Shown here one piece after another: positions 1 through 64,000 of a stretch of 64,000 nucleotides of DNA. Below the pieces are notes generated by a model, which was not told where the DNA came from, did no database searches, and saw only the letters and a list, made by a program, of their open reading frames with translations. The DNA lies in assembly GCA_022797535.1 (NCBI GenBank), contig JAAWKU010000005.1:3175-67174 (forward strand). The letters are read 5' to 3'. The position numbers and the translations under genes are program-made. Numbering within the stretch: the first letter of the stretch is position 1; every line of letters begins with the position of its first letter. Source of the DNA: Lachnospiraceae bacterium. Its GTDB lineage: Bacteria > Bacillota > Clostridia > Lachnospirales > Lachnospiraceae.

Positions 1-1035
1 CAGGCCAGGCGGTTTATTCACATGGAGTACTATATCATCAAGAACGATGTACTGTTTCAGCGGATTGTGGATGTGCTCAGGGAGAAAGCGGCGGAGGGAG
101 TGGAAGTGCGCATTCTGTTTGACAGTATGGGATGCCGCACGGTAAAGAGCAAACTCTGGAAGCAGCTGGGAGCCTGGGGAATCCAAACGGCAGAGTTTTT
201 TCCCGCGCTGCTGGGCAGGCTGCAGCTCCGTATCAACTACCGCAACCACCGCAAGATTGTGGTGATTGACAACCGGGTGGGATATGTGGGAGGCTTCAAT
301 GTGGGCAAGGAGTACCTGGGGCTGGACGAGCGTTTTGGCTATTGGCGGGACACCCATCTGCGGATTCTGGGGGGCGCGGTATTCGGCCTGCAACTGCGTT
401 TTATCCTGGACTGGAATTACGCGTCCGGGCAAAATCTGTTTGCTGCCGGCAAATATCTGGAAGAGAAGCAGGCAGTGGGAGGCGACGGCTGTAAAGCGCA
501 GATTATCAGCAGCGGCCCGGACAATACCCAGAAGCAGATCAGAGACAATTATCTACAGCTGATTCACAAGGCCAGACGCAGAATCAGCATACAGACGCCA
601 TATTTTATCCCGGATGAGTCCGTGATGAGCGCCCTGCTCATCGCCGTCCGTTCCGGCGTGGAGGTGCGGGTGATGATTCCCTGTAAGCCGGATCATCCCT
701 TTGTGTACTGGGCAACTTACTCCTACATGGGTGATCTGGTGATGGCGGGCGCGAGCTGCTACACCTATGACGACGGCTTTTTGCACAGCAAGGGCCTGGT
801 GGTGGACGACGAGGTGTTGTGCTTCGGCACGGCCAATATGGATATACGCAGCTTTTCTCTGAACTTCGAGGTAAACGCGGTGGTATATGACGAGGGCAAG
901 GCCAGGGAGATGACGGAGCTGTTTGACCGAGATCTGGAGCATTGTACCCAGGTTACCAGAGAGGCATATGCCAGCCGCTGTCTGAAAGTACGTTTCAAGG
1001 AGCAGGTGTGCAGGCTTCTCTCGCCGCTGCTTTAA
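1..1035 (+). CDS. cls: Cardiolipin synthase (phospholipase D family), 5' end outside window
   Basis: Two HKD motifs (NHRKIVVID, LHSKGLVVD), GGFNVG and GTANMDIRSF motifs; frame is open from base 1. Confidence 0.92.
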   Translation, partial: QARRFIHMEYYIIKNDVLFQRIVDVLREKAAEGVEVRILFDSMGCRTVKSKLWKQLGAWGIQTAEFFPALLGRLQLRINYRNHRKIVVIDNRVGYVGGFNVGKEYLGLDERFGYWRDTHLRILGGAVFGLQLRFILDWNYASGQNLFAAGKYLEEKQAVGGDGCKAQIISSGPDNTQKQIRDNYLQLIHKARRRISIQTPYFIPDESVMSALLIAVRSGVEVRVMIPCKPDHPFVYWATYSYMGDLVMAGASCYTYDDGFLHSKGLVVDDEVLCFGTANMDIRSFSLNFEVNAVVYDEGKAREMTELFDRDLEHCTQVTREAYASRCLKVRFKEQVCRLLSPLL

Positions 1036-1261
1036 GAGAGGCTTTCTGTACTTTCTGTTATATTGTTGGAGCCGGGGCGGCAGGGCATTGCCCCGGTTTG
1101 CCGGCCCGGCAGACGCTTAAGTGTGCCAATTCGTGGAGATAATGAAAATAAGGCTTTTACTGGGAGCCGAATTGTGGTATAAAGGATAGTGTATTTGCTG
1201 TTGTAGAGAAAGGGTCAGTTTGACTTAAGTCAGACTCCGAATAAGCGGAAAAGAGGAAGAT

Positions 1262-2314
1262 ATGGGAAAAAAGATGGCGATTGTGCTGGCTGCGTTGCTG
1301 GCAGCAGGCATGTTGAGCGGCTGCGGCAGACAGTCGGATGCACTGAAAGACATGAAGGTGGAAAAGATTGTGACGCTGGGAGAGTATACGGGCATTCCCG
1401 TGCAGGTGGCGGCAGCAGCGGTGGACGAAGCCCAGGAGGCGGAACTGATGAAGGCGCTGTACATGGACTCCGTGACAGCGGAGCGGGGCGGTATCCTGGA
1501 CCGGGAGGTGGCTCTGGGGGACACTGTAAATATTGACTATGCGGGAACCCGGGACGGCGTGGCTTTCCAGGGAGGCACGGCCACAGGCGCTCTGCTGGAG
1601 ATCGGCTCAGGTCAGTTTATCGAGGGTTTTGAAGAGGGGCTGATCGGCGCCATGCCGGGGGAGACCAGGGATTTGGAACTGCACTTTCCCGAGGTGTATC
1701 TGAACAATCCGGAGCTGGCCGGACAGGCTGTGGTCTTTAACGTTACCGTGAACTTTATTCTGCCTGCGGAATACAGTGATGAGGTGGTCGCCGCCATTGG
1801 CGTTCCCGACATTACCACCGTGGAGCAGATGCAGCAGTTTGTTCATGAGTACCTGGATACAAACGCTCAGAACACCTACCGCGCCGCACTGGAGAATGCG
1901 GTGGTGGACGGCTTGATCAACGGCTGCGTGTTTCAGGAACTCCCGGAGGCCCTGGTGGAAAAGTACCGAAATAATGTACAGGCGGGACTGGAGGCGGACT
2001 GCGCGGCAAACGGCGTTGATTTGGAGCTCTATTGCCAGTATAGCTTCGGAATGGATTCCGCGTCCTTCCTGAATCAGTATGCGGAAAAAGCGGCCCAACA
2101 GGGGCTGGCGTTTCAGGCGGTGGCCAATGCGGAGAATCTGAATATTTCGGATCAGGAGTTGCAGGAGAAACTGGAAGAGTACGCGGCCCAGGGCGGATAT
2201 GACACGGTGGAGGCGTTTTTAGGTGAACTGGACCGGGAGGAATACAGAGAATATTTCATGTTTGAGAGGGTGCTGGAATTCCTGACCCAGAATGCCCAGG
2301 TCACAGAGAATTAA
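1262..2314 (+). CDS. Trigger-factor-like FKBP peptidyl-prolyl isomerase, predicted lipoprotein
   Basis: Signal peptide with lipobox LSGC; FKBP core (VNIDYAG..FQGG..GSGQFIEGFEEGLIG); helical C-terminal chaperone-like domain; RBS GAGGA. Confidence 0.8.
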   Translation: MGKKMAIVLAALLAAGMLSGCGRQSDALKDMKVEKIVTLGEYTGIPVQVAAAAVDEAQEAELMKALYMDSVTAERGGILDREVALGDTVNIDYAGTRDGVAFQGGTATGALLEIGSGQFIEGFEEGLIGAMPGETRDLELHFPEVYLNNPELAGQAVVFNVTVNFILPAEYSDEVVAAIGVPDITTVEQMQQFVHEYLDTNAQNTYRAALENAVVDGLINGCVFQELPEALVEKYRNNVQAGLEADCAANGVDLELYCQYSFGMDSASFLNQYAEKAAQQGLAFQAVANAENLNISDQELQEKLEEYAAQGGYDTVEAFLGELDREEYREYFMFERVLEFLTQNAQVTEN

Positions 2315-2402
2315 ATTAAAATTGCAGGAACGGCCTCATATTATGCACCGGAAGCGTGCGTTTGCAGGGGATAGGCGGAACTCAAAATAGGAGGAAAAAA
2401 AG

Positions 2403-3794
2403 ATGAATCTTACAGACATCAAGGAACTATACCGTAACAAGGCAGCATATGCGGACAGGGAGGTAACTGTGGGCGGCTGGGTGCGAAACAACCGTGACTC
2501 CAAAAACTTCGGCTTCCTGGTGATTAACGACGGGACGTTTTTTGAGCCGCTTCAGGTGGTATACGGCGACAAGCTGGAGAATTTTGCGGAACTGTGCAAG
2601 ATAAATGTGGGCGCGGCCCTGATTGTCCGGGGGACCATCGTGCTGACTCCCGATGCCAAGCAGCCTTTCGAGATGCAGGCGGCGGAGGTGCTGGTAGAGG
2701 GGCCTTCCGGGGCGGACTATCCCCTGCAGAAAAAGCGTCACAGCTTTGAGTATCTGCGCACCATTTCTCATCTGCGTCCCCGGACCAACACGTTTCAGGC
2801 TGTGTTCCGTGTGCGTTCCCTGATCGCCTACGCGATTCATAACTTTTTCCAGGAGCGGGGCTTTGTGTATGTGCATACCCCGCTGATCACCGGAAGCGAC
2901 TGCGAGGGTGCGGGAGAGATGTTCCAGGTGACCACTCTGGATCTGGGGAATGTCCCCAGGACGCAAGAGGGCGGCATTGATTTTTCCCAGGATTTTTTCG
3001 GAAAGCCCACCAACCTCACAGTCAGCGGTCAGTTGAACGGCGAAACCTTTGCCATGGCTTTTAAGAACATCTATACTTTTGGTCCCACCTTCCGGGCAGA
3101 GAATTCCAACACCACCCGTCATGCGGCGGAGTTCTGGATGATTGAGCCGGAGATGGCTTTCGCGGATTTGAAGGACGACATGATGCTGGCGGAGAGCATG
3201 TTGAAGTATATTATCCGTTATGTGCTGGAGAATGCCCCGGAAGAGATGGCCTTCTTCAATCAGTTTGTGGACAAGGGACTGATCGAACGTTTGAACCATG
3301 TGGTCAACTCTGATTTTGGTCATGTGACTTACACAGAGGCCATTGAAATCCTGGAAAAGCATAACGAGATCTTTGACTATAAAGTGTTCTGGGGCTGTGA
3401 CCTGCAGACGGAACATGAGAGATATCTGACAGAGCAGGAGTTCAAACGCCCTGTGTTCGTCACGGACTATCCCAAGGAGATCAAGGCATTCTATATGAAG
3501 CTGAACCAGGATGGCAGGACGGTGGCGGCCATGGACTGCCTGGTGCCCGGCATCGGCGAGATCATCGGAGGCAGCCAGCGTGAGGATCATCTGGAGGTGC
3601 TGGAACAGCGCATGGAGGAACTGGGACTGAACAAGGAAGATTATGGTTTCTATCTGGACCTGCGCCGTTATGGTTCCGCCCGTCACGCCGGCTTTGGGCT
3701 GGGATTTGAGAGATGCGTTATGTATCTCACTGGTATGGGCAATATCCGGGATGTGGTGCCGTTCCCCAGGACAGTGAATAACTGTGAATTGTAA
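2403..3794 (+). CDS. asnS: Asparagine--tRNA ligase
   Basis: OB-fold start (GWVR), [11 protein letters not shown] motif 2, GGSQRE and GFGLGFER motif 3, VPFPRT end. Confidence 0.97.
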
Positions 3795-3877
3795 CAGGGC
3801 CTGCCGGAGCGTGATGTGCCTGGAATACCTTTGTTATTGAGATCTGATATCCAGATCTATTACTGAGAAAGGAAGTA

Positions 3878-5089
3878 GTGATGAGGAGAAAAGAAAGGGT
3901 GAAAAAATGCATGATGGCAGTGGCAGTGGCGGCATTATTGATTTCCACCCTGTCGGGAACCACTCTGGATACCTGGGCCACCACTATTAAGGAGTTGGAG
4001 GACGCTATTTCAGATACTCAAAATCAGCTTGACAATATCAATGACAATATATCCAATCTGGAAGATCAGCAGGATCTGCTGGAGGAGCAGATGGAGGATT
4101 TGAACGCGGAACTGATCAATATCCTCACCAGCATTGAACTCCTGGAAGATGATATTGCCCGAAAGGAGACGGATATTCAACTGACCCAGCAGGCATACGA
4201 GGCGGCGCAGCAGAAAGAACAGGAGCAGGCGGAAGCCATGGCTCTGCAAATCCGCTTTATGTATGAGACGGGAGACGATACGTTGATGAATATGCTCTTC
4301 AGCAATGCAAGTTTCAGCAACATGCTGAACCGTGTCACTTATGCGGAGAGCGTAAATGCTTACAATCAGGAAATGCTGAATCAGTATGAGGCTACCCGGA
4401 TAGAGGTGCATAATCTGTGGGAGCAGTTGGAGGCTGACAAGGCATCCCTGGAGGCCGACAAGGCAGAAATGGAAGGACAGAAGGAGTACTGCGACCGCCT
4501 GATGGTCCAGCTGCAGGAGAAATCCGAGAATTTTGCCGCCCAGATTGCCAGGGCGAAACAGGATGCGGCGGCGGCCAAGGCACTGCTGCAGCAGGAGCAA
4601 AAGCAACTGAAGAAGCTGAAAGACGAAGAGCGAAGAAAAGAGGAAGAGAGACGGCGCCAGGCGGCTCTGGCAGCGGCGGCCAAGAATCCTCCACAGGTTA
4701 CCGGCAGTACCAATTATGCCTCTGTGGTGGATAATGCGGCAGGCAGTGACAAGGGCAAGCAGATTGCTAAATATGCGTTGCAGTTTGTGGGCAACCCATA
4801 TGTGGCAGGGGGTACCAGTCTGACAAACGGCGCGGACTGTTCCGGTTTTACATACCGCGTATACCAGGATTACGGATATGATATTCCCCGCACATCCTAT
4901 TCCCAGAGAAGCGTAGGCATAGGCGTGGATTACAGTGAGGCCCAGCCTGGGGATCTGATTTGTTATGAGGGGCATGTGGCTCTGTACATCGGGGGCGGCA
5001 AGATCGTTCATGCCAGCACCCAGAGGACTGGGATTAAGGTGAGCAATGCCAACTACAGGACTATTCTGGCGGTGCGGCGCGTCATATAG
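3878..5089 (+). CDS. Secreted coiled-coil NlpC/P60 peptidoglycan endopeptidase (PcsB/CwlO-like architecture)
   Basis: Signal peptide, long coiled coil, C-terminal GNPYVAGG..DCSGF..GHVALY..HAS catalytic motifs. Confidence 0.88.
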   Translation: MMRRKERVKKCMMAVAVAALLISTLSGTTLDTWATTIKELEDAISDTQNQLDNINDNISNLEDQQDLLEEQMEDLNAELINILTSIELLEDDIARKETDIQLTQQAYEAAQQKEQEQAEAMALQIRFMYETGDDTLMNMLFSNASFSNMLNRVTYAESVNAYNQEMLNQYEATRIEVHNLWEQLEADKASLEADKAEMEGQKEYCDRLMVQLQEKSENFAAQIARAKQDAAAAKALLQQEQKQLKKLKDEERRKEEERRRQAALAAAAKNPPQVTGSTNYASVVDNAAGSDKGKQIAKYALQFVGNPYVAGGTSLTNGADCSGFTYRVYQDYGYDIPRTSYSQRSVGIGVDYSEAQPGDLICYEGHVALYIGGGKIVHASTQRTGIKVSNANYRTILAVRRVI

Positions 5090-5215
5090 TCCCGTGTCAT
5101 AGCGCGGAAGGCATGAGCCTGGCCTGGTGGCCGAAAGTCGAAAATAGGAATGTGCGGAGGTGTGGACCATTTACAAATGATCCGCACCTCTCAGCCATTG
5201 TACATTTTGGTGGGG

Positions 5216-5394
5216 CCATGAGTGGACGCCGAAGCGGTCAGTCATGGATCACTGTCCGTGTGGGGTTGCAGGGAAGATGCGGAACTTATAACAGCATATT
5301 CCCGGAAAGCGCACTGATCCATGAGTGGACGCTGAAGCGGTCAGTCATGGATCACTGTCCGTGTGGGGTTGCAGGGAAGATGCGAAACTTATAA
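5216..5394. repeat. 76-bp direct repeat, two copies (5216-5291, 5319-5394), 2 mismatches
   Basis: CCATGAGTGGACGC(C/T)GAAGCGG...GATGCG(G/A)AACTTATAA read twice, 103 bp apart. Confidence 0.95.
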
Positions 5395-5411
5395 TAGGAG
5401 GAAAAGGAAGA

Positions 5412-6794
5412 ATGAGGTATGAGGCAGACAGGGTATCGGACATTCAGATAGCTTATATTGGCGGGGGATCCAGGGGCTGGGCCTGGACATTTATGACGGA
5501 TCTGGCCATGGAACCCCAAATCAGCGGCACAATCCGTCTGTATGATATCGACAGGGAAGCGGCAAAAGCCAATGCCATCATCGGAAACCGGCAAAAGCAG
5601 CGGAAGGATGTGCCTGGCCAATGGGATTATGTGGTGAAAGACACGCTGCAGGAGGCGCTGGACGGTGCCGATTTCGTAGTGATATCCATTCTGCCCGGAA
5701 CCTTTGACCAGATGGAAGTGGATGTGCACATGCCGGAGCGGTTGGGCATCTACCAGTCTGTGGGGGACACTGCAGGGCCAGGGGGCATGATACGTGCTCT
5801 GCGCACCCTCCCCCTGTTCCTGGAATTTGGGAAAGCCATCAGGGAGACTTGTCCCAACGCCTGGGTTATCAATTACACTAATCCCATGACGTTGTGCGTC
5901 AGAATGCTGTATCAGGCGTTTCCTGATATTAAGGCTTTCGGCTGCTGCCATGAGGTGTTTGGGACTCAGAAAGTGCTGGCGGCTATCGCCTCTCAGGAGC
6001 TGGGCTGCGGCCCCATTGACCGGCGGGACATTCGTGTTAATGTGCTGGGCATCAATCATTTTACCTGGTTTGACTATGCCAGCTACAGGGGAATTGATCT
6101 GTTTCCTGTTTACAGGCAGTATGTGGATGCCCACTATGAGGAGGGGTTTGAGGAGAAGGATCACCATTGGATGAATTCTACCTTTGCCTGCGCCCATCGG
6201 GTGAAAATGGATTTGTTTCGGCGATATGGCCTGATTGCGGCGGCAGGAGACCGCCATCTGGCAGAGTTTATGCCCGGGGAGGAGTATCTGAAGGATCCCG
6301 GGACTGTGTCAGGCTGGAAATTTGGTCTGACTACGGTGGCATGGAGGAAAGAGGATCTGCAGAAGCGGCTGGAGCGCAGCCGCAGGCTGGCAAGCGGCCA
6401 GGAGGAGATCGAGTTGAAAGCCACCGGGGAGGAAGGCATACTGTTGATCAAGGCACTATGCGGCCTGGAGCGGGTGGTGAGCAATGTGAATATTCCCAAC
6501 ACCGGTCATCAAATTGCCAATCTACCGGATAACGCAGTGGTGGAAACCAATGCGTTGTTTGAACGGGACGCCATACGTCCTGTGCTGGCCGGGAGCGTCC
6601 CGGAACCAGTGCGCAGGCTGCTTCAGCCCCATCTGGAGAATCATGATCGAATCATGCAGGTAGTACTGGGAAATAATAGGGACATGGAACTGGTGGAAGA
6701 GGCATTCATGAATGACCCTCTGATAAAGGGTCGCGCCACAGAGGAGCAGATACGGGCCCTGGCTAGGGATATGATGTCGGCCACTTTGGGATAG
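5412..6794 (+). CDS. Glycoside hydrolase family 4, likely alpha-galacturonidase (LplD-like)
   Basis: IAYIGGGS NAD-binding motif, GPGG, NYTNP, CHEV motif, GINHFTW; start placed at ATG 5412 after GGAGGAAAAGGA because the longer ORF begins inside the repeat. Confidence 0.85.
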   Translation: MRYEADRVSDIQIAYIGGGSRGWAWTFMTDLAMEPQISGTIRLYDIDREAAKANAIIGNRQKQRKDVPGQWDYVVKDTLQEALDGADFVVISILPGTFDQMEVDVHMPERLGIYQSVGDTAGPGGMIRALRTLPLFLEFGKAIRETCPNAWVINYTNPMTLCVRMLYQAFPDIKAFGCCHEVFGTQKVLAAIASQELGCGPIDRRDIRVNVLGINHFTWFDYASYRGIDLFPVYRQYVDAHYEEGFEEKDHHWMNSTFACAHRVKMDLFRRYGLIAAAGDRHLAEFMPGEEYLKDPGTVSGWKFGLTTVAWRKEDLQKRLERSRRLASGQEEIELKATGEEGILLIKALCGLERVVSNVNIPNTGHQIANLPDNAVVETNALFERDAIRPVLAGSVPEPVRRLLQPHLENHDRIMQVVLGNNRDMELVEEAFMNDPLIKGRATEEQIRALARDMMSATLG

Positions 6795-6829
6795 ACGGAT
6801 GTAAGTATGCATGTGGGAGGTATTGCGTT

Positions 6830-8188
6830 GTGAAGATTATCGTTGCGGGAGATGGCAAGATGGGTTCTACGCTGACCCGGCAGCTTGCTCTGGAAGGGCA
6901 TGACCTGACTTTGATAGACGCCAATTCCAGGGTGCTGGAGAGCACACAGGAGCGCTATGATGTCATGGTTATCCAGGGAAACTGCGCTACTATGGACGTA
7001 CTGCAGCAGGCAGGAGTCAGGGAGGCAGATCTGCTTATCGCCATGACGGGGGCAGATGAAATCAATCTATTGTGCTGTATGACGGCCCATGCCATGAATG
7101 CCCGTCTCCATACCATCGCCCGGGTGAGGAATCCGGAGTATACTCAGCAGATCTACAAGATGCGGGATATGTTTGGCCTCTCCATGACAGTGAACCCGGA
7201 GCGGCAGGCGGCTATGGAAATCAGCAGGCTTTTAAAATATCCGGGTTTTTTAAAGAGAGACACCTTTGCAAGAGGTAAGGTTGAAATCGTAGAACTGAAA
7301 CTCAATGAGCAGAGCAAACTTTGTGATGTGGCCCTGAATGATATGAACAGTATCGTCAAGTGCAAGATCCTGGTCTGCACCGTACTGCGCGGGGGCAAAG
7401 CGGTGGCTCCAGACGGAAATTTCGTGTTAAAAGAAGGGGACAGAATCTTTGTGACAGCCCCCAGCAACGAATTGGCGACTCTTCTGCATAATCTGGGGAT
7501 CATCACTCATAAGGTAAAGCGGGTGCTGGTGTGCGGAGGGGGGCGCGTCACATTCTATCTGGCAAAAATGCTGGAAAAAAGCGGGATCGCCGTGCAGATT
7601 GTGGAACAGGATCCCCAGCGCTGTGTAGGGCTGGCCGGTATGTTGCCTCATGCCAATATAATTCAGGGGGATGCCAGCAGTGAACTTCTGCTGGAAAGTG
7701 AAGGCATTTCGGACTGTGACGCCCTGGCTACTTTGACAGGCATAGATGAATTGAATATGATTATTTCTCTCTATGGAAGCAGTTGCGGAGTGCCCCAGAT
7801 CATTACCAAGCTGGGACGCATGAACAATAAGAACATTCTGGAGAATCTGTCTCTGGGCAGTATCATCAGTCCTAAGGAATTGTGCTGCAATACCATTGTG
7901 CGGTATGTGCGGGCCATGCAAAATCAGACAGGCGCTGCTAAGACAGTTTACTCCATTGCCGACGGGCAGGCAGAGGCCATGGAGTTCCTGGTGGATGAAC
8001 ACACTCTGCACTGCGGGGAGCCGCTAAAGCGGTTAAAACTGAAGAAAAATGTTCTGGTGGCCTGCATCACCAAGGGAGTGCAGCAGGAAATTCCCAACGG
8101 CGATTCATCTTTCAATCAGGGAGACACAGTGATTATTGTGACCAATGGAGATCGGGTAATCTATCAGCTAAACGACATTTTTGAATGA
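6830..8188 (+). CDS. trkA: Trk potassium transport NAD-binding subunit
   Basis: Two RCK domains (IIVAGDGKMG, VLVCGGGRV), about 450 aa, upstream of trkH. Confidence 0.93.
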   Translation: MKIIVAGDGKMGSTLTRQLALEGHDLTLIDANSRVLESTQERYDVMVIQGNCATMDVLQQAGVREADLLIAMTGADEINLLCCMTAHAMNARLHTIARVRNPEYTQQIYKMRDMFGLSMTVNPERQAAMEISRLLKYPGFLKRDTFARGKVEIVELKLNEQSKLCDVALNDMNSIVKCKILVCTVLRGGKAVAPDGNFVLKEGDRIFVTAPSNELATLLHNLGIITHKVKRVLVCGGGRVTFYLAKMLEKSGIAVQIVEQDPQRCVGLAGMLPHANIIQGDASSELLLESEGISDCDALATLTGIDELNMIISLYGSSCGVPQIITKLGRMNNKNILENLSLGSIISPKELCCNTIVRYVRAMQNQTGAAKTVYSIADGQAEAMEFLVDEHTLHCGEPLKRLKLKKNVLVACITKGVQQEIPNGDSSFNQGDTVIIVTNGDRVIYQLNDIFE

Positions 8189-8272
8189 CCTGAAGTCCAT
8201 ATCTTTGATCAGGACCAAGTATTTTTGAGGATCAGACCTGCTGGAGCAGGCGGATGGAGATGAGATACGATT

Positions 8273-9727
8273 ATGAATTACAAGATGATGGGGAAGTTTA
8301 TCGGGCTGCTTTTGATGGTGGAAAGCATATTTATGCTGCCTGCGCTGATTATCAGTCTGTGCAGACAGGAGCGGAGTTCCGCGCTGGCATTTACCGCCAC
8401 TATTGTGGTTCTCTGGGGGTTGGGAATGGTGCTTCGCCTTTTGTGCCGCAGGGCCAGGAAGAGTTTCTTTGCGAAGGAAGGCCTGGTATGTGTGGGCCTG
8501 GGCTGGCTGATTATGAGTCTGCTGGGCTGTCTGCCTTTTTTTCTGTCGGGGGCTATCCCCAACTATGTAGACGCTCTGTTTGAGATGGTTTCCGGCTTTA
8601 CTACCACCGGAGCCTCTATTCTGGAACAAATAGAAGGATTACCCTATGGCATCCTGTATTGGCGCAGCTTCAGCCATTGGCTGGGAGGCATGGGCGTGTT
8701 GGTATTCCTGTTGGCCATTCCCATGGGCGGAGATGGTGGCAGCGGTTTTACCATGCATCTGTTGCGGGCGGAGAGCCCGGGCCCCAATGTGGGAAAACTG
8801 GTGCCAAAGATGAAACAGACGGCCCAAATCCTGTATATTCTGTATATTGCGTTGACTGTGCTCAACGTATTTTTTCTGCTGATAGGCGGTATGCCGGTAT
8901 TCGACGCAGTGTGTACGGCCATGGGAACGGCGGGCACGGGGGGATTTGGCATTAAGGGAGACAGCATTGCCGGGTACAGTCCCTATCTCCAAAATGTGTG
9001 TACCGTGTTCATGCTGTTGTTTGGCGTGAATTTCAGTTGTTACTATCTGTTAATCCTGCGGCAGGTGAAAAGCGTGTTTAAAGATGAAGAACTGCGGATG
9101 TATCTGGGCGTCATACTTGGCAGTATTCTCCTGATTGTCTGGAATCTGCGGGGATTCTATGATACATTGGAAGAGACCGTGAGGCATGCGGCATTCCAGG
9201 TGGCCAGCATTGTCACCACCACGGGTTATGCCACCACGGACTTTGACCTCTGGCCCGGATTTTCCAAAGCAATCCTTTTGTTTTTGATGATAATCGGGGC
9301 CTGCGCGGGCAGTACAGGGGGAGGTTTTAAGTGTGGCCGTGCGTTGCTGGTGGTGAAAAATATGCTGCGCAGCGTGAGACAGCTCATCCGTCCCCAGCGA
9401 GTGCAGGTGGTAAGGATGAACGGACAGGCAGTTGACGAGAAGGTGCTGGCCAACACCAACACGTATGTGGCGGCTTATGCTATTATTACTATAGCCAGCT
9501 TTTTACTTATTTCGGTGGACGGCTTTTCCATTACCACCAATTTTTCTGCTGTCATGGCATGCTTTAACAACATCGGGCCGGGATTTGAGGCGGTGGGCCC
9601 TACCTGCAATTTTGCCTCTTACAGCATTTTTTCAAAGCTGGTACTGATCTGGGATATGCTGGCAGGCAGATTGGAAATATTTCCGATCCTGATCCTGTTT
9701 TCCCGCACCACCTGGAGACAGAGATAG
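8273..9727 (+). CDS. trkH: Trk potassium uptake membrane subunit
   Basis: SGFTTTG, WLGGMG, TAGTGGF, TTTGY, AGSTGGG and NNIGPG pore-loop motifs. Confidence 0.93.
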   Translation: MNYKMMGKFIGLLLMVESIFMLPALIISLCRQERSSALAFTATIVVLWGLGMVLRLLCRRARKSFFAKEGLVCVGLGWLIMSLLGCLPFFLSGAIPNYVDALFEMVSGFTTTGASILEQIEGLPYGILYWRSFSHWLGGMGVLVFLLAIPMGGDGGSGFTMHLLRAESPGPNVGKLVPKMKQTAQILYILYIALTVLNVFFLLIGGMPVFDAVCTAMGTAGTGGFGIKGDSIAGYSPYLQNVCTVFMLLFGVNFSCYYLLILRQVKSVFKDEELRMYLGVILGSILLIVWNLRGFYDTLEETVRHAAFQVASIVTTTGYATTDFDLWPGFSKAILLFLMIIGACAGSTGGGFKCGRALLVVKNMLRSVRQLIRPQRVQVVRMNGQAVDEKVLANTNTYVAAYAIITIASFLLISVDGFSITTNFSAVMACFNNIGPGFEAVGPTCNFASYSIFSKLVLIWDMLAGRLEIFPILILFSRTTWRQR

Positions 9728-9734
9728 AGATATT

Positions 9735-9762
9735 CAGCGCCTCACCCGGAGGGAAGGCGCTG
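9735..9762. terminator. GC-rich hairpin between convergent trkH and Rpn genes
   Basis: CAGCGCCT (9735-9742) / AGGCGCTG (9755-9762); no clear U tract. Confidence 0.5.
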
Positions 9763-9781
9763 GAGAAATAAGTTCCGTTTT

Positions 9782-10738
9782 TCAGGGAGTACTGTGAGAA
9801 ACCTGCTTTTTTAGACGGTTGTTTTCTTGAAGCAATTGTTCGATTACCCTGTTTTGCTGTTCAAGCTGCATGATAGCCTCATCTCTTTTTAGAACGGCCT
9901 CGTCTCTCTTTTGCACGGCCTCATTCAATCCCTGTACGGCTTTATCTCTTGCGCGGATAGCCATTTCCCGCTCTCTTAATATTGTATTCATCTCTCTTAT
10001 ATGTTTCTCCCTTGCTTTACACTGCTCACGGATAAATTCATCGGCAGTAAGTTCGTAGATGGTTTCCACTGCGTTTTCCAGTATTGGATTCTGCTTTGCC
10101 AGCATCTTGAGTTCCTCCCATGTGGTGGCTTTAAAGAGCGATGCCCAGTAGTGGATATTCCACTTCTGGTCCTCATCTGTTGCCAAGTCGATATGTTTTA
10201 AGTTTACCACACTCAGAGTGAACTTGTCAGTAAAAATATGGTGATTTTTCATATTGATCATTTTATACGTGGCATAAAACTCAGGGTATTCGGGAAAGAG
10301 CGTGAAGTTGAGAAAACCAATGTGTATAGTGGATTTGACATCCATATAATCTTCCCCGCTGGAGAGTTGATCGAAATTGCGGCACAGATATGTAAGGGAT
10401 CTCTCCGGCCAGTTTTTATAATCCATGACCTGTATCTCCAGATTGATGGTAACCTGGTTGTTCAGCAATACATTGAGGTCCAGTACAAAGATCTTGCTGT
10501 CGAAATCTTCAGTCAGGGATTTACCCAGTATAATGGGATTCCTGACTTCTATGCTTTCCACTTCGTCTGGAGTCAGATGCAGCAGAGAACAGATCAAGTG
10601 TTCTAGAACATTCTTGTTTTTTTGCAGCAATGCCTTGAACATGTAATCGTTGGTTAATGGGTGGGGCAGTTTTCCGGCAGCACGCATAAATTGTGGTTCT
10701 TTGTCCGATATTTCGGGGGTGGGATGACTCATGTGCAT
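9782..10738 (-). CDS. Rpn-family recombination-promoting nuclease / PD-(D/E)XK putative transposase
   Basis: LTNDYMFKALL start, LDLNVLL..NLEIQ nuclease motif, ERSLTY, coiled-coil C-terminus; visibly AT-richer than neighbours. Confidence 0.85.
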   Translation of the reverse strand: MHMSHPTPEISDKEPQFMRAAGKLPHPLTNDYMFKALLQKNKNVLEHLICSLLHLTPDEVESIEVRNPIILGKSLTEDFDSKIFVLDLNVLLNNQVTINLEIQVMDYKNWPERSLTYLCRNFDQLSSGEDYMDVKSTIHIGFLNFTLFPEYPEFYATYKMINMKNHHIFTDKFTLSVVNLKHIDLATDEDQKWNIHYWASLFKATTWEELKMLAKQNPILENAVETIYELTADEFIREQCKAREKHIREMNTILREREMAIRARDKAVQGLNEAVQKRDEAVLKRDEAIMQLEQQNRVIEQLLQENNRLKKQVSHSTP

Positions 10739-11007
10739 ATCTCCTTAGTTTTTTCAGGGAATCAGTCGATTGCGGGACGTATTTTCCACGAAAGATATTT
10801 ATACTGTCCTATACCGGGGGTGAAATGGAGATTTTACGATATCCGATCTGATTTGGCCTGGGTGCGGTGTAAGTGGATCCGTAGTTGAAATGTTGGGCAG
10901 ACAGCCGATTTCCCCAAAGACTATAGGAGTAAAAAAGAGCGCAGAAAATATAAGCGTATGAGTTAATACAGTCCGGAAATCTATGGCAAAACGCCGGAAA
11001 ATGAATC

Positions 11008-11033
11008 GTGTCCATATCGATTGATATGGACAC
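11008..11033. other. Perfect 11-bp inverted repeat (terminator or operator)
   Basis: GTGTCCATATC-GATT-GATATGGACAC just downstream of the RidA gene. Confidence 0.6.
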
Positions 11034-11079
11034 AGTATAACAGCTATAAAGAAAAAACGCAAGTGGTTTTGGCATAAAA

Positions 11080-11451
11080 TTATGCCTCCGCAATCACTTC
11101 CACCTCGCACAGCACATTCTTGGGCAGGGTTTTTACTGCCACACAGGAGCGGGCCGGCTTGCCCGTGAAATATTGACCATAGACTTCGTTAAAGGCGGCG
11201 AAATCGTTCATGTCGGCCAGGAAACAGGTGGTCTTTACAGTCTTTTCATAGGACGAACCCGCCTCCTCCAGCAGAGCGCCCAGGTTCTTCATGACCTGAT
11301 GGGCCTGTTCCGCAACGGTGGCGCCCACCACTTCCCCGGTGGCAGGGTCCAGGGCAATCTGCCCGGAGGTGAAGAGAAGCCCGCCGGTGATAAAGGCCTG
11401 GGAATAGGGGCCGATGGCGGCGGGAGCATTGGGGGTGGAAATCTGTTTCAT
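11080..11451 (-). CDS. ridA: RidA/YjgF/UK114 family enamine deaminase
   Basis: [21 protein letters not shown] and EVEVIA motifs. Confidence 0.92.
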
Positions 11452-11665
11452 GAATCTGTTCCTCCTTATTTAATGCAGTGTTATAGGTTGAATTCCCCTA
11501 CAAAGGAATCCTTTTCCAGTATATCACAGAGAAGCAAAAAAAGCCATCTTTAACACAATTTTGTACATTTACTCTGAAGTCTGTCGGGACTAGAATAGCC
11601 TTATTCAGTGCAGGATATGCCGGGACTGTGCCCGGCAGAACATTGCCTGCCGAGGAGGAGACATT

Positions 11666-13540
11666 GTGGAAAAGAAGCGACATTCAAAACTGGCGTGGCT
11701 CTGGGAGAACATGAAGGGCTATCGGGCGGTCTATGTGCTGTGCCTTGTGGGGACTGTGACCTACAATGTAATGCATCTGATCGTTCCCTATATGTCCCAG
11801 AGCATCATCGACCTGTTTCTCAGCGGGGAACAGGCGGCCGAAAACCTGGCGACCAAGAGAAATCTGTTCTGGGAACTGATCATCGCCATGGTTCTGCTGA
11901 CATTTTTAAGAACGGCCATCGTCTACCTTTCCTGTATGGGCGGTGAGGTGGTTTCACAGAAGGCGCTTTACCGGATCAGGACTTACCTGTTTGACAAGAT
12001 CGAACGGCAGGATATGCATTTTTATGCTACCTATCGGACAGGTGACCTGATGACCCGTCTCACAGGCGACCTGGATGCAGTGCGCCATATGATTGCCTGG
12101 GTTATCCGTACCATTGTGGAATCCCTGGCTCTGATGGCCGCCACAGCGGTGTATTTTTTCTATATGGACTGGCGGCTGGCCCTGTGCCTGTTTGCCATTG
12201 CGCCCTTTATTTTCCTGATTATTATCCTGTTTAAGAACAAGGTGGCTCCCCGTCACAGGGCGCTGCGGGAAAAGCTGGCGGAGATGAACACCATTTCCCA
12301 GGAGAATATCTCCGGCAACCGGGTGGTAAAGGCTTTTGCCAGAGAAAAATATGAGATAGAAAAGTTTGACGAGAGTAATACGTCTTACTCCCAGACCAAC
12401 CAAAAGACAGCGCTGACCTGGCTGACCTATTATCCCTATGTGGAGTCGGCGGCCAATCTGATGCCGGTGGCGCTGCTGCTGGTGGGCGGTATCTTCCTGA
12501 TTCAGGAGCAGATCACCATGGGGCAGTATGTGGCGTTTTCCAGCCTGATCTGGGCTATTGCCAATCCCATGCGGCAGCTTGGCAGCATTATGAATGAGTT
12601 CCAGCGGTTTTCCGCAGCCTCTGACAAGGTTATGGAAATCTATTATTCCCAGCCGGAGATCGTGGATAAGCCGGGAGCTGTGGATCGGCCGGAGCGCTTT
12701 CAGGGGCGGATTGAATTTAAGAACGTCAGTTTCCAGTATGCGGACGGTAAGCTGCCCATTCTGCGGAATGTGAGTTTTACGGCTGAGCCGGGGGAAACCA
12801 TCGCCATTATGGGAGAGACGGGATGCGGTAAAACCTCCCTGATTCAGTTGATCCCCAGGTTTTACGAGCCCACGGAGGGGGAGGTGCTGGTGGACGGTAT
12901 TGCGGTGCAGGATATGAAGCTGCGTCAACTGCGCGGCAATATAGGCCTGGCCACCCAGGACGTGCTCCTGTACTCGGACTCCATAGACGGCAATATCGCT
13001 TTCGGAGACAGCCATATCACTCCGGAGCAGGTGGTAAAATTCGCCAGATATTCGGCGGCTTCCGATTTCATTGCCCGTATGCCTGAGGGATATGACACCA
13101 TTGTGGGAGAGCGGGGAGTGGGACTCTCCGGCGGCCAGAAACAGCGTATCTCCCTGGCCAGGGCCCTGGCGGTGCGCCCGGCCATATTGATCCTGGACGA
13201 CACCACCTCGGCGGTGGATATGGAGACGGAAAAGCAGATTCAGCACAGTCTGAGCGAACTGGATTTCCCCTGCACCAAGATCATCATTGCCCAGCGGATT
13301 TCCACTACGAAATACGCGGATAAGATATTGGTGCTCCAGGACGGCCGGATTACAGAATCCGGCAGCCACGAGGAGCTGATTGCGAAGAAGGGATATTATT
13401 ATCAGGTGGTGCGGTTGCAGACCGGACAGCAGATTTCCGAACAGGGCCCGTCCCTCTGCCCGGATGCCGGAGCGGCGGAGCAGCAGTCTCCGGGTCTGGA
13501 TGCCGGCGGGGCATGTGCGGAATGCGGTAAGGAGGTGTAG
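11666..13540 (+). CDS. ABC exporter, TMD-NBD subunit 1 of a heterodimer
   Basis: Six TM segments, GETGCGKT Walker A, LSGGQ signature, ILILDD degenerate Walker B; GTG start. Confidence 0.92.
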   Translation: MEKKRHSKLAWLWENMKGYRAVYVLCLVGTVTYNVMHLIVPYMSQSIIDLFLSGEQAAENLATKRNLFWELIIAMVLLTFLRTAIVYLSCMGGEVVSQKALYRIRTYLFDKIERQDMHFYATYRTGDLMTRLTGDLDAVRHMIAWVIRTIVESLALMAATAVYFFYMDWRLALCLFAIAPFIFLIIILFKNKVAPRHRALREKLAEMNTISQENISGNRVVKAFAREKYEIEKFDESNTSYSQTNQKTALTWLTYYPYVESAANLMPVALLLVGGIFLIQEQITMGQYVAFSSLIWAIANPMRQLGSIMNEFQRFSAASDKVMEIYYSQPEIVDKPGAVDRPERFQGRIEFKNVSFQYADGKLPILRNVSFTAEPGETIAIMGETGCGKTSLIQLIPRFYEPTEGEVLVDGIAVQDMKLRQLRGNIGLATQDVLLYSDSIDGNIAFGDSHITPEQVVKFARYSAASDFIARMPEGYDTIVGERGVGLSGGQKQRISLARALAVRPAILILDDTTSAVDMETEKQIQHSLSELDFPCTKIIIAQRISTTKYADKILVLQDGRITESGSHEELIAKKGYYYQVVRLQTGQQISEQGPSLCPDAGAAEQQSPGLDAGGACAECGKEV

Positions 13541-13542
13541 AG

Positions 13543-15324
13543 ATGGCCAGAAGAAATACATACCGGGAGGACGAGGTGCTGGAAACCCCTTTTGACTTCC
13601 ATCACTTGCTTCGGGCTTCAGTTTATATTAAAAAATACAGCGGCAGGATGATTCTTGCCTTCGTCCTGAGCGCCGTAGGCGGCATTACGGCTTTGTTTGG
13701 CCCCATGCTGACGCAGAAGGCGCTGGACGAGGCGATCCCCGACAAAAATATACGTATGCTGGTGACTCTGGTATTGGTGCTGGTGGGAACCTACGCAGTC
13801 AGTGTGGTTTTTACCACCATACGATCCAGGATTATGGTGAAGGTAGGACAGGGAATTATCTATGATATCCGCAGGGATCTGTTTGCCCATTTGCAAAAGC
13901 TGCCCTTTCAGTATTATGACGACAGACCCCACGGGAAAATCCTGATCCGGGTAGTGAACTATGTGAACTCTGTGTCGGATATGCTGTCCAACGGGCTGAT
14001 CAACGTGGTACTGGAGATATTGAATCTGATCTTTATCGTGATTTTCATGTTTCTGGTGGATGTGAAACTGTCCCTGGTGGTTCTGGCGGGTGTGCCGATT
14101 CTGGCGGCGTTTATGCTGTATATGAAGAAGCGTCAGAGAAAGGCCTGGCAGCAGGTGTCCAACAAGAACTCCAACCTGAACGCCTATCTGCAGGAAAATA
14201 TTGTGGGAGCCCGCATCACCCAGATTTTTGTCCGGGAAGATGAGAATGTGGAGACCTTTGGTATCCTGGCGGACCGCTGCCGCAAGGCCTGGATGCAGGC
14301 GGTAAAATTCAGCAACCTGGTGTGGCCCGGCATTGACAATATATCCGTGTGGGTGAGAGCCGCGGTGTTTATCGTGGGGCTGCTGGTCATGGGACCGGAG
14401 AACGTGAAACTGGGTGTGATCGTGGCAATCACCTCCTATGCCTCCAGGTTCTGGCAGCCCATTATGAACCTGGGTAATATTTTTAACAACTTCATCAACA
14501 ATATCGCCTATCTGGAGCGCATTTTCGAGACCATGGATGAGCCGGTGACAGTGGCGGACGCGGAGGACGCCATAGAGATGCCGCCCATCAGGGGCCAGGT
14601 GACTTTCGAACATGTAACTTTCGCCTACGAGGAAGGAAAGCATGTGCTGAAAGATCTGTCCTTCACTGTGGAGCCCGGCGAGAGTGTGGCGCTGGTGGGT
14701 CCCACCGGCGCGGGCAAGAGTACCATCGTAAACCTGGTGTCCCGGTTCTACAATGTGAATCAGGGCCGGGTGCTCATCGACGGACAGGACATTTCCCAGG
14801 TGACGCTGGAATCCCTGCGTTCCCAGATGGGGATTATGCTACAGGACAGTTTTATTTTCTCGGGCACCATCGAGGACAATATCCGTTATGGTAAGCTGGA
14901 TGCCACTATGGAGGAGATTCAGCGGGCCAGCGAGACGGTGTGCGCGGATGCCTTTATCAGCCGCATGCAGGATGGCTACCAGACGGAGGTGAAGGAGCGG
15001 GGGTCTCTGCTGTCCCAGGGGCAGAAACAGCTGATTTCCTTTGCCAGGACGCTGCTTTCAGACCCTTCTATCCTGGTGTTGGACGAGGCCACTTCCAGCA
15101 TTGACGTGCAGACGGAACGGGCGCTTCAGCAGGGATTGAACGCCATGCTTCAGGGTAGGACTTCATTTATCATCGCCCATCGTCTGTCCACCATCAAAAA
15201 CTGTGACAAGATCATGTACATCGACCAGGGCGGAATCATGGAGTGCGGCACCCATGAGGAACTGATGGCAAAGCGGGGGTATTATTACAGGTTGTATACG
15301 GCGCAGATGGAGGATATAGCGTAA
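13543..15324 (+). CDS. ABC exporter, TMD-NBD subunit 2 of a heterodimer
   Basis: GPTGAGKS, LSQGQ, VLDEATS, IAHRL; one canonical and one degenerate site, as in TmrAB-type pairs. Confidence 0.92.
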   Translation: MARRNTYREDEVLETPFDFHHLLRASVYIKKYSGRMILAFVLSAVGGITALFGPMLTQKALDEAIPDKNIRMLVTLVLVLVGTYAVSVVFTTIRSRIMVKVGQGIIYDIRRDLFAHLQKLPFQYYDDRPHGKILIRVVNYVNSVSDMLSNGLINVVLEILNLIFIVIFMFLVDVKLSLVVLAGVPILAAFMLYMKKRQRKAWQQVSNKNSNLNAYLQENIVGARITQIFVREDENVETFGILADRCRKAWMQAVKFSNLVWPGIDNISVWVRAAVFIVGLLVMGPENVKLGVIVAITSYASRFWQPIMNLGNIFNNFINNIAYLERIFETMDEPVTVADAEDAIEMPPIRGQVTFEHVTFAYEEGKHVLKDLSFTVEPGESVALVGPTGAGKSTIVNLVSRFYNVNQGRVLIDGQDISQVTLESLRSQMGIMLQDSFIFSGTIEDNIRYGKLDATMEEIQRASETVCADAFISRMQDGYQTEVKERGSLLSQGQKQLISFARTLLSDPSILVLDEATSSIDVQTERALQQGLNAMLQGRTSFIIAHRLSTIKNCDKIMYIDQGGIMECGTHEELMAKRGYYYRLYTAQMEDIA

Positions 15325-15654
15325 TCCGAAGCGCTGACATACGGAGCGGCAATGGTATATCCGGAAAGGATTTGCCATTGCCGTTTTTATATGCATGGCG
15401 CCTCCTTCCTCCGCCTGGCAGCGTGACGATATATTCCGCACTGTTAGTTCTAGGATGAAGGTGTCAGTACACCGATCGTGCAGACGTAGCGGGCTGCGGA
15501 AAGATTTTGGGCGTGTGAATCGAAAAACAGGCAGGCTATTTGGTCAGGCTATTTAGAAATCGGTGAACCAGGTTTACTTTCTCAGGAAAATAGGGTAAAA
15601 TAAGCTGTATTCGCACAGGATTCTCTTTCAAGACAATGAGGTGACAGATACAAA

Positions 15655-16422
15655 ATGGCAGGACAAATGAAGATAGCTGTGGTGGAGGACGAAAAGCCAC
15701 ACGCCGCCATGCTCACGGGTCTTTTGGAAGCATGGCTAAAGAAGAATAAAGTGGAGTTCTGTATCCGGGAGTTTCCCAACGCGGCGTCCTTTCTATTTGA
15801 GTGGGAGCAGGACCAGGCATGGGAGGTGCTTTTTTTTGATATACAGATGCCGGGCCTGAGCGGGGTTGAACTGGCGCGGAGAATCCGAAAGGAAAACAGG
15901 AGGATTGCGCTGGTCTTTGTGACAGGCATCACGGACTATCTTCTGGAAGGATATGAGGTGGAAGCCCTGCACTATCTGGTCAAGCCTGTGGACGAAGCGA
16001 AGATTGATTCCTGTATGGAGCGGGTTTTCAGGCGCTGCCGGGAGCTGGAGAAGCGGGAAGCGATTCTGACAGAAGCCAGGGAACTGGTAGACGGAGAGAA
16101 AAGCAGCCGTATAAACTTGCGGCTTATGCCGGAAGATATTGTATATATAGAGGCTGCCACCCATAATACGGAACTGCATACAGCAGAGAAATGTTATGTG
16201 GTCAGGGAGGGCATCAATGTCTGGAGAGAACGGCTGCCGGAGGAGGTGTTCTGCTTCTGCCACAGATCTTATCTGGTCAATCTGCTCTATGTGGCGCAGT
16301 TAGAGAAGGAAGCAGTGATTTTGGATGACGGGAGGCAGATTCCTCTGAGCAGAAAAAACTATAAAGATGTGAACCAGGCTTTTATTCGGTTTTACAGCAA
16401 AAAGAAAGCGGAGGGATTGTAG
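15655..16422 (+). CDS. LytTR-family response regulator
   Basis: Receiver domain (VVEDE, DIQMPG, YLVKP) plus LytTR domain (CHRSYLVN). Confidence 0.92.
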   Translation: MAGQMKIAVVEDEKPHAAMLTGLLEAWLKKNKVEFCIREFPNAASFLFEWEQDQAWEVLFFDIQMPGLSGVELARRIRKENRRIALVFVTGITDYLLEGYEVEALHYLVKPVDEAKIDSCMERVFRRCRELEKREAILTEARELVDGEKSSRINLRLMPEDIVYIEAATHNTELHTAEKCYVVREGINVWRERLPEEVFCFCHRSYLVNLLYVAQLEKEAVILDDGRQIPLSRKNYKDVNQAFIRFYSKKKAEGL

Positions 16423-16555
16423 ACACGATTATGATGGAACCCCCCTGGGGAAGGCAGCTCCCTGGGAATTGTATGGGATGGGGAGTATCCCGCCTCCAGG
16501 GGGCAAAAGGGCGGCGGAGCAGAATGGGGCGCTGTGGGGGAAAGGTTTACAAAGA

Positions 16556-17278
16556 ATGCATTATGGACTGATGTTTGTTTTGGGAATTGCGGGAGTCATC
16601 CTGCTTACATTCCTGTGCTGCGCCATATTTATGTGGCTGATGAATCGGAGAGTGGCGGCGTTTCAGAGTGATCTGGCGGAAAAGCACTATGAAGAGGTGG
16701 AGAACATGTACCAGCAGATGCGGGGCTGGAAACATGACTATAAGCATCATATCCAGACCATGAAAGCCCATCTGGCTCTGGGGCAGTATCAGGAACTGGA
16801 TGAGTATCTGAGGGATCTGGACACGGATCTCACGGAGGTGGACACCGTACTGAGAACGGGTAATGTGCGGGTGGACGCCGTGCTGAACGCCAAGCTGGCG
16901 GTGGCAAAGGCCAGGGGAATCCGGGTGAATGCCAAGGCAGTGGTGCCGGAGCGGCTGGTCATAAACGAGGTGGATCTGTGCGTCATTATCGGTAATCTGC
17001 TGGACAACGCCATGGAGGGCTGTGGGAAGATCGCGGAAGAAAGACAGTTCATCCGTGTGTATATGGAGGTACTAAAACAGCAGCTTTATATTTATGTTTC
17101 CAATTCCATGGCGGATCGGATCAGCCAGGAAGGGGGACAATATCTGTCAACCAAGCGGGGAAATCATGGTTTCGGCTTAATAAGGATTGACAGGACAGTG
17201 AAAAAATATAACGGGTTTTTGAACAGGCAGCACGAGGAAGGAGTTTTTGCCACCGAGATTATGCTGCCATTGTCATAG
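16556..17278 (+). CDS. GHKL histidine kinase (AgrC/VirS-like), single N-terminal TM segment
   Basis: H-box KHDYKHH, GNLLDNAMEG, HGFGL; start 16556 preferred over 16469. Confidence 0.85.
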   Translation: MHYGLMFVLGIAGVILLTFLCCAIFMWLMNRRVAAFQSDLAEKHYEEVENMYQQMRGWKHDYKHHIQTMKAHLALGQYQELDEYLRDLDTDLTEVDTVLRTGNVRVDAVLNAKLAVAKARGIRVNAKAVVPERLVINEVDLCVIIGNLLDNAMEGCGKIAEERQFIRVYMEVLKQQLYIYVSNSMADRISQEGGQYLSTKRGNHGFGLIRIDRTVKKYNGFLNRQHEEGVFATEIMLPLS

Positions 17279-17288
17279 GGAATCCATT

Positions 17289-17350
17289 GGTGCGCAGAAG
17301 AGAACCTTTTGTGCACTTTTTTTCCGTCCTGATATCCGTTGTGCTAGAAT
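17289..17350 (+). promoter_or_regulatory. Putative LytTR-activated promoter of the downstream ABC pair
   Basis: Imperfect direct repeats GGTGCGCA (17289) / TGTGCACT (17310) 21 bp apart, extended -10 TGcTAGAAT (17342-17350), no canonical -35. Confidence 0.4.
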
Positions 17351-17471
17351 ACAGGTATATAAGAATTGGAAGCGGGGCACTGTACGGACAGATATGGGGT
17401 AAGGCCCGCTGGGGGTGGATACGGCAAAGCCGAGGATATGTGTTTAGACGTAAGTATGGGAGGTGGTTTGG

Positions 17472-19325
17472 ATGGAGAAAATCAGGCAGAGGAACGATAG
17501 CATAATGCAAAACGCATGGTTTCTGGCAAAGGAAAGCTGGAGATGGGACAAAAGGATTCTCCTGTTTCTGGGGTTTACTTCATTGACGGGGATTGCCCTG
17601 CCGCTGTTTGGAATCTATCTGCCCAAGGTGGCGGTGGATTTGTTGCTGCAGGGGGCGGAAACAATGCAGGTGCTGCAGGTTTTGGGCGGTATGGTGGGCT
17701 GTCTGCTGATCCTGCAGGGCATTCATGGATATCTTTCCAAGAGGGCGTATTATCATCACAATGAGTGCAGAAATACCTTTTTTATTCAGAGGCTGTTTCT
17801 GGTATCCCTGCAGTGCAAGTATTCCTACGCCGAGGACGGGGAGTTCTACAAGCTGTACAGGCGTGCCATAAACTCGGTGCGCAGCGGCGATAACAGCGGC
17901 ACTTCCGTATTCTTTGACCAGATTCCCAAGGTGGTGACGGGAGCCGCCTGTTTTTTTCTGTACTCGGGTATATTGGCCAGACTGCATATTCTGGTGATTG
18001 TGCTGCTGCTTCTGACTTCGCTGGTAACTTATTTTTTCCGGCACAGGGAAAATGTCTGTTACCAGCGCACCAGGGATGCCTATGCCCTGACGGAGAAGCG
18101 GCTGTATTATACCATCGGGAAGTGCGGGGACAGTCAGACGGGAAAGGATGTCCGGGTCTATAATATGAAAAACTGGCTGACAGGACAGATCCAGAAATTT
18201 CAGGGAGAGGAGAGAGCCATCCTGAAAACCCGCCGCAGGAAGGAGTACGAGACGTATCTGGTGGGCTGCGGTCTGAATTTCCTCAGGGACGGATTCGCTT
18301 ATGCTTATCTGATTATACAGACTGTGCAGGGGAAGATCGGCATGGGCGACTTTATGCTGTTTTTCGGCGCAATCACAGGTTTTTCCGCATGGATCACCGG
18401 CCTGGTGGACCAGATGAGCATGCTTAAGACAGCCAATGTAAAAATGAATGATCTGCGTTCTTTTCTGGATATTCCTCCTGAGGACGCAGACAGTGGAGAG
18501 TGCGAACTGACGGGAGTGTCAGATGGAGTGGAGATTGTCTTTGATCATGTGAGTTTTGCCTATCCGGGAAGTGACAAAGAGGTGATTTCGGATCTGAGTT
18601 TCCATATTCGAAAAGGGGAGCATGTGGCCCTGGTGGGACTGAACGGAGCGGGTAAGAGTACGCTGCTGAAGCTGATCATGGGGATGTATGAACCTTCCGG
18701 AGGAAAAATACTGCTCAACGGCACAGACATTACAAAACTCAAAAAAAGGGATATCTACCGCCTTTATTCTGCCGTGTTTCAAGATACCATGATTCTGCCC
18801 GCCATGATAGATGAAAATATCGCGCTGAGGCCCAAACGGGATCTGGACAGAAAACGGGTGGAAGAGATGCTGAGGCTGGCGGGCCTGGAGGAGGACTTTG
18901 CCCAGCGTCATATCACTTTGGACAACTATATGACGGACCGGCTGGTGGAGGACGGGATCTATCTGTCCGGAGGGCAGGAACAGAAGTTTTTGCTGGCTAG
19001 GGCGCTGTATAAGGACGCGCCGGTGCTGCTTCTGGACGAACCTACGGCAGCCCTGGATCCGCTGGCTGAGCAGGAAGTCTATGAATCCTACCAGAGGCTT
19101 TGCCAGGGCAGAACGGCGCTGTTTATCTCTCATCGCCTGGCCAGCACCCAGTTTTCGGACTGGATCATGTTTCTCCAGGACGGGCGGATCATAGAGCAGG
19201 GAAGTCATGAGGAACTGCTGAAGGCAGACGGGGAGTATGCCAGACTGTATGAACTACAGAGCCACTATTACAATCAGGCGCAGGAGCCCCAGGTGAGAGA
19301 GGAGGCCGGCTATGCAGGTGAATAG
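17472..19325 (+). CDS. ABC exporter TMD-NBD subunit (peptide/antimicrobial-type)
   Basis: GLNGAGKST, LSGGQEQK, LLDEPTAALD; ATG 17472 is 8 nt after GGAGG. Confidence 0.9.
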   Translation: MEKIRQRNDSIMQNAWFLAKESWRWDKRILLFLGFTSLTGIALPLFGIYLPKVAVDLLLQGAETMQVLQVLGGMVGCLLILQGIHGYLSKRAYYHHNECRNTFFIQRLFLVSLQCKYSYAEDGEFYKLYRRAINSVRSGDNSGTSVFFDQIPKVVTGAACFFLYSGILARLHILVIVLLLLTSLVTYFFRHRENVCYQRTRDAYALTEKRLYYTIGKCGDSQTGKDVRVYNMKNWLTGQIQKFQGEERAILKTRRRKEYETYLVGCGLNFLRDGFAYAYLIIQTVQGKIGMGDFMLFFGAITGFSAWITGLVDQMSMLKTANVKMNDLRSFLDIPPEDADSGECELTGVSDGVEIVFDHVSFAYPGSDKEVISDLSFHIRKGEHVALVGLNGAGKSTLLKLIMGMYEPSGGKILLNGTDITKLKKRDIYRLYSAVFQDTMILPAMIDENIALRPKRDLDRKRVEEMLRLAGLEEDFAQRHITLDNYMTDRLVEDGIYLSGGQEQKFLLARALYKDAPVLLLDEPTAALDPLAEQEVYESYQRLCQGRTALFISHRLASTQFSDWIMFLQDGRIIEQGSHEELLKADGEYARLYELQSHYYNQAQEPQVREEAGYAGE

Positions 19326-21198
19326 TAAGGATATAACGGAAAAGCTGACTTTCCGGGAAAAGAGGATGGTGATATCGAGGCTGCTTAGGGAAATCCATCT
19401 GCTGGCCCCCACCTTTATCGTGATTACTGTCATGAAACAGCTCTGCAGCGTGGCCGTGGGCTACATTGGAATCTATATTTCCACAATGGTGTTGAACGGG
19501 CTGCAGGAGGGGAGGGTGGCCGAAAACCTGATTCCCAGGGTTCTGTTGTGGATGCTGGCCACTCTGGCGCTGTACCTTCTCACGGGAAAACTTTCCAATG
19601 AGAGCGAAGTGATCAAGAGCCATTCCTGGGAACTTCTGGACGCCAGGATGGCCGTTAAAAATATGGAGATGAATTATCCGGATCTGGACAGTCCCTATGT
19701 CAATAAGTTGTATAGCCGAATGGAGGAGGATAACCGGTGGGGAAGCGGTATCTACGGAGGCTTTGACAATCTTGAAAAGCTGTGTTACCAGGCGTTTAAC
19801 GCAGTCTTTGCAGTGGCCATGCTGATCCCGGTTCTACAGCAGCTGCTTGCCCGGAGAAATCCGCTGACTTATGTCTTTTTCGCGGTGCTTGTGCTGGCAA
19901 TTCTCTGTAATGGTCTGGGAGAGCGCTGTTTCGGGAAAAAAATCACGGAATATATGGCGCTGTGGACCAATGATAAGCCCGAGGACACCAATCTGATGTG
20001 GTATTATGCGGTGTATGACGGAATCTCCATGGAGAACCGCAAGGATGTGAAGCTGTATGAGGTGGAGGATCTGCTGAAGGAGTACACCTTTGTCCATGGC
20101 CGGGAATTTCTGAAGCACAAAGACAATCTTGTGGCGGGCGCCAGCGGCCGCCGGGAATTTATCGTAAATGTCCTCAATGCGGGCGTCAGAGGCGTCTGCT
20201 ATCTGTTTCTCACCCTGATCGCAGCGGGAGGGGGCATGGCAGCGGGTATGCTGATCCGGTATGTGGCCTGCTTTGAGAGACTGACCAATTCCGTCCAGAA
20301 TATGCTTCATGATGCGCAGGCTTTTGTCCTGGTGGCTCGGAGGCAGAGCACCATGTTTGAATTTCTGGATATCCAGGGAAGTTTTTACGAGGGAAAACTG
20401 CCAGTGGAGAAGAGGAGCGACAATGAGTATGAGGTGGAGTTTCGGGATGTATCTTTCCAATATCCGGGACGTGAAGAATATGCGCTGCGTCATTTTAATC
20501 TGAAACTGCGGATCGGTGAGCGCATGGCGGTGGTGGGCAAGAACGGATCGGGCAAAACCACTATGATCAAATTGCTCTGCAGGCTGTATGAGCCCACGGA
20601 GGGGGCAATCTACTTAAATGGGGTAGATATCCGTAAGTTTGACTACTGTGAGTATATGCGGCTCTTTTCTGTGGTGTTTCAGGACTTTTCCCTGTTTGAC
20701 TACTCCATAGCGGAGAACGTGGCGACAGGAGAGCAGTATGACGCCGAAAAGGTGCGGGACTGCCTTATACAGGCGGGATTTGGAGATCGGCTGAAGAGTT
20801 TGGCAGGCGGTATAGAAACCCTGATTGGCAAAGGCTTTGACGAGGAAGGCATTCTTTTCTCCGGGGGCGAGCGGCAGAAAATAGCCATTGCCAGGGCCCT
20901 GTATAAGGATTCCCCGTTTATTCTGCTGGATGAGCCCACCGCCGCTCTGGACCCGGTTGCGGAATATGAGGTGTACTCCGCCTTCGACGAGATGGTGCAG
21001 GGCAAAACAGCCATCTATATCAGCCACAGGCTTTCTTCCTGTCGGTTCTGTGACGATATCCTGGTATTTGACCGGGGAGAGGCGGTACAGCGGGGAAGTC
21101 ACGAGGCGCTGATGGCGGACCGGGAAGGGCTGTATTACGCTCTGTATACAGCCCAGGCACAGTATTATGAAAGCGACGCGGAAAAGGCGGGGGGATAA
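19312..21198 (+). CDS. ABC exporter TMD-NBD subunit, partner of previous gene
   Basis: GKNGSGKTT, FSGGERQK, LLDEPTAALD; overlaps the previous stop codon. Confidence 0.9.
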   Translation: MQVNSKDITEKLTFREKRMVISRLLREIHLLAPTFIVITVMKQLCSVAVGYIGIYISTMVLNGLQEGRVAENLIPRVLLWMLATLALYLLTGKLSNESEVIKSHSWELLDARMAVKNMEMNYPDLDSPYVNKLYSRMEEDNRWGSGIYGGFDNLEKLCYQAFNAVFAVAMLIPVLQQLLARRNPLTYVFFAVLVLAILCNGLGERCFGKKITEYMALWTNDKPEDTNLMWYYAVYDGISMENRKDVKLYEVEDLLKEYTFVHGREFLKHKDNLVAGASGRREFIVNVLNAGVRGVCYLFLTLIAAGGGMAAGMLIRYVACFERLTNSVQNMLHDAQAFVLVARRQSTMFEFLDIQGSFYEGKLPVEKRSDNEYEVEFRDVSFQYPGREEYALRHFNLKLRIGERMAVVGKNGSGKTTMIKLLCRLYEPTEGAIYLNGVDIRKFDYCEYMRLFSVVFQDFSLFDYSIAENVATGEQYDAEKVRDCLIQAGFGDRLKSLAGGIETLIGKGFDEEGILFSGGERQKIAIARALYKDSPFILLDEPTAALDPVAEYEVYSAFDEMVQGKTAIYISHRLSSCRFCDDILVFDRGEAVQRGSHEALMADREGLYYALYTAQAQYYESDAEKAGG

Positions 21199-21530
21199 GG
21201 TCGAACGATCCCCTTTCAAACCACTTTCGTTCCCCCACTAATATGTGGACAATTAGCAGTTTCAAAGCCTTGCCCCGCAATGGTTTCCACTCCTGGTTAT
21301 GTAGGGGCTGGTATAGTATCATTCCCCAGGCCCGATCTCTCGAAATACTGTCAACATCTGAATTTATGGGAGGTATCTTGTAGACTGGAAATTGAAAAAG
21401 CTATATGGAATGAGTGGAACCAGAACAACAAAAACAATATGCAATATTCACAAAAGAGCACAATGACTCATTAGAAAATGCATAAAAATGCGTATTTTAT
21501 AGAAACTTATCTACTTCTCAAGGAGCAATT

Positions 21531-21967
21531 ATGAACAGAGAAAACAAAAGAAAGCAATATGAAAAAGGATATTATAAATCTCACGCCTGCAATGATAGCT
21601 TTACCTGTAAAGTATGTGGGCGGTTAATTGTTGCGGCGGGGGCTGGTAGTGATCATCGTAATCACTGTCCAAATTGCCTATGTAGCCTGCATGTGGATAA
21701 TGAGCCGGGAGATCGAGCGGCTGACTGTGGTGGAATTATGGAGCCAGTAGGCGTATGGGTGCGAAAAAATGGAGAATGGGCTATCATTCACCGTTGTCGT
21801 CGTTGCGGGGCTTTTAGTTCAAATCGTATTGCGGCAGATGATAACCCTATGAAACTAATGTCTATTGCCATGAGGCCTCTGGCTAAACCCCATTTCCTTT
21901 GGAGCGTATTGAAGAAATGACTGCACTTATGGCTGGTGATGGGTGTCTGGGGCGTAAGCATTCATAA
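21531..21967 (+). pseudogene. RNHCP-domain protein with apparent 1-bp deletion near the 3' end
   Basis: FTCKVCG, HRNHCPNCL, HRCRRCG, ADDNPMKL; frame stops at 21920, but a shifted frame from the C run at 21888-21891 reads PFPLERIEEMTALMAGDG to TAA 21967. Confidence 0.7.
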
Positions 21968-22169
21968 TTGTTGAGAATATGGCAGTTTAAAGAAACTGCA
22001 TAAACAGGGGTTATGTGTAACTATACATAACTTCCATGACTGAGATAAAAACTGCCGCACGACGGCAAAAGAAAAAAGCCGCCGTTTCCTTTCGTCTCTC
22101 CCAAGCTAACGATGACCTATACCGTGTAAATTGCAAATATGAGTTAAGGAGTGAGAACCACAAGGATTA

Positions 22170-22752
22170 TCAAGACAAGGGCTACTCCGGAAAAAATACG
22201 GACAGGCCAAAATTCCAGGAGCTTTTAGCCGACATCAGGCGGGGGTTAATCCGTCGCGTGGTGGTCTACAAGCTGGACAGGATTAGCTACGGGCCATGCT
22301 GAATATCTGCATTGTGTTTGCCCAACTTGAGCGGGGCCGCTCCGTTTGGTTTCAAGCTGGGGCCTGCCACGCTCCAGGATATCCGCACAAAAATGATGGC
22401 GCCTGACCCGGCCACGGCGAATATCGCCAAGCTGACCGCCCTCAATGTGGAGCTGGCCCAGGTGGAGGATGAAATTGAAAGGCTGCTGAATGCCCTGACC
22501 GGGGCTAATGCGGTTCTGCTGTCCTACGCTAACGGGAAAATAGAGGAGCTGGACGCTGACCAACAGCGGTTTATCAAGGAAATTGCGGCGATGAACGCTG
22601 GAACAATTTCCCCGCAGAAAATCGAGTTTTTGTCTGCCCACCTGGACAACTGGGAGAACATCGACTTTGACGACAGGCGGCAAGTGACGGATATTATTCT
22701 CTCTCAAATCCAAGCCACCAGCGACCGTGTTTCTTTTGAGTGGAAAATCTGA
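22170..22752 (+). pseudogene. Large serine recombinase remnant with several internal deletions
   Basis: Concatenated fragments: DKGYSGKNTDRPKFQ..VVVYKLDRIS, RAMLNICIVFAQLER, GAAPFGF..IRTKMM, KLTALNVELAQVE..FEWKI. Confidence 0.85.
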
Positions 22753-23192
22753 AATTTTTACACTTTGCCCTTTATACTATGGCCTGTGTGCCCTTGTTAA
22801 GCGTTGCTAACAATTAGAGTTGTAGAGGAATTGGATAGCGGCAAATCGTATTGATAAAATCGGGAATGGAGTATGCTGACCATATATGGGATTTTTATCA
22901 GGAAATGGTTCCTTCTGCCTAGGACGTGTCTGAAAAATCATTCCTGCCTCCCACAAATTGTGGCGCACATCTGGCAGAAAGCATTTTTCAGACATGCCCT
23001 GATCAATAAAAAAGAGTTTTCTATCCGTAACAGGATAAGCCAACTCTTTTTTATTGCATTCTTATTTTTTCAATCCGCAGTTTTCACTGGCAAATTCATT
23101 TTAGCATGTGAATTCATAAAAGTAAATTATTTTAAATGTGCACTTTCAATAATGAGTTCAATAATAATGCAATAAATATTTTTATTTTTGTC

Positions 23193-23221
23193 TTGTAAAA
23201 CATATTCATATGTGCTAGTAT
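23193..23221 (+). promoter_or_regulatory. Putative sigma70/SigA promoter of the cas operon
   Basis: TTGTAA (23193) - 17 bp - TAGTAT (23216) with extended TG; a second TATAAT at 23245. Confidence 0.55.
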
Positions 23222-23255
23222 AAAAATATAGTTATGAGAATTCTTATAATACGGT

Positions 23256-23353
23256 TCTGGTGTACTGACCTGATTATATCTGGCAAAACTCCGCAGAATA
23301 AATTTTCATCGGCAAGGCGGTTTGCCTGAATATAATTAGGTCAGTACACTGGA
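23256..23353 (+). other. Long stem-loop (about 98 nt) in the cas3 5' leader
   Basis: GTGTACTGACCTGATTATAT (23260-23279) pairs with ATATAATTAGGTCAGTACAC (23330-23349), with one G-U pair; stem extends inward and outward. Confidence 0.8.
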
Positions 23354-23388
23354 TTAAACAGATGCAATACGGCATGGAGGATACAAAA

Positions 23389-25947
23389 GTGAACGCAAAG
23401 ACTGCGCACATAACCAAGACAGGAGACAAAATATTTGAACAGGACTTAAAAGAGCATTTACTTCATACAGCCATACTGTGCAGAGGATATATGGAGAAAG
23501 CGGGCTGCCCAGGCATGGGGTATCTGGCGGGCATCCTCCACGACGCAGGCAAGGCCGGGCCGGCCTTTCAGGGCAGGATGGAGGCCATACGGGAAGGCAG
23601 GCCGGATCCGGGGCAGAAAGGGGGACATGCCTCTGCCGGTGCGGTGCTGCTTGGCAGATTGAGCCAAAAGCTGGATCATTGCTCCAAGAGGACTGACAAC
23701 TGCTCCAAGAGCTTCACTTTGCAGGCCATATGTGAGGCCATTTTTTCCCATCATGCGGCACTGCCGGACAATATATCACCTCAGCTGGAGGATGGATATA
23801 AGGCCAGGCTTCAATGTGAAGAAGATGAATTGGCGGAGATAGAGGCATATTTTTTGGGGGAAATCATCTCCAGAGAGTGCTTTGAGAAACTTCTGGAGCA
23901 GGCATGCGGGGAGGCAGAAGCATTTGTAAAAAGGATGAGACGCTGCGCAAGAGCCCGGAAAGAGATGGATTTTTTCCTGGGCATGGCGGAGAAGATGCTG
24001 TTGTCAGCTCTGATTGACGCCGACTGGCTGGACAGCGCCACCTGCGGCGGGCAGGGGCAGACGGATTTTGAGGATCTGGTGAAAGAAGAATTTAGCCCCA
24101 GGTATGGAGAAAACTCTGTAAATATGTCCAGGGAACAGTTGTTTACGCATTTTCTGGGCAATCTGGAGAATGGTTTGAGGGAAATGAACCGGTCCGCCAA
24201 ACCCATCAATACATGGAGAAATTATATATCTGACCAATGTAAGGAGGCGGGAGCCAGAAAGGGAGGGATCTATACCCTGTCCTGTCCCACCGGGGCCGGC
24301 AAAACCCTGGCGGTGACCCGATTCGCCCTGACTCATTGCGTCCAGCAGGGTAAAGAAAGGATATTCTATATTATTCCCTACCTGTCGGTCATTGACCAGA
24401 CGGCCAAAAGCATAAAGAAGGCGCTGGGAGCCAAGAATCCGGGAGACACCGACGAACTGGTGGAAAGCGGTATACTGGAACTTCATTCCCAGGCAGAGTA
24501 CAAAAAAGGAGGAAAAACGCCGGGTAACTCATTGGCCGGGGAGGAGGAACCTGCCACCGAAGGGGACTTCTGGGCACAGAGGATGGCGGAGCCCATAGTG
24601 CTGACCACCATGGTGCGTTTTCTGAATACTTTTTTTGCCCGGGGTACCAGAAATCTACGCCCGGCCCATCAGTTCCAAAACGCAGTGCTTATCTTTGATG
24701 AGGTGCAGACCCTCCCGGTAAAGCAGATCGCCCTGTTTAACAGTCTGATCAATTATCTGACACAGCTTTGCGGGTGCACATGCGTCCTGTGTACCGCCAC
24801 CCAGCCTCTGCTGGGGGAGACTGTAAAACCGGTATATCCCGCCAAAATGGCTGAACCCGCGGCGCTGGCGGAACTCCCCCCGGAAGCGGGAGAAGTTTTC
24901 AGGCGGGCGCGGATAGAACCCCGGCTGAAAACGGCGGGTTATACGCAAAAGGAACTGGCGGATTTTGTCTGGGAAACGGCGGAAGAGAGCGGAAACGCTC
25001 TGGTGATCCTGAATACCAGGGACTGTGCGCTGGCTCTTTACAGTGAAGTGGTAAAGCGGGCGGGAGAGGCATATAAGGTGTATTATCTGTCCACAAAGCT
25101 ATACGCGGCGCACAGGAAAAGCATCATTGAAGAAATCCGCAGGGCGCTGAAGGCTGGAGAGAAAATCATGGTGATCAGCACATCCCTGATTGAGGCTGGC
25201 ATTGATTTTGATTTTTCCTGCGTGATCCGATCTCTGGCGGGAATGGACTCCATCGTGCAGGCGGCGGGGAGATGCAACAGAGAAGGACTGCGGGGCGTAG
25301 AGCCCACTTATATTGTCAATCCCTGCCGGGAACTGGAATCACTGGTTCGACTGAGGGATATCCGCGTGGGGGCCGCCTCTTCTGAGCGGCTGTTGGCGGA
25401 GCTTGCCAGGGACCGGACGCGGTTTGGAGGCGAGCTGCTGTCGGAGGAAGCGATACATATTTACTTTTCCTATTATTTCTGGGAAAGAGCGGAAGAGATG
25501 GTTTACCCCATCTCCAGAGAAAGCGGCGGTTCTCTGTATAATTTACTATCAGATAATATGGGTCTGGTGAAGTCGGGCCATCTACACAATGCCTATGAAG
25601 TGAAATTGCTGAATCAGGCATTTAAAACGGCGGCAGAACATTTCAGCGTTATAGAGGAGAAAGGGAATTCCGTTTTTGTACCCAGGGGCCGGGGAAAGGA
25701 GATCTGGGCGGAGATCCAGAGAAATGCGAAACCTGGAAAAACAGAGTACAAGTATATAAAGAGCCTTTTAAAGGAAGCACAGCAATATGTGGTAAATCTG
25801 CACAATTATGAAATAGAAAAGCTGGGAAAGGGGGCCATACAATGGGAGGATAAAATGGGGATGTATGTCCTGAATGAGATGTACTATGACGAAAAGGCCG
25901 GAATTACCGGGGAAATCAGCAGTAATATGCCGATACAAATGTTTTGA
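23389..25947 (+). CDS. cas3: CRISPR-associated HD nuclease/helicase Cas3, type I-C
   Basis: HLL..LHDAGK and HH HD motifs, CPTGAGKT, IFDEVQ, CTAT, QAAGRCNREG; GTG 23389 follows GGAGG (ORF track start 23362). Confidence 0.96.
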   Translation: MNAKTAHITKTGDKIFEQDLKEHLLHTAILCRGYMEKAGCPGMGYLAGILHDAGKAGPAFQGRMEAIREGRPDPGQKGGHASAGAVLLGRLSQKLDHCSKRTDNCSKSFTLQAICEAIFSHHAALPDNISPQLEDGYKARLQCEEDELAEIEAYFLGEIISRECFEKLLEQACGEAEAFVKRMRRCARARKEMDFFLGMAEKMLLSALIDADWLDSATCGGQGQTDFEDLVKEEFSPRYGENSVNMSREQLFTHFLGNLENGLREMNRSAKPINTWRNYISDQCKEAGARKGGIYTLSCPTGAGKTLAVTRFALTHCVQQGKERIFYIIPYLSVIDQTAKSIKKALGAKNPGDTDELVESGILELHSQAEYKKGGKTPGNSLAGEEEPATEGDFWAQRMAEPIVLTTMVRFLNTFFARGTRNLRPAHQFQNAVLIFDEVQTLPVKQIALFNSLINYLTQLCGCTCVLCTATQPLLGETVKPVYPAKMAEPAALAELPPEAGEVFRRARIEPRLKTAGYTQKELADFVWETAEESGNALVILNTRDCALALYSEVVKRAGEAYKVYYLSTKLYAAHRKSIIEEIRRALKAGEKIMVISTSLIEAGIDFDFSCVIRSLAGMDSIVQAAGRCNREGLRGVEPTYIVNPCRELESLVRLRDIRVGAASSERLLAELARDRTRFGGELLSEEAIHIYFSYYFWERAEEMVYPISRESGGSLYNLLSDNMGLVKSGHLHNAYEVKLLNQAFKTAAEHFSVIEEKGNSVFVPRGRGKEIWAEIQRNAKPGKTEYKYIKSLLKEAQQYVVNLHNYEIEKLGKGAIQWEDKMGMYVLNEMYYDEKAGITGEISSNMPIQMF

Positions 25948-26101
25948 GAAACGGTTACAGCCTGTTTCCGAATAACGTAATCATCCGGAAAATAATCTGC
26001 CGCATCGTACTTTGGGCAGTTCTCCATCGGATAAGGCTTTTGCGGAAAAGGGAACAGGATGGAATCAATACAGTAAGTTGTATTGGACAGAAAGGAGGAG
26101 C

Positions 26102-26836
26102 ATGGAAAAAGAGAACAGTATTACATTTGCGCTGACAGGGCGTCGGGCGCTTTTTACGGATCCTGTCAGCAAGATGGGCGGAGAAAAATTCACCTACCAG
26201 GTTCCCACCTACCAGGCGCTGAAAGGGGTGCTGGAAAGCATCTACTGGAAACCTACGCTGGTTTGGATCGTGGACAGGCTGCGGGTTATGAATCCCATTC
26301 GCTCGGAATCCCAGGCTGTGAGGCCCATCGACTATGGCGGAGGCAATACCCTGTCGATCTACACCTATCTGGCGGATGTGGAATACCGGGTGCAGGCACA
26401 TTTTGTATGGAATGAGAACCGGCCCGACCTGGCCGGGGACAGGGATGAAAACAAACATTATTTTATTGCCAGGAGGGCGCTGGAAAAGGGAGGCCGGAGA
26501 GACATTTTCCTGGGAACCAGGGAGTGCCAGGGCTATGTGGAACCCTGCGATTTTGACGGCGGCCAGGGAGCCTATGACATGTATGACGAGTTTCCGCTGG
26601 GGCTGATGTTTCATGGGTTTACCTACCCTGACGAGGCGGTGCGGCAGGAGGAGAAGAATAAGCTGACGGCCAGGTTCTTTCACCCGGTGATGAAGAGAGG
26701 GGTTATTACGTTTCCTGCGCCGGAGGAGTGTGGCATTCGCCGGATTCTGACAGACCGAAAACCCAGGGAGTTCAGCCTGGAAAAAGGGAATGTGACATTT
26801 GCGGGGGGAGGTGCGCTGGATGAGTTGGCTGAATGA
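26102..26836 (+). CDS. cas5c: Type I-C Cas5c (Cas5d), crRNA-processing subunit
   Basis: [37 protein letters not shown]; ATG after AGGAGGAG. Confidence 0.95.
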
Positions 26837-28673
26837 TTTGTACCTGACCTACGAGGTCTGCAAGAGCGATCCCCAGCTTTTGCCCATCGCGCATCTGACC
26901 CAGAATGCGCAGCTGGAGGTGGTTCTGGATGAAGAGGGGAATTTTTCCCGGGCCAGCCGGGTGGACAAGGAGGATGCGGTCACGGTGGTCCCTGTCACGG
27001 AGGATTCTGGCAGCAGGAGCGGCAAAGCCATTTTCCCTCATCCCCTGTGTGACAAGCTGGAATATATCGCCGGGGATTATGCGGATTTCGTGCCGGGCAG
27101 CATGGGGGATAAATTCGAAGCCTATATTGCACAGTTGGGTAAATGGGCCCAGTCCGATTACAGTCTCCCCCAGATTAGGAGCGTATACAGGTATCTGCAG
27201 GAACGCAGACTCATGGAGGATTTGCGGGAGGCCGGTTTTTTCACCTTCGAGGATGGCAGGATCCAGGCGGAAAAGCAGCAGGGGGTAGCGCTGGAGAACT
27301 GGTTTGTGCGCTTTGCGGTAGAGATTCCAGGACAGCCTGAGCGCAGACTGTACCGTGACCGACAGGTATTTGACAGCTACATAGAGTATTATCTGTCCAT
27401 CCAGAACAGCAGGGAGTTGTGCTATGTCTCCGGCGAGACCGTGCCCTGCTCTGAGAAGCATCCGGCCAAAATACGGAATACGGCCGACAAGGCCAAGTTG
27501 ATTTCCGCTAATGACGCGTCGGGTGTGCTGACCTTCAAGGGGCGGTTCCGTGACAGCAGCCAGGTGGCTTCCGTGAGTTATGAGATATCCCAGAAGGCTC
27601 ACAGCGCCCTTCGCTGGCTGATTGCCAGACAGTCAAGCCTGAAAATCGGGGAACAGGTTTTTGTGACATGGTCCATGGAAAATCTTGACATGCCCTCCCC
27701 TTTCCTTGAGTTGGATTGGGGGGAGGAAACAGAGGGCATTGCAGATGGCCCGTATCCAGACTGGGAGGAGGAGCAGGAGGTCTTTATAGATGACGCCTAT
27801 TCGGACTGGGTGCATAGGGCCATCTGGGGGTCGGGCCCGGCTCCGGAGGACAGGGATACCGTCATGGTAATGGGGGTGGAAGCAGCCACCACAGGCCGAC
27901 TGTCCATTCCCTTTTATCAGAAATATGGGGCAAAGCAATTTATCCAAAATGTGGCCAGGTGGAAAACGGAGACCTGCTGGCTGAGCTGGTCGAACAAGAC
28001 GCAGGCATATGGGCCCTGGTCTCCCTCTTTGATCGAGATCGTAAAGCTGGTGGCAGGGGAGAAAAACGCCAAGCTGAATAAAAGTGTGCGGGAACGGCTG
28101 ATCCCCTGCATCGTGGAGGGCAGGAAACTTCCCTATGATATAGTGTTGTCCGCCCTGGGGCAGGCCGTAAATCCTTCACATTTTAAGGAGTATTGGGAGT
28201 GGAACAGGGTCGTGACAATTACATGTGCCCTGCTGAGAAAGTGGCAGATAGAAAGAGGAGACGGAAGGGAGGAACACAGTATGAGTTTGAATGTGGAGAG
28301 CAAGGACAGGAGTTACATTTTCGGTCAGCTGCTGGCCACGGCGGAGATGTTGGAGAGAAGCGCTCTGGTCATGGGGAGCAGCAGCAATAAGGAGGGAATG
28401 CGGAACACGGCGGCGGAAAAATATTTTGTCCGGTTCCAGAGATATCCGGTGGAGACCTGGGCCACCATCAGGAATCAGCTGCAGCCGTATGTGATGAAGC
28501 TGGGGAATGCAGGAAAGTTTTTTTATATTCATAAGCTGGCCGAATTGACTGACAGACTTGATATGAGCCAGAGGGACAGGCTGGAACCTACCTTTTTGCA
28601 GGGTTATAGCAGCCAGATTATAGAGTATCGCAATTCCTCCAGGAAGCAGGAGAGTGGGAAGGAAAAGGATTAG
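26820..28673 (+). CDS. cas8c: Type I-C Cas8c (Csd1), large subunit
   Basis: MSWL..LY.TYE start, [49 protein letters not shown]. Confidence 0.95.
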
Positions 28674-28758
28674 CATGTAAGGCTCCTGGAGCCTTGCCGA
28701 AAAGGAAACCCGGGTGATGATAAGCCCCAACGCGTGATAATGAAAGGATGGTAAAAAT

Positions 28759-29625
28759 ATGAGCGAATTTACAAACAAAATTGATTTTGCAGTGGTATTC
28801 AGTGTGAAAAATGCAAATCCCAACGGTGACCCCCTGAACGGGAACAGACCCAGGGAGACCTATGACGGATTCGGGGAGGTGTCGGATGTATGCCTGAAGA
28901 GGAAGATCCGAAACCGAATGATGGATCTGGGATATCCGGTGTTCGTGCAGTCCGATGATCGGAACGTGGACGGCATCAGAAGCCTGAGCGACAGGGCGGG
29001 GGCAGCGCCGGAACTGAAGGAGGCGGGAAAGGACAAGGAGAAGTATGCAGCGGCCGCCTGCCAAAAATGGATGGATGTGCGGACTTTTGGCCAGGTATTT
29101 GCTTTTAAGAGCAAGGACAAGGGAGCCGAGGGGGATGGCGTGTCGGTGGGGGTGAGGGGCCCTGTGTCCATCCAGACGGCAGTAAGTGTAGCCCCCATTG
29201 ATATTTCCTCCATGCAGATCACCAAGAGCGTCAACAGTGAGACCAGTGAGAAGAAATCCCCGGATACCATGGGGATGAAGCACAGGGTTGACTTTGGCAT
29301 GTATGTCACTTATGGCAGCATCAATCATCAGTTGGCGGAAAAGACAGGATTTTCGGACGAGGATGCGGAGGTAATCCGGGAGATTCTGGTGACATTGTTT
29401 GAAAATGACGCTTCTTCCGCCAGACCTGATGGCAGCATGGAAGTATGCAAGGTGATCTGGTGGAAGCACAACTGCTTCCTGGGGCAGTATTCCTCTGCCA
29501 AGGTGCATAGGTGCCTGCAAGTGCGCAGAAAGCCGGGAGTAGAAATCGCCAAGAGTCGGGAGGATTTTGAGATAACGGTGGCGGAACTGCCTGATCTGAA
29601 GGTTGAGATCTATGACGGAATTTGA
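28759..29625 (+). CDS. cas7c: Type I-C Cas7c (Csd2), backbone subunit
   Basis: NANPNGDP..NRPR, VSDVCLKRKIRN, DVRTFGQVF, GPVSI, ENDASSARP. Confidence 0.96.
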   Translation: MSEFTNKIDFAVVFSVKNANPNGDPLNGNRPRETYDGFGEVSDVCLKRKIRNRMMDLGYPVFVQSDDRNVDGIRSLSDRAGAAPELKEAGKDKEKYAAAACQKWMDVRTFGQVFAFKSKDKGAEGDGVSVGVRGPVSIQTAVSVAPIDISSMQITKSVNSETSEKKSPDTMGMKHRVDFGMYVTYGSINHQLAEKTGFSDEDAEVIREILVTLFENDASSARPDGSMEVCKVIWWKHNCFLGQYSSAKVHRCLQVRRKPGVEIAKSREDFEITVAELPDLKVEIYDGI

Positions 29626-30280
29626 ATATAAAGAAGAGGACTTTCTACAGCTTGCGGGCTTGCAGCATTTTACCTTTTGCAGAAGGCAATGGGCATTGAT
29701 CCACATTGAGCAGCAGTGGGAGGAGAATGTTCTCACCGTAAAGGGCAATCTTTTTCATGAGAAGGTGCATGACGGGTATTCCAGGGAGAGGAGAAAGAAT
29801 GTGATAATCTCCAGAGGAATGCCCGTGCATTCCAGATCACTGGGAATCAGCGGGGAGTGCGATGTGGTGGAATTTGTCCGGGCAGAAGAAGGAATCTCTC
29901 TGCCCGGACAGGAGGGAAAGTACATCCTATATCCGGTTGAGTACAAACGGGGCAGGGCAAAAATCACGGATGAGGACAGAATGCAGTTGACAGCCCAGGT
30001 AATATGCCTGGAGGAAATGTTTTTGACAGAGATTTCCCGGGGCTATCTGTTTTACGGGGAAACCCGCAGACGGGAATGTGTGGAAATCACTGGGGAATTG
30101 CGTGCGGAATGCAGAAGGCTGCTTCAGGAGATGCACCAGTTTTATGCAAGGGGATACACTCCAAAAGTGAAAAAGGCTAAAAAATGCGAGGCATGTTCTC
30201 TGCGGGAACTCTGCCTGCCCAAGCTGGAGAACAGAAGGAATGTGGCGCAATATATCTCCCAATATATGGAGTCTGATTGA
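29612..30280 (+). CDS. cas4: Cas4 exonuclease
   Basis: LQHFTFCRRQW, DVVE..PVEYKRG RecB motif, QLTAQ, C-terminal CEACSL..LCLP Fe-S ligands. Confidence 0.95.
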   Translation: MTEFEYKEEDFLQLAGLQHFTFCRRQWALIHIEQQWEENVLTVKGNLFHEKVHDGYSRERRKNVIISRGMPVHSRSLGISGECDVVEFVRAEEGISLPGQEGKYILYPVEYKRGRAKITDEDRMQLTAQVICLEEMFLTEISRGYLFYGETRRRECVEITGELRAECRRLLQEMHQFYARGYTPKVKKAKKCEACSLRELCLPKLENRRNVAQYISQYMESD

Positions 30281-30296
30281 GTGCGAAATCGCGGGA

Positions 30297-30580
30297 AAGA
30301 ATGCGGATTTCGGATTGAATGCGAAGCCGCATAAAGAAAGCTGATTCAGGTTGAAGTCGTAGCTGAGTGAAGAAAGCGGATTCAGGTTGAAATTGTAGCT
30401 GCGATAAGAAAGCTGATTCAGGTTGAAATCGTAGCTGCGATAAGAAAGCGGATCCAGGCTGAAATCGTAGCTGCGAGAAGAAAGCGGATTCAGGTTGAAA
30501 TCGTAGCTGCGATAAGAAAGCGGATCCAAGCTGAAATCGTAGCTACGTAGAAGAATACTGATTCAGGGTTGAACCCGAAA
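30297..30580. repeat. 36-bp tandem repeat: six good copies (30334-30549) plus degenerate flanking copies
   Basis: Consensus AAGAAAGC(G/T)GAT(T/C)CAGG(T/C)TGAAATCGTAGCTGCGAT; units start at 30334, 30370, 30406, 30442, 30478, 30514. Confidence 0.95.
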
Positions 30581-30639
30581 CTGTAGGAAAAGATATTGAT
30601 TCAGATAAGTCTGCTGAAGTTAATAACTTGAAGATTGGT

Positions 30640-30875
30640 ACACGGGCACATCCATAATCAAACTTACAGTACCGCCTATATCGCTATCTGTCTTGTTGGT
30701 GTCAGAAGGCGATGCCACCCCATCGCCTTCTTCCTCCACCTTGAAGAGTGACAATATATCCGGCACTATTAGTTCAAAGATGAACATGCGAGCACATTAG
30801 TGGGCTTGGCGACGTTTTAAAGACAGCAACATGGCCGGCTCCCAACATGCATTCAGAGGAAGGGATATAAACAAG
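30640..30875 (+). mobile_element. Structured non-coding segment resembling an IS110-family left end (bridge-RNA-like), no transposase
   Basis: Seen: 11-bp perfect hairpin 30704-30731, -10-like CATAAT at 30653, no ORF. Recalled, unverified: motifs ATAATCAAACTTACAGTACCGCCT, GGTGTCAGAA, TGGCGACGTT..GACAGC upstream of clostridial IS110 transposases. Confidence 0.4.
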
Positions 30876-30892
30876 ATTGTGAGGATACATAC

Positions 30893-31924
30893 ATGAGGAA
30901 ACTGCTGAATACGCTGTATATTACATCCAGTGAATATTATCTGTCACTGGACGGGGAAAACGTGATTATTTCCCAGGGTAAGAAAGAGATGGGGAGGTTG
31001 CCGCTTCACAATCTGGAGGCTATTGTGACATGTGGATACGCAGGGGCAAGTCCGGCTTTAATGGAGAAGTGTGCGGCCGGCAATATCTCCATGACATTTC
31101 TGTCTCCCACAGGCAGATTCCGGGCTAAAGTAACGGGAAAGGCATATGGCAATATCCTGTTGCGAAGGACACAGTATCGAATGGCAGATGATAAGAAACA
31201 AACGTTGGAGATTGCCCGGAATTTCATGATCGGAAAAATATATAACCAGCGAAGCGTTATAAACCGAGCTATGCGGGACTATGGAGAACGGTTGGATACG
31301 GAAAAGCTGAGCCTGGTCTCTACTCAGCTCAAAGGGACCCTTCAAAGCGTGAGAGAGGCGGATACCATGGAAACGCTGCGGGGAAACGAGGGAGAGGCGG
31401 CTTCCCGCTATTTTTCCCAGTTTAATCAGTTGATCTTACAGCAGAGAGAGGAGTTCTCTTTTGATACGAGAAACAGGAGACCGCCATTGGATAAGGTGAA
31501 TGCTTTACTCTCCTTCACATATGCCCTTTTGACCAGTATGTGCGTAGCAGCCCTGGAGACGGTGGGCCTGGATCCCTATGCGGGCTTTATGCATACGGAC
31601 AGGCCGGGACGCTGTTCACTGGCGTTGGATTTGATGGAGGAACTCAGAGCCCCTTACGCCGATCGGTTTACCCTTTCCTGCATTAACAGGAAAATGGTGG
31701 ATTCAACAGATTTTGAAGAGAAGGAGAATGGGGCTGTTTTTCTAAACGAGTCCGGGAGGAAAAAATATCTGTCCGCATGGCAGAACAAAAAGGCAGAAAA
31801 GTTGACGCATCCCTATTTGCAGGAGAGCATAGAATGGGGGCTTGTTCCTTATGTGCAGGCATTGTTGTTGGCTCGCTTTATAAGGGGAGATCTGGATGGA
31901 TATCCTCCCTTTTTATGGAAATAA
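30893..31924 (+). CDS. cas1: Type I-C Cas1 integrase
   Basis: MRKLLNTLYIT, RGNEGEAASRYF, RNRRPPLD.VNALLSF.Y, GFMHTDRPGR.SLALDLMEE, GDLDGYPPFLWK. Confidence 0.97.
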   Translation: MRKLLNTLYITSSEYYLSLDGENVIISQGKKEMGRLPLHNLEAIVTCGYAGASPALMEKCAAGNISMTFLSPTGRFRAKVTGKAYGNILLRRTQYRMADDKKQTLEIARNFMIGKIYNQRSVINRAMRDYGERLDTEKLSLVSTQLKGTLQSVREADTMETLRGNEGEAASRYFSQFNQLILQQREEFSFDTRNRRPPLDKVNALLSFTYALLTSMCVAALETVGLDPYAGFMHTDRPGRCSLALDLMEELRAPYADRFTLSCINRKMVDSTDFEEKENGAVFLNESGRKKYLSAWQNKKAEKLTHPYLQESIEWGLVPYVQALLLARFIRGDLDGYPPFLWK

Positions 31925-31969
31925 GTTCTATGATACCTGTAATATACAATATGCGGTGGAGGGGATTAT

Positions 31970-32260
31970 ATGTTGATTGTTGTTACTTATGATGTGTCTA
32001 CCGAAACGGCTGCGGGAAGGGCCAGATTGCGAAAAGTTGCCAAACAATGCCAGAACTACGGACAGCGTGTCCAAAACTCGGTATTCGAATGTATTATTGA
32101 TGAGGCCCAGTTTGTCACTTTCAGAAGTAGTTTGCTGAAATTGATTAAAGAAGAGGAGGATAGCCTGCGCTTTTACCGCCTGGGAAACTCATACCACAAT
32201 CGCATAGAGCACTATGGAAGCAAAAATGTGCCGGATCTGGAGGCCCCTATTATTTTTTAA
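31970..32260 (+). CDS. cas2: Cas2
   Basis: MLIVVTYDV, RVQNSVFEC, DSLRFYRLG. Confidence 0.97.
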   Translation: MLIVVTYDVSTETAAGRARLRKVAKQCQNYGQRVQNSVFECIIDEAQFVTFRSSLLKLIKEEEDSLRFYRLGNSYHNRIEHYGSKNVPDLEAPIIF

Positions 32261-32423
32261 ACAGTGCGAATGCCAAGTACACATGCATTTGCAGAGAGTT
32301 TCGCACCTGATACTGTATCTATTTAGAGTCTATATTTTATGACAAGAGTAAAACAAGTGTGAAATATTGTTAACAATATATAACTTGTTAGCAATAGAAG
32401 TGATATTTTTGTTTACTTTTGGA
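32261..32423 (+). promoter_or_regulatory. CRISPR leader
   Basis: AT-rich 163 bp between cas2 and repeat 1; GTGCGAA (32264) / TTCGCAC (32300) inverted pair. Confidence 0.85.
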
Positions 32424-34510
32424 GTCACTCCCCGTGCGGGAGTGTGGATTGAAATTGGCCTGGCCAGTACAGGCGCAAACCAAATATACAGTCACTCCCC
32501 GTGCGGGAGTGTGGATTGAAATTGTCCCCGGAAGCCTATGAGGAAATGCGGGACTGTCACTCCCCGTGCGGGAGTGTGGATTGAAATCTTATCTATCTGC
32601 TGAACCGCATTGAGAGCAAAGGTCACTCCCCGTGCGGGAGTGTGGATTGAAATTCATAAACCGTGGGATTTACGCCTGCGGAATCCATGTCACTCCCCGT
32701 GCGGGAGTGTGGATTGAAATGCTGACGCAGTAAGCGCATCTGACACCTCGGTGCGTCACTCCCCGTGCGGGAGTGTGGATTGAAATTTCTGGCGGCAACG
32801 AACGTGTACCACATATACCAGTGTCACTCCCCGTGCGGGAGTGTGGATTGAAATTGCGGATGGGGTAACGGATTTGGCGGCGGCTATGGGTCACTCCCCG
32901 TGCGGGAGTGTGGATTGAAATTTTTGTATTTTTCAGTTCCGCCCGGATGTTTCCCGTCACTCCCCGTGCGGGAGTGTGGATTGAAATCCTCTGACGAGGA
33001 TGTTAGAAAAATACTGGTTTAGTCACTCCCCGTGCGGGAGTGTGGATTGAAATTTGCTGTCTTACGTCACCGATGAGCAGGGCAATATGTCACTCCCCGT
33101 GCGGGAGTGTGGATTGAAATGTCCTGGCGATGTGATCCAGCGCTTTGGTAATCGTCACTCCCCGTGCGGGAGTGTGGATTGAAATATCAGGAGGCTCCTC
33201 TTCCGGCGGAGGAGACGGATGTCACTCCCCGTGCGGGAGTGTGGATTGAAATTGATGTATCAACCAATGAAAAATATGAAATAGAAGTCACTCCCCGTGC
33301 GGGAGTGTGGATTGAAATTCTTGTGGTCCTGCGGCCGGTATTTTGCCATGCGGTCACTCCCCGTGCGGGAGTGTGGATTGAAATGATTTTTTCAGATAAT
33401 CCATCAAAGAATCCGGCCAGTCACTCCCCGTGCGGGAGTGTGGATTGAAATCCAAAATTTTTAAAAGGTGTGTGGGTCAGCGAGTCACTCCCCGTGCGGG
33501 AGTGTGGATTGAAATATATACCATAACACCTTTTGACATTTTACCAGCGTCACTCCCCGTGCGGGAGTGTGGATTGAAATCTTATCTATCTGCTTAACCG
33601 CATTGAGAACAAAGGTCACTCCCCGTGCGGGAGTGTGGATTGAAATAAATCCAGTCGCCTTGATAGAAAAATCGCGATGCGCAGTCACTCCCCGTGCGGG
33701 AGTGTGGATTGAAATAACCGCCTGTCGTGGGAAGCCTGCCGCCGGATTGTCACTCCCCGTGCGGGAGTGTGGATTGAAATGTCCGATAATTCAGAGCAGG
33801 AGAGCAATCTTCCAGTCACTCCCCGTGCGGGAGTGTGGATTGAAATTCCGATACCTCTGTGCATGCTGCCATGCTCATTGAGTCACTCCCCGTGCGGGAG
33901 TGTGGATTGAAATTGTATTCCGATCCGCACCGTAGAGGACTGGGCTGCGTCACTCCCCGTGCGGGAGTGTGGATTGAAATATTGATGATTACCAGTTTAA
34001 CCGGCTATGGACAGTCACTCCCCGTGCGGGAGTGTGGATTGAAATCGTCTGAAGTAATAGTAAAATGTAAAGTATCGGAGTCACTCCCCGTGCGGGAGTG
34101 TGGATTGAAATAACACACAATCCTAGGCAGATTGAGGAATGAGTGCGTCACTCCCCGTGCGGGAGTGTGGATTGAAATCATTGAGGAACATCCTTTTGCT
34201 CTTAAGGTCAACAGTCACTCCCCGTGCGGGAGTGTGGATTGAAATAATCTGCGCCGCAATCTCTATTAGCTTGCAGACGGTCACTCCCCGTGCGGGAGTG
34301 TGGATTGAAATCTCCTTTGTGGCTTTGTCATCGAGCATATTTTCCGTCACTCCCCGTGCGGGAGTGTGGATTGAAATATATGGGTGGAACGGGGAGGGCG
34401 GTGTCCGCTGGGGTCACTCCCCGTGCGGGAGTGTGGATTGAAATTGTTAAAGATGCATTTGAACTAATGAAACACATGGTCACTCCCCGTGCGGAAGTAC
34501 AGATTGTGCC
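32424..34510 (+). CRISPR. Type I-C CRISPR array: 32 repeats, 31 spacers of 32-37 nt
   Basis: Repeat GTCACTCCCCGTGCGGGAGTGTGGATTGAAAT (32 nt; CACTCCC/GGGAGTG stem); 31 identical copies and a degenerate terminal copy at 34479. Confidence 0.99.
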
Positions 34511-34790
34511 CCAAAGTGCTGCCCTTGAAAACAACAATGGCAAATAGCGTTATCCTCCTAAATAGAAACGGGAACCGTAAAAATTCTCCCCCCCTACCGA
34601 AAGCTCTCACCATATTTCTCATTCATTCATAAAACTATCCAATTTAAAGAATAGCCATCACTATAGCTTTGCCATTCAAGAAAACAAGCAGAGTTTTCCC
34701 TCTTGACCTTATCCCAGGGACATGGTTTATACTTTGCATGAAATGATTCCCTTAAAGGATCCCGGCACAGGTTGTCAAAGCAAAAGGAGC

Positions 34791-35752
34791 GTTAATTTGG
34801 GCGTAATAAAAAAATTGATCCGGCAGCATAAAATTCTGTTTTTTACAGCAGTTTTCCTAACAGTTCTATCGGTTTTACTCAATTTGTGCTGGAATAAATT
34901 CCTGATGGAACTGCTGAACAGGCTGGGAAATTCTGTCTCTTGTTCCTCTCAAGCAGGAATGGGGTTATGGTTTCTGGCAAGAGGGGGATCGCACTGCTGT
35001 ATTCATTTAGTGAATTTGTATCCTTCTGCCTGGCCTCCTGCGTCTGTGAGAACTTTGCGCATGACCTGCGCATGGGATATGTGAAATATTATCTGCAAAA
35101 CGATATCCGAAATTTGGCCGTACTGAAGGCAGGAGAGGAGCAGTCTGCCATGCAAAATGAATTGAAGGATATTTCAGACTATTTCCATGAGAATCTCTTT
35201 TCTTTCATGAAACAGTTTGTTACCTATGGAATCACGGCCTTCTTTCTGTTCCGCCAGAATCCCAGACTGGCTCTGGTTTCTGTCCTTCCCGCCTTTCCGC
35301 TTATGGCTTATTGCTTTTACACGGGCAGGATTATTAAAAACTGCACGGAACAATGTCAAAGGAGTAAAAAACAGATAAACGGTTTGGCAGATGTCCTTTT
35401 GGAGTTGTTTCCTGTGATTCAGGTGTATGACGCTTACAGACTAATCCGCCAGGCCATGGGCAGACAGATTCTGAATTGGCAAAACGCCAATATCAGGAGG
35501 GAAAAGATTTCAGCCAGTCTCATGTCCCTGTCCGGCCTGCTTTCCTTTCTGCCTTTATTGCTGCTGCTTGGGTTTGGAGGAACGATGGTGGTAAAGGAGG
35601 AGATCGGTATGGGTACTTTCTATATCTTTATCAACCTGTCAGGCAATGTCTCGGGATTCCTGCAAAATATGCCCAACATTTATGCTGGTTTCAGACGATT
35701 TGAGGCATCCGTTGAAGGTCTTGGAGAAAAGCTGGTATTAGGTAAGCACTAA
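34791..35752 (+). pseudogene. ABC transporter transmembrane subunit, frameshifted
   Basis: First TM helix is in one frame (ends 35084), the rest of the TMD in another (to 35752); shift lies around 34930-34990. Confidence 0.65.
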
Positions 35753-35798
35753 AAGAGCCAAATAGCGAAAGAGCCAAATAGCAAAAGAGCTAAATAAT
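35751..35798. repeat. 16-bp tandem repeat, three copies
   Basis: AAAAGAGCCAAATAGC / GAAAGAGCCAAATAGC / AAAAGAGCTAAATAAT. Confidence 0.85.
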
Positions 35799-35836
35799 TA
35801 AAGAGTAGTATGGCAAAAGAGTCTGAAAGGGGAAAA

Positions 35837-36241
35837 ATGAGTCAGTACGCAATTCATCTGGACAATATTACCTACTCCTATGAGGGAGGCGCAGTGCTGA
35901 GGAACCTGTCCCTCAAAGTAAGGCCCGGAGAACATGTGGGTATCCTGGGGGACAGCGGATGCGGTAAAAGCACTTTGCTTAAGATTGTGGCGGGACTTTA
36001 CCAACCGGACAGCGGAACGGTTGATGTGGCGGAAGAGAGTTCCCCTGGGAAAATAAGGGAAAAAGTAGCTCTGGTGATGCAGCAGGGCTGTCTTTTTCCT
36101 CTGTCTATCCGGGACAATATTTCCTGCGGCCATGATATTCCGGAAGAAAAATTGTGGGCTTCCTGTGAAAGCGCCAGTCTAGCCCGGTGGGTTGCCGGAC
36201 TCCCGGAGGGGTTGGACACCTATGTGGGAGAGCGGGGAAAT
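35837..36241 (+). pseudogene. ABC ATP-binding subunit truncated just before the signature motif
   Basis: GDSGCGKST Walker A and Q-loop present; ends at DTYVGERGN with no LSGGQ, Walker B or H-loop. Confidence 0.85.
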
Positions 36242-36681
36242 TCGGGGAAATCGCGGACTTCTTCGGTGTTTCCAGGAAAGCCATCCGCCTCTATGAAAAG
36301 AAAGGCATCATTAAGCCTGTGAAAGTAGCCCCTCAAAACGGATATCGGTACTATAGCGCCGCGCAGGTGCAGCAGCTGAACGCATTGCTGGAACTGAAGA
36401 CGCTGGGTTTCTCCCTGGAAGAAATCAAGTCCGTTCTGGACGGGGACACCACCGGGGAGGGGCTGCTGAACGCTTTGGCAAAAAAGCGGCAGGCATGGCA
36501 GGAAGCTATGGAAACGGCCAGTTATAAGTCGGCATGTTTGGAGAGTATACTGCGCAATTCCCGGGATGCGGACAGGATGACGGAACTGACCGACGACGAG
36601 CGGGCATGGCTTCTGGTTAAAATGGTGTGCATCGAGGATGTGAGGGCACAGAAAGCCCTGAGCGAGGCGCTGTGGCTGTAA
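36238..36681 (+). pseudogene. MerR-family regulator lacking its own start codon/RBS
   Basis: GEIADFFGVSRKAIRLYEKKGII..NGYRYY MerR HTH begins right at the ABC breakpoint. Confidence 0.8.
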
Positions 36682-36692
36682 CGGAAAGTATT

Positions 36693-37550
36693 TTACAGCA
36701 GCTTCCGGGTGATGGCCTCGGCTGTGGAAGAGCGGGCCCTGGCATAAAATTCCGGATTGCGTTTACAGAAAAGGTAAAACAGGCATTCGATCAGGAAGAG
36801 CTGTCCCATTTTGGCCGCCACGGAGCCGGACTGAAGGGGACTTTCGTTGTAGCCGCAGAGAAGCACCACGTCTGCAAATTCAGTGGCCGGGGACTTGGGA
36901 AAATGGGTGATCAATACCACCGAGACATGCTGTTTTTTTGCAATGCGCATGACGTCCTCCATATCCCTGGTGGATCCGGAATAGGAGAAGAAGAGGATGA
37001 CGTCCTTCTCCGACGCCAGAGCAATCTGAAGGGCCTGCATGTGGGAGTCCTCCACATGTACAAAGCGGGAGGTGGCGGTGGAGAAGCGGGCCCACGCCTC
37101 CATGGCCATGACCATGCTGTTGCCCTGGCCGAAGCAGAATACCCGGTCTGCGGCGGAAAGAAGATCCACCGCCCTGGAAAGTTCATTCTCGTCCAGAAGT
37201 TCCAGGGTTTCGTTCAGGGAGAGGACATTGGCGGCGTGCAGCTTGCCGAATATGCTGCCAGGGGAATCCTCCGAAGTGATGGTTTCGGAGGATTCCAGCG
37301 GTTCGCCCATATCCGTGACATAGGCTGCCTTGGCCAGGGCCAGCTTCAGATCGTTGTAGCCGGACAGCCCCAGGCTGTGGCTGAAGCGGGTGATGGAGGC
37401 TTCCGACACGCCGCTGTTTTCCGCCAGGCTGGAGATGGACAGATACTGGGCATCATGGGCGTTGGCAAAAATGTAATCCGCCAGCCTTTTGCCGGAGCGG
37501 GTGAGAGAATGATACTGCTCTGTAATCTGTTCCAGAATGTTTCCCGTCAT
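36693..37550 (-). CDS. RpiR/MurR-family regulator (NanR-like)
   Basis: HTH (SISSLAENSGVSEASITRF) plus SIS domain (FGQGNS, FFSYSGST, ITHF); ATG 37550 after GGAGG. Confidence 0.9.
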   Translation of the reverse strand: MTGNILEQITEQYHSLTRSGKRLADYIFANAHDAQYLSISSLAENSGVSEASITRFSHSLGLSGYNDLKLALAKAAYVTDMGEPLESSETITSEDSPGSIFGKLHAANVLSLNETLELLDENELSRAVDLLSAADRVFCFGQGNSMVMAMEAWARFSTATSRFVHVEDSHMQALQIALASEKDVILFFSYSGSTRDMEDVMRIAKKQHVSVVLITHFPKSPATEFADVVLLCGYNESPLQSGSVAAKMGQLFLIECLFYLFCKRNPEFYARARSSTAEAITRKLL

Positions 37551-37555
37551 GCCAG

Positions 37556-38440
37556 TCACCTCCCCTGTTCCAGGACAGCCGCTCCCAGCATACCGGCGCG
37601 GTTGCCCAGTTCTGTCTTTTGCACTTTCACATGCCGAAAGGACGGCATGATATTCTGGCCCAGTATCTCTCTGATTCGATCCGGCACATAGGACTGCTCC
37701 ATCACGCCGCCTCCCAGCAGGATGCAGGAGGGATTCAGCATATGTACCACAGTGGTGAGGCCGTAAACGATTTCCATGATCCACTGGTCCACAAGCTGCC
37801 GGATGCCGGGATCTTCCATGCGCTGGAAGATCAGCCGTCCGTTTGACAGGGCGGGATCCAGCTTCATGGCGCCGCTTACCAGAGCGGTGGTGGAGGCGTA
37901 TTTTTCATAGCATCCTGAATACATGTCTTTTTTTGCATCCCGCTGTTCCGGATGAGTGACCATGGCGCCGAACTCCCCGGCGGAGAAACTGCTTCCGGAG
38001 TAAAGTTTTCCGCCGGTGAAGATTGCGCCGCCCACTCCTGTTCCGTAAGTCAGGCAGACGAAATCAGACTGTCCCCTGCCTGCGCCAAATGCCGCTTCGC
38101 CGAGGGCTGCCGCATTGACGTCATTTTCCACGGCGGTGGGCATCTGAAATTCCTGTTCCATGATATCCTTCAGCGGTGTACCTGTATAGCCGGGGATATT
38201 TTCGTTGGCATAGATGATGCGGCCCCGGACAGGATCAACCTGTCCGGCGGTGCTGATACCGATGCGCTGGAAGGGATGGCGCTGCCGGTAGTCCGCGATG
38301 AGTCCCCTGATCCGCTCCACCACATGGGGGCCGCCCTGTTTTGCCTCCGTGGGTATTTCCCTGACGTCTGACAGCGTTCCGTCTGTGTAAAGGCCGGACT
38401 TGATCGCCGTGCCGCCTATGTCAAGAACCATTGTAGTCAT
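37556..38440 (-). CDS. nanK: ROK-family sugar kinase, probable N-acetylmannosamine kinase
   Basis: LDIGGT, ENDVNAAALGE, GTGVGG, AGEFG, LGGG; lies in a nan cluster. Confidence 0.8.
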   Translation of the reverse strand: MTTMVLDIGGTAIKSGLYTDGTLSDVREIPTEAKQGGPHVVERIRGLIADYRQRHPFQRIGISTAGQVDPVRGRIIYANENIPGYTGTPLKDIMEQEFQMPTAVENDVNAAALGEAAFGAGRGQSDFVCLTYGTGVGGAIFTGGKLYSGSSFSAGEFGAMVTHPEQRDAKKDMYSGCYEKYASTTALVSGAMKLDPALSNGRLIFQRMEDPGIRQLVDQWIMEIVYGLTTVVHMLNPSCILLGGGVMEQSYVPDRIREILGQNIMPSFRHVKVQKTELGNRAGMLGAAVLEQGR

Positions 38441-38476
38441 AACAATCCTCCATATTGGGGTTCCGCGCCTGTGCTC

Positions 38477-39613
38477 TTATAATCTGACAGAACGGTGAAA
38501 AACCGTTTTCAGCTCCAAATCCTGATCCAGGATCACCACATTGGCATATTTGCCGGGGGTGAGGCTTCCGTATTCGTCATAAATGCCTACCGCCCTGGCG
38601 GGATTCACGGCGGCGCATTTCACTGCGCTGGCCAGAGGGATTCCCATGGTTTTAACGGCGGTGCGCACACAATCCATGAGATTGGTCACAGAGCCGGCGA
38701 TGGTGCCGTCCTCCAGGATGGCCAGATTGCCCCGGACCAGGACTGTCTGCCCTCCCAGGTCATACCGACCGTCTTCCAGGCCGGCGGCCCTCATGCTGTC
38801 GCTGATCATCACGATTCTGTCATCCCCGAATATTTTAAAGGTAGTACGTACCGCCGCCGGATGAATGTGCACGCCGTCGCAGATGAGTTCTACCATGCAG
38901 CGGCTGTCATCGGCGGCGGCTCCGATGGGGCCGGGCGCCCGGTGGCTGAAGGGCATCATTGCGTTGTACATATGGGTCAACTGGGAGGCCCCGCAGGCGA
39001 GCGCTTCCCGGGCAGTGTCATAGTCGGCGGCGGTGTGGGCGATGGAGATGCGCACGCTGCTGCAGGCCTCCCGGATAAAGTCCATGGCTCCCGGCGTCTC
39101 GGGAGCGACTGCCACTGTTCGGACCTGGCCGCCGGCGGCCTCCTGCAGGCGCTCTAACATACCCATGTCTGCCGGCCGGATGTATTTCTCGTTCTGGGCG
39201 CCCTTTTTGGCGGCGCTGATAAAAGGCCCCTCCAGATACAATCCGCAGAGATCCGCGCCCCCTGAATGAGAATAGTCTCTTGCGCTGCGGCAAATCTGCG
39301 TCAATACTTCCTCCGGCATGGTCATGGTAGCGGGAGTGATGGAAGTCACACCCTGGCGCAGTTCGTATTCGGCGATGGTCTGCAGGGCCTCCACGGTGCC
39401 GTCGCAGCAGTCGCTTCCCATACAGCCGTGAAAGTGGATATCGGTAAGTCCGGGGATGACATATCCTCCTGCCGCGTCCGTCAGGGTTTCTTCCCCGGGT
39501 GCTTCCCGGTATGCTTCCTCCGTCACAATCCGTTCGCCTGACATATATACGGATGCCGGCTTGAAAGAGCCCTCCTCCTGAAAGACAAGTCCGTTTATGA
39601 TCTTATGCTTCAT
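38477..39613 (-). CDS. nagA: N-acetylglucosamine-6-phosphate deacetylase
   Basis: PGLTDIHFHG, LEGPFI, IAHTAA, THMYNAM, DGVHIHP, ISDSM, IAGS, NPARAVG. Confidence 0.95.
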   Translation of the reverse strand: MKHKIINGLVFQEEGSFKPASVYMSGERIVTEEAYREAPGEETLTDAAGGYVIPGLTDIHFHGCMGSDCCDGTVEALQTIAEYELRQGVTSITPATMTMPEEVLTQICRSARDYSHSGGADLCGLYLEGPFISAAKKGAQNEKYIRPADMGMLERLQEAAGGQVRTVAVAPETPGAMDFIREACSSVRISIAHTAADYDTAREALACGASQLTHMYNAMMPFSHRAPGPIGAAADDSRCMVELICDGVHIHPAAVRTTFKIFGDDRIVMISDSMRAAGLEDGRYDLGGQTVLVRGNLAILEDGTIAGSVTNLMDCVRTAVKTMGIPLASAVKCAAVNPARAVGIYDEYGSLTPGKYANVVILDQDLELKTVFHRSVRL

Positions 39614-39704
39614 TTTTCAATCCCTTCTGAGTTATCGTTCTGCGTTTTCGTCCGCTTTCCGTTACTTAACAGAAAGCGGACGATGTGTTTTTCCCTGATG
39701 GGTC

Positions 39705-40454
39705 CTACAGTTGGCCGGACAGCGGCAGATCGCACTGAGAGAGCGCCGCCTCGTCGGCCACCAGGACGAAGTCGGGGTGGAACTGCAGAATGGAGGCCGG
39801 GACCTGGGGGGTTACGGGCCCGAAAAAGGCGGTTTTCACGATCTCCGCCTTGTCCTCCCCGGCTACCACCAGCAGGACTTTGCGGGCGGACATAATGGTT
39901 CCGATTCCCATGGTGTATGCCTCGCGGGGCACTTCCTCCTCCGAGTCGAAGAAGCGCCGGTTGGCCTGGATCGTCCGCTCCGACAATGTGACGCAGTGGG
40001 TTTCCTTCTTAAAATGGTCCCCCGGCTCGTTGAATCCGATATGCCCGTTGTGGCCCAGCCCCAGAAGCTGCAGGTCTGCCGGACCCACGGCGCGCAGAAT
40101 CTCGTCGTATTTCCGGCAGGCTGCCTGGCTGTCTGCCTCCATCCCATCGGGAACATAGGTCATGCGCTTGTCTATATTTACCTGGTTGAACAGATTTTCA
40201 TTCATGAAAAAGCGGTAACTCTGGGAATTGTCCGGGGAAATCCCTCTGTATTCGTCCAGGTTGACCGTGGTGACCTGGGAAAAGTCCAAATCCCCTTCCT
40301 GGTTCTGCCGGACAAGCCGGCGGTAGATCCCTATGGGCGTGGAGCCAGTGGCAAGGCCCAACACACAGTCTGGCTTTATGACGATCTGCGCGGAAATCAG
40401 GTTTGCTGCCCTTCGGCTCATGTCGTCATAGTCCTTGGTCCTGTAAATTTTCAT
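39705..40454 (-). CDS. nagB: Glucosamine-6-phosphate deaminase
   Basis: LGLATGSTP, NLDEY, LGLGHNGHIGFNEPG, TMGIGTI, PASILQ.H. Confidence 0.96.
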   Translation of the reverse strand: MKIYRTKDYDDMSRRAANLISAQIVIKPDCVLGLATGSTPIGIYRRLVRQNQEGDLDFSQVTTVNLDEYRGISPDNSQSYRFFMNENLFNQVNIDKRMTYVPDGMEADSQAACRKYDEILRAVGPADLQLLGLGHNGHIGFNEPGDHFKKETHCVTLSERTIQANRRFFDSEEEVPREAYTMGIGTIMSARKVLLVVAGEDKAEIVKTAFFGPVTPQVPASILQFHPDFVLVADEAALSQCDLPLSGQL

Positions 40455-40524
40455 GATTCCTCCCGTTCTGCCGCATGGGCGGCGCTGCTTGATAAATCTC
40501 TATAATAAATGGATAAGCAGATAC

Positions 40525-40639
40525 ATTATACCATACATAGAAGATTCTTTCAATGAGATTGTTAAACATTTTCAAAATTTAAAAATGTGAAAATTATTTT
40601 CAAAAATCTATTGACAAAAGCAATAGCGACTCTTACAAT
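40525..40639. promoter_or_regulatory. Divergent promoters with a palindromic operator
   Basis: Minus: TTGAAA (40553-40548) - 17 bp - TATAAT (40530-40525). Plus: TTGACA (40611) - 17 bp - TACAAT (40634). Palindrome TGAAAAT-T-ATTTTCA at 40588-40602. Confidence 0.75.
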
Positions 40640-40711
40640 AAATTTACAGTAACTTTTACAGGCTAACCAACATGCGATTGAGCCAATCGCGCAAAAAGGA
40701 GGATTTGTTTT

Positions 40712-42079
40712 ATGAAGAAGCGTAAAATCATGGCGTTGGCGTTGAGCTGCCTCATGGTGCTGTCTGTGGCGGCCTGCGGCAAGGACGGGAATCCGGCCAA
40801 TTCCAGCCAGGCTCCCGACAGTACGGGCACGGATGCGGGCACAGGCTCTTCCAGCCAGGAGGTAACTCAGGAGGAAACCCAGGCGGAAACGGAGGGCGCG
40901 CAGGTCACAGATATCACTCTGTGGACCTATCCCATCGGCAACTGGGGAGATTCGGCCACGGTGGACGGCCTGATCGCCAGCTTCAACGCGGTACACCCGG
41001 AGATCAGAGTGACGGTGGAATATCTGGATTACACCAACGGGGATGATCAGGTGAATACTGCCATTGAAGGTAAACAGGCCCCGGATATTGTACTGGAGGG
41101 GCCGGAGCGGCTGGTGGCCAACTGGGGCGCCAAGGGGCTGATGGTAGATCTGGGAGACCTGTGGACGGACGAGGCCAAGGCAGCCATCTATGATTCCGTG
41201 GAGAGCGCCTGCCAGAACAATGACGGCGTATTTTACGAGTATCCTCTGTGCATGACAGCCCACACCATGGCGATCAACAGGGATGTATTCGAGGCGGCGG
41301 GAGCGCTGCAGTATCTGGATGAGGTAAATGGAACCTGGACCACGGAGAATTTTATCAAAGCAGTTCAGGCAGTCTACGACAACGGGCAGGCCAATGTGGG
41401 AGCCGTGTACTGTAACGGACAGGGCGGCGACCAGGGAACCCGGGCGCTGGTCAACAACCTGTATGGAGGAACTTTCACCAATGCGGAGCACACGGAGTAT
41501 ACCGCCAACAGCGAGGAGAATATCAAGGCGCTGCAGCTTCTGCTGGATATGGAAGGGATCAATTATGACGCGTCCATAGTGGGCGGAGATGAGATCAACA
41601 TGTTCTGCAACGGCACGCTGGCCATGGCATTCTGCTGGAATGTGTCTCAGGAGAAGAACAATCTGGACAAGATCGGATTTGACGTGTTGCCCATGGCGTT
41701 CCCCTCAAACGGCGATCCAAAGCTCTGCGGCGGCATCTGGGGATTTGGTATATTCAACAACGGCGACGAGGCGAAGATAGCGGCAGCCAAGACCTTTATC
41801 GACTTCATGGCCAATGACCCGGCTCAGGCAGTGGAGAGCGTAAAAGCCTCCAACTACTGGCCTGTAAAGGATCTGGGCAACATCTATGAAGGGGATGAAT
41901 TGATGACGGAATATGCCAAGTTTGTTCCGTACATGGGTGACTATTACCAGGTGGTAGGCGGCTGGGCGGAAGCCCGCACCGCATGGTGGAATATGCTGCA
42001 GCAGATCGGCGCCGGAACGGAAGTAAAGACTGCCGTGGAAGAATTCGTAACCACAGCAAATCAGGCCGCGGCAAAGTAA
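40712..42079 (+). CDS. Carbohydrate ABC transporter substrate-binding lipoprotein
   Basis: Lipobox VAAC, Ser/Thr/Gln/Glu-rich linker, family-1 SBP features (APDI, DVLPMAFP, GIWGFGIF). Confidence 0.9.
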   Translation: MKKRKIMALALSCLMVLSVAACGKDGNPANSSQAPDSTGTDAGTGSSSQEVTQEETQAETEGAQVTDITLWTYPIGNWGDSATVDGLIASFNAVHPEIRVTVEYLDYTNGDDQVNTAIEGKQAPDIVLEGPERLVANWGAKGLMVDLGDLWTDEAKAAIYDSVESACQNNDGVFYEYPLCMTAHTMAINRDVFEAAGALQYLDEVNGTWTTENFIKAVQAVYDNGQANVGAVYCNGQGGDQGTRALVNNLYGGTFTNAEHTEYTANSEENIKALQLLLDMEGINYDASIVGGDEINMFCNGTLAMAFCWNVSQEKNNLDKIGFDVLPMAFPSNGDPKLCGGIWGFGIFNNGDEAKIAAAKTFIDFMANDPAQAVESVKASNYWPVKDLGNIYEGDELMTEYAKFVPYMGDYYQVVGGWAEARTAWWNMLQQIGAGTEVKTAVEEFVTTANQAAAK

Positions 42080-42120
42080 GATATGCCGGCAAGAGTGAAT
42101 TAAAGCGTTTCATGTGACTC

Positions 42121-42156
42121 GCGACCCTTCCCAAGGATATCTGCGGGAAGGGTCGC
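42121..42156 (+). terminator. Strong hairpin after the SBP gene (partial terminator or mRNA stabiliser)
   Basis: GCGACCCTTCCC / GGGAAGGGTCGC, 12-bp perfect stem. Confidence 0.7.
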
Positions 42157-42360
42157 CTGCATAAGAGATCAGGGGAACAGACTGATTATGAAGGAATCAC
42201 AGTCAGTTCAGCAGGAAGAAAAAAACAATTACCTGATCGACACTGTGTTCAATATTTATCATGGGCATTAATAAACCGATTGACCAAAATCAGCGCCTGT
42301 TTCGTTGCCAGGGTGCTGTGTAACTTGAACCATAAACATATTATACGAGGAGGAATCCTT

Positions 42361-43263
42361 ATGACAGCAGTAAATAAGAATCCCATGAGCAGGGCTTTGG
42401 TGCGCAGGGAAACGGTTGCGGGATATGCCTTCATGCTTCCCAGCCTGATATTCTTCCTGGGGTTTGTCATTTATCCCATGGTACAGTGCGTCTATACCAG
42501 CTTTTTTGACGCAACCATGAACCGCGAGGACATTTTTATCGGCCTGGCCAACTATAAGGAACTGTTTCAGGATAAGGTTTTCCTGGGCGCGCTGAAGAAC
42601 ACGGTGTTGATTGTGGTGGTCTCCGTTCCTGTGGTCTGTGCCTTTTCCCTTTGGGTAAGCTCTGTGATCTACAATCTGAGGGGCCCTGTGTGCTCCGCAT
42701 TCAGGTGCATTTTCTATCTGCCGGTGGTGACTGGATCCGTGGCTGTGACGGTGGTGTGGAAATGGATGTTCAACAACTATTACGGCATCTTTAATTATCT
42801 GGGGACCAGCACGGGACTTCTGGAGAAAAATATCAACTGGCTGGGGGACGAGAAATACGCAATCTGGTGTATCATACTGATCCTGCTGACCACCTCGGTG
42901 GGGCAGCCCATCGTGCTGTATGTGTCGGCGCTGAACAATGTGGACCAGTCCCTGGTGGAGGCGGCGGAAGTGGATGGAGCCGCCAGATTCCAGTGCTTTT
43001 GGAAGGTCAAATGGCCCCAGATCATGCCTACTACACTGTACATACTGGTGATCACCACCATCAACAGTTTCCAGTGCTTCGCGCTGATTCAGCTGCTCAC
43101 CAGCGGCGGACCAAATCACAGCACGGACACAATTATGTACTATATCTACTACAATGCCTTTAAACTGTACCGCTATGGATATGGAAACGCAATGGGCGTG
43201 GTGCTGGCCATCATCATCGCCGTGCTTTCCGCCCTGCAGTTCAAGATGGCGGAGAAAAAATAG
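42361..43263 (+). CDS. Carbohydrate ABC transporter permease
   Basis: GYAFMLPS, IFYLP, EAAEVDGA EAA loop; ATG after GGAGG. Confidence 0.92.
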   Translation: MTAVNKNPMSRALVRRETVAGYAFMLPSLIFFLGFVIYPMVQCVYTSFFDATMNREDIFIGLANYKELFQDKVFLGALKNTVLIVVVSVPVVCAFSLWVSSVIYNLRGPVCSAFRCIFYLPVVTGSVAVTVVWKWMFNNYYGIFNYLGTSTGLLEKNINWLGDEKYAIWCIILILLTTSVGQPIVLYVSALNNVDQSLVEAAEVDGAARFQCFWKVKWPQIMPTTLYILVITTINSFQCFALIQLLTSGGPNHSTDTIMYYIYYNAFKLYRYGYGNAMGVVLAIIIAVLSALQFKMAEKK

Positions 43264-43280
43264 GGAGGAGGGAATAAGCT

Positions 43281-44186
43281 ATGAAACATAGGAAATTTAA
43301 TCGATCGGTCTGTTACAAGATCGTGTCCGTGGCCATCATTGCGGTTCTTGCGTTTACATTCGCGTTCCCCCTGTATTGGATCATCACGGGTTCCTTTAAG
43401 ACTTCTGCCGCCATCAATGCCACAACGCCGCAGTGGTGGCCCCAGGAGTGGGTGTTGGACAATTACAGGAAGCTCTTCAGCAGGCAGGTGGCCGCGCTCT
43501 GGGAGATCCAGATTCCGTTTACGGACATTCATTTCTCAGGGCCCGATGTCCCCGCGGCGGTCAGATGGCTGCTCAACACCGTATTCATGGCGGTGGCCTC
43601 CATGCTGCTCACCTGCGTCACAGCTGCGATGGCAGGCTATGCGCTGGCCAAGAAACGATTTGTGGGCCGTACCGTTGTGTTTTCCCTGATCGTCTGCGCC
43701 ATGGCGCTGCCGAAGCAGGTGATCCTGGTTCCGCTGCTGCGGGAGATGGCGGCGCTGGAACTGTATAACACCATATGGGCGGTGATTTTCCCCATTGTGG
43801 GTTGGCCTTTTGGCGTATTCTTAATGAAGCAATTTTCGGAGGGGATTCCCGGGGAAATGATGGAGGCCGCCAAGATCGACGGCGCAGGGGAATGGAAAAC
43901 CTTTTATACCATTGCGCTGCCGCTTATAAAGCCGGGTATCGGGGCGCTGGCTATCTTTACCTTTATCAATTCGTGGAACGACTATTTTATGCAGCTGATT
44001 ATGCTGACCAGCACCAGAAACCTGACCATTTCGCTGGGCATTGCCAAACTGCAGGCGGAAAATGCCATGGACTTTGGCCTGATCATGGCGGGCGCGTCGC
44101 TGGCGGCGGTTCCCATTATCATTATCTTTCTGATCTTCCAGAAGTACTTTACCAAGGGGATCACCATGGGAGCCGTAAAGGGCTGA
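43281..44186 (+). CDS. Carbohydrate ABC transporter permease
   Basis: FPLYW, AGYALAK, EAAKIDGA, WNDYF, ITMGAVKG end. Confidence 0.92.
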   Translation: MKHRKFNRSVCYKIVSVAIIAVLAFTFAFPLYWIITGSFKTSAAINATTPQWWPQEWVLDNYRKLFSRQVAALWEIQIPFTDIHFSGPDVPAAVRWLLNTVFMAVASMLLTCVTAAMAGYALAKKRFVGRTVVFSLIVCAMALPKQVILVPLLREMAALELYNTIWAVIFPIVGWPFGVFLMKQFSEGIPGEMMEAAKIDGAGEWKTFYTIALPLIKPGIGALAIFTFINSWNDYFMQLIMLTSTRNLTISLGIAKLQAENAMDFGLIMAGASLAAVPIIIIFLIFQKYFTKGITMGAVKG

Positions 44187-44356
44187 TATATGCCAGCGGG
44201 TAAGGGCGGCGGCATCGTTGACTGGCGACAGCCCAGTCCGATGAGAACTCAGGCAGGGAGATTTGCCTGCATATAATGTAGACAATATACTGGGCCGTAC
44301 AGGGGAATCAAGTCAGACGCGTGATTCATATAGAAAGGTGTAAAAGGGTGGAATCT

Positions 44357-44833
44357 ATGATATATGCGGAAATAAAGGACATGGAGCGCTACCGGGGGCT
44401 GGGGGCCTGTATGGACAAAGCCGTGGAATATCTGCGCAGCCATCCCCTGGACGGCCTGGAGCCGGGGCACTACGAAATAGACGGGAACCGGGTTTACATG
44501 AATGTGTTCGACTATGAGACCATAGAGGAGGAGGGGGCCTTCTTTGAGGCCCACGAGAAATATGCGGATATCCATATGGTCATAGTGGGACAGGAAGTGG
44601 TGGGAGTTTCTGATCTGTCTAAGGTGACGGTGAGGCAGTTTGACAGGAAGGCGGATCTGCTGGAAGTGGAAGGTCCGGTGGAGCATTACATACATCTGAT
44701 TCCGGGGAAGGCTCTGGTCACTCTGCCAGAGGATGCCCATAAAGTGAAATTGGCGGCGGGGGCGCCCGCCCCGGTGAGGAAAGCGGTTCTAAAGGTTAAT
44801 ATGGAGCATATTACGGAATATGCGGGACTCTAA
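44357..44833 (+). CDS. YhcH/YjgK/YiaL-family protein (NanQ-like)
   Basis: GHYEIDG, FEAHEKYADIH, FLP-like LPEDAH..VRKAVLKV; lies in a nan cluster. Confidence 0.85.
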   Translation: MIYAEIKDMERYRGLGACMDKAVEYLRSHPLDGLEPGHYEIDGNRVYMNVFDYETIEEEGAFFEAHEKYADIHMVIVGQEVVGVSDLSKVTVRQFDRKADLLEVEGPVEHYIHLIPGKALVTLPEDAHKVKLAAGAPAPVRKAVLKVNMEHITEYAGL

Positions 44834-44849
44834 CAGGAGGTTGATAGAT

Positions 44850-45776
44850 ATGGGAGATATCAGTAAATATCAGGGGATTATCCCGGCATTTTACGCGTGT
44901 TACAACGATAAGGGCGAAGTGGACGGGCAGCGGGTGGAATTGCTTACAAGGTATTTCATCAGGAAGGGTGTGAAGGGCGTATATGTGGGAGGTTCCTCGG
45001 GAGAGTGCATCTATCAGACCGTGGAGGACAGGAAGCGCACGCTGGAGCATGTGATGCGGGCGGCGGAGGGCAGGCTGACGGTGATTGCCCATGTGGCCTG
45101 CAACAATACGGCGGAGAGCAGGGAACTTGCCTCCCATGCCCAGAGCCTGGGCGTGGACGCCATAGCCGCCATTCCCCCCATCTATTTTCATCTGCCGGAA
45201 TATGCCATTGCGGAATATTGGAATGATATTTCCAATGCGGCTTCGGATACGGATTTTATTATCTACAATATCCCCCAGCTTGCGGGGGTGGCCCTGACGG
45301 TTCCGCTGTTCCGGGAAATGCGCAAAAATCCCAGGGTCGTTGCGGTCAAGAACAGTTCCATGCCCACCCAGGACATCCAGATGTTTAAGGCGGAAGGCGG
45401 GGAAGGCTTTGCCGTTCTCAACGGACCGGACGAGCAGCTGGTGGCGGGGCTTGCCATCGGGGCCGATGGCGGGATCGGGGGTACCTATGGAGTCATGCCG
45501 GAAGTCTATCTGAAGATCAAGGAACTGGTGGGCGCAGGAAAGATGAAGGCGGCCCTGGAAGCGCAGTACGCGGCTAACCAGGTGATCTACGGCATGTGCG
45601 CCTGCCATGGAAATCTGTATGCCGTGATCAAGGAGATTCTGCGGATCCGGGAGGGACTGGATATCGGAAGCATCCGCAAACCGCTGCCCGCGCTGATCCC
45701 GGAAGATATGGAACAGGTGCGGAAGTGTGCGAAACTGGTGGACGAGACCGTGGCTTTGGCGGAAAGGCTCGCCTGA
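44850..45776 (+). CDS. nanA: N-acetylneuraminate lyase (DHDPS family)
   Basis: YVGGSSGE, AIPPIYF, YNIPQL, VAVKNSS Schiff-base Lys, GIGGTY; genomic context. Confidence 0.85.
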   Translation: MGDISKYQGIIPAFYACYNDKGEVDGQRVELLTRYFIRKGVKGVYVGGSSGECIYQTVEDRKRTLEHVMRAAEGRLTVIAHVACNNTAESRELASHAQSLGVDAIAAIPPIYFHLPEYAIAEYWNDISNAASDTDFIIYNIPQLAGVALTVPLFREMRKNPRVVAVKNSSMPTQDIQMFKAEGGEGFAVLNGPDEQLVAGLAIGADGGIGGTYGVMPEVYLKIKELVGAGKMKAALEAQYAANQVIYGMCACHGNLYAVIKEILRIREGLDIGSIRKPLPALIPEDMEQVRKCAKLVDETVALAERLA

Positions 45777-45799
45777 ACGGATGGAAGGAGGAACTTTTC

Positions 45800-46516
45800 A
45801 TGAAGAAAGAAGAGTTGTTCGAGCGGATCAAAGGGCAGGTGATCGTGTCCTGTCAGGCGGTTCCGGGGGAACCTTTGTACGTGGAGGAGAAATCCATTAT
45901 GTATCTGATGGCGCGGGCAGCCAGGCAGGCGGGCGCCCCGGCCATACGCACCAGCAGCATCCGGGATGTGGTTGCCATCCGGGAGGAGACAGGGCTTCCC
46001 GTGATCGGGCTGGTCAAGATACAATACGAGGGCTTTGAAAGCTATATTACTCCCACCATGAAAGAGGTGGATGAGCTGGCGGCAGCAGGGGCGGAAGTGA
46101 TCGCCCTGGACTGCACCCATCGGAAACGGGGAGACGGGAAGGACATTCGGGAATTCATCACCCAGGTGCGGGAGAAATATCCCCAGGCCATTTTAATGGC
46201 GGATATATCCACCTATGAGGAAGGCGTCACCGCATGGGAACTGGGGATGGATCTGGTGGGCACCACCATGAGCGGCTACACCCCGTATTCGCCCAGGCTG
46301 GAGGGGCCGGATTATGAACTGGTGAAAAGGCTGTCTGCCACTCTGGATATCCCTGTGATCGGGGAAGGACGCATCCACAGCCCGGAGCAGGCGGTGGCCG
46401 TATTGGAGGCAGGCGCTTTCGCTGTGGTGGTGGGAGGGGCTATCACAAGACCTCTGGAGATCGCCGGGAGATTTATAAAAGCGGTTTCCAGCCGAAAAGA
46501 GGAACAGGGATCGTAA
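45800..46516 (+). CDS. nanE: N-acetylmannosamine-6-phosphate 2-epimerase
   Basis: IVSCQA, VIGLVK, YITPT, MADIST, GTTMSGYT, IGEGRIHSP, VVGGAITRP. Confidence 0.95.
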   Translation: MKKEELFERIKGQVIVSCQAVPGEPLYVEEKSIMYLMARAARQAGAPAIRTSSIRDVVAIREETGLPVIGLVKIQYEGFESYITPTMKEVDELAAAGAEVIALDCTHRKRGDGKDIREFITQVREKYPQAILMADISTYEEGVTAWELGMDLVGTTMSGYTPYSPRLEGPDYELVKRLSATLDIPVIGEGRIHSPEQAVAVLEAGAFAVVVGGAITRPLEIAGRFIKAVSSRKEEQGS

Positions 46517-46646
46517 CGTTGGCGGAAGCCGGCAGGCATGGGATGACCTGCCGGAGCCCGCAGGAAAGAAAAGGCAGGCCAGGACCTGAGGCCGGCAGGA
46601 ATGGGACGGCACATCGAGGCCCGTAGTGGGCAGGGGAAATAAGCGC

Positions 46647-47288
46647 ATGAAGAGACAGATTGTATGCTTTGGAGATTCCAACACTCATGGTTACTGCGCC
46701 CAGACAGGGGGCAGATTTGATGAAGGACAGAGATGGTGCTGCCTGGTTCAGGAAAAACTGGGAGAGGACTATCATGTGATAGAGGAAGGCCTGAGCGGGC
46801 GCACCACCTGCTTTCCGGACCCTCTCTATGAAGGTTTGTCCGGCCTTGCCTATCTCTCTCCCTGCCTGATGAGTCATGAGCCGGTGGACTTGCTGGTGAT
46901 TATGCTGGGGACAAACGACACCAAGGAGAGATTCGGGGCCTCCGCCGCCTGCATCGGGCTGGGACTGAAACGGCTGGTCGACAAAGCCAGGGCCACTACG
47001 GAATGTTGGCGGAACGGGAAAGCAAATATTCTGGTAGTAACGCCTCAGAACATAGACAGGCGCTATCTGGAAACGGAGGTTGCGGCCACCATGGGGCGTG
47101 GCTGCGCAGAAAAATCGGAGGGACTGGGGGCGGAATTTGCCAGGGTGGCGGAGCTGTGCGGCTGTCATTACCTGGATGCCAACCAGGTCCTCACGGCGCC
47201 GCCCAACCACATAGACTATATGCACCTGACCCTGGAGGGGCACAGGCAGCTGGCGGAGGCTCTGGCGGAGAAGATCAGGGGCCTTTAA
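46647..47288 (+). CDS. SGNH/GDSL hydrolase, possible carbohydrate O-acetylesterase
   Basis: FGDSNT, EEGLSGRT, MLGTND, DYMH catalytic DxxH. Confidence 0.85.
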   Translation: MKRQIVCFGDSNTHGYCAQTGGRFDEGQRWCCLVQEKLGEDYHVIEEGLSGRTTCFPDPLYEGLSGLAYLSPCLMSHEPVDLLVIMLGTNDTKERFGASAACIGLGLKRLVDKARATTECWRNGKANILVVTPQNIDRRYLETEVAATMGRGCAEKSEGLGAEFARVAELCGCHYLDANQVLTAPPNHIDYMHLTLEGHRQLAEALAEKIRGL

Positions 47289-47547
47289 ATGCGGGCATTG
47301 CCCCTCCGGGGAAAAGGAGTAACTTTCCTGTGTATTTAAAAATGCTCTGGAAATGTGGATTATGCTGTGGTAAAATATGCTTTAACAAAATATGCTGTAG
47401 TAAAATAAGACAGAAAAGATAAAATAGAAAAACTGAGATAAAGACTCCCTTTTCGGAATTATATACCCATTGGAAAATGATTTTATATCTATATTTAAGC
47501 GAGAATTTATTTAAACCAGAATCTATCTAAGCCAGAATTTTTGAAGG

Positions 47548-47988
47548 ATGAAAATAATGAGAAATACGGATATTCTTGTTAATCTTCTCATTGCAGATAT
47601 AGAAAATAAGGCGATTCTCGAAGTCGCCTGTGGGGCGGCTGATTTTTCTCTTTCTGCATCTGCCTATGCCGATAGCGTTTATTCCATTGATTTAGATGCA
47701 GGAAGGCTAAACGGCAGGCATGCGGAAAATCTGCATTTTCAAATCATGGATGCATCCAACATGGATTATGCAGATGATACATTTGATACAGTTGTTTTAT
47801 ATAATGCGTTTGCTCATATTCAGTCTCAATGGATTGAAATTGAACGGGAATGTAAACGAGTGTTAAAAGCAGAGGGCGTTATTTATATTGTCGGGACATG
47901 GAAATTGGATGTACATATGATGATGGATCTTTTTGGCGATAAAGCAAAATGGCAAAATCAATTTTTGATTGTTAAAATAACAAAATAA
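47548..47988 (+). CDS. Small class I SAM-dependent methyltransferase
   Basis: ILEVACGAADF, IDL, MDASNM, FDTVV motifs; visibly AT-rich. Confidence 0.75.
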   Translation: MKIMRNTDILVNLLIADIENKAILEVACGAADFSLSASAYADSVYSIDLDAGRLNGRHAENLHFQIMDASNMDYADDTFDTVVLYNAFAHIQSQWIEIERECKRVLKAEGVIYIVGTWKLDVHMMMDLFGDKAKWQNQFLIVKITK

Positions 47989-48173
47989 GAGTGATTCTTT
48001 GGGTATACTTTTCCGAAAAGGGAGAATAAAAAACGGAAATATAAAAACGGAGATAAAAAAATTAAAATAAGAATTATTGAAATATTAAAACCGAAATAAA
48101 AAACGGAAGCAGAAGATCAAAATAGATAGACACAGAAGAAAAATACACAGGCAGCAGAAAGGACTCCCACATT

Positions 48174-48725
48174 ATGGAATGCAAAGAGAATGAAGATTTT
48201 GCAGAGGAGGAAAAAGGGCTGGACGGGCGTTTCCTGTTTCGGAATATTCTCCCGGAGGAAGCTGGGCAGGCGGCCGGGATCGAGGAAATCTGTTTCCCGC
48301 CCAATGAGGCGTGCAGCCAACAGATGATGCGGGAGAGAGTGGCTAAGGCCCCGGAACTGTTCCTGGTGGCGGTGGATCGGCAAAACGGGAAAATCGCAGG
48401 ATTTCTCAACGGCTTGTCCACGGACGAGGACATTTTCCGGGACGAATTTTTCACAGATGCGGAATTGTATAACCCGGCGGGCAGAAACGTGATGCTTCTT
48501 GGGCTGGATGTGCTTCCGGAGTACCGAGGGCAGGGCCTGGCCAGGGAGATTGTGTCCCGATATCAGGCCAGGGAACGTGAGAAAGGCAGAAAGACCCTTT
48601 TCCTCACCTGTCTGGAGTCCAAGGTAGGTATGTATGAAAGGATGGGGTTCCGGGACAGGGGTATAGCGCAGTCCTCCTGGGGCGGCGAGCAGTGGCATGA
48701 GATGGACTGCCGGCTCAACTTCTGA
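48174..48725 (+). CDS. GNAT-family acetyltransferase
   Basis: LGLDVLPEYRGQGLA acetyl-CoA motif, LTC, YERMGF. Confidence 0.88.
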   Translation: MECKENEDFAEEEKGLDGRFLFRNILPEEAGQAAGIEEICFPPNEACSQQMMRERVAKAPELFLVAVDRQNGKIAGFLNGLSTDEDIFRDEFFTDAELYNPAGRNVMLLGLDVLPEYRGQGLAREIVSRYQAREREKGRKTLFLTCLESKVGMYERMGFRDRGIAQSSWGGEQWHEMDCRLNF

Positions 48726-48859
48726 GGGAAAACGGTCTTGGATTTTAGTTCCTTACAAAAACGGGTAAAGGGGCTGGCGGAAGCCGGGCGGCAAAAAAGC
48801 CGCGGGTGGCCGCCGCTTTTTCGATGTCCAAAAAACTGCCCGATTTATTGCTTGTTATG

Positions 48860-49680
48860 TTATAGCTTCAAAGCGTTTTTCGGACATTCTTCCACGCATT
48901 TCATGCACAAAATACATTCCGTTGCATTTTTCCTCTTTCGAGAGTTGCTTGAAACTTCAACATCCATAGGGCATACCTTTTCGCATTTTCCGCAGGAGAT
49001 GCATTTCTTTTCATCCACCTTAATTCGGAAAATTGAAAAGTAACTCATGGGCTTTAAAAAAAGGGTAATCGGACATATGTATTTGCAAAAGGCTCTGTTG
49101 TCTTTGCATTTATAGGCCAGGGCGATTCCGACGGCATAGTAGAGGATATTTCCAATGATGAAACTCCACCACATAATTTCCCCTTTGTTCGGGACTTGGA
49201 GAATAAAAAGCAGGCTGACAAACAGAAGTGAAGCCGCAAAAACAAAATATTGAATAATTCCCCAAGGCTTACGGGGGGCGGAGGCTGATTTAAATGGGAG
49301 CAAATCCAAAACCATGGCAGTCCAACAGGCATAGCCGCACCACCCGCGCCCAAATAACAGCGGGCCGAAAATTTTTGCAATCACATAGTGGATCGTGGCG
49401 GCTTCAAATACTCCCAGGAAAAGATAATACCAGAACCCCTCTATCTGCATATTTTCCCTGCAAAGAAAGCCCAGATACACAAGCATGTACAGGCCAACCG
49501 CAAACTGCACTACATTCCGGGCATATTTTCTCTTTTGCCCATATAAGAATAAGCCGGCTGCAATAGCTGTGCCAATATAGGAGAAATTGAATAGATAAAA
49601 TATATTATCCAGAAAAAACCACAATGTTACCGCGATTGTTTCAAAAACACTGATGTACTCTTTCCCAGCCGATGAATTAA
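48860..49680 (-). CDS. Membrane polyferredoxin (4Fe-4S binding protein); start uncertain
   Basis: TM helices, [17 protein letters not shown], two CxxCxxCxxxCP motifs; no clear start codon near the conserved N-terminus. Confidence 0.75.
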
Positions 49681-49826
49681 CAGGGTGGATAATTCCTGTG
49701 GGATTGTCCGATACTGTATATACAAACAGGCGCGGGACAGAGTTGTCCCCAAGGAGATGGGGCGTCACAGACATACTGTGTTTCCATGACGCTCCAGGGG
49801 TCCTTCAGCCGGGAAAGGAAGAAAAC

Positions 49827-51770
49827 ATGAGTAATCATCTAAAAGACGCCACCAGTCCCTATCTTCTGCAGCATTCGGAAAATCCGGTGGACTGGTATCC
49901 CTGGTGTGAAGAGGCGTTTGACAGGGCCCGGAGGGAGGACAAACCGATCTTCCTTAGCATCGGCTACAGTACCTGTCACTGGTGCCATGTCATGGCCCAT
50001 GAAAGTTTTGAAGACAGCGCCACGGCAGCAATTCTCAACAGATATTTTATAGCCATAAAAGTGGATCGTGAGGAACGCCCCGATATTGACAGTGTGTACA
50101 TGTCGGTATGTCAGGCGTTCACCGGCAGCGGCGGCTGGCCCATGAGCATTTTTATGACATGGGATAAAAAGCCTTTTTTGGCAGGCACCTATTTCCCGGT
50201 GGAGGCCCGGTACGGTATGCCGGCTTTTTCCGATTTGCTGCGGAGGGTGGCGGAGCATTGGAACAGCGGGCGGAAGGAATTTCTGCGCACGGCGGATCAG
50301 ATCATCTCTTATCTGAGGCAATCCAATGCCGTCTGTGAAAGTAAAAATGAGGATAATCTATGCGGGAGCGCAGTGCGGATGTTCTTTGAAAGGTTTGACC
50401 ACACATACGGCGGATTCGGGGCCGCTCCCAAATTTCCCATGCCCCATAATCTGCTGTTTCTGCTGTTGCGCGCTAAGCAGAACCATGACAGGGAGGCGCT
50501 GAAAATGGTGGAAAAGACCCTTACGCAGATGCGAAGAGGCGGTATCTTTGACCAGATCGGCTATGGGTTTTCCAGATATTCCACGGACAGGTATTTCCTT
50601 GCGCCTCACTTTGAAAAAATGCTGTATGACAATGCCCTGCTGATTCTCGCGTATGCATCGGCATATGAACTGACTCGGAATCCTTTCTATCTGGATACCG
50701 CGGAAAAAACTGCCCGGTATGTGCTGGGTGAAATGACTTCTCCGGGCGGCGGCTTTTACAGCGCTCAGGATGCGGACAGTCAGGGCCTGGAGGGAAGATA
50801 CTATACTTTTACAAGGGATGAAATCCTGGAGGTTCTGGGGGCGGAAAGAGGAGCTCTGTTTGCGGAGACCTTTGATATCACCCACCGGGGCAATTTTGAG
50901 GGCGTAAATATTCCCAATCTTTTAAGGAGCAATGGATCCGGGGATGACTTCGGAGCCGAGATTGAAAAGTTGTACAAATACCGAAAAAACCGTTTCAGGC
51001 TGCATCTGGACGATAAGGTTCTGACTTCCTGGAATTCCATGATGATAGCGGCGTTGTGCGTCCTTCACAGAGTTTCCCGGAGCGGGGAAGTTCTGCAGGC
51101 AGCGGTCAGCGCACAGCAATTTATCGAAAAAAATCTGTGTGAAGAAGCACGCTTATATACAAGCTGGCGTGAGGGGAAAAGGGCGGAGAACAGCTTTCTG
51201 GACGACTACGCATTCTATACGGCGGCTCTGATGGAACTGTATCATGTCACCCTGGAGAGCCGTTATCTGGAAAAGGCGGAACAGTTTTGTCGGGAGGCGG
51301 TAAGCCGTTTCGCTGATGTACAAAACGGAGGATTTTTCCTTTCCGACACGGGCAGCATGGAACTTTTCATGAACCCGAAAGAAACTTATGACGGCGCAAT
51401 TCCCAGTGGCAATTCGGTTATGGCCTATAATCTTGTGAGGCTGTATCAGATCACGGGTAAAGAGGCGTACTTAGCGCTGGCGGAGAAGCAGATCCGCTTT
51501 CTGTCCGCCCGGGCCCGGGAGGACCCGGCGGGCCACAGCCTGTTTCTGCTTGCGAAGCAGCTTTATGATAATCCGCCGGAGCACCTTGTAATCGCTCTGA
51601 AAAAGGAGTCGGATCTGGAGGAAATAAAGGGACGGCTTCCGGTGCTGGCCAATGTAGCCGTGGTATTAGAAAGCGGGGAATATCCTCTGATCAATGACAG
51701 CACCACCTTTTACGTCTGCAGGAACCACACCTGCTACCCGCCGACAAATGCATGGCCCGTCCCTGACTGA
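49827..51770 (+). CDS. Thioredoxin-domain/six-hairpin glycosidase-like protein (YyaL/DUF255, SPATA20-like)
   Basis: [56 protein letters not shown]. Confidence 0.92.
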
Positions 51771-51856
51771 GTTCCCATCAGACGGCATTGCTGTCGGCCA
51801 ACGATGCCGCCGCATCGCCCTCTCCTCCGCCTTGCCTATGGAACCTCTGCCTTGGG

Positions 51857-51928
51857 AGTGAAGTGCACGCAGTCCTGGGTAGTGAGGAGCACGCAGTCCT
51901 GGGTAGTGAAGTGACACGCAGCCCTGGG
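51857..51928. repeat. 24-bp tandem repeat, three copies, intergenic
   Basis: AGTGA(A/G)G(T/A)GCACGCAGTCCTGGG(T) at 51857, 51881 and 51905. Confidence 0.85.
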
Positions 51929-52049
51929 GAGGATGAGAAGGCAGTGCCGGCTAAAGGCAGGGCGATAGGTTCGGGTTGTAGGGCAGGGGCTGAAAATGGT
52001 ATAATGGAACAAAATCCCGGGAGGCAGGAAAACCAGGAGTGGAGAGAAC

Positions 52050-53279
52050 ATGAGAGAAGAATTGTATCGAGACGCACAGACAATCATAGGGGAGGCAATC
52101 GCCGCAGTGTCGCCGGATGAGGCCGTGAGAAGGGCTTTGGAGGGGAAACGCTTTGCCGGGAAAAGCCGTCTGGTGGCAGTGGGGAAAGCTGCATGGCAGA
52201 TGGCCCGGGCGGCGCTGGAGTGCCTGGAAGAACCTACGGCTGGAGGGATCGTACTGACAAAATACGGGCATGTGAAGGGGCCTTTGCCGGGCATTCGCTG
52301 CCTGGAGGCCGGACATCCTGTGCCGGACGAAAATTCCTACCGAGGGACCCGGGAGGTGCTGCGTTTCACGGAAAATCTCACGGAGGAGGACACGGTTCTG
52401 TTTCTTCTCTCGGGGGGAGGAAGCGCCCTGTTTGAGCAGCCTCTGATTCCGGCCCGGGAGACGGAGGAGATTACCCGACAGCTACTGGCCTGTGGGGCAG
52501 ATATCACGGAGATGAATACTGTCAGAAAGCGGCTCAGCGGCGTAAAAGGAGGCCGTTTTGCGGCGCACTGCGCCCCGGCCCGGGTGGAGGCGGTGGTATT
52601 GAGCGATATCCTGGGCGATCCGCTGGATATGATTGCAGGCGGTCCGGTGACGCCGGACACAGGCACTTTTGCCCGGGCCCGTGAGATTATTCAAACATAT
52701 GGGATTGCCCTGAGCGCGGAAGGATGGGAGGCATTGGCCCGGGAGGCGCCGGGACCCGTTACAAATGTACATACACAGATCATCGGCAGCGTTGGTCAAC
52801 TCTGTCAGGCAGCCCGGGAAAGCTGTGCGCGTCTGGGATATGAGACGATCTTTCTCACGGACCGGCTTGCCTGCGAAGCCCGGGAAGCCGGCCGCTTTCT
52901 GGCCTCCGTGGCGGCCAGTCATGCCGGATGCGGCCGAAAGCTGGCCTTTGTCGCGGGCGGGGAGACCTTGGTCCATCTGACTGGAAAGGGACTGGGCGGG
53001 CGGAATCAGGAACTGGCGCTGGCCGCCGTCCAGAGCCTGGAGGGGCTGGACGCGGCAGTGTTCAGTGTGGGAAGCGACGGTACGGACGGCCCCACGGACG
53101 CGGCTGGCGGCTATGTGGACGGCGACACGGCGGCAGTTCTGCGAGAGCGGAATATCCGTCCTGCGCAGGCGCTGGCGGACAATGACTCCTACCATGCGCT
53201 GCAGGCTGCGGGGGGACTTCTGGTTACGGGTCCCACGGGCACTAATGTAAACGATCTGACAGTGGTGCTGGTGGGATAA
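52050..53279 (+). CDS. Glycerate kinase type 2 (DUF4147/MOFRL)
   Basis: AVGKAA, EAGHPVPD, SGGGSAL, RKRLSGVKGG, GGET, GGRNQE, SDGTDGPT, TGPTGTNVND. Confidence 0.9.
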   Translation: MREELYRDAQTIIGEAIAAVSPDEAVRRALEGKRFAGKSRLVAVGKAAWQMARAALECLEEPTAGGIVLTKYGHVKGPLPGIRCLEAGHPVPDENSYRGTREVLRFTENLTEEDTVLFLLSGGGSALFEQPLIPARETEEITRQLLACGADITEMNTVRKRLSGVKGGRFAAHCAPARVEAVVLSDILGDPLDMIAGGPVTPDTGTFARAREIIQTYGIALSAEGWEALAREAPGPVTNVHTQIIGSVGQLCQAARESCARLGYETIFLTDRLACEAREAGRFLASVAASHAGCGRKLAFVAGGETLVHLTGKGLGGRNQELALAAVQSLEGLDAAVFSVGSDGTDGPTDAAGGYVDGDTAAVLRERNIRPAQALADNDSYHALQAAGGLLVTGPTGTNVNDLTVVLVG

Positions 53280-53312
53280 TAATTTTAAATTTAAAAAAAT
53301 TAAAATTAGGTA

Positions 53313-53358
53313 TTGACATAAATCTCGTATGTGATAACATATCTCATATACGGGATTT
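53313..53358 (+). promoter_or_regulatory. Promoter overlapped by a 15-bp inverted repeat (probable XRE operator)
   Basis: TTGACA (53313), extended -10 TGaTAACAT; AAATCTCGTATGTGA (53320) / TCATATACGGGATTT (53344). Confidence 0.65.
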
Positions 53359-53408
53359 TGTCATGCATCTCAACTCAATTACAGCACATTCCCGGGGAGA
53401 GCGCCCGG

Positions 53409-53616
53409 CGGCAGCGGCCCGCAGTCGCTCATCGGTGTGTGCGCCGCATAGAATATGCGGAACAGAAAACAGCAAATAAAAACAGCAAATAAAAACAGCA
53501 TATGAAAACAGCATATGAAAACAGCAAATTCCCGGAGAACGCACTGAGTGATTGTGGGACGCGGCAGCGGCCCGCAGCTGCTCGCCGATGTGTGTGCCGC
53601 AGGGAATATACGGAAC
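53409..53616. repeat. Two imperfect 55-bp GC-rich repeats (53409-53463, 53562-53616) flanking five 13-bp tandem units (53466-53530)
   Basis: CGGCAGCGGCCCGCAG..GCTC..CG.TGTGTG.GCCGCA..GAATAT.CGGAAC twice; AAAACAGCA(A/T)AT(A/G/T) five times. Confidence 0.9.
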
Positions 53617-53638
53617 TATAAATGAAGGAGGAGAAGTG

Positions 53639-53929
53639 ATGAGAGAAGCAATGGATTACATTATGGATCTGGAGGGCAACAAGATTCTGATTGAGGCGGA
53701 GCAGAAGCGCATGAAGCAGGATCTGGCGGAACAGTACGTGCATATGCGCAAGGACATGAAGCTGACCCAGGAGCAGGTATCCCGCCGTTCCGGCATTCCC
53801 AGGTCCAATATCGCGCGGTTTGAGAGCGGCAGATACAATCCCTCTCTGGAATTGATGGTAAAGATGGCGGCGGCCATGGGCCTGAAAGTGCAGATTCAGC
53901 TTGTACCCGACAAGGACGCAAAAAAATAA
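53639..53929 (+). CDS. XRE/Cro-C1 HTH protein (HigA-like)
   Basis: LTQEQVSRRSGIPRSNIARFESGRYNPSLE; RBS AAGGAGGA. Confidence 0.88.
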   Translation: MREAMDYIMDLEGNKILIEAEQKRMKQDLAEQYVHMRKDMKLTQEQVSRRSGIPRSNIARFESGRYNPSLELMVKMAAAMGLKVQIQLVPDKDAKK

Positions 53930-53987
53930 GGCTGTCATGTCCCGTGTTATGCAGGGGTACAACAGTTAAGATCTGGGAGGCAGTAAA

Positions 53988-54596
53988 ATGTTGAAAGAGA
54001 TGAAGTGGAATATGCTGTTGTCGGCGGCGCTGTATATGGTGCTGGGGCTGATCATGCTGATCTTCCCGGCGACCACGGCCCATACGATCTGCTACCTGCT
54101 CGCCGGGATCGCTATTGTGATCGGTCTGGTGAACCTGGTGGTCTATTTTACACGGAATATCACCCGCAATTATTACCGCAATGACTTTGTGACGGGGCTG
54201 ATGCTGATGATTTTAGGCTTTTTCGTGATCTACCAGGTGGATCTGATCATTTCACTGGTGCCCTTTATCATCGGTTTGTGCATCATTGTCAGCGGCCTGT
54301 TTAAACTCCAGGGGTCTCTGGATGTGCAGCGCATGGGGGGCAACGCCGTGGTGATCCTGGGGGTGGCGGTGGTCAACGTGGCGGTGGGTATCCTAATGGT
54401 GATCAATCCCTTTGATACGGCTCTGCTGCTGTACAGTCTGCTGGGCGCGGGTCTGCTGTTCAGCGGATTGACTGACCTGGCTTCTACCCTGTACCTCTCC
54501 AACAAGATGCACAGCTATATCAGGAAGATGGAAGATGCGGACGGTGCAATTAAAGTGACGGTCAGCCCTCCCGGGCCGAATAGTTCCGTGCCGTGA
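53988..54596 (+). CDS. HdeD/DUF308-family membrane protein
   Basis: Six hydrophobic segments, LIFP and INPF motifs. Confidence 0.75.
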   Translation: MLKEMKWNMLLSAALYMVLGLIMLIFPATTAHTICYLLAGIAIVIGLVNLVVYFTRNITRNYYRNDFVTGLMLMILGFFVIYQVDLIISLVPFIIGLCIIVSGLFKLQGSLDVQRMGGNAVVILGVAVVNVAVGILMVINPFDTALLLYSLLGAGLLFSGLTDLASTLYLSNKMHSYIRKMEDADGAIKVTVSPPGPNSSVP

Positions 54597-54649
54597 TCCC
54601 GGATGGTTGCAGAGAGTGTTTCCTCCTCTGTTTTGCCGGAAGGCAAAAT

Positions 54650-54681
54650 GGGGCGGCCCCTGCCGGACCGCCCCGCTTTTT
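54650..54681 (+). terminator. Rho-independent terminator
   Basis: GGGGCGG / CCGCCCC stem followed by GCTTTTT. Confidence 0.55.
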
Positions 54682-54890
54682 ATATGATAAACAGCGCGCT
54701 GCACTGTAATGTTTAGGCGAAGCTGGTCAACACCGAAAGCAGCGCTGGCAGCTTCTTTTAAGTATCAGTTTTCGTCTTGCTGATAGATACATCTTATCAG
54801 GGAAATGTGTCCAAAGTGTAGATGATTCCGAAAGAAAAAATGAAGAAATAATGAAAAATGTGGAAAATTGCACAAATGAAAAATTGGGTA

Positions 54891-54918
54891 TTGCATTTTA
54901 TGCGTATCGTGATATAAT
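54891..54918 (+). promoter_or_regulatory. tRNA promoter
   Basis: TTGCAT (54891) - 16 bp - TATAAT (54913) with extended TG. Confidence 0.7.
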
Positions 54919-54927
54919 AAGGTTCAT

Positions 54928-55001
54928 GGAAGCATAGCTCAGCTGGGATGAGCGTTCGCCTCACACGCGAAAGGTCAGGAGTTCGAGCCTCCTTGCTTCC
55001 A
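54928..55001 (+). tRNA. tRNA-Val(CAC)
   Basis: GGAAGCA/TGCTTCC acceptor stem, GCTC/GAGC D stem, TTCGC/GCGAA anticodon stem with CT-CAC-AC loop, GTTCGAG T loop; discriminator A, no extra encoded CCA. Confidence 0.95.
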
Positions 55002-55121
55002 TTTTTTTACCCTCCAGTAGTTTACCAATTTAAAGTGCGACACTTTAAACCGATAAACTAAAGGACTGTTCTTCCGGGCGCAGTATCAGAACAGGCGCCC
55101 GAAGCAGAACCCCAGAAAGGA

Positions 55122-56117
55122 ATGGCTATAGAGATGAGCAGAGAGAGGCAGGGCAGCCTGGTATCCTTCCGTCCGGATATCAAGGTAGTGGATTGCACAT
55201 TGAGGGACGGCGGACTTGTGAATCATTTCAGATTTACTGACGAGTTTGTTAGAGACCTGTATCTGGCCAACATTAAGGCCGGAGTGGACTATATGGAGTT
55301 TGGATACAAGGCTTCCAAGGAGATCTTCAGGAGAGAGGATTTCGGCAAATGGAAGTTTTGCGATGAGAAGGACATTCGGGAGATTGTGGGGGACAATAAG
55401 ACGGATATGAAGATTTCCGTCATGGCGGATGTAGGCCGCACCGATTTCAGGAAGGATATCTTAAACCGCAAGGACAGCGTCATCGACCTGGTGCGGGTGG
55501 CCACTTATATCAATACCATTCCCGCCGCCATAGAGATGCTGGAGGACGCCAAGAAGAAGGGCTACGAGACTACGGTCAATATTATGGCGGTGTCCAAGGT
55601 GGGAGATGCGGAACTGGACGGCGGTCTGGAATTGCTGGCCCAGAGCAGTGTGGATGTGATTTACCTGGTGGACAGCTTCGGCGCTTTTTTTCCGGAACAG
55701 GTGGAAAGGCTGACGGACAAGTATTTGGATGTGGCTGCGAAATATGGCAAGAAGGTGGGTATGCACGCCCACAACAATCAGCAGCTGGCCTTTGCCAACA
55801 CCATAGAAAGTCTTTCCAAAGGAGCGAGTTATCTGGATGCCACAGTCAGCGGTATGGGCCGCGGAGCAGGTAACTGCTATATGGAACTGCTGCTGAGTTT
55901 CCTGCGTAATCCCAGGTACAATAAGATCGCCATTATGAATTTCATTGAGAAACATATCGGCAAGCTGAAAGAGGAAGGAGCCGTGTGGGGCTATGATATT
56001 CCCTATCTGCTCACAGGCACGCTGAACTGCCATCCTTCCGCAGCCATTCAATTTATAAAGGAGAAGAGAACGGATTACGCCCTGTTTTACCAGGAATTAA
56101 TTGACAGCGCATTGTAA
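55122..56117 (+). CDS. DRE-TIM metallolyase (HMGL-like aldolase catalytic domain)
   Basis: DCTLRDGG, YLVDSFG, GMHAHNN, DATVSGMGRGAGNC. Confidence 0.85.
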   Translation: MAIEMSRERQGSLVSFRPDIKVVDCTLRDGGLVNHFRFTDEFVRDLYLANIKAGVDYMEFGYKASKEIFRREDFGKWKFCDEKDIREIVGDNKTDMKISVMADVGRTDFRKDILNRKDSVIDLVRVATYINTIPAAIEMLEDAKKKGYETTVNIMAVSKVGDAELDGGLELLAQSSVDVIYLVDSFGAFFPEQVERLTDKYLDVAAKYGKKVGMHAHNNQQLAFANTIESLSKGASYLDATVSGMGRGAGNCYMELLLSFLRNPRYNKIAIMNFIEKHIGKLKEEGAVWGYDIPYLLTGTLNCHPSAAIQFIKEKRTDYALFYQELIDSAL

Positions 56118-56147
56118 TGAGAGTATTGCGCTTGGTAAGTACATGTG

Positions 56148-56179
56148 AAAAAGGACTGGCGGTGAGGCCAGTCCTTTTT
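56148..56179. terminator. Bidirectional Rho-independent terminator
   Basis: AAAAAGGACTGGC-GGTGAG-GCCAGTCCTTTTT. Confidence 0.9.
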
Positions 56180-56285
56180 GGCAATATTAGGGAATTATTG
56201 GCTTAATCATTCCAAACATATTTTACATATAAAGCGCCGATGGAGTATGTGTGGCTTTTGATATTTACGAGTTAAGAACGATATT

Positions 56286-56629
56286 TTATGCCTTTAGCAT
56301 ATCTTCATAGGTAACGAGTGTTACATTACCCATCTCGCTCGCCCTCTGGGTACAGCCTTTAGTAAAACCGGTTTTGGCAAAGAGGTAAAATATGTTTTCT
56401 TGTAGTTGTACAAAGCGGCATTTTGATCCGTTCCTATAATGTCAATTTCTTCTTGGGACTTGGTTTTAGGATTTGCTCCTCACCAACGACCAATATCGGT
56501 GAAGATCACCGCACATTTGCCTTCAAGGAGCAGCTTCCACAGATATTGCCTGCAAATATCCTCAAACACGCCACCCATATAAGATGAAAGTTCGGGAGAA
56601 ATGCGCTTGTATGCAAGGTCTGCCGCTCC
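56286..56629 (-). pseudogene. C-terminal fragment of an AAA ATPase/DUF234 nuclease-like protein
   Basis: GAADLAYKRI..YMGGVFEDICRQYL..GRW*G..QEEIDI, then a deletion/frameshift to YLFAKTGFTKG..VTLVTYEDML; in-frame TGA at 56480. Confidence 0.7.
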
Positions 56630-56680
56630 GGCAGCTCCATAGTCGGCATTTTTAGAGCTGATATGTTTGAATGCTGCCAA
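56630..56680 (-). pseudogene. First ~17 codons of a relaxase
   Basis: LAAFKHISSKNADYGAA overlapping the mobC end, as I recall for mobC-relaxase pairs of clostridial elements. Confidence 0.6.
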
Positions 56681-56980
56681 CGGCTTCACCTACTTTCTGC
56701 AAGACTTCAAACTTCAAGGCGGCAAGCTCCGCTATGGCGGCTCGTACCTTATTGGAGAGGGCGTTATAAGGAGCGCCGTACTCATTCAGACAGCGGGCAA
56801 TCTGATTTAAGTTGCCGCCGATTTTCCCGTATTCGGCTGTAAGTTTCTGGGCGGCAGAGAGCAGTTCATCATTGACCGGGGAAACGGTAATGACGGGCTG
56901 TATTCTCGACTTGATAAGGGCTTGCCGGATATATTCAGACTGGCTCATTTGGCAGAGTGACACGCTCGGAAAACCCGGCG
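56652..56980 (-). pseudogene. mobC: MobC relaxosome accessory protein, 5'-truncated
   Basis: MSQSEYIRQA..KLTAEYGKIGGNLNQIAR motif; no start codon or RBS. Confidence 0.8.
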
Positions 56981-57174
56981 GCTTCAAAGATTTGAGCCTT
57001 TGTGAATACCCTCCCCGGACTGGCGGCAAGGTAACAGAGTGCGCCGTATTCCAAACGGGTAAGGCTTATGTCTACACCGTCTTTCAGTACCCGGCGTTGG
57101 TGTAGTCTGATTTCCAATCCCGGAAAAATCAGAGATGGGGAATGTGGCGGCTGCATGGCTTCCAGCGGTATCAT
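56981..57174 (-). pseudogene. Fragment of an OmpR-type winged-helix regulator
   Basis: GLEIRLHQRRVLKDG..ISLTRLEYGALCYLAASPGRVFTKAQIFEA, cut before the recognition helix. Confidence 0.7.
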
Positions 57175-57210
57175 TTCAGCAAGGGCGGCTATGGTGTCCT
57201 CAACTGCTGA

Positions 57211-58890
57211 TTATGCAAAAGGTTTTTCAATAATCTGTTTTATGTATCCATTTTCGATTGTGAAGAAAAACGGCATTCCGGGTTCGCCATTATCATAAGT
57301 ATCTATGTATTTTTGAAATTCTCCTATGTCCATTGTTGTATACTCTACTGGAAATTCTCCGTCTGTAAAATCTCCGCCCCAGTCGATAAATGTATAAACT
57401 GTTTCTGCATTGTATTTCCATGTAGTTACTTCCACATCTGAGTTAAAAAAATAATAACCGTCCGGCATATCATCTTCTGTTAAGCTCAGCTCCTTTATCC
57501 TTTCTGTGTCAGTATCTATAATGTATTCTACAATATCCACCACAATACTATCGTCTGAAACATTTTTGACAAACGCTGCTATTTCTTCTATACTCTCTAT
57601 GTTGTCATATACAGTTTTATCCGATTGGGTAGTGCCGCTTTGTGATGAATTAACAAGGTCTTTTGGCTCAAATTGTATCCATTTCCCATTTAGGTTGACG
57701 GCAATACCATTACCGTTAAATATTTTTTCAGAACCGATACTTCCGAAGTTTGATTGAAGCTCCACGTCTGGTTCTTTTGCTCTGCTGACAGTAGATTCAA
57801 TTATGCCAATATAGGGTGAATCATACTCTGAAGATTCTGCTTCCCGCATAACCATTTCAGAAACATCTTGATTTGTTGTTACAAATAATCTGCCGGAAAC
57901 ATATACCATTTTTTCCTTTTGAGTAGAAGTTACAAACAATGTAATTATGATGATTACCAGTAGCAGACTTCCGATAGTCAAACCCATAGTAGCTTTTTTT
58001 ATTTTCATAATTGATCGTATCCTTTCTTCAATAGCATTTTTGCTAAAATTGTTACAAAAGGGCAATAAACCGCTTTGTCTTGCTTCCATGTCAATAAGCA
58101 CTCTTGCGTATGCAGATTTAGATGTTTCTCCAAACTGTCGTACCACACTTTCATCACACGCCAGTTCAATATCACGGTTAAAAAGAATATACATTCCCCA
58201 AACCATAGGGTTGAACCAATGAATGCAAAACGCAATCGTTGCAATCAGCTTTGTAATCGTATCAAAACGGCGAATATGCACATATTCATGTGAAAAAACA
58301 TATTGTAGCTGTCTCGCGTTTTCCCAGTTTGTTTTTTTAGGCATTAAAATAACTGGACGAAGAATACCGTAGGTCAATGGTGCGGAAATCCTATCAGATT
58401 GCCTTATTGAAATCGGACGCTTCAAAGGACATTTTCTTAACCACTGTTCGGCATAATCATTACAGATGGGTAAAGAGGTCTGAAACTCCTTTAGGCAGCG
58501 CAAATAGGATACTGCAAAAAATATTGCAAAAAGCATCATTCCAATAATCCAGACAGCAGACCAAACAGGCGCGGATAATAGAGTGTTTGCCGGGAATTGT
58601 GTTGCTCTCTGTGCTGCGATAATCTGATTTCCCTGTGAGATAACGGGTATAACATTCCCTATTTCTGTTCCCGGAAATATAGGTGCCTCTGTATTATTGT
58701 CAATCAGTGTATACACACTAAACATAGACGGAATTGAAAAGGGAATGAGCAATCTTAAAAGTGCTATTTTCCACAAAACAAGGAATGTCCTTTTGGGAAA
58801 TTTATTAATTGCTATTGCACGGATAATTGCAATTACAATAATAAAAACAGTCCCGGAAAAACTCATTTGAAGCAAACTCATTGTCATCAC
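57211..58890 (-). CDS. BlaR1/MecR1-type M56 membrane metallopeptidase with a non-penicillin-binding C-terminal domain
   Basis: LRLLIP, SAPLTYG, HEYVH (HExxH), HWFNP, IELACDE, IEERI; AT-rich. Confidence 0.9.
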   Translation of the reverse strand: MMTMSLLQMSFSGTVFIIVIAIIRAIAINKFPKRTFLVLWKIALLRLLIPFSIPSMFSVYTLIDNNTEAPIFPGTEIGNVIPVISQGNQIIAAQRATQFPANTLLSAPVWSAVWIIGMMLFAIFFAVSYLRCLKEFQTSLPICNDYAEQWLRKCPLKRPISIRQSDRISAPLTYGILRPVILMPKKTNWENARQLQYVFSHEYVHIRRFDTITKLIATIAFCIHWFNPMVWGMYILFNRDIELACDESVVRQFGETSKSAYARVLIDMEARQSGLLPFCNNFSKNAIEERIRSIMKIKKATMGLTIGSLLLVIIIITLFVTSTQKEKMVYVSGRLFVTTNQDVSEMVMREAESSEYDSPYIGIIESTVSRAKEPDVELQSNFGSIGSEKIFNGNGIAVNLNGKWIQFEPKDLVNSSQSGTTQSDKTVYDNIESIEEIAAFVKNVSDDSIVVDIVEYIIDTDTERIKELSLTEDDMPDGYYFFNSDVEVTTWKYNAETVYTFIDWGGDFTDGEFPVEYTTMDIGEFQKYIDTYDNGEPGMPFFFTIENGYIKQIIEKPFA

Positions 58891-58891
58891 C

Positions 58892-59251
58892 TCATTCCAA
58901 GTCCTCTACAATCTGTTTTAACTTCTCTATCTGTCCGACAGACAGTTTCTTCCTGCCTAACAGGGCGGCAAACAGTTTGTCAACAGAACCATCGTAAATT
59001 TTGTTAATCAATTCATTTGTTTCAGCTTCCTGCACTTCTTCTTTCGGGATAAGGGCATGACACATAAAGTTAGGTTCCGAACGTTCGATTGCCCCTTTTT
59101 TAATGCACCTTTTTATCAGTGTATATGTGGTATTCATATTCCACCCGACTTCCTCTTTCAGAACATCAGATATATGTTTTGCAGTGGTATCGCCCTCACG
59201 CCATAGCACGCACATTACTTTCAGTTCTGAATCAAAAAGTTTAATATCCAT
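58892..59251 (-). CDS. BlaI/MecI/CopY-family repressor
   Basis: SELKVMCVLW, WNMNTTYTLIKRCIKKG, YDGSV..LFAALL. Confidence 0.93.
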   Translation of the reverse strand: MDIKLFDSELKVMCVLWREGDTTAKHISDVLKEEVGWNMNTTYTLIKRCIKKGAIERSEPNFMCHALIPKEEVQEAETNELINKIYDGSVDKLFAALLGRKKLSVGQIEKLKQIVEDLE

Positions 59252-59273
59252 TTCTATTCTCTCCTTTCTATAA

Positions 59274-59348
59274 GACCACAGTAGTTTCTGCTTGATTAAA
59301 TATTACACCTTCTCTTATTGGTTGTCAACACTACCGCAGTAGTGTTGA
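59274..59348 (-). promoter_or_regulatory. BlaI-type promoter/operator
   Basis: TTGACA (59328-59323) - 17 bp - TAATAT (59305-59300); perfect IR TCAACACTAC-N4-GTAGTGTTGA (59325-59348) overlapping the -35; weaker GAC-N4-GTA at 59274. Confidence 0.75.
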
Positions 59349-59703
59349 GAAAAAATTCATAAATTTCTTGTTGGATAGATATTAAGAATGAGAGAGTTTC
59401 CGTAGTCATCGGCATTCGTGGGAATGTGTATAACTGGCTATCTCATGGAATTGTGTGGTGCTGGCGGTCTATCTCTTGTTTTCGGTTTCTTGCTTCTTTA
59501 CCGTACATGAGCATTAAGATCGGGAATGAAAGTTCATGGCTCCGTTCTGCGTATAGAGGGAACTTTTTGCAGATGTTAAAAAAATGTTAAAAATAATTTA
59601 AGAAAGTATTGGGAAATATTACAAAATGTGTTATACTGGAAAAACAGTGCTATTGTTTTGACAAAATGTGCGTGGAAGCGCATGTAGTGAGGTATAACAC
59701 ATT

Positions 59704-61515
59704 ATGAAAAAAAGAGTGATCAACGCATTGCTGGTAGGGATGCTGACAACTTTTATTTTACAGCAGTCGGTTCTGGAGATGCCGTCAATGGCGGCAGCCA
59801 TGGAACCGGGGAGCCTGGTCTGTATGGGAGAGGACGCAGAGTGTATTCCAGGAGAATCTGCCCGGGAAGAAACAGAGCAGGATGGAGAAGCCGTCCAGGG
59901 AGAACAGGGACAGGGCGGAGAATCTGCCCGGGAAGAAACAGAGCAGGATGGAGAAGCCGTCCAGGGAGAACAGGGACAGGGCGGAGAATCTGCCCGGGAA
60001 GAAACAGAACAGGACGGAGAAGCCGTCCAGGGAGAACAGGGACAGGGCGGAGAATCTGCCCGGGAAGAAACAGAACAGGACGGAGAAGCCGTCCAGGGAA
60101 AACCGAAACAGAAAGAAGATGCTTCAGCAGATACGGAGGGGCATGAAGGATTTATTTCCGGCTCGGGCCCGGAGACTGGTGGGGGGACTGACGCAGCCGG
60201 TGCAGCGTCTCAACCGGGCGGAGAGCCGGAGACTGCGTCAGAGGACAATGGCGCCTCAGAGTCTGCAGCGGAGAATACGGAAGACGGGCAGGAAGAGAGC
60301 GAATATGCCAACCTGGCCATTGCCCAGGTAGACAATTATGTGAACCTGCGTCAGGAGCCCAACACGGACAGCGAGATTCTGGGCAAGATATACAATGGAG
60401 CCGTAGCCCAGATCCAGGCTGTAGCCGGGGAGGAGCAGGACTGGTTTCGGGTGATTTCCGGCAGCGTGGAGGGCTATATCAAGTCGGAATATTTTATCTA
60501 TGGAGATGAAGCTGTGGAGGCGGTAGACGACTATGTGACCCGCTATGCCGCCGTGACTGTGGACAGGCTCAATGTGCGCCAGGAACCGGATGCGGATTCC
60601 AAGCGCATAGGCTATGTGGGCAATGGAGAAAAACTGGAACTCTTGGAGCAGCAGGGAGACTGGCTGCTGGTTCAGTATACGGAGGACCAGACCGGCTATG
60701 TGGCGGCGGAGTATGTGACCGTTTCAGAGGAGTTCCTCTATGCGAAATCCATAGAGGAGGAGAGGGCAGAACAGGAGGCCCGACGCATGGCGGCTCAGGA
60801 GCAACTGGCGCAGGATCAAATAGCTCAGGGGCAAATAACGCAGGATCAGATAGCTCAGGGGCAGATAACGCAGGATCAGATAGTTCAGGGGCAAATAACG
60901 CAGGATCAACTGGCTCAGGGGCAGATAACGCAGGATCAGATAGCTCAGGGGCAAATAGCGCAGGATCAACTGGCTCAGGGGCAGATAGCGCAGGATCAAA
61001 TAGCTCAGGGGCAGATGACACAGGATCAGATAGTTCAGGGACAAACAGTTCAGGATCAGTCAACTTTGGTGCAGACTACCCCGGAACAGGCAGTGCCGGA
61101 GAGCCCGGTGGAGACGCCACTGACCCCGCCCGCCGTCGTCTATACTTCCAATGAGGAATTGCGCAGCGCCATTGTGGATTATGCCATGCTGTATCTGGGA
61201 TATCCCTATGTACACGGCGGCAGGAGCCTGGCCGGGGGCACGGACTGTTCCGGCTTCACCTGTTATATCTATGCGGATTTTGGATACTCCATCAGCAGAA
61301 CGCCTTCCGGGCAGTACAGTTCGGCGGGCAGAAGCATTGATTACAGTGAAATCCAGCCCGGGGACATTATATGTTATGGAAAGACCAAATGCACCCATGT
61401 GGGTATGTATATCGGGGACGGCCAGATCATTCACGCCGCTAACTCCCGTAAGGGAGTGGTGATCTATGACGCCGGGTATGACACGATTCTGGACGTCAGG
61501 AATGTGATTGATTAA
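59704..61515 (+). CDS. Secreted SH3-SH3-NlpC/P60 peptidoglycan endopeptidase with acidic and Gln-rich repeat linkers
   Basis: Signal peptide; two SH3b domains (VNLRQEP, LNVRQEP); GYPYVHGG..DCSGF, HVGMY, HAAN. Confidence 0.9.
   Translation: MKKRVINALLVGMLTTFILQQSVLEMPSMAAAMEPGSLVCMGEDAECIPGESAREETEQDGEAVQGEQGQGGESAREETEQDGEAVQGEQGQGGESAREETEQDGEAVQGEQGQGGESAREETEQDGEAVQGKPKQKEDASADTEGHEGFISGSGPETGGGTDAAGAASQPGGEPETASEDNGASESAAENTEDGQEESEYANLAIAQVDNYVNLRQEPNTDSEILGKIYNGAVAQIQAVAGEEQDWFRVISGSVEGYIKSEYFIYGDEAVEAVDDYVTRYAAVTVDRLNVRQEPDADSKRIGYVGNGEKLELLEQQGDWLLVQYTEDQTGYVAAEYVTVSEEFLYAKSIEEERAEQEARRMAAQEQLAQDQIAQGQITQDQIAQGQITQDQIVQGQITQDQLAQGQITQDQIAQGQIAQDQLAQGQIAQDQIAQGQMTQDQIVQGQTVQDQSTLVQTTPEQAVPESPVETPLTPPAVVYTSNEELRSAIVDYAMLYLGYPYVHGGRSLAGGTDCSGFTCYIYADFGYSISRTPSGQYSSAGRSIDYSEIQPGDIICYGKTKCTHVGMYIGDGQIIHAANSRKGVVIYDAGYDTILDVRNVID
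59851..60099 (+). repeat. 66-bp (22-aa) coding tandem repeat, about 3.8 copies
   Basis: GESAREETEQDGEAVQGEQGQG units at 59851, 59917, 59983 and 60049. Confidence 0.95.
60811..61050 (+). repeat. 30-bp (10-aa) coding tandem repeat, eight copies
   Basis: QDQ(I/L)(A/V)QGQ(I/M/T)(T/A/V) units every 30 bp from 60811. Confidence 0.95.
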
Positions 61516-61532
61516 AAGCCTTTATCAGTACT

Positions 61533-62876
61533 CTAGTCCAGGGGCCAGCGGAGAACTGTGTCGCCGAATACTTCCGAGGACCATTCTGTCAGTTCGTCCA
61601 GACTTATGGTCACGCCGCCATAGGAACGGATGCCATGGTTTTCCGCCTGTTCCTGGGTATAATCCTGCAGCAGGTAAACCCCTTCAAATCTTACGGGGCC
61701 GCTGTCGTATTGGCATACCAGGGGGATGGGGCCGCTCTTCTGTTCCTCGATGGAAAGTCCGTTTTCATCCACATGGAAGGTGATCCAGGCTATGGCCTCC
61801 AACATGCAGAGCCCCTGCTTCTGAGTGGATACATAATTGCCCAGAGAATAGAAGCACAGAGCCTGCCGCCCGTTTTCCGCCTGAATCCATTCCATGGGCT
61901 GCACCACATGGGGATGGGTGCCGATGATAATATCGGCCCCGGCCTCTGTCATCTGCAGGGCAAATTTCTCCTGGTAGCTGGAGGGCTTTGTGGTATATTC
62001 TGTGCCCCAGTGGGGACAGACGATGACCACATCCGCGCGCTCCCGGGCGGCGGCGATATCCTCCAGCACCTGGGGGTTCAGACTGGTAAAGTCAAGCTGG
62101 CCGTTTTGGCGGTCATAATTGCAGAGAATATTCAGATGGTCCATGAGGGAGGAAGGAAGCGCCTCCATGTTGGGGCCATAAGTATAGTTCAGGATGGCAA
62201 AGGTGAAACCCTTAAGGGTCATGTATCCGATGCCTCTTTCATCGGTCTGCCAGACAGCGTGCTCATCCCCCCTGGTTCGGGAAGTGCCGGTGAGAGGCAG
62301 ATTGGGACCGTCCTCTCCACGAATGCCCAACATCAATACCTCCGGGTGCTCTTCCTGCCAGAACGCGGCGCAGTGTTTCAGCCCCTGGAGCTTTTTGTCT
62401 GCCGCATGGTTGGAAGCATGAAGTACCACATTGAACCCCGCGGCGGCAATGGCGTCCCCCACCTCCGTGGGTGAATTAAAGCTGGGATAGCCGGAAAATC
62501 CCAGATCATTGCCGCCCAGAATGGTTTCCTGGTTGATAATCTTGATATCTGCCTCCTGCAGCTGGCTGGATATGTCCTCGAAAAGCATGGTATAGTCATA
62601 ACTGCCGTCCTGTTGTACGCCGCTGTTTACCAGGCCCAGGTGCATCAGGTTGTCCCCCGCCATCATCAGCGAGATATCGTACTCGGGAAAAGGTGTGGGG
62701 GTGGGCTCGGGTGTGGGTGAAGGCGGGATCGTATAGGCGGGAATCCCAAGGACGTTCTGCTCTGCGTCCACCGGTGCGGTCTGCCCCAGGGTGTCCGCCG
62801 GACTGCCGCAGCCGGTGAGCAGAATTAACAGGGTCAGCAGTGCCGCCACTTGGCGTATCTGTCTGTCTGGTTTCAT
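61533..62876 (-). CDS. CapA/PGA_cap-family metallophosphoesterase lipoprotein
   Basis: Lipobox LTGC, AGDNLMH, INQET, ASNHAAD, HWGTEY, IGTHPHV, YSLGNY. Confidence 0.88.
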   Translation of the reverse strand: MKPDRQIRQVAALLTLLILLTGCGSPADTLGQTAPVDAEQNVLGIPAYTIPPSPTPEPTPTPFPEYDISLMMAGDNLMHLGLVNSGVQQDGSYDYTMLFEDISSQLQEADIKIINQETILGGNDLGFSGYPSFNSPTEVGDAIAAAGFNVVLHASNHAADKKLQGLKHCAAFWQEEHPEVLMLGIRGEDGPNLPLTGTSRTRGDEHAVWQTDERGIGYMTLKGFTFAILNYTYGPNMEALPSSLMDHLNILCNYDRQNGQLDFTSLNPQVLEDIAAARERADVVIVCPHWGTEYTTKPSSYQEKFALQMTEAGADIIIGTHPHVVQPMEWIQAENGRQALCFYSLGNYVSTQKQGLCMLEAIAWITFHVDENGLSIEEQKSGPIPLVCQYDSGPVRFEGVYLLQDYTQEQAENHGIRSYGGVTISLDELTEWSSEVFGDTVLRWPLD

Positions 62877-63080
62877 AATAATAGCCTCCTATTTGGGTTC
62901 CGTATATTTCCTGCCAACACACAGACGGCTCTGAGAGGGTGATCAGGCCGTTGCGCGTCCCGATCTGTGCGCCGTCCGGGAATATGCTGCCCCACTGGAT
63001 ACAAGGGTCCGGGAAATATACTTATTCGGACATTATACTACAAACGGAGGCAGGAAAAAAGATGAAAGTGGGGAAACTTT

Positions 63081-63437
63081 ATGGAAAAGCGTCTGAAAAA
63101 CTATCTGGCTGCGCTGGAACGGCTCACAGAGACGGCGGAAAGGCCCGGGGCCATGGATGCGGAGGTTCTGCGGCGCGCTCTGGAGAACCTTTTGGTGCAG
63201 ATCCGGTTTTTCCAGCATGAGAGGCTGATACATTTGATCGTCACTGTGACCTTTGCCATCCTGACGCTTCTGTCCCTCTTAGGCTGTGTGTTTTCCCCCC
63301 GGCTTCCGCTGTTTGTGCTGGTGATTTTGCTGTTGGTATTGCTGGTCCCCTACATACGGCACTACTATATCTTGGAGAACGGTGTCCAGATGTTGTATGC
63401 ATATTATGATATTCTGGCGGAAAAATGTAGCAAATAG
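63081..63437 (+). CDS. Hypothetical two-TM membrane protein
   Basis: Host-like codon usage, two hydrophobic helices, QHERLIHL and RHYYILEN segments. Confidence 0.7.
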   Translation: MEKRLKNYLAALERLTETAERPGAMDAEVLRRALENLLVQIRFFQHERLIHLIVTVTFAILTLLSLLGCVFSPRLPLFVLVILLLVLLVPYIRHYYILENGVQMLYAYYDILAEKCSK

Positions 63438-63711
63438 CACACTTTCGTGTGCTTTTGCCTATGCCGTACACGGGAATTAATACATTTGGTGCTACAAAGT
63501 GTTATGGTTTCGAACTATGATATACTCATAGGGAATAAGGGATGCAGAACAGCACAGGGGAAAGCCTTGAGGCGCGTAATGGCAGGGAAACCATATATCA
63601 AGGCTGTGCGTTATGCCAAACATTTTCCCGTGAAAGGGGTTGTTGCCCGCAATGTAAAAGGGGAATGGTGCAGAAATGTGCCATGCGGGCACATGGTGGT
63701 AAAGGAATCGG

Positions 63712-63747
63712 AAAAAGAGTCTTCTGCGGCGCGAGGACTCTTTTTTT
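63712..63747. terminator. Rho-independent terminator, probably bidirectional
   Basis: AAAAAGAGTCTTC...GAGGACTCTTTTTTT. Confidence 0.75.
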
Positions 63748-63769
63748 GATGCGATTATCTGACTTGCCG

Positions 63770-64000
63770 CTGCTATAGAATCCCATACGCATATTCTCAA
63801 AATCCCTGCCATCATGGCTGTAATTCACCAGCACGTTGTGGCTTGTGTCTCCATCGGAATCCCTGTGGTAAGTAATGCCGGTGATAACGCTGCTGACTTT
63901 CACTGCCGTGGGCCGGAAGAGAGGGCTTTTGCTCATGACAGTAAATCCGCCGATTAGCATTCCGACCCCGGCCAGGGGGAAGGCTACGTATATGATCCCC
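63770..64000 (-). pseudogene. DUF3592-like membrane protein, 5' end outside window, apparently 3'-truncated
   Basis: TM helix then VITGI.YHRDSDGDTSHNVLVNYSHDG..GFYSS; frame then runs through a terminator into non-coding-looking sequence. Confidence 0.45.

Follow-up and report, generated by a model that had tools for sequence, protein, structure and literature searches.

A species-specific minisatellite, probably passive, between cas4 and cas1 of a type I-C CRISPR-Cas operon

The 36-bp tandem array that lies between cas4 and cas1 in the 64,000-nucleotide stretch of Lachnospiraceae DNA analysed here (the window) is best read as a passive, single-locus, non-coding and species-specific variable-number tandem repeat (VNTR), in other words a minisatellite, and we give this reading a probability of roughly 75%. 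The array has a tandem unit within the 10-100 bp range of such elements that recurs above chance, a copy number that differs between strains, and no conservation in other species. A first-pass annotation of the same DNA had listed neutral slippage beside several functional roles. It is the slippage option that is now favoured, given a unit unique to the species and absent from orthologous loci, polymorphism in whole units, and a host genome with 126 minisatellites.

The surrounding locus is a complete type I-C CRISPR-Cas system on the plus strand of the window, as established by NCBIfam matches and a repeat search. It comprises cas3 (23362-25947), cas5c (26012-26836), cas8c (26799-28673), cas7c (28759-29625), cas4 (29603-30280), a type I-C cas1 (30893-31924) and cas2 (31970-32260), followed by a CRISPR array (32424-34510) of 32 repeats (GTCACTCCCCGTGCGGGAGTGTGGATTGAAAT) that ends in a degenerate terminal repeat. 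Cas4 is intact, with 79% identity to the Cas4 of the closest congener and collinear with its relative up to the last residue; a look-up of this Cas4 returned no record. Between cas4 and cas1 there is a gap of 612 bp, which holds the tandem array, a copy of a miniature inverted-repeat element (MITE) and finally a unique 92-nt stretch (30801-30892, plus strand) with the cas1 ribosome-binding site, GAGGA, placed 8 nt before the ATG. A search of positions 29500-35500 against Rfam gave no match at E <= 1.

The array is made of six core 36-bp units (30345-30560, starting at 30345, 30381, 30417, 30453, 30489 and 30525 when laid in register) with two degenerate units on each side, so that its full extent is 30273-30632. 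The first-pass annotation had described six near-identical units without spacers at 30297-30580; both Tandem Repeats Finder and the unit register bear out the units, and the range proves slightly wider than given. At 30334-30573, Tandem Repeats Finder detects 6.6 copies of a 36-bp period (86% matches, score 336) and, above it, a 72-bp higher-order period of 3.3 copies and 90% matches. The consensus unit has 4 matches at three or fewer mismatches, against 0.00 expected from shuffles. Two types of core unit can be told apart, A-type (TTCAGGTTGAAATCGTAGCTGCGAT... / TTCAGGTTGAAATCG...) and B-type (TCCAGGCTGAAATCG...), and their alternation in the last four core units gives rise to the 72-bp period. 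On the left, the degenerate units (30273-30344, starting at 30273 and 30309) measure about 31 and 37 nt, the second of them containing the word GGATTGAA and a 6-bp stem, ATGCGG/CCGCAT; the right-hand pair (30561-30632) starts at 30561 and 30597. The array begins on the final codons of cas4, whose stop codon falls inside the first degenerate unit.

Its position inside a cas operon naturally raises the question of a relationship with CRISPR itself. The array is not a CRISPR array, since the head-to-tail units abut without unique spacers of similar length between them, and the earlier statement that they lack the hairpin of the CRISPR repeat holds. A more subtle kinship was claimed from the motif TTGAAAT, the last 7 nt of the CRISPR repeat, and from an 8-of-11 match to the 11-nt handle TGGATTGAAAT. 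The match stands for three core units (those at 30381, 30417 and 30489) and for the degenerate unit at 30309; it fails for the B-type core units (GGCTGAAAT / AGCTGAAAT), which score 7 and 6 and lack TTGAAAT, the motif being present in three of the six core units. Among 100,000 random 36-mers from the same genome, 4.0% match the handle as well on the same strand, and a 7-mer shared with the repeat occurs in 5.1% of them on the same strand and in 9.3% when both strands are counted. When the repeat is aligned locally to the array region, the top match is the exact 8-nt word GGATTGAA in the degenerate flank unit (P = 0.19 for a region as long as this); for the flank alone P is 0.04, a post hoc choice of region. 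The resemblance is at chance level.

Two CRISPR-derived roles might nevertheless be imagined for such units, either titration of Cas5c or Cascade through multimeric mimicry of the crRNA 5' handle, as the first-pass annotation had proposed, or service as a degenerate cr-like guide of the CreR/CreA type. Mini-arrays of the latter kind occur in about 7% of I-C loci (PMC10120712, Table 1). Like these cr-like RNA mini-arrays (CreR, CreA and scaRNA-type; Shmakov et al., 2023, PMC10120712; bioRxiv 10.1101/2023.03.10.532045), the array is non-coding, contains repeats, sits within a type I cas operon and resembles the 3' end of the CRISPR repeat over a short span. Unlike them, it has no significant repeat similarity and no repeat-spacer-repeat layout, it is not conserved in related loci, and it has no partially complementary promoter target, so that none of the four hallmarks of cr-like mini-arrays (PMC10120712) was found in it. 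Pseudo-spacers were taken as the 29 nt after TTGAAAT, with a seed match set at 10 or more of 12 positions; in the 64-kb window they gave two seed matches, neither with a TTC PAM nor in the cas locus, where shuffled pseudo-spacers would give 5.2. With half of the core units lacking the motif, no hairpin, no target and a resemblance at chance, a CRISPR-derived element of either kind, the decoy included, is highly improbable.

A second question is whether the units encode a peptide, for which the period of 36 bp, divisible by three, gives an obvious motive. Of the plus-strand frames, the one that continues cas4 stays open for five units (RKRIQVEIVAAI...). It contains no ATG, GTG or TTG, is preceded by TAA and TGA stops before the core and ends in a TAG 345 nt before cas1, while both remaining frames are stopped in each unit; the earlier claim that all three plus-strand frames contain stops or lack a start is thus confirmed. 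The minus strand has two frames that run across the core units without a stop, and one forms a 200-aa ORF (29927-30529) that runs antisense through cas4. Either this ORF or a small plus-strand RKRIQVEIVAAI repeat peptide could in principle be the product. By chance alone, a unit of 12 codons would leave about 3.4 of its six frames open. No equivalent antisense ORF of at least 90 aa exists in either of the two closest relatives (G005 and G009), and the minus-strand ORFs and the three open-frame repeat peptides had no meaningful family match in NCBIfam or Pfam. The sole paralogue signal in the own genome, a tblastn match of the repeat peptide on contig C74, was rejected as a weak hit to a low-complexity, Ser/Gly-rich coding minisatellite and not homology. 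A coding function is therefore hardly credible.

The unit has a narrow distribution. In its own 3.5-Mb genome it finds nothing except itself, so the genome-wide search suggested by the first-pass annotation returned a single locus and no scattered copies, and it is absent from 60 related genomes, of which 36 are congeners. Public collections were scanned with a degenerate 22-nt pattern of the unit. Among 185,579 species genomes (GTDB) there was one single-copy match, in an Acidobacteria MAG; the JGI metagenomes gave one more, also single-copy and inside an NlpC/P60-like coding region; and the viral contigs of IMG/VR gave no match to the pattern. Two single-copy matches are about the number predicted by chance.

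The orthologous cas loci carry the same message. Of the 60 related genomes, 15 yielded a relative of Cas1, and in six of these the cas4-cas1 junction could be read. In G005, whose Cas1 is 85% identical, the gap is 24 bp, and in G009, with a Cas1 of 84% identity, it is at most 81 bp; neither cas locus contains the array. The two genes overlap by 4 bp in three other genomes (G027, G040 and G047) and are separated by 92 bp in the sixth (G017). Because cas4 and cas1 overlap or lie within 92 bp of each other in all six related I-C loci, the 612-bp gap is a lineage-specific expansion and no conserved part of the I-C operon. Absence from orthologous cas loci had been named beforehand as a result that would speak against a function for the array, and it was found in every species examined outside its own.

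Within the species the situation is different, and it is here that the array shows itself to be variable. The exact Cas1 protein is found on at least 22 public contigs, three of which span the gap. On L012, an independent 121-kb SPAdes contig with an identical Cas1, the gap measures 540 bp, and on two Logan contigs (L018 and L034), again with identical Cas1, it measures 468 bp. Relative to the 612 bp of the window, alignment and Tandem Repeats Finder show a clean absence of 72 bp (two units) and of 144 bp (four units) inside the core, with almost identical flanks. The comparison of unit number across strains that had been recommended thus reveals variation in whole 72-bp unit pairs, with copy numbers taken from short-read assemblies, which may collapse repeats. 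Further Logan contigs, from other samples, break at the array: eight have their start at the last A/B' junction, 394 bp ahead of cas1, and six others end 92-104 bp after cas4. Breaks at both edges of the core indicate that the k = 31 assembly graph was broken by at least two repeated units. The array is thus present throughout the species, as it is in every strain seen, its number varying by unit pairs.

Might the repeat number, or even the array itself, be a product of misassembly? The genome is a draft of 206 contigs and tandem repeats are poorly handled by short-read assemblers. Against this, the array recurs with the same flanks in the independent 121-kb SPAdes contig and in Logan contigs from many runs, and we regard an artefact as barely conceivable.

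The strain comparison also provides information on whether the operon still works. The oldest spacer, TGTTAAAGATGCATTTGAACTAATGAAACACATG at the trailer end, is common to the window and L012, as are the degenerate terminal repeat and the leader, and all other spacers seen differ between them, in CRISPR arrays of 32 repeats (window) and at least 48 (L012). The arrays compared are those at 32424-34510 of the window and 5532-8812 of L012. The insertion of tandem array plus MITE, being common to all strains, predates their split, and since the spacers differ, dozens of them were acquired after it. The insertion leaves cas1-cas2 functional, and the I-C system is still active. A working type I-C operon can hold about 600 bp of junk (minisatellite and MITE) between cas4 and cas1 and go on acquiring spacers. 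Within the CRISPR array of the window, the spacers at 32588-32621 and 33581-33614 are near-duplicates, with 98% identity over repeat-spacer-repeat.

One internal feature of the units deserves closer consideration. Each core unit holds a 14-nt near-palindrome, ATCGTAGCTGCGAT, which as DNA is palindromic at 12 of 14 positions and as plus-strand RNA is fully self-complementary with two G-U pairs; the copy at 30428-30441 (plus strand) is an example of those that drive unit-to-unit stems in the predicted RNA fold. The six core units have a predicted folding energy of -78.7 kcal/mol as plus-strand RNA and -44.9 kcal/mol as minus-strand RNA, compared with -49.8 +/- 13.3 kcal/mol for shuffled-unit arrays (P of about 0.02 and 0.78, respectively, the former being one among several tests run). 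This strand asymmetry could reflect a selected structure in the sense RNA. A cause at the level of DNA would fit the prediction equally, as hairpin-forming units would favour slippage.

The functional counterpart of this observation is a copy-number-variable cis-regulatory spacer, the RNA structure or length of which tunes read-through into cas1-cas2, RNase processing, or translation relative to cas3-cas4; strains with 2, 4 or 6 units would then differ in adaptation rate. The difference between strains in whole unit pairs accords with such a role, and the rheostat on copy number that the first-pass annotation had mentioned is compatible with the observed polymorphism. A plus-strand fold stronger than 98% of shuffled-unit arrays, with no such excess on the minus strand, also favours it, as does the loss in this lineage of the usual overlap of cas4 and cas1, with the translational coupling that it implies. 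On the other hand, no orthologous locus examined outside the species has the array, and the nearest relatives already lack the overlap, yet have no array. Neither the gap nor the array gave a promoter- or terminator-like site in a consensus scan. Strains with six and with four units have both acquired many spacers, and the fold statistic comes from a series of several tests, on a palindrome that would suit an origin by slippage at the DNA level just as well. We consider cis-regulation unlikely. More specifically, the array might be a structured sense-RNA insulator, with unit number setting what share of the cas3-cas4 transcript reads on into cas1-cas2 or is cut off from it by processing, which is more doubtful again. 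Were it true, it would amount to a heritable and rapidly mutable dial on the rate of CRISPR adaptation, differing between strains of one gut species; any tuning of cas1-cas2 expression by unit number would represent control of CRISPR adaptation in the style of a contingency locus.

The near-palindrome could also be the site of a dimeric DNA-binding protein, the array then being an operator, a centromere or an iteron-like element. The sopC centromere of plasmid F, to which SopB binds, has 12 units of 43 bp in tandem, every one containing an inverted repeat. The layout of the cas array is similar, with tandem units of about 40 bp that each contain a short near-palindrome, a weak one at 12 of 14 positions. 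It differs from sopC in being chromosomal and in a cas operon, with cas4 and cas1 as neighbours and no partition (par), replication (rep) or regulator genes nearby. Neither the 12-nt nor the 14-nt version of the motif has a further site in the own genome, which makes an operator for a host regulator less likely. Moreover, the 36-bp spacing corresponds to 3.4 helical turns and places successive sites out of phase, and neither the relatives nor the public viral collection scanned contain the array. An array of protein-binding sites is accordingly very unlikely.

Directly beyond the array, at 30636-30800 on the plus strand, lies a diverged MITE copy of about 165 bp, which is bounded by terminal inverted repeats (CTAGTGTAC...GTACACTAG) and has a GC hairpin at its centre. 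The element is short and multi-copy, has terminal inverted repeats and lacks a transposase, as MITEs do. A search with a good 165-bp copy places the family at about 115 loci in the own genome. That 76 of 115 loci sit at contig ends is the signature of an assembly-breaking repeat, and so the MITE is a main cause of the fragmentation of the assembly. In its length, inverted ends, missing transposase and some 115 loci, the copy resembles the MITE insertions known from operon spacers; unlike these, the copy in the cas gap is strongly diverged and has a tandem array outside the element. The possibility that the array is part of the MITE was discarded, as other MITE copies have no adjacent array. 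Arrays near MITEs are not enriched in the own genome either: 6 are no more than 300 bp away from one, where 4.2 would be expected (P = 0.24).

Some further observations concern this family. The MITE hairpin shows a paired change between strains, GAAGGCGATG/CATCGCCTTC in the window versus GTAGGCGATG/CATCGCCTAC in L012. In the congener G009, the same family is found between cas8c and cas7c of the I-C operon (contig L024, 525-705), and about 100 bp beyond that copy there is a tandem repeat of 20 bp x 2.7 (L024, 800-874). The same cas8c-cas7c gap is expanded in G005, where it contains A-rich repeats of 11-15 bp (contig L023, 763-861); in the window it is only 85 bp long. Elsewhere in the window, a further locus of the MITE family has a 24-bp x 3.2 tandem repeat (51853-51945) at a distance of 18 bp.

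How, then, might the minisatellite have arisen? It would have formed by repeated local duplication, through slippage during replication or through unequal recombination, of the stretch directly 3' of the cas4 stop codon, in a cas4-cas1 gap that related I-C operons either lack or have in very short form and that also took up the MITE. Hairpins formed between units by the 14-nt near-palindrome may have favoured slippage. The central units would be kept alike while being gained and lost in 72-bp pairs, and the edge units left to decay. The array is presumably transcribed passively within the cas polycistron, and the separate ribosome-binding site of cas1 may explain why it is tolerated; a function is probably lacking.

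A minisatellite at this location is less extraordinary than it may appear. With Tandem Repeats Finder, 126 arrays with a period of at least 18 bp and at least four copies were counted in the 3.5-Mb genome, most of them with a period divisible by three and inside long open frames, about 15 being non-coding. Since the lineage makes minisatellites readily, one in an already-opened gap of the cas operon is unsurprising.

The closest known kind is the intercistronic VNTR, such as the mycobacterial MIRU loci (Supply et al., 1997, Mol Microbiol 26:991, pmid 9426136, as cited in PMC3914561). MIRUs are minisatellites with copy-number variation (PMC3635867). Like MIRU-VNTRs, the cas array consists of head-to-tail units of tens of base pairs between co-oriented genes of an operon, is non-coding in practice, varies in copy number between strains and has degenerate edge units. 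Unlike them, its unit occupies one locus only, where MIRUs are interspersed at about 40; and whereas the small ORFs of MIRUs overlap the stop and start codons of their neighbours, the cas4-continuous frame of the array is interrupted by stops and has no start. Thus neither a dispersed unit nor a coupling ORF was found here. As it stands, the array is of little wider importance; its gap length of 468 + 72n bp is a handy strain marker for the species in metagenomes.

The commonest minisatellite periods in the genome are 36, 39 and 42, and with 126 minisatellites, mostly coding, the proteome is unusually repeat-rich for a bacterium. The window itself contains two long coding tandem arrays, at 59851-60111 and 60793-61059 (33/66-bp and 30/90-bp periods), inside a 603-aa ORF at 59704-61515. 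Finally, a 73-bp unit that contains two hairpins (GTATGAAAC..GTTTCATAT and ATATCGCAAGC..GCTTGCGATAT) is dispersed in the own genome, at C142:10864-11159, C81:9809-10099, C3:14493-14791 and 20 or more further loci, singly or in four-copy tandem arrays, and with its loop and stem variation it looks REP/BIME-like.

Follow-up and report, generated by a model that had tools for sequence, protein, structure and literature searches.

One protospacer, two spacers: a type I-C CRISPR array of a Lachnospiraceae bacterium probably captured the same site from two variants

Two of the 31 spacers in a CRISPR array of a Lachnospiraceae bacterium, numbers 3 and 18, are almost the same sequence, which raises the question of how one array came to hold two versions of one memory. 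The array lies in the window, by which we mean the whole stretch of DNA that was analyzed (64,000 nucleotides of contig JAAWKU010000005.1). A sequence-only reading of this DNA had proposed that the two spacers were acquired independently from two variants of a recurrent invader at the same PAM, rather than by duplication of a block of the array. Our analysis, on indirect evidence, leaves this as the best explanation: the unrelated neighbors of the two spacers rule against block duplication, and we put the probability that spacers 3 and 18 are independent captures of one site from two alleles at roughly 0.8.

The window contains an intact type I-C CRISPR-Cas locus, all of it on the + strand, in the order cas3-cas5-cas8c-cas7-cas4-cas1-cas2, leader, array. 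The first gene, cas3 (23362..25947), encodes an HD nuclease and helicase of 861 aa (Pfam Cas3_HD, DEAD, Helicase_C, and Cas3-like_C_2). It is followed by cas5 of the Cas5d/Cas5c type (26012..26836; Pfam Cas_Cas5d, E 1e-39), by the type I-C signature gene cas8c (Csd1; 26799..28673; Pfam Cas_Csd1, E 3e-104), and by cas7 (28759..29625; Pfam Cas_Cas7, E 1e-82). The adaptation module consists of cas4 (29603..30280; Pfam Cas_Cas4, E 1e-22), cas1 (30893..31924; Pfam Cas_Cas1, E 3e-103), and cas2 (31970..32260; Pfam CRISPR_Cas2, E 3e-26), and it adjoins the leader and the array. This arrangement, the presence of cas8c (Csd1) together with cas5 and cas7, and the HD nuclease and helicase domains of Cas3 all correspond to type I-C. 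No further ORF between cas3 and cas2 fitted as a cas6 candidate. Within the cas operon, some 600 nt of repeat DNA separate cas4 from cas1, and a 36-bp tandem repeat in 6.6 copies (30334-30573) lies in this gap.

An AT-rich leader of 163 nt (32261..32423, +), placed by its position, extends from cas2 to the first repeat. The array itself (32424..34510, +) comprises 31 perfect 32-nt repeats and 31 spacers of 32 to 37 nt; its trailer end is marked by a further, decayed repeat that has 8 mismatches (34479..34510, +). All 31 repeat copies (992 nt) are identical and have the 3' end ATTGAAAT, in keeping with the 32-nt repeat ending in ATTGAAA(T/C) and the spacers of 33-37 nt that distinguish type I-C arrays, and the repeat matches those of further I-C arrays, both from plasmid records and from genomes of the genus. 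The source genome, a 3.5-Mb draft in 206 contigs that is 93.75% complete and could be a metagenome bin, has only one array with this repeat. The polarity of the array follows from the position of the leader and from the decay of the last repeat: age increases from spacer 1, the youngest, to spacer 31 (34445..34478, +), the oldest, and spacer 3 is therefore younger than spacer 18.

Spacer 3 (32588..32621, +) and spacer 18 (33581..33614, +) are both 34 nt long and are each bordered by a perfect 32-nt repeat. As first described, and at exactly the coordinates given then, they have identical ends and differ only at position 15, which is G in the younger and T in the older copy, and at position 29, which is G and A, respectively. 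Their likeness stands out in the array: in an in-register comparison of all 465 spacer pairs, the next closest pair differs at 16 positions. A third copy was found neither in the window at up to 3 mismatches (0 expected, from 100 shuffles) nor in the bacterium's own 3.5-Mb genome at up to 6 mismatches. The two spacers had also been read as codons, LIYLLNRIESK and LIYLLNRIENK, with one synonymous and one nonsynonymous change. The + strand frame does give these peptides, but the classification of the changes rests on a putative frame, because the opposite strand is equally open: it, too, has one open frame, in which both changes alter a residue.

The spacers next to spacer 3 and those next to spacer 18 are unrelated, as had been claimed. 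They have no word of 10 nt or more in common, and there is thus no duplicated block around the pair; the longest stretch common to the two contexts is 46 nt, that is, the repeat plus 14 nt. With their repeats, the two units form a near-perfect direct repeat of 98 nt, through which the 15 intervening units could predictably be lost or duplicated.

The arrays of sister species show how often one site is captured more than once. We compared 29 such arrays, whose repeats are identical or almost identical to ours and which together hold 948 spacers. In five pairs the PAM-proximal end is common and the PAM-distal end differs by 1-2 nt (spacers 38/40 of array L006, 5 and 8 versus 11 of L015, 19/20 of L016, 8/12 of L019, and 5/10 of L020). 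Such far-end-only differences point to independent captures, because the imprecise type I-C ruler yields ends of this kind (PMC5602111) and random indels would not. One more pair, spacers 12/14 of L013, differs by two substitutions and by 1 nt in length; to judge by its sequence, it is a direct analogue of the pair formed by spacers 3 and 18. The far-end pairs and the L013 pair, six in all, therefore argue that re-capture of one site, including variant alleles, is routine in this lineage. Among the 948 spacers, same-site re-captures that differ at the far end are about as common as exact repeats. Exact repeats do occur in the sister arrays as well, and one of them is a clear block duplication of three units, in which units 5-6-7 of L015 equal units 8-9-10.

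Units 5-11 of that array (L015, G060:C10) read A-B-C-A-B-C-A', where A' is A plus one base. The duplication looks as if a spacer had recombined unequally with a twin re-captured earlier, and it offers a model for the effect that the pair of spacers 3 and 18 could have on the 15 units that lie between them.

Conspecific strains were available from mouse-gut Logan runs. Over flanks of ~840 nt, runs X1 and X3 show 0 differences from this genome, and X2 shows 0 on the leader side and 2 on the trailer side. Their arrays are another matter: that of X3 consists of spacer 31 alone and that of X2 of one private spacer plus spacer 31. X2 and X3 thus have in common with the source genome the leader, the trailer, and, among the spacers, only spacer 31, which is the sole spacer common to conspecific strains from other mouse-gut samples; the same leader accompanies differing arrays in these conspecific contigs. 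Comparison of these sequences suggests that point mutations build up far more slowly in this species than its arrays turn over, or collapse.

These comparisons bear on whether the pair could have arisen inside the array, if the repeat-spacer unit of spacer 18 was copied toward the leader by slipped replication or recombination and the copy then gained two point mutations. Spacers 3 and 18 are identical in length and ends, as duplication predicts with certainty, whereas two random draws from the spacer lengths of this array agree in 30% of cases and about half of the re-captured sister pairs agree exactly in length; this equality of length counts against two captures. The block duplication in L015 shows that such events do happen in sister arrays, and in a large survey (PMC11472070) 86% of repeated spacers were counted as duplications. 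Yet a tandem event over 15 units would copy a block, and no neighboring unit was copied here; in-array duplication leaves identical copies, usually with adjacent units co-duplicated, and spacers 3 and 18 show neither feature. Duplication would further need 2 substitutions in 34 nt, against none in the 992 nt of repeats and the 840 nt of flanks. Even if strain divergence is set at its upper bound (0.36%), at least 2 changes in 34 nt have a probability of at most 0.007, a soft bound in that the X strains might have lost spacers instead of never having held them. Duplication followed by mutation is, all in all, quite improbable.

The two alleles could instead have been captured in different strains, with the array segments joined later by homologous recombination or by chimeric metagenome assembly. 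Recombination between CRISPR arrays is documented, strains of this species with differing arrays coexist in mouse-gut samples, and the fragmented, incomplete draft, a possible metagenome bin, would suit the second route. The repeats, which are all identical, give no direct sign of a join, however; moreover, with a common stretch of 46 nt, an assembly k above 47 or reads of 150 nt would resolve both contexts. We regard a joined array as unlikely, and even if it were true, spacers 3 and 18 would still be independent captures. An error of sequencing or consensus, by which a single real sequence acquired two artifactual differences, is barely credible: nothing positive speaks for it, apart from the general difficulty of assembling arrays from short reads. 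It would place both differences in a single unit of 34 nt and yet leave 31 repeats and the two flanks free of errors, and the two versions stand in different, unambiguous spacer contexts. When four Logan runs were set against the array, no clear contig was obtained on spacer 3 or 18, and some bins there had depth.

The surroundings of the pair tell what this lineage has been exposed to. Spacer 2 (32523..32555, +) has a protospacer with 0-1 mismatch, next to a PAM of TTC or TCC, in what is probably the major capsid gene of a phage family. Two species of the same genus carry a prophage whose version of this gene matches the spacer with one mismatch, and further matches were found in nine IMG/VR contigs, of which L044 is exact (0 mismatches). 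Protospacers in the same phage family were found for spacer 4 (32654..32688, +; a diverged site with 7 mismatches in the minor capsid protein 2 gene), spacer 14 (6 mismatches), spacer 16 (33452..33483, +; 1-2 mismatches), spacer 19 (33647..33683, +; 1 mismatch, PAM TTC), spacer 20 (33716..33748, +; 3-9 mismatches, with TTC before the site in a mouse-gut contig), and spacer 28 (34246..34279, +; 3-7 mismatches, PAM TTC). At least seven spacers (2, 4, 14, 16, 19, 20, and 28) are thus directed against one phage family, represented in IMG/VR and by the prophage, and their sites lie on both strands of the head module, whose conserved genes are the easiest to detect.

We examined four long viral contigs of this family, all of full or nearly full length and three of them rated complete. 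One of them, G310, holds most of the sites: those of spacers 4, 19, 16, 2, and 28 fall in a stretch of ~8 kb in the head-morphogenesis module that takes in minor capsid protein 2, scaffold, capsid, and head-tail adaptor, in that order. In the array, spacers 2 and 4 sit beside spacer 3, and spacers 14, 16, 19, and 20 surround spacer 18. With the seven spacers directed against one family, both copies of the pair therefore sit among spacers against a recurrent phage. Among mouse-gut Logan contigs, one of 29 kb carries the targets of both spacer 6 and spacer 20, a second carries those of spacers 23 and 27, and spacer 1 has a perfect target; IMG/VR holds no exact match for spacers 1 and 17.

A 5' TTN PAM had been suggested for the system. 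The protospacers of spacers 1, 2, 19, 20, 25, 28, and 29 are preceded by TTC on the strand identical to the spacer, as are most of the closely matching sites, which narrows that suggestion to TTC, the canonical type I-C PAM (PMC5602111). At the protospacer of spacer 2 the PAM is polymorphic: it is TTC in three phage or prophage relatives and TCC in eight (L033 5001-5033, L034 5001-5033, and IMG/VR L043-L051). TCC is reported, in work that PMC5602111 cites, to function less well as a PAM, and by analogy the change from TTC to TCC would weaken type I-C targeting at this site. The protospacer of spacer 16, the shortest of the array (32 nt), is preceded by TAC, with TTC three bases further upstream. 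It looks like a +3 "slipped" acquisition, and its length fits the report that plus-slips yield shorter type I-C spacers (PMC5602111).

The site from which the pair itself was taken was sought widely. The sequence-only reading had looked to phage and plasmid databases for it, and blastn searches of GenBank phages and PLSDB plasmids, with a single spacer and with the whole array, returned no protospacer. IMG/VR gave none with an exact pattern carrying N at both variable sites, with codon-wobble patterns in both frames, or with two half-patterns. The exact and wobble patterns likewise found no protospacer in GTDB species genomes (one each for ~185,000 species) or in JGI metagenomes, and 100 relatives, 268 genomes of the genus, and 400 genomes of the family held none at up to 3 mismatches. 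The site is also missing from the four complete or near-complete genomes of the neighbors' phage family, at up to 10 mismatches and at the peptide level. Its source may be a variable region of this phage family or another element.

Three candidate matches were set aside. The wobble pattern matched one genome of the genus (G306) with 3 mismatches, antisense in a chromosomal gene of Fe-S/chemotaxis type and without TTC, which we attribute to chance. A match of 22/25 (E = 4) to MT837863.1, a phage scaffold from human feces, falls in a small gene of the phrog_6568 group. All 120 phrog_6568 homologues keep the motif AGF(E/D)LLNRIE(I/L/V)K; because the spacer peptide does not fit this motif and the MT837863.1 site lacks TTC, we judge this match to be chance as well. 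A weak peptide match in G310 is at chance level, with ~27 such matches expected by our estimate. The source genome has a phrog_6568 homologue of its own on another contig (G000 contig C103:22036-22221), which suggests that a prophage or related mobile element is present there.

If spacers 3 and 18 are two captures, Cas1-Cas2-Cas4 of an active type I-C system would have taken the same PAM-flanked 34-nt site twice. Spacer 18 would have come first, from one allele, and spacer 3 fifteen acquisitions later, from an allele that differed at positions 15 and 29. We infer that TTC flanked the site in the invader. The likely source is a phage, perhaps of the family targeted by the neighbors, or possibly another mobile element, that repeatedly infected this mouse-gut Lachnospiraceae lineage. 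The invader variant would have carried its two changes outside the seed, at positions 15 and 29; type I systems as a rule have base-paired, non-flipped nucleotides at these two positions.

The second capture was perhaps aided by priming from the imperfect spacer 18, or the site could be an acquisition hotspot; type I-C systems of Legionella are on record for both (PMC5602111, PMC5071653). By analogy with other type I-C systems, priming may have been involved; the more specific proposal that spacer 18, mismatched at positions 15 and 29, primed the re-capture of the same protospacer in its new form is tentative, and we lean against it. If it were true, the pair would document how an array in nature renewed a single memory in place, and the bursts of spacers 14-20 and 2-6 would mark two epidemics of one phage family.

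A pair of this sort is real but already known in kind. In the type I-C arrays of Legionella pneumophila, paired spacers target the same or overlapping sites of LME-1 (Rao et al. 2016, PMC5071653); the newer spacer of a pair is the better match, which was read as repeated invasion by related sequences, with acquisition possibly primed by the older, imperfect spacer (PMC5071653). Our pair belongs to the same subtype and likewise consists of two spacers of different age in one array that address one site. It differs in that the Legionella target, LME-1, is identified and perfectly matched by the newer spacer there, whereas here the site is known from the spacers alone, and in that our two spacers are in exactly the same register. 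The pair matters little alone, as a clean natural example of an array that recorded two variants of one site; taken with the neighboring spacers, it indicates that a mouse-gut Lachnospiraceae lineage meets one phage family repeatedly.

Type I-C adaptation in the laboratory has strong sequence-dependent hotspots and an imprecise length ruler, and targets can prime it whether they match perfectly or carry mismatches (Rao et al. 2017, PMC5602111). The arrays studied here agree with that work in the TTC PAM, the spacers of 33-37 nt, the slipped acquisitions, and the repeated capture of a site, which in that work was due to the internal sequence of the site; in particular, the hotspot and ruler behavior matches the sister pairs with the same start and different ends and the slipped PAM of spacer 16. 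Those results came from plasmid experiments, whereas ours are read from the record of a natural array. SpacerPlacer (PMC11472070), for its part, classes repeated spacers mostly as duplications, and these are predicted to promote loss by slippage. Like such duplications, the pair places a near-identical spacer twice in one array. Unlike them, since they are identical copies and often come as blocks, it carries two substitutions and stands among unrelated neighbors. The genus-wide count of re-captured sites may help modelers of array evolution, in whose work repeated spacers usually count as duplications.
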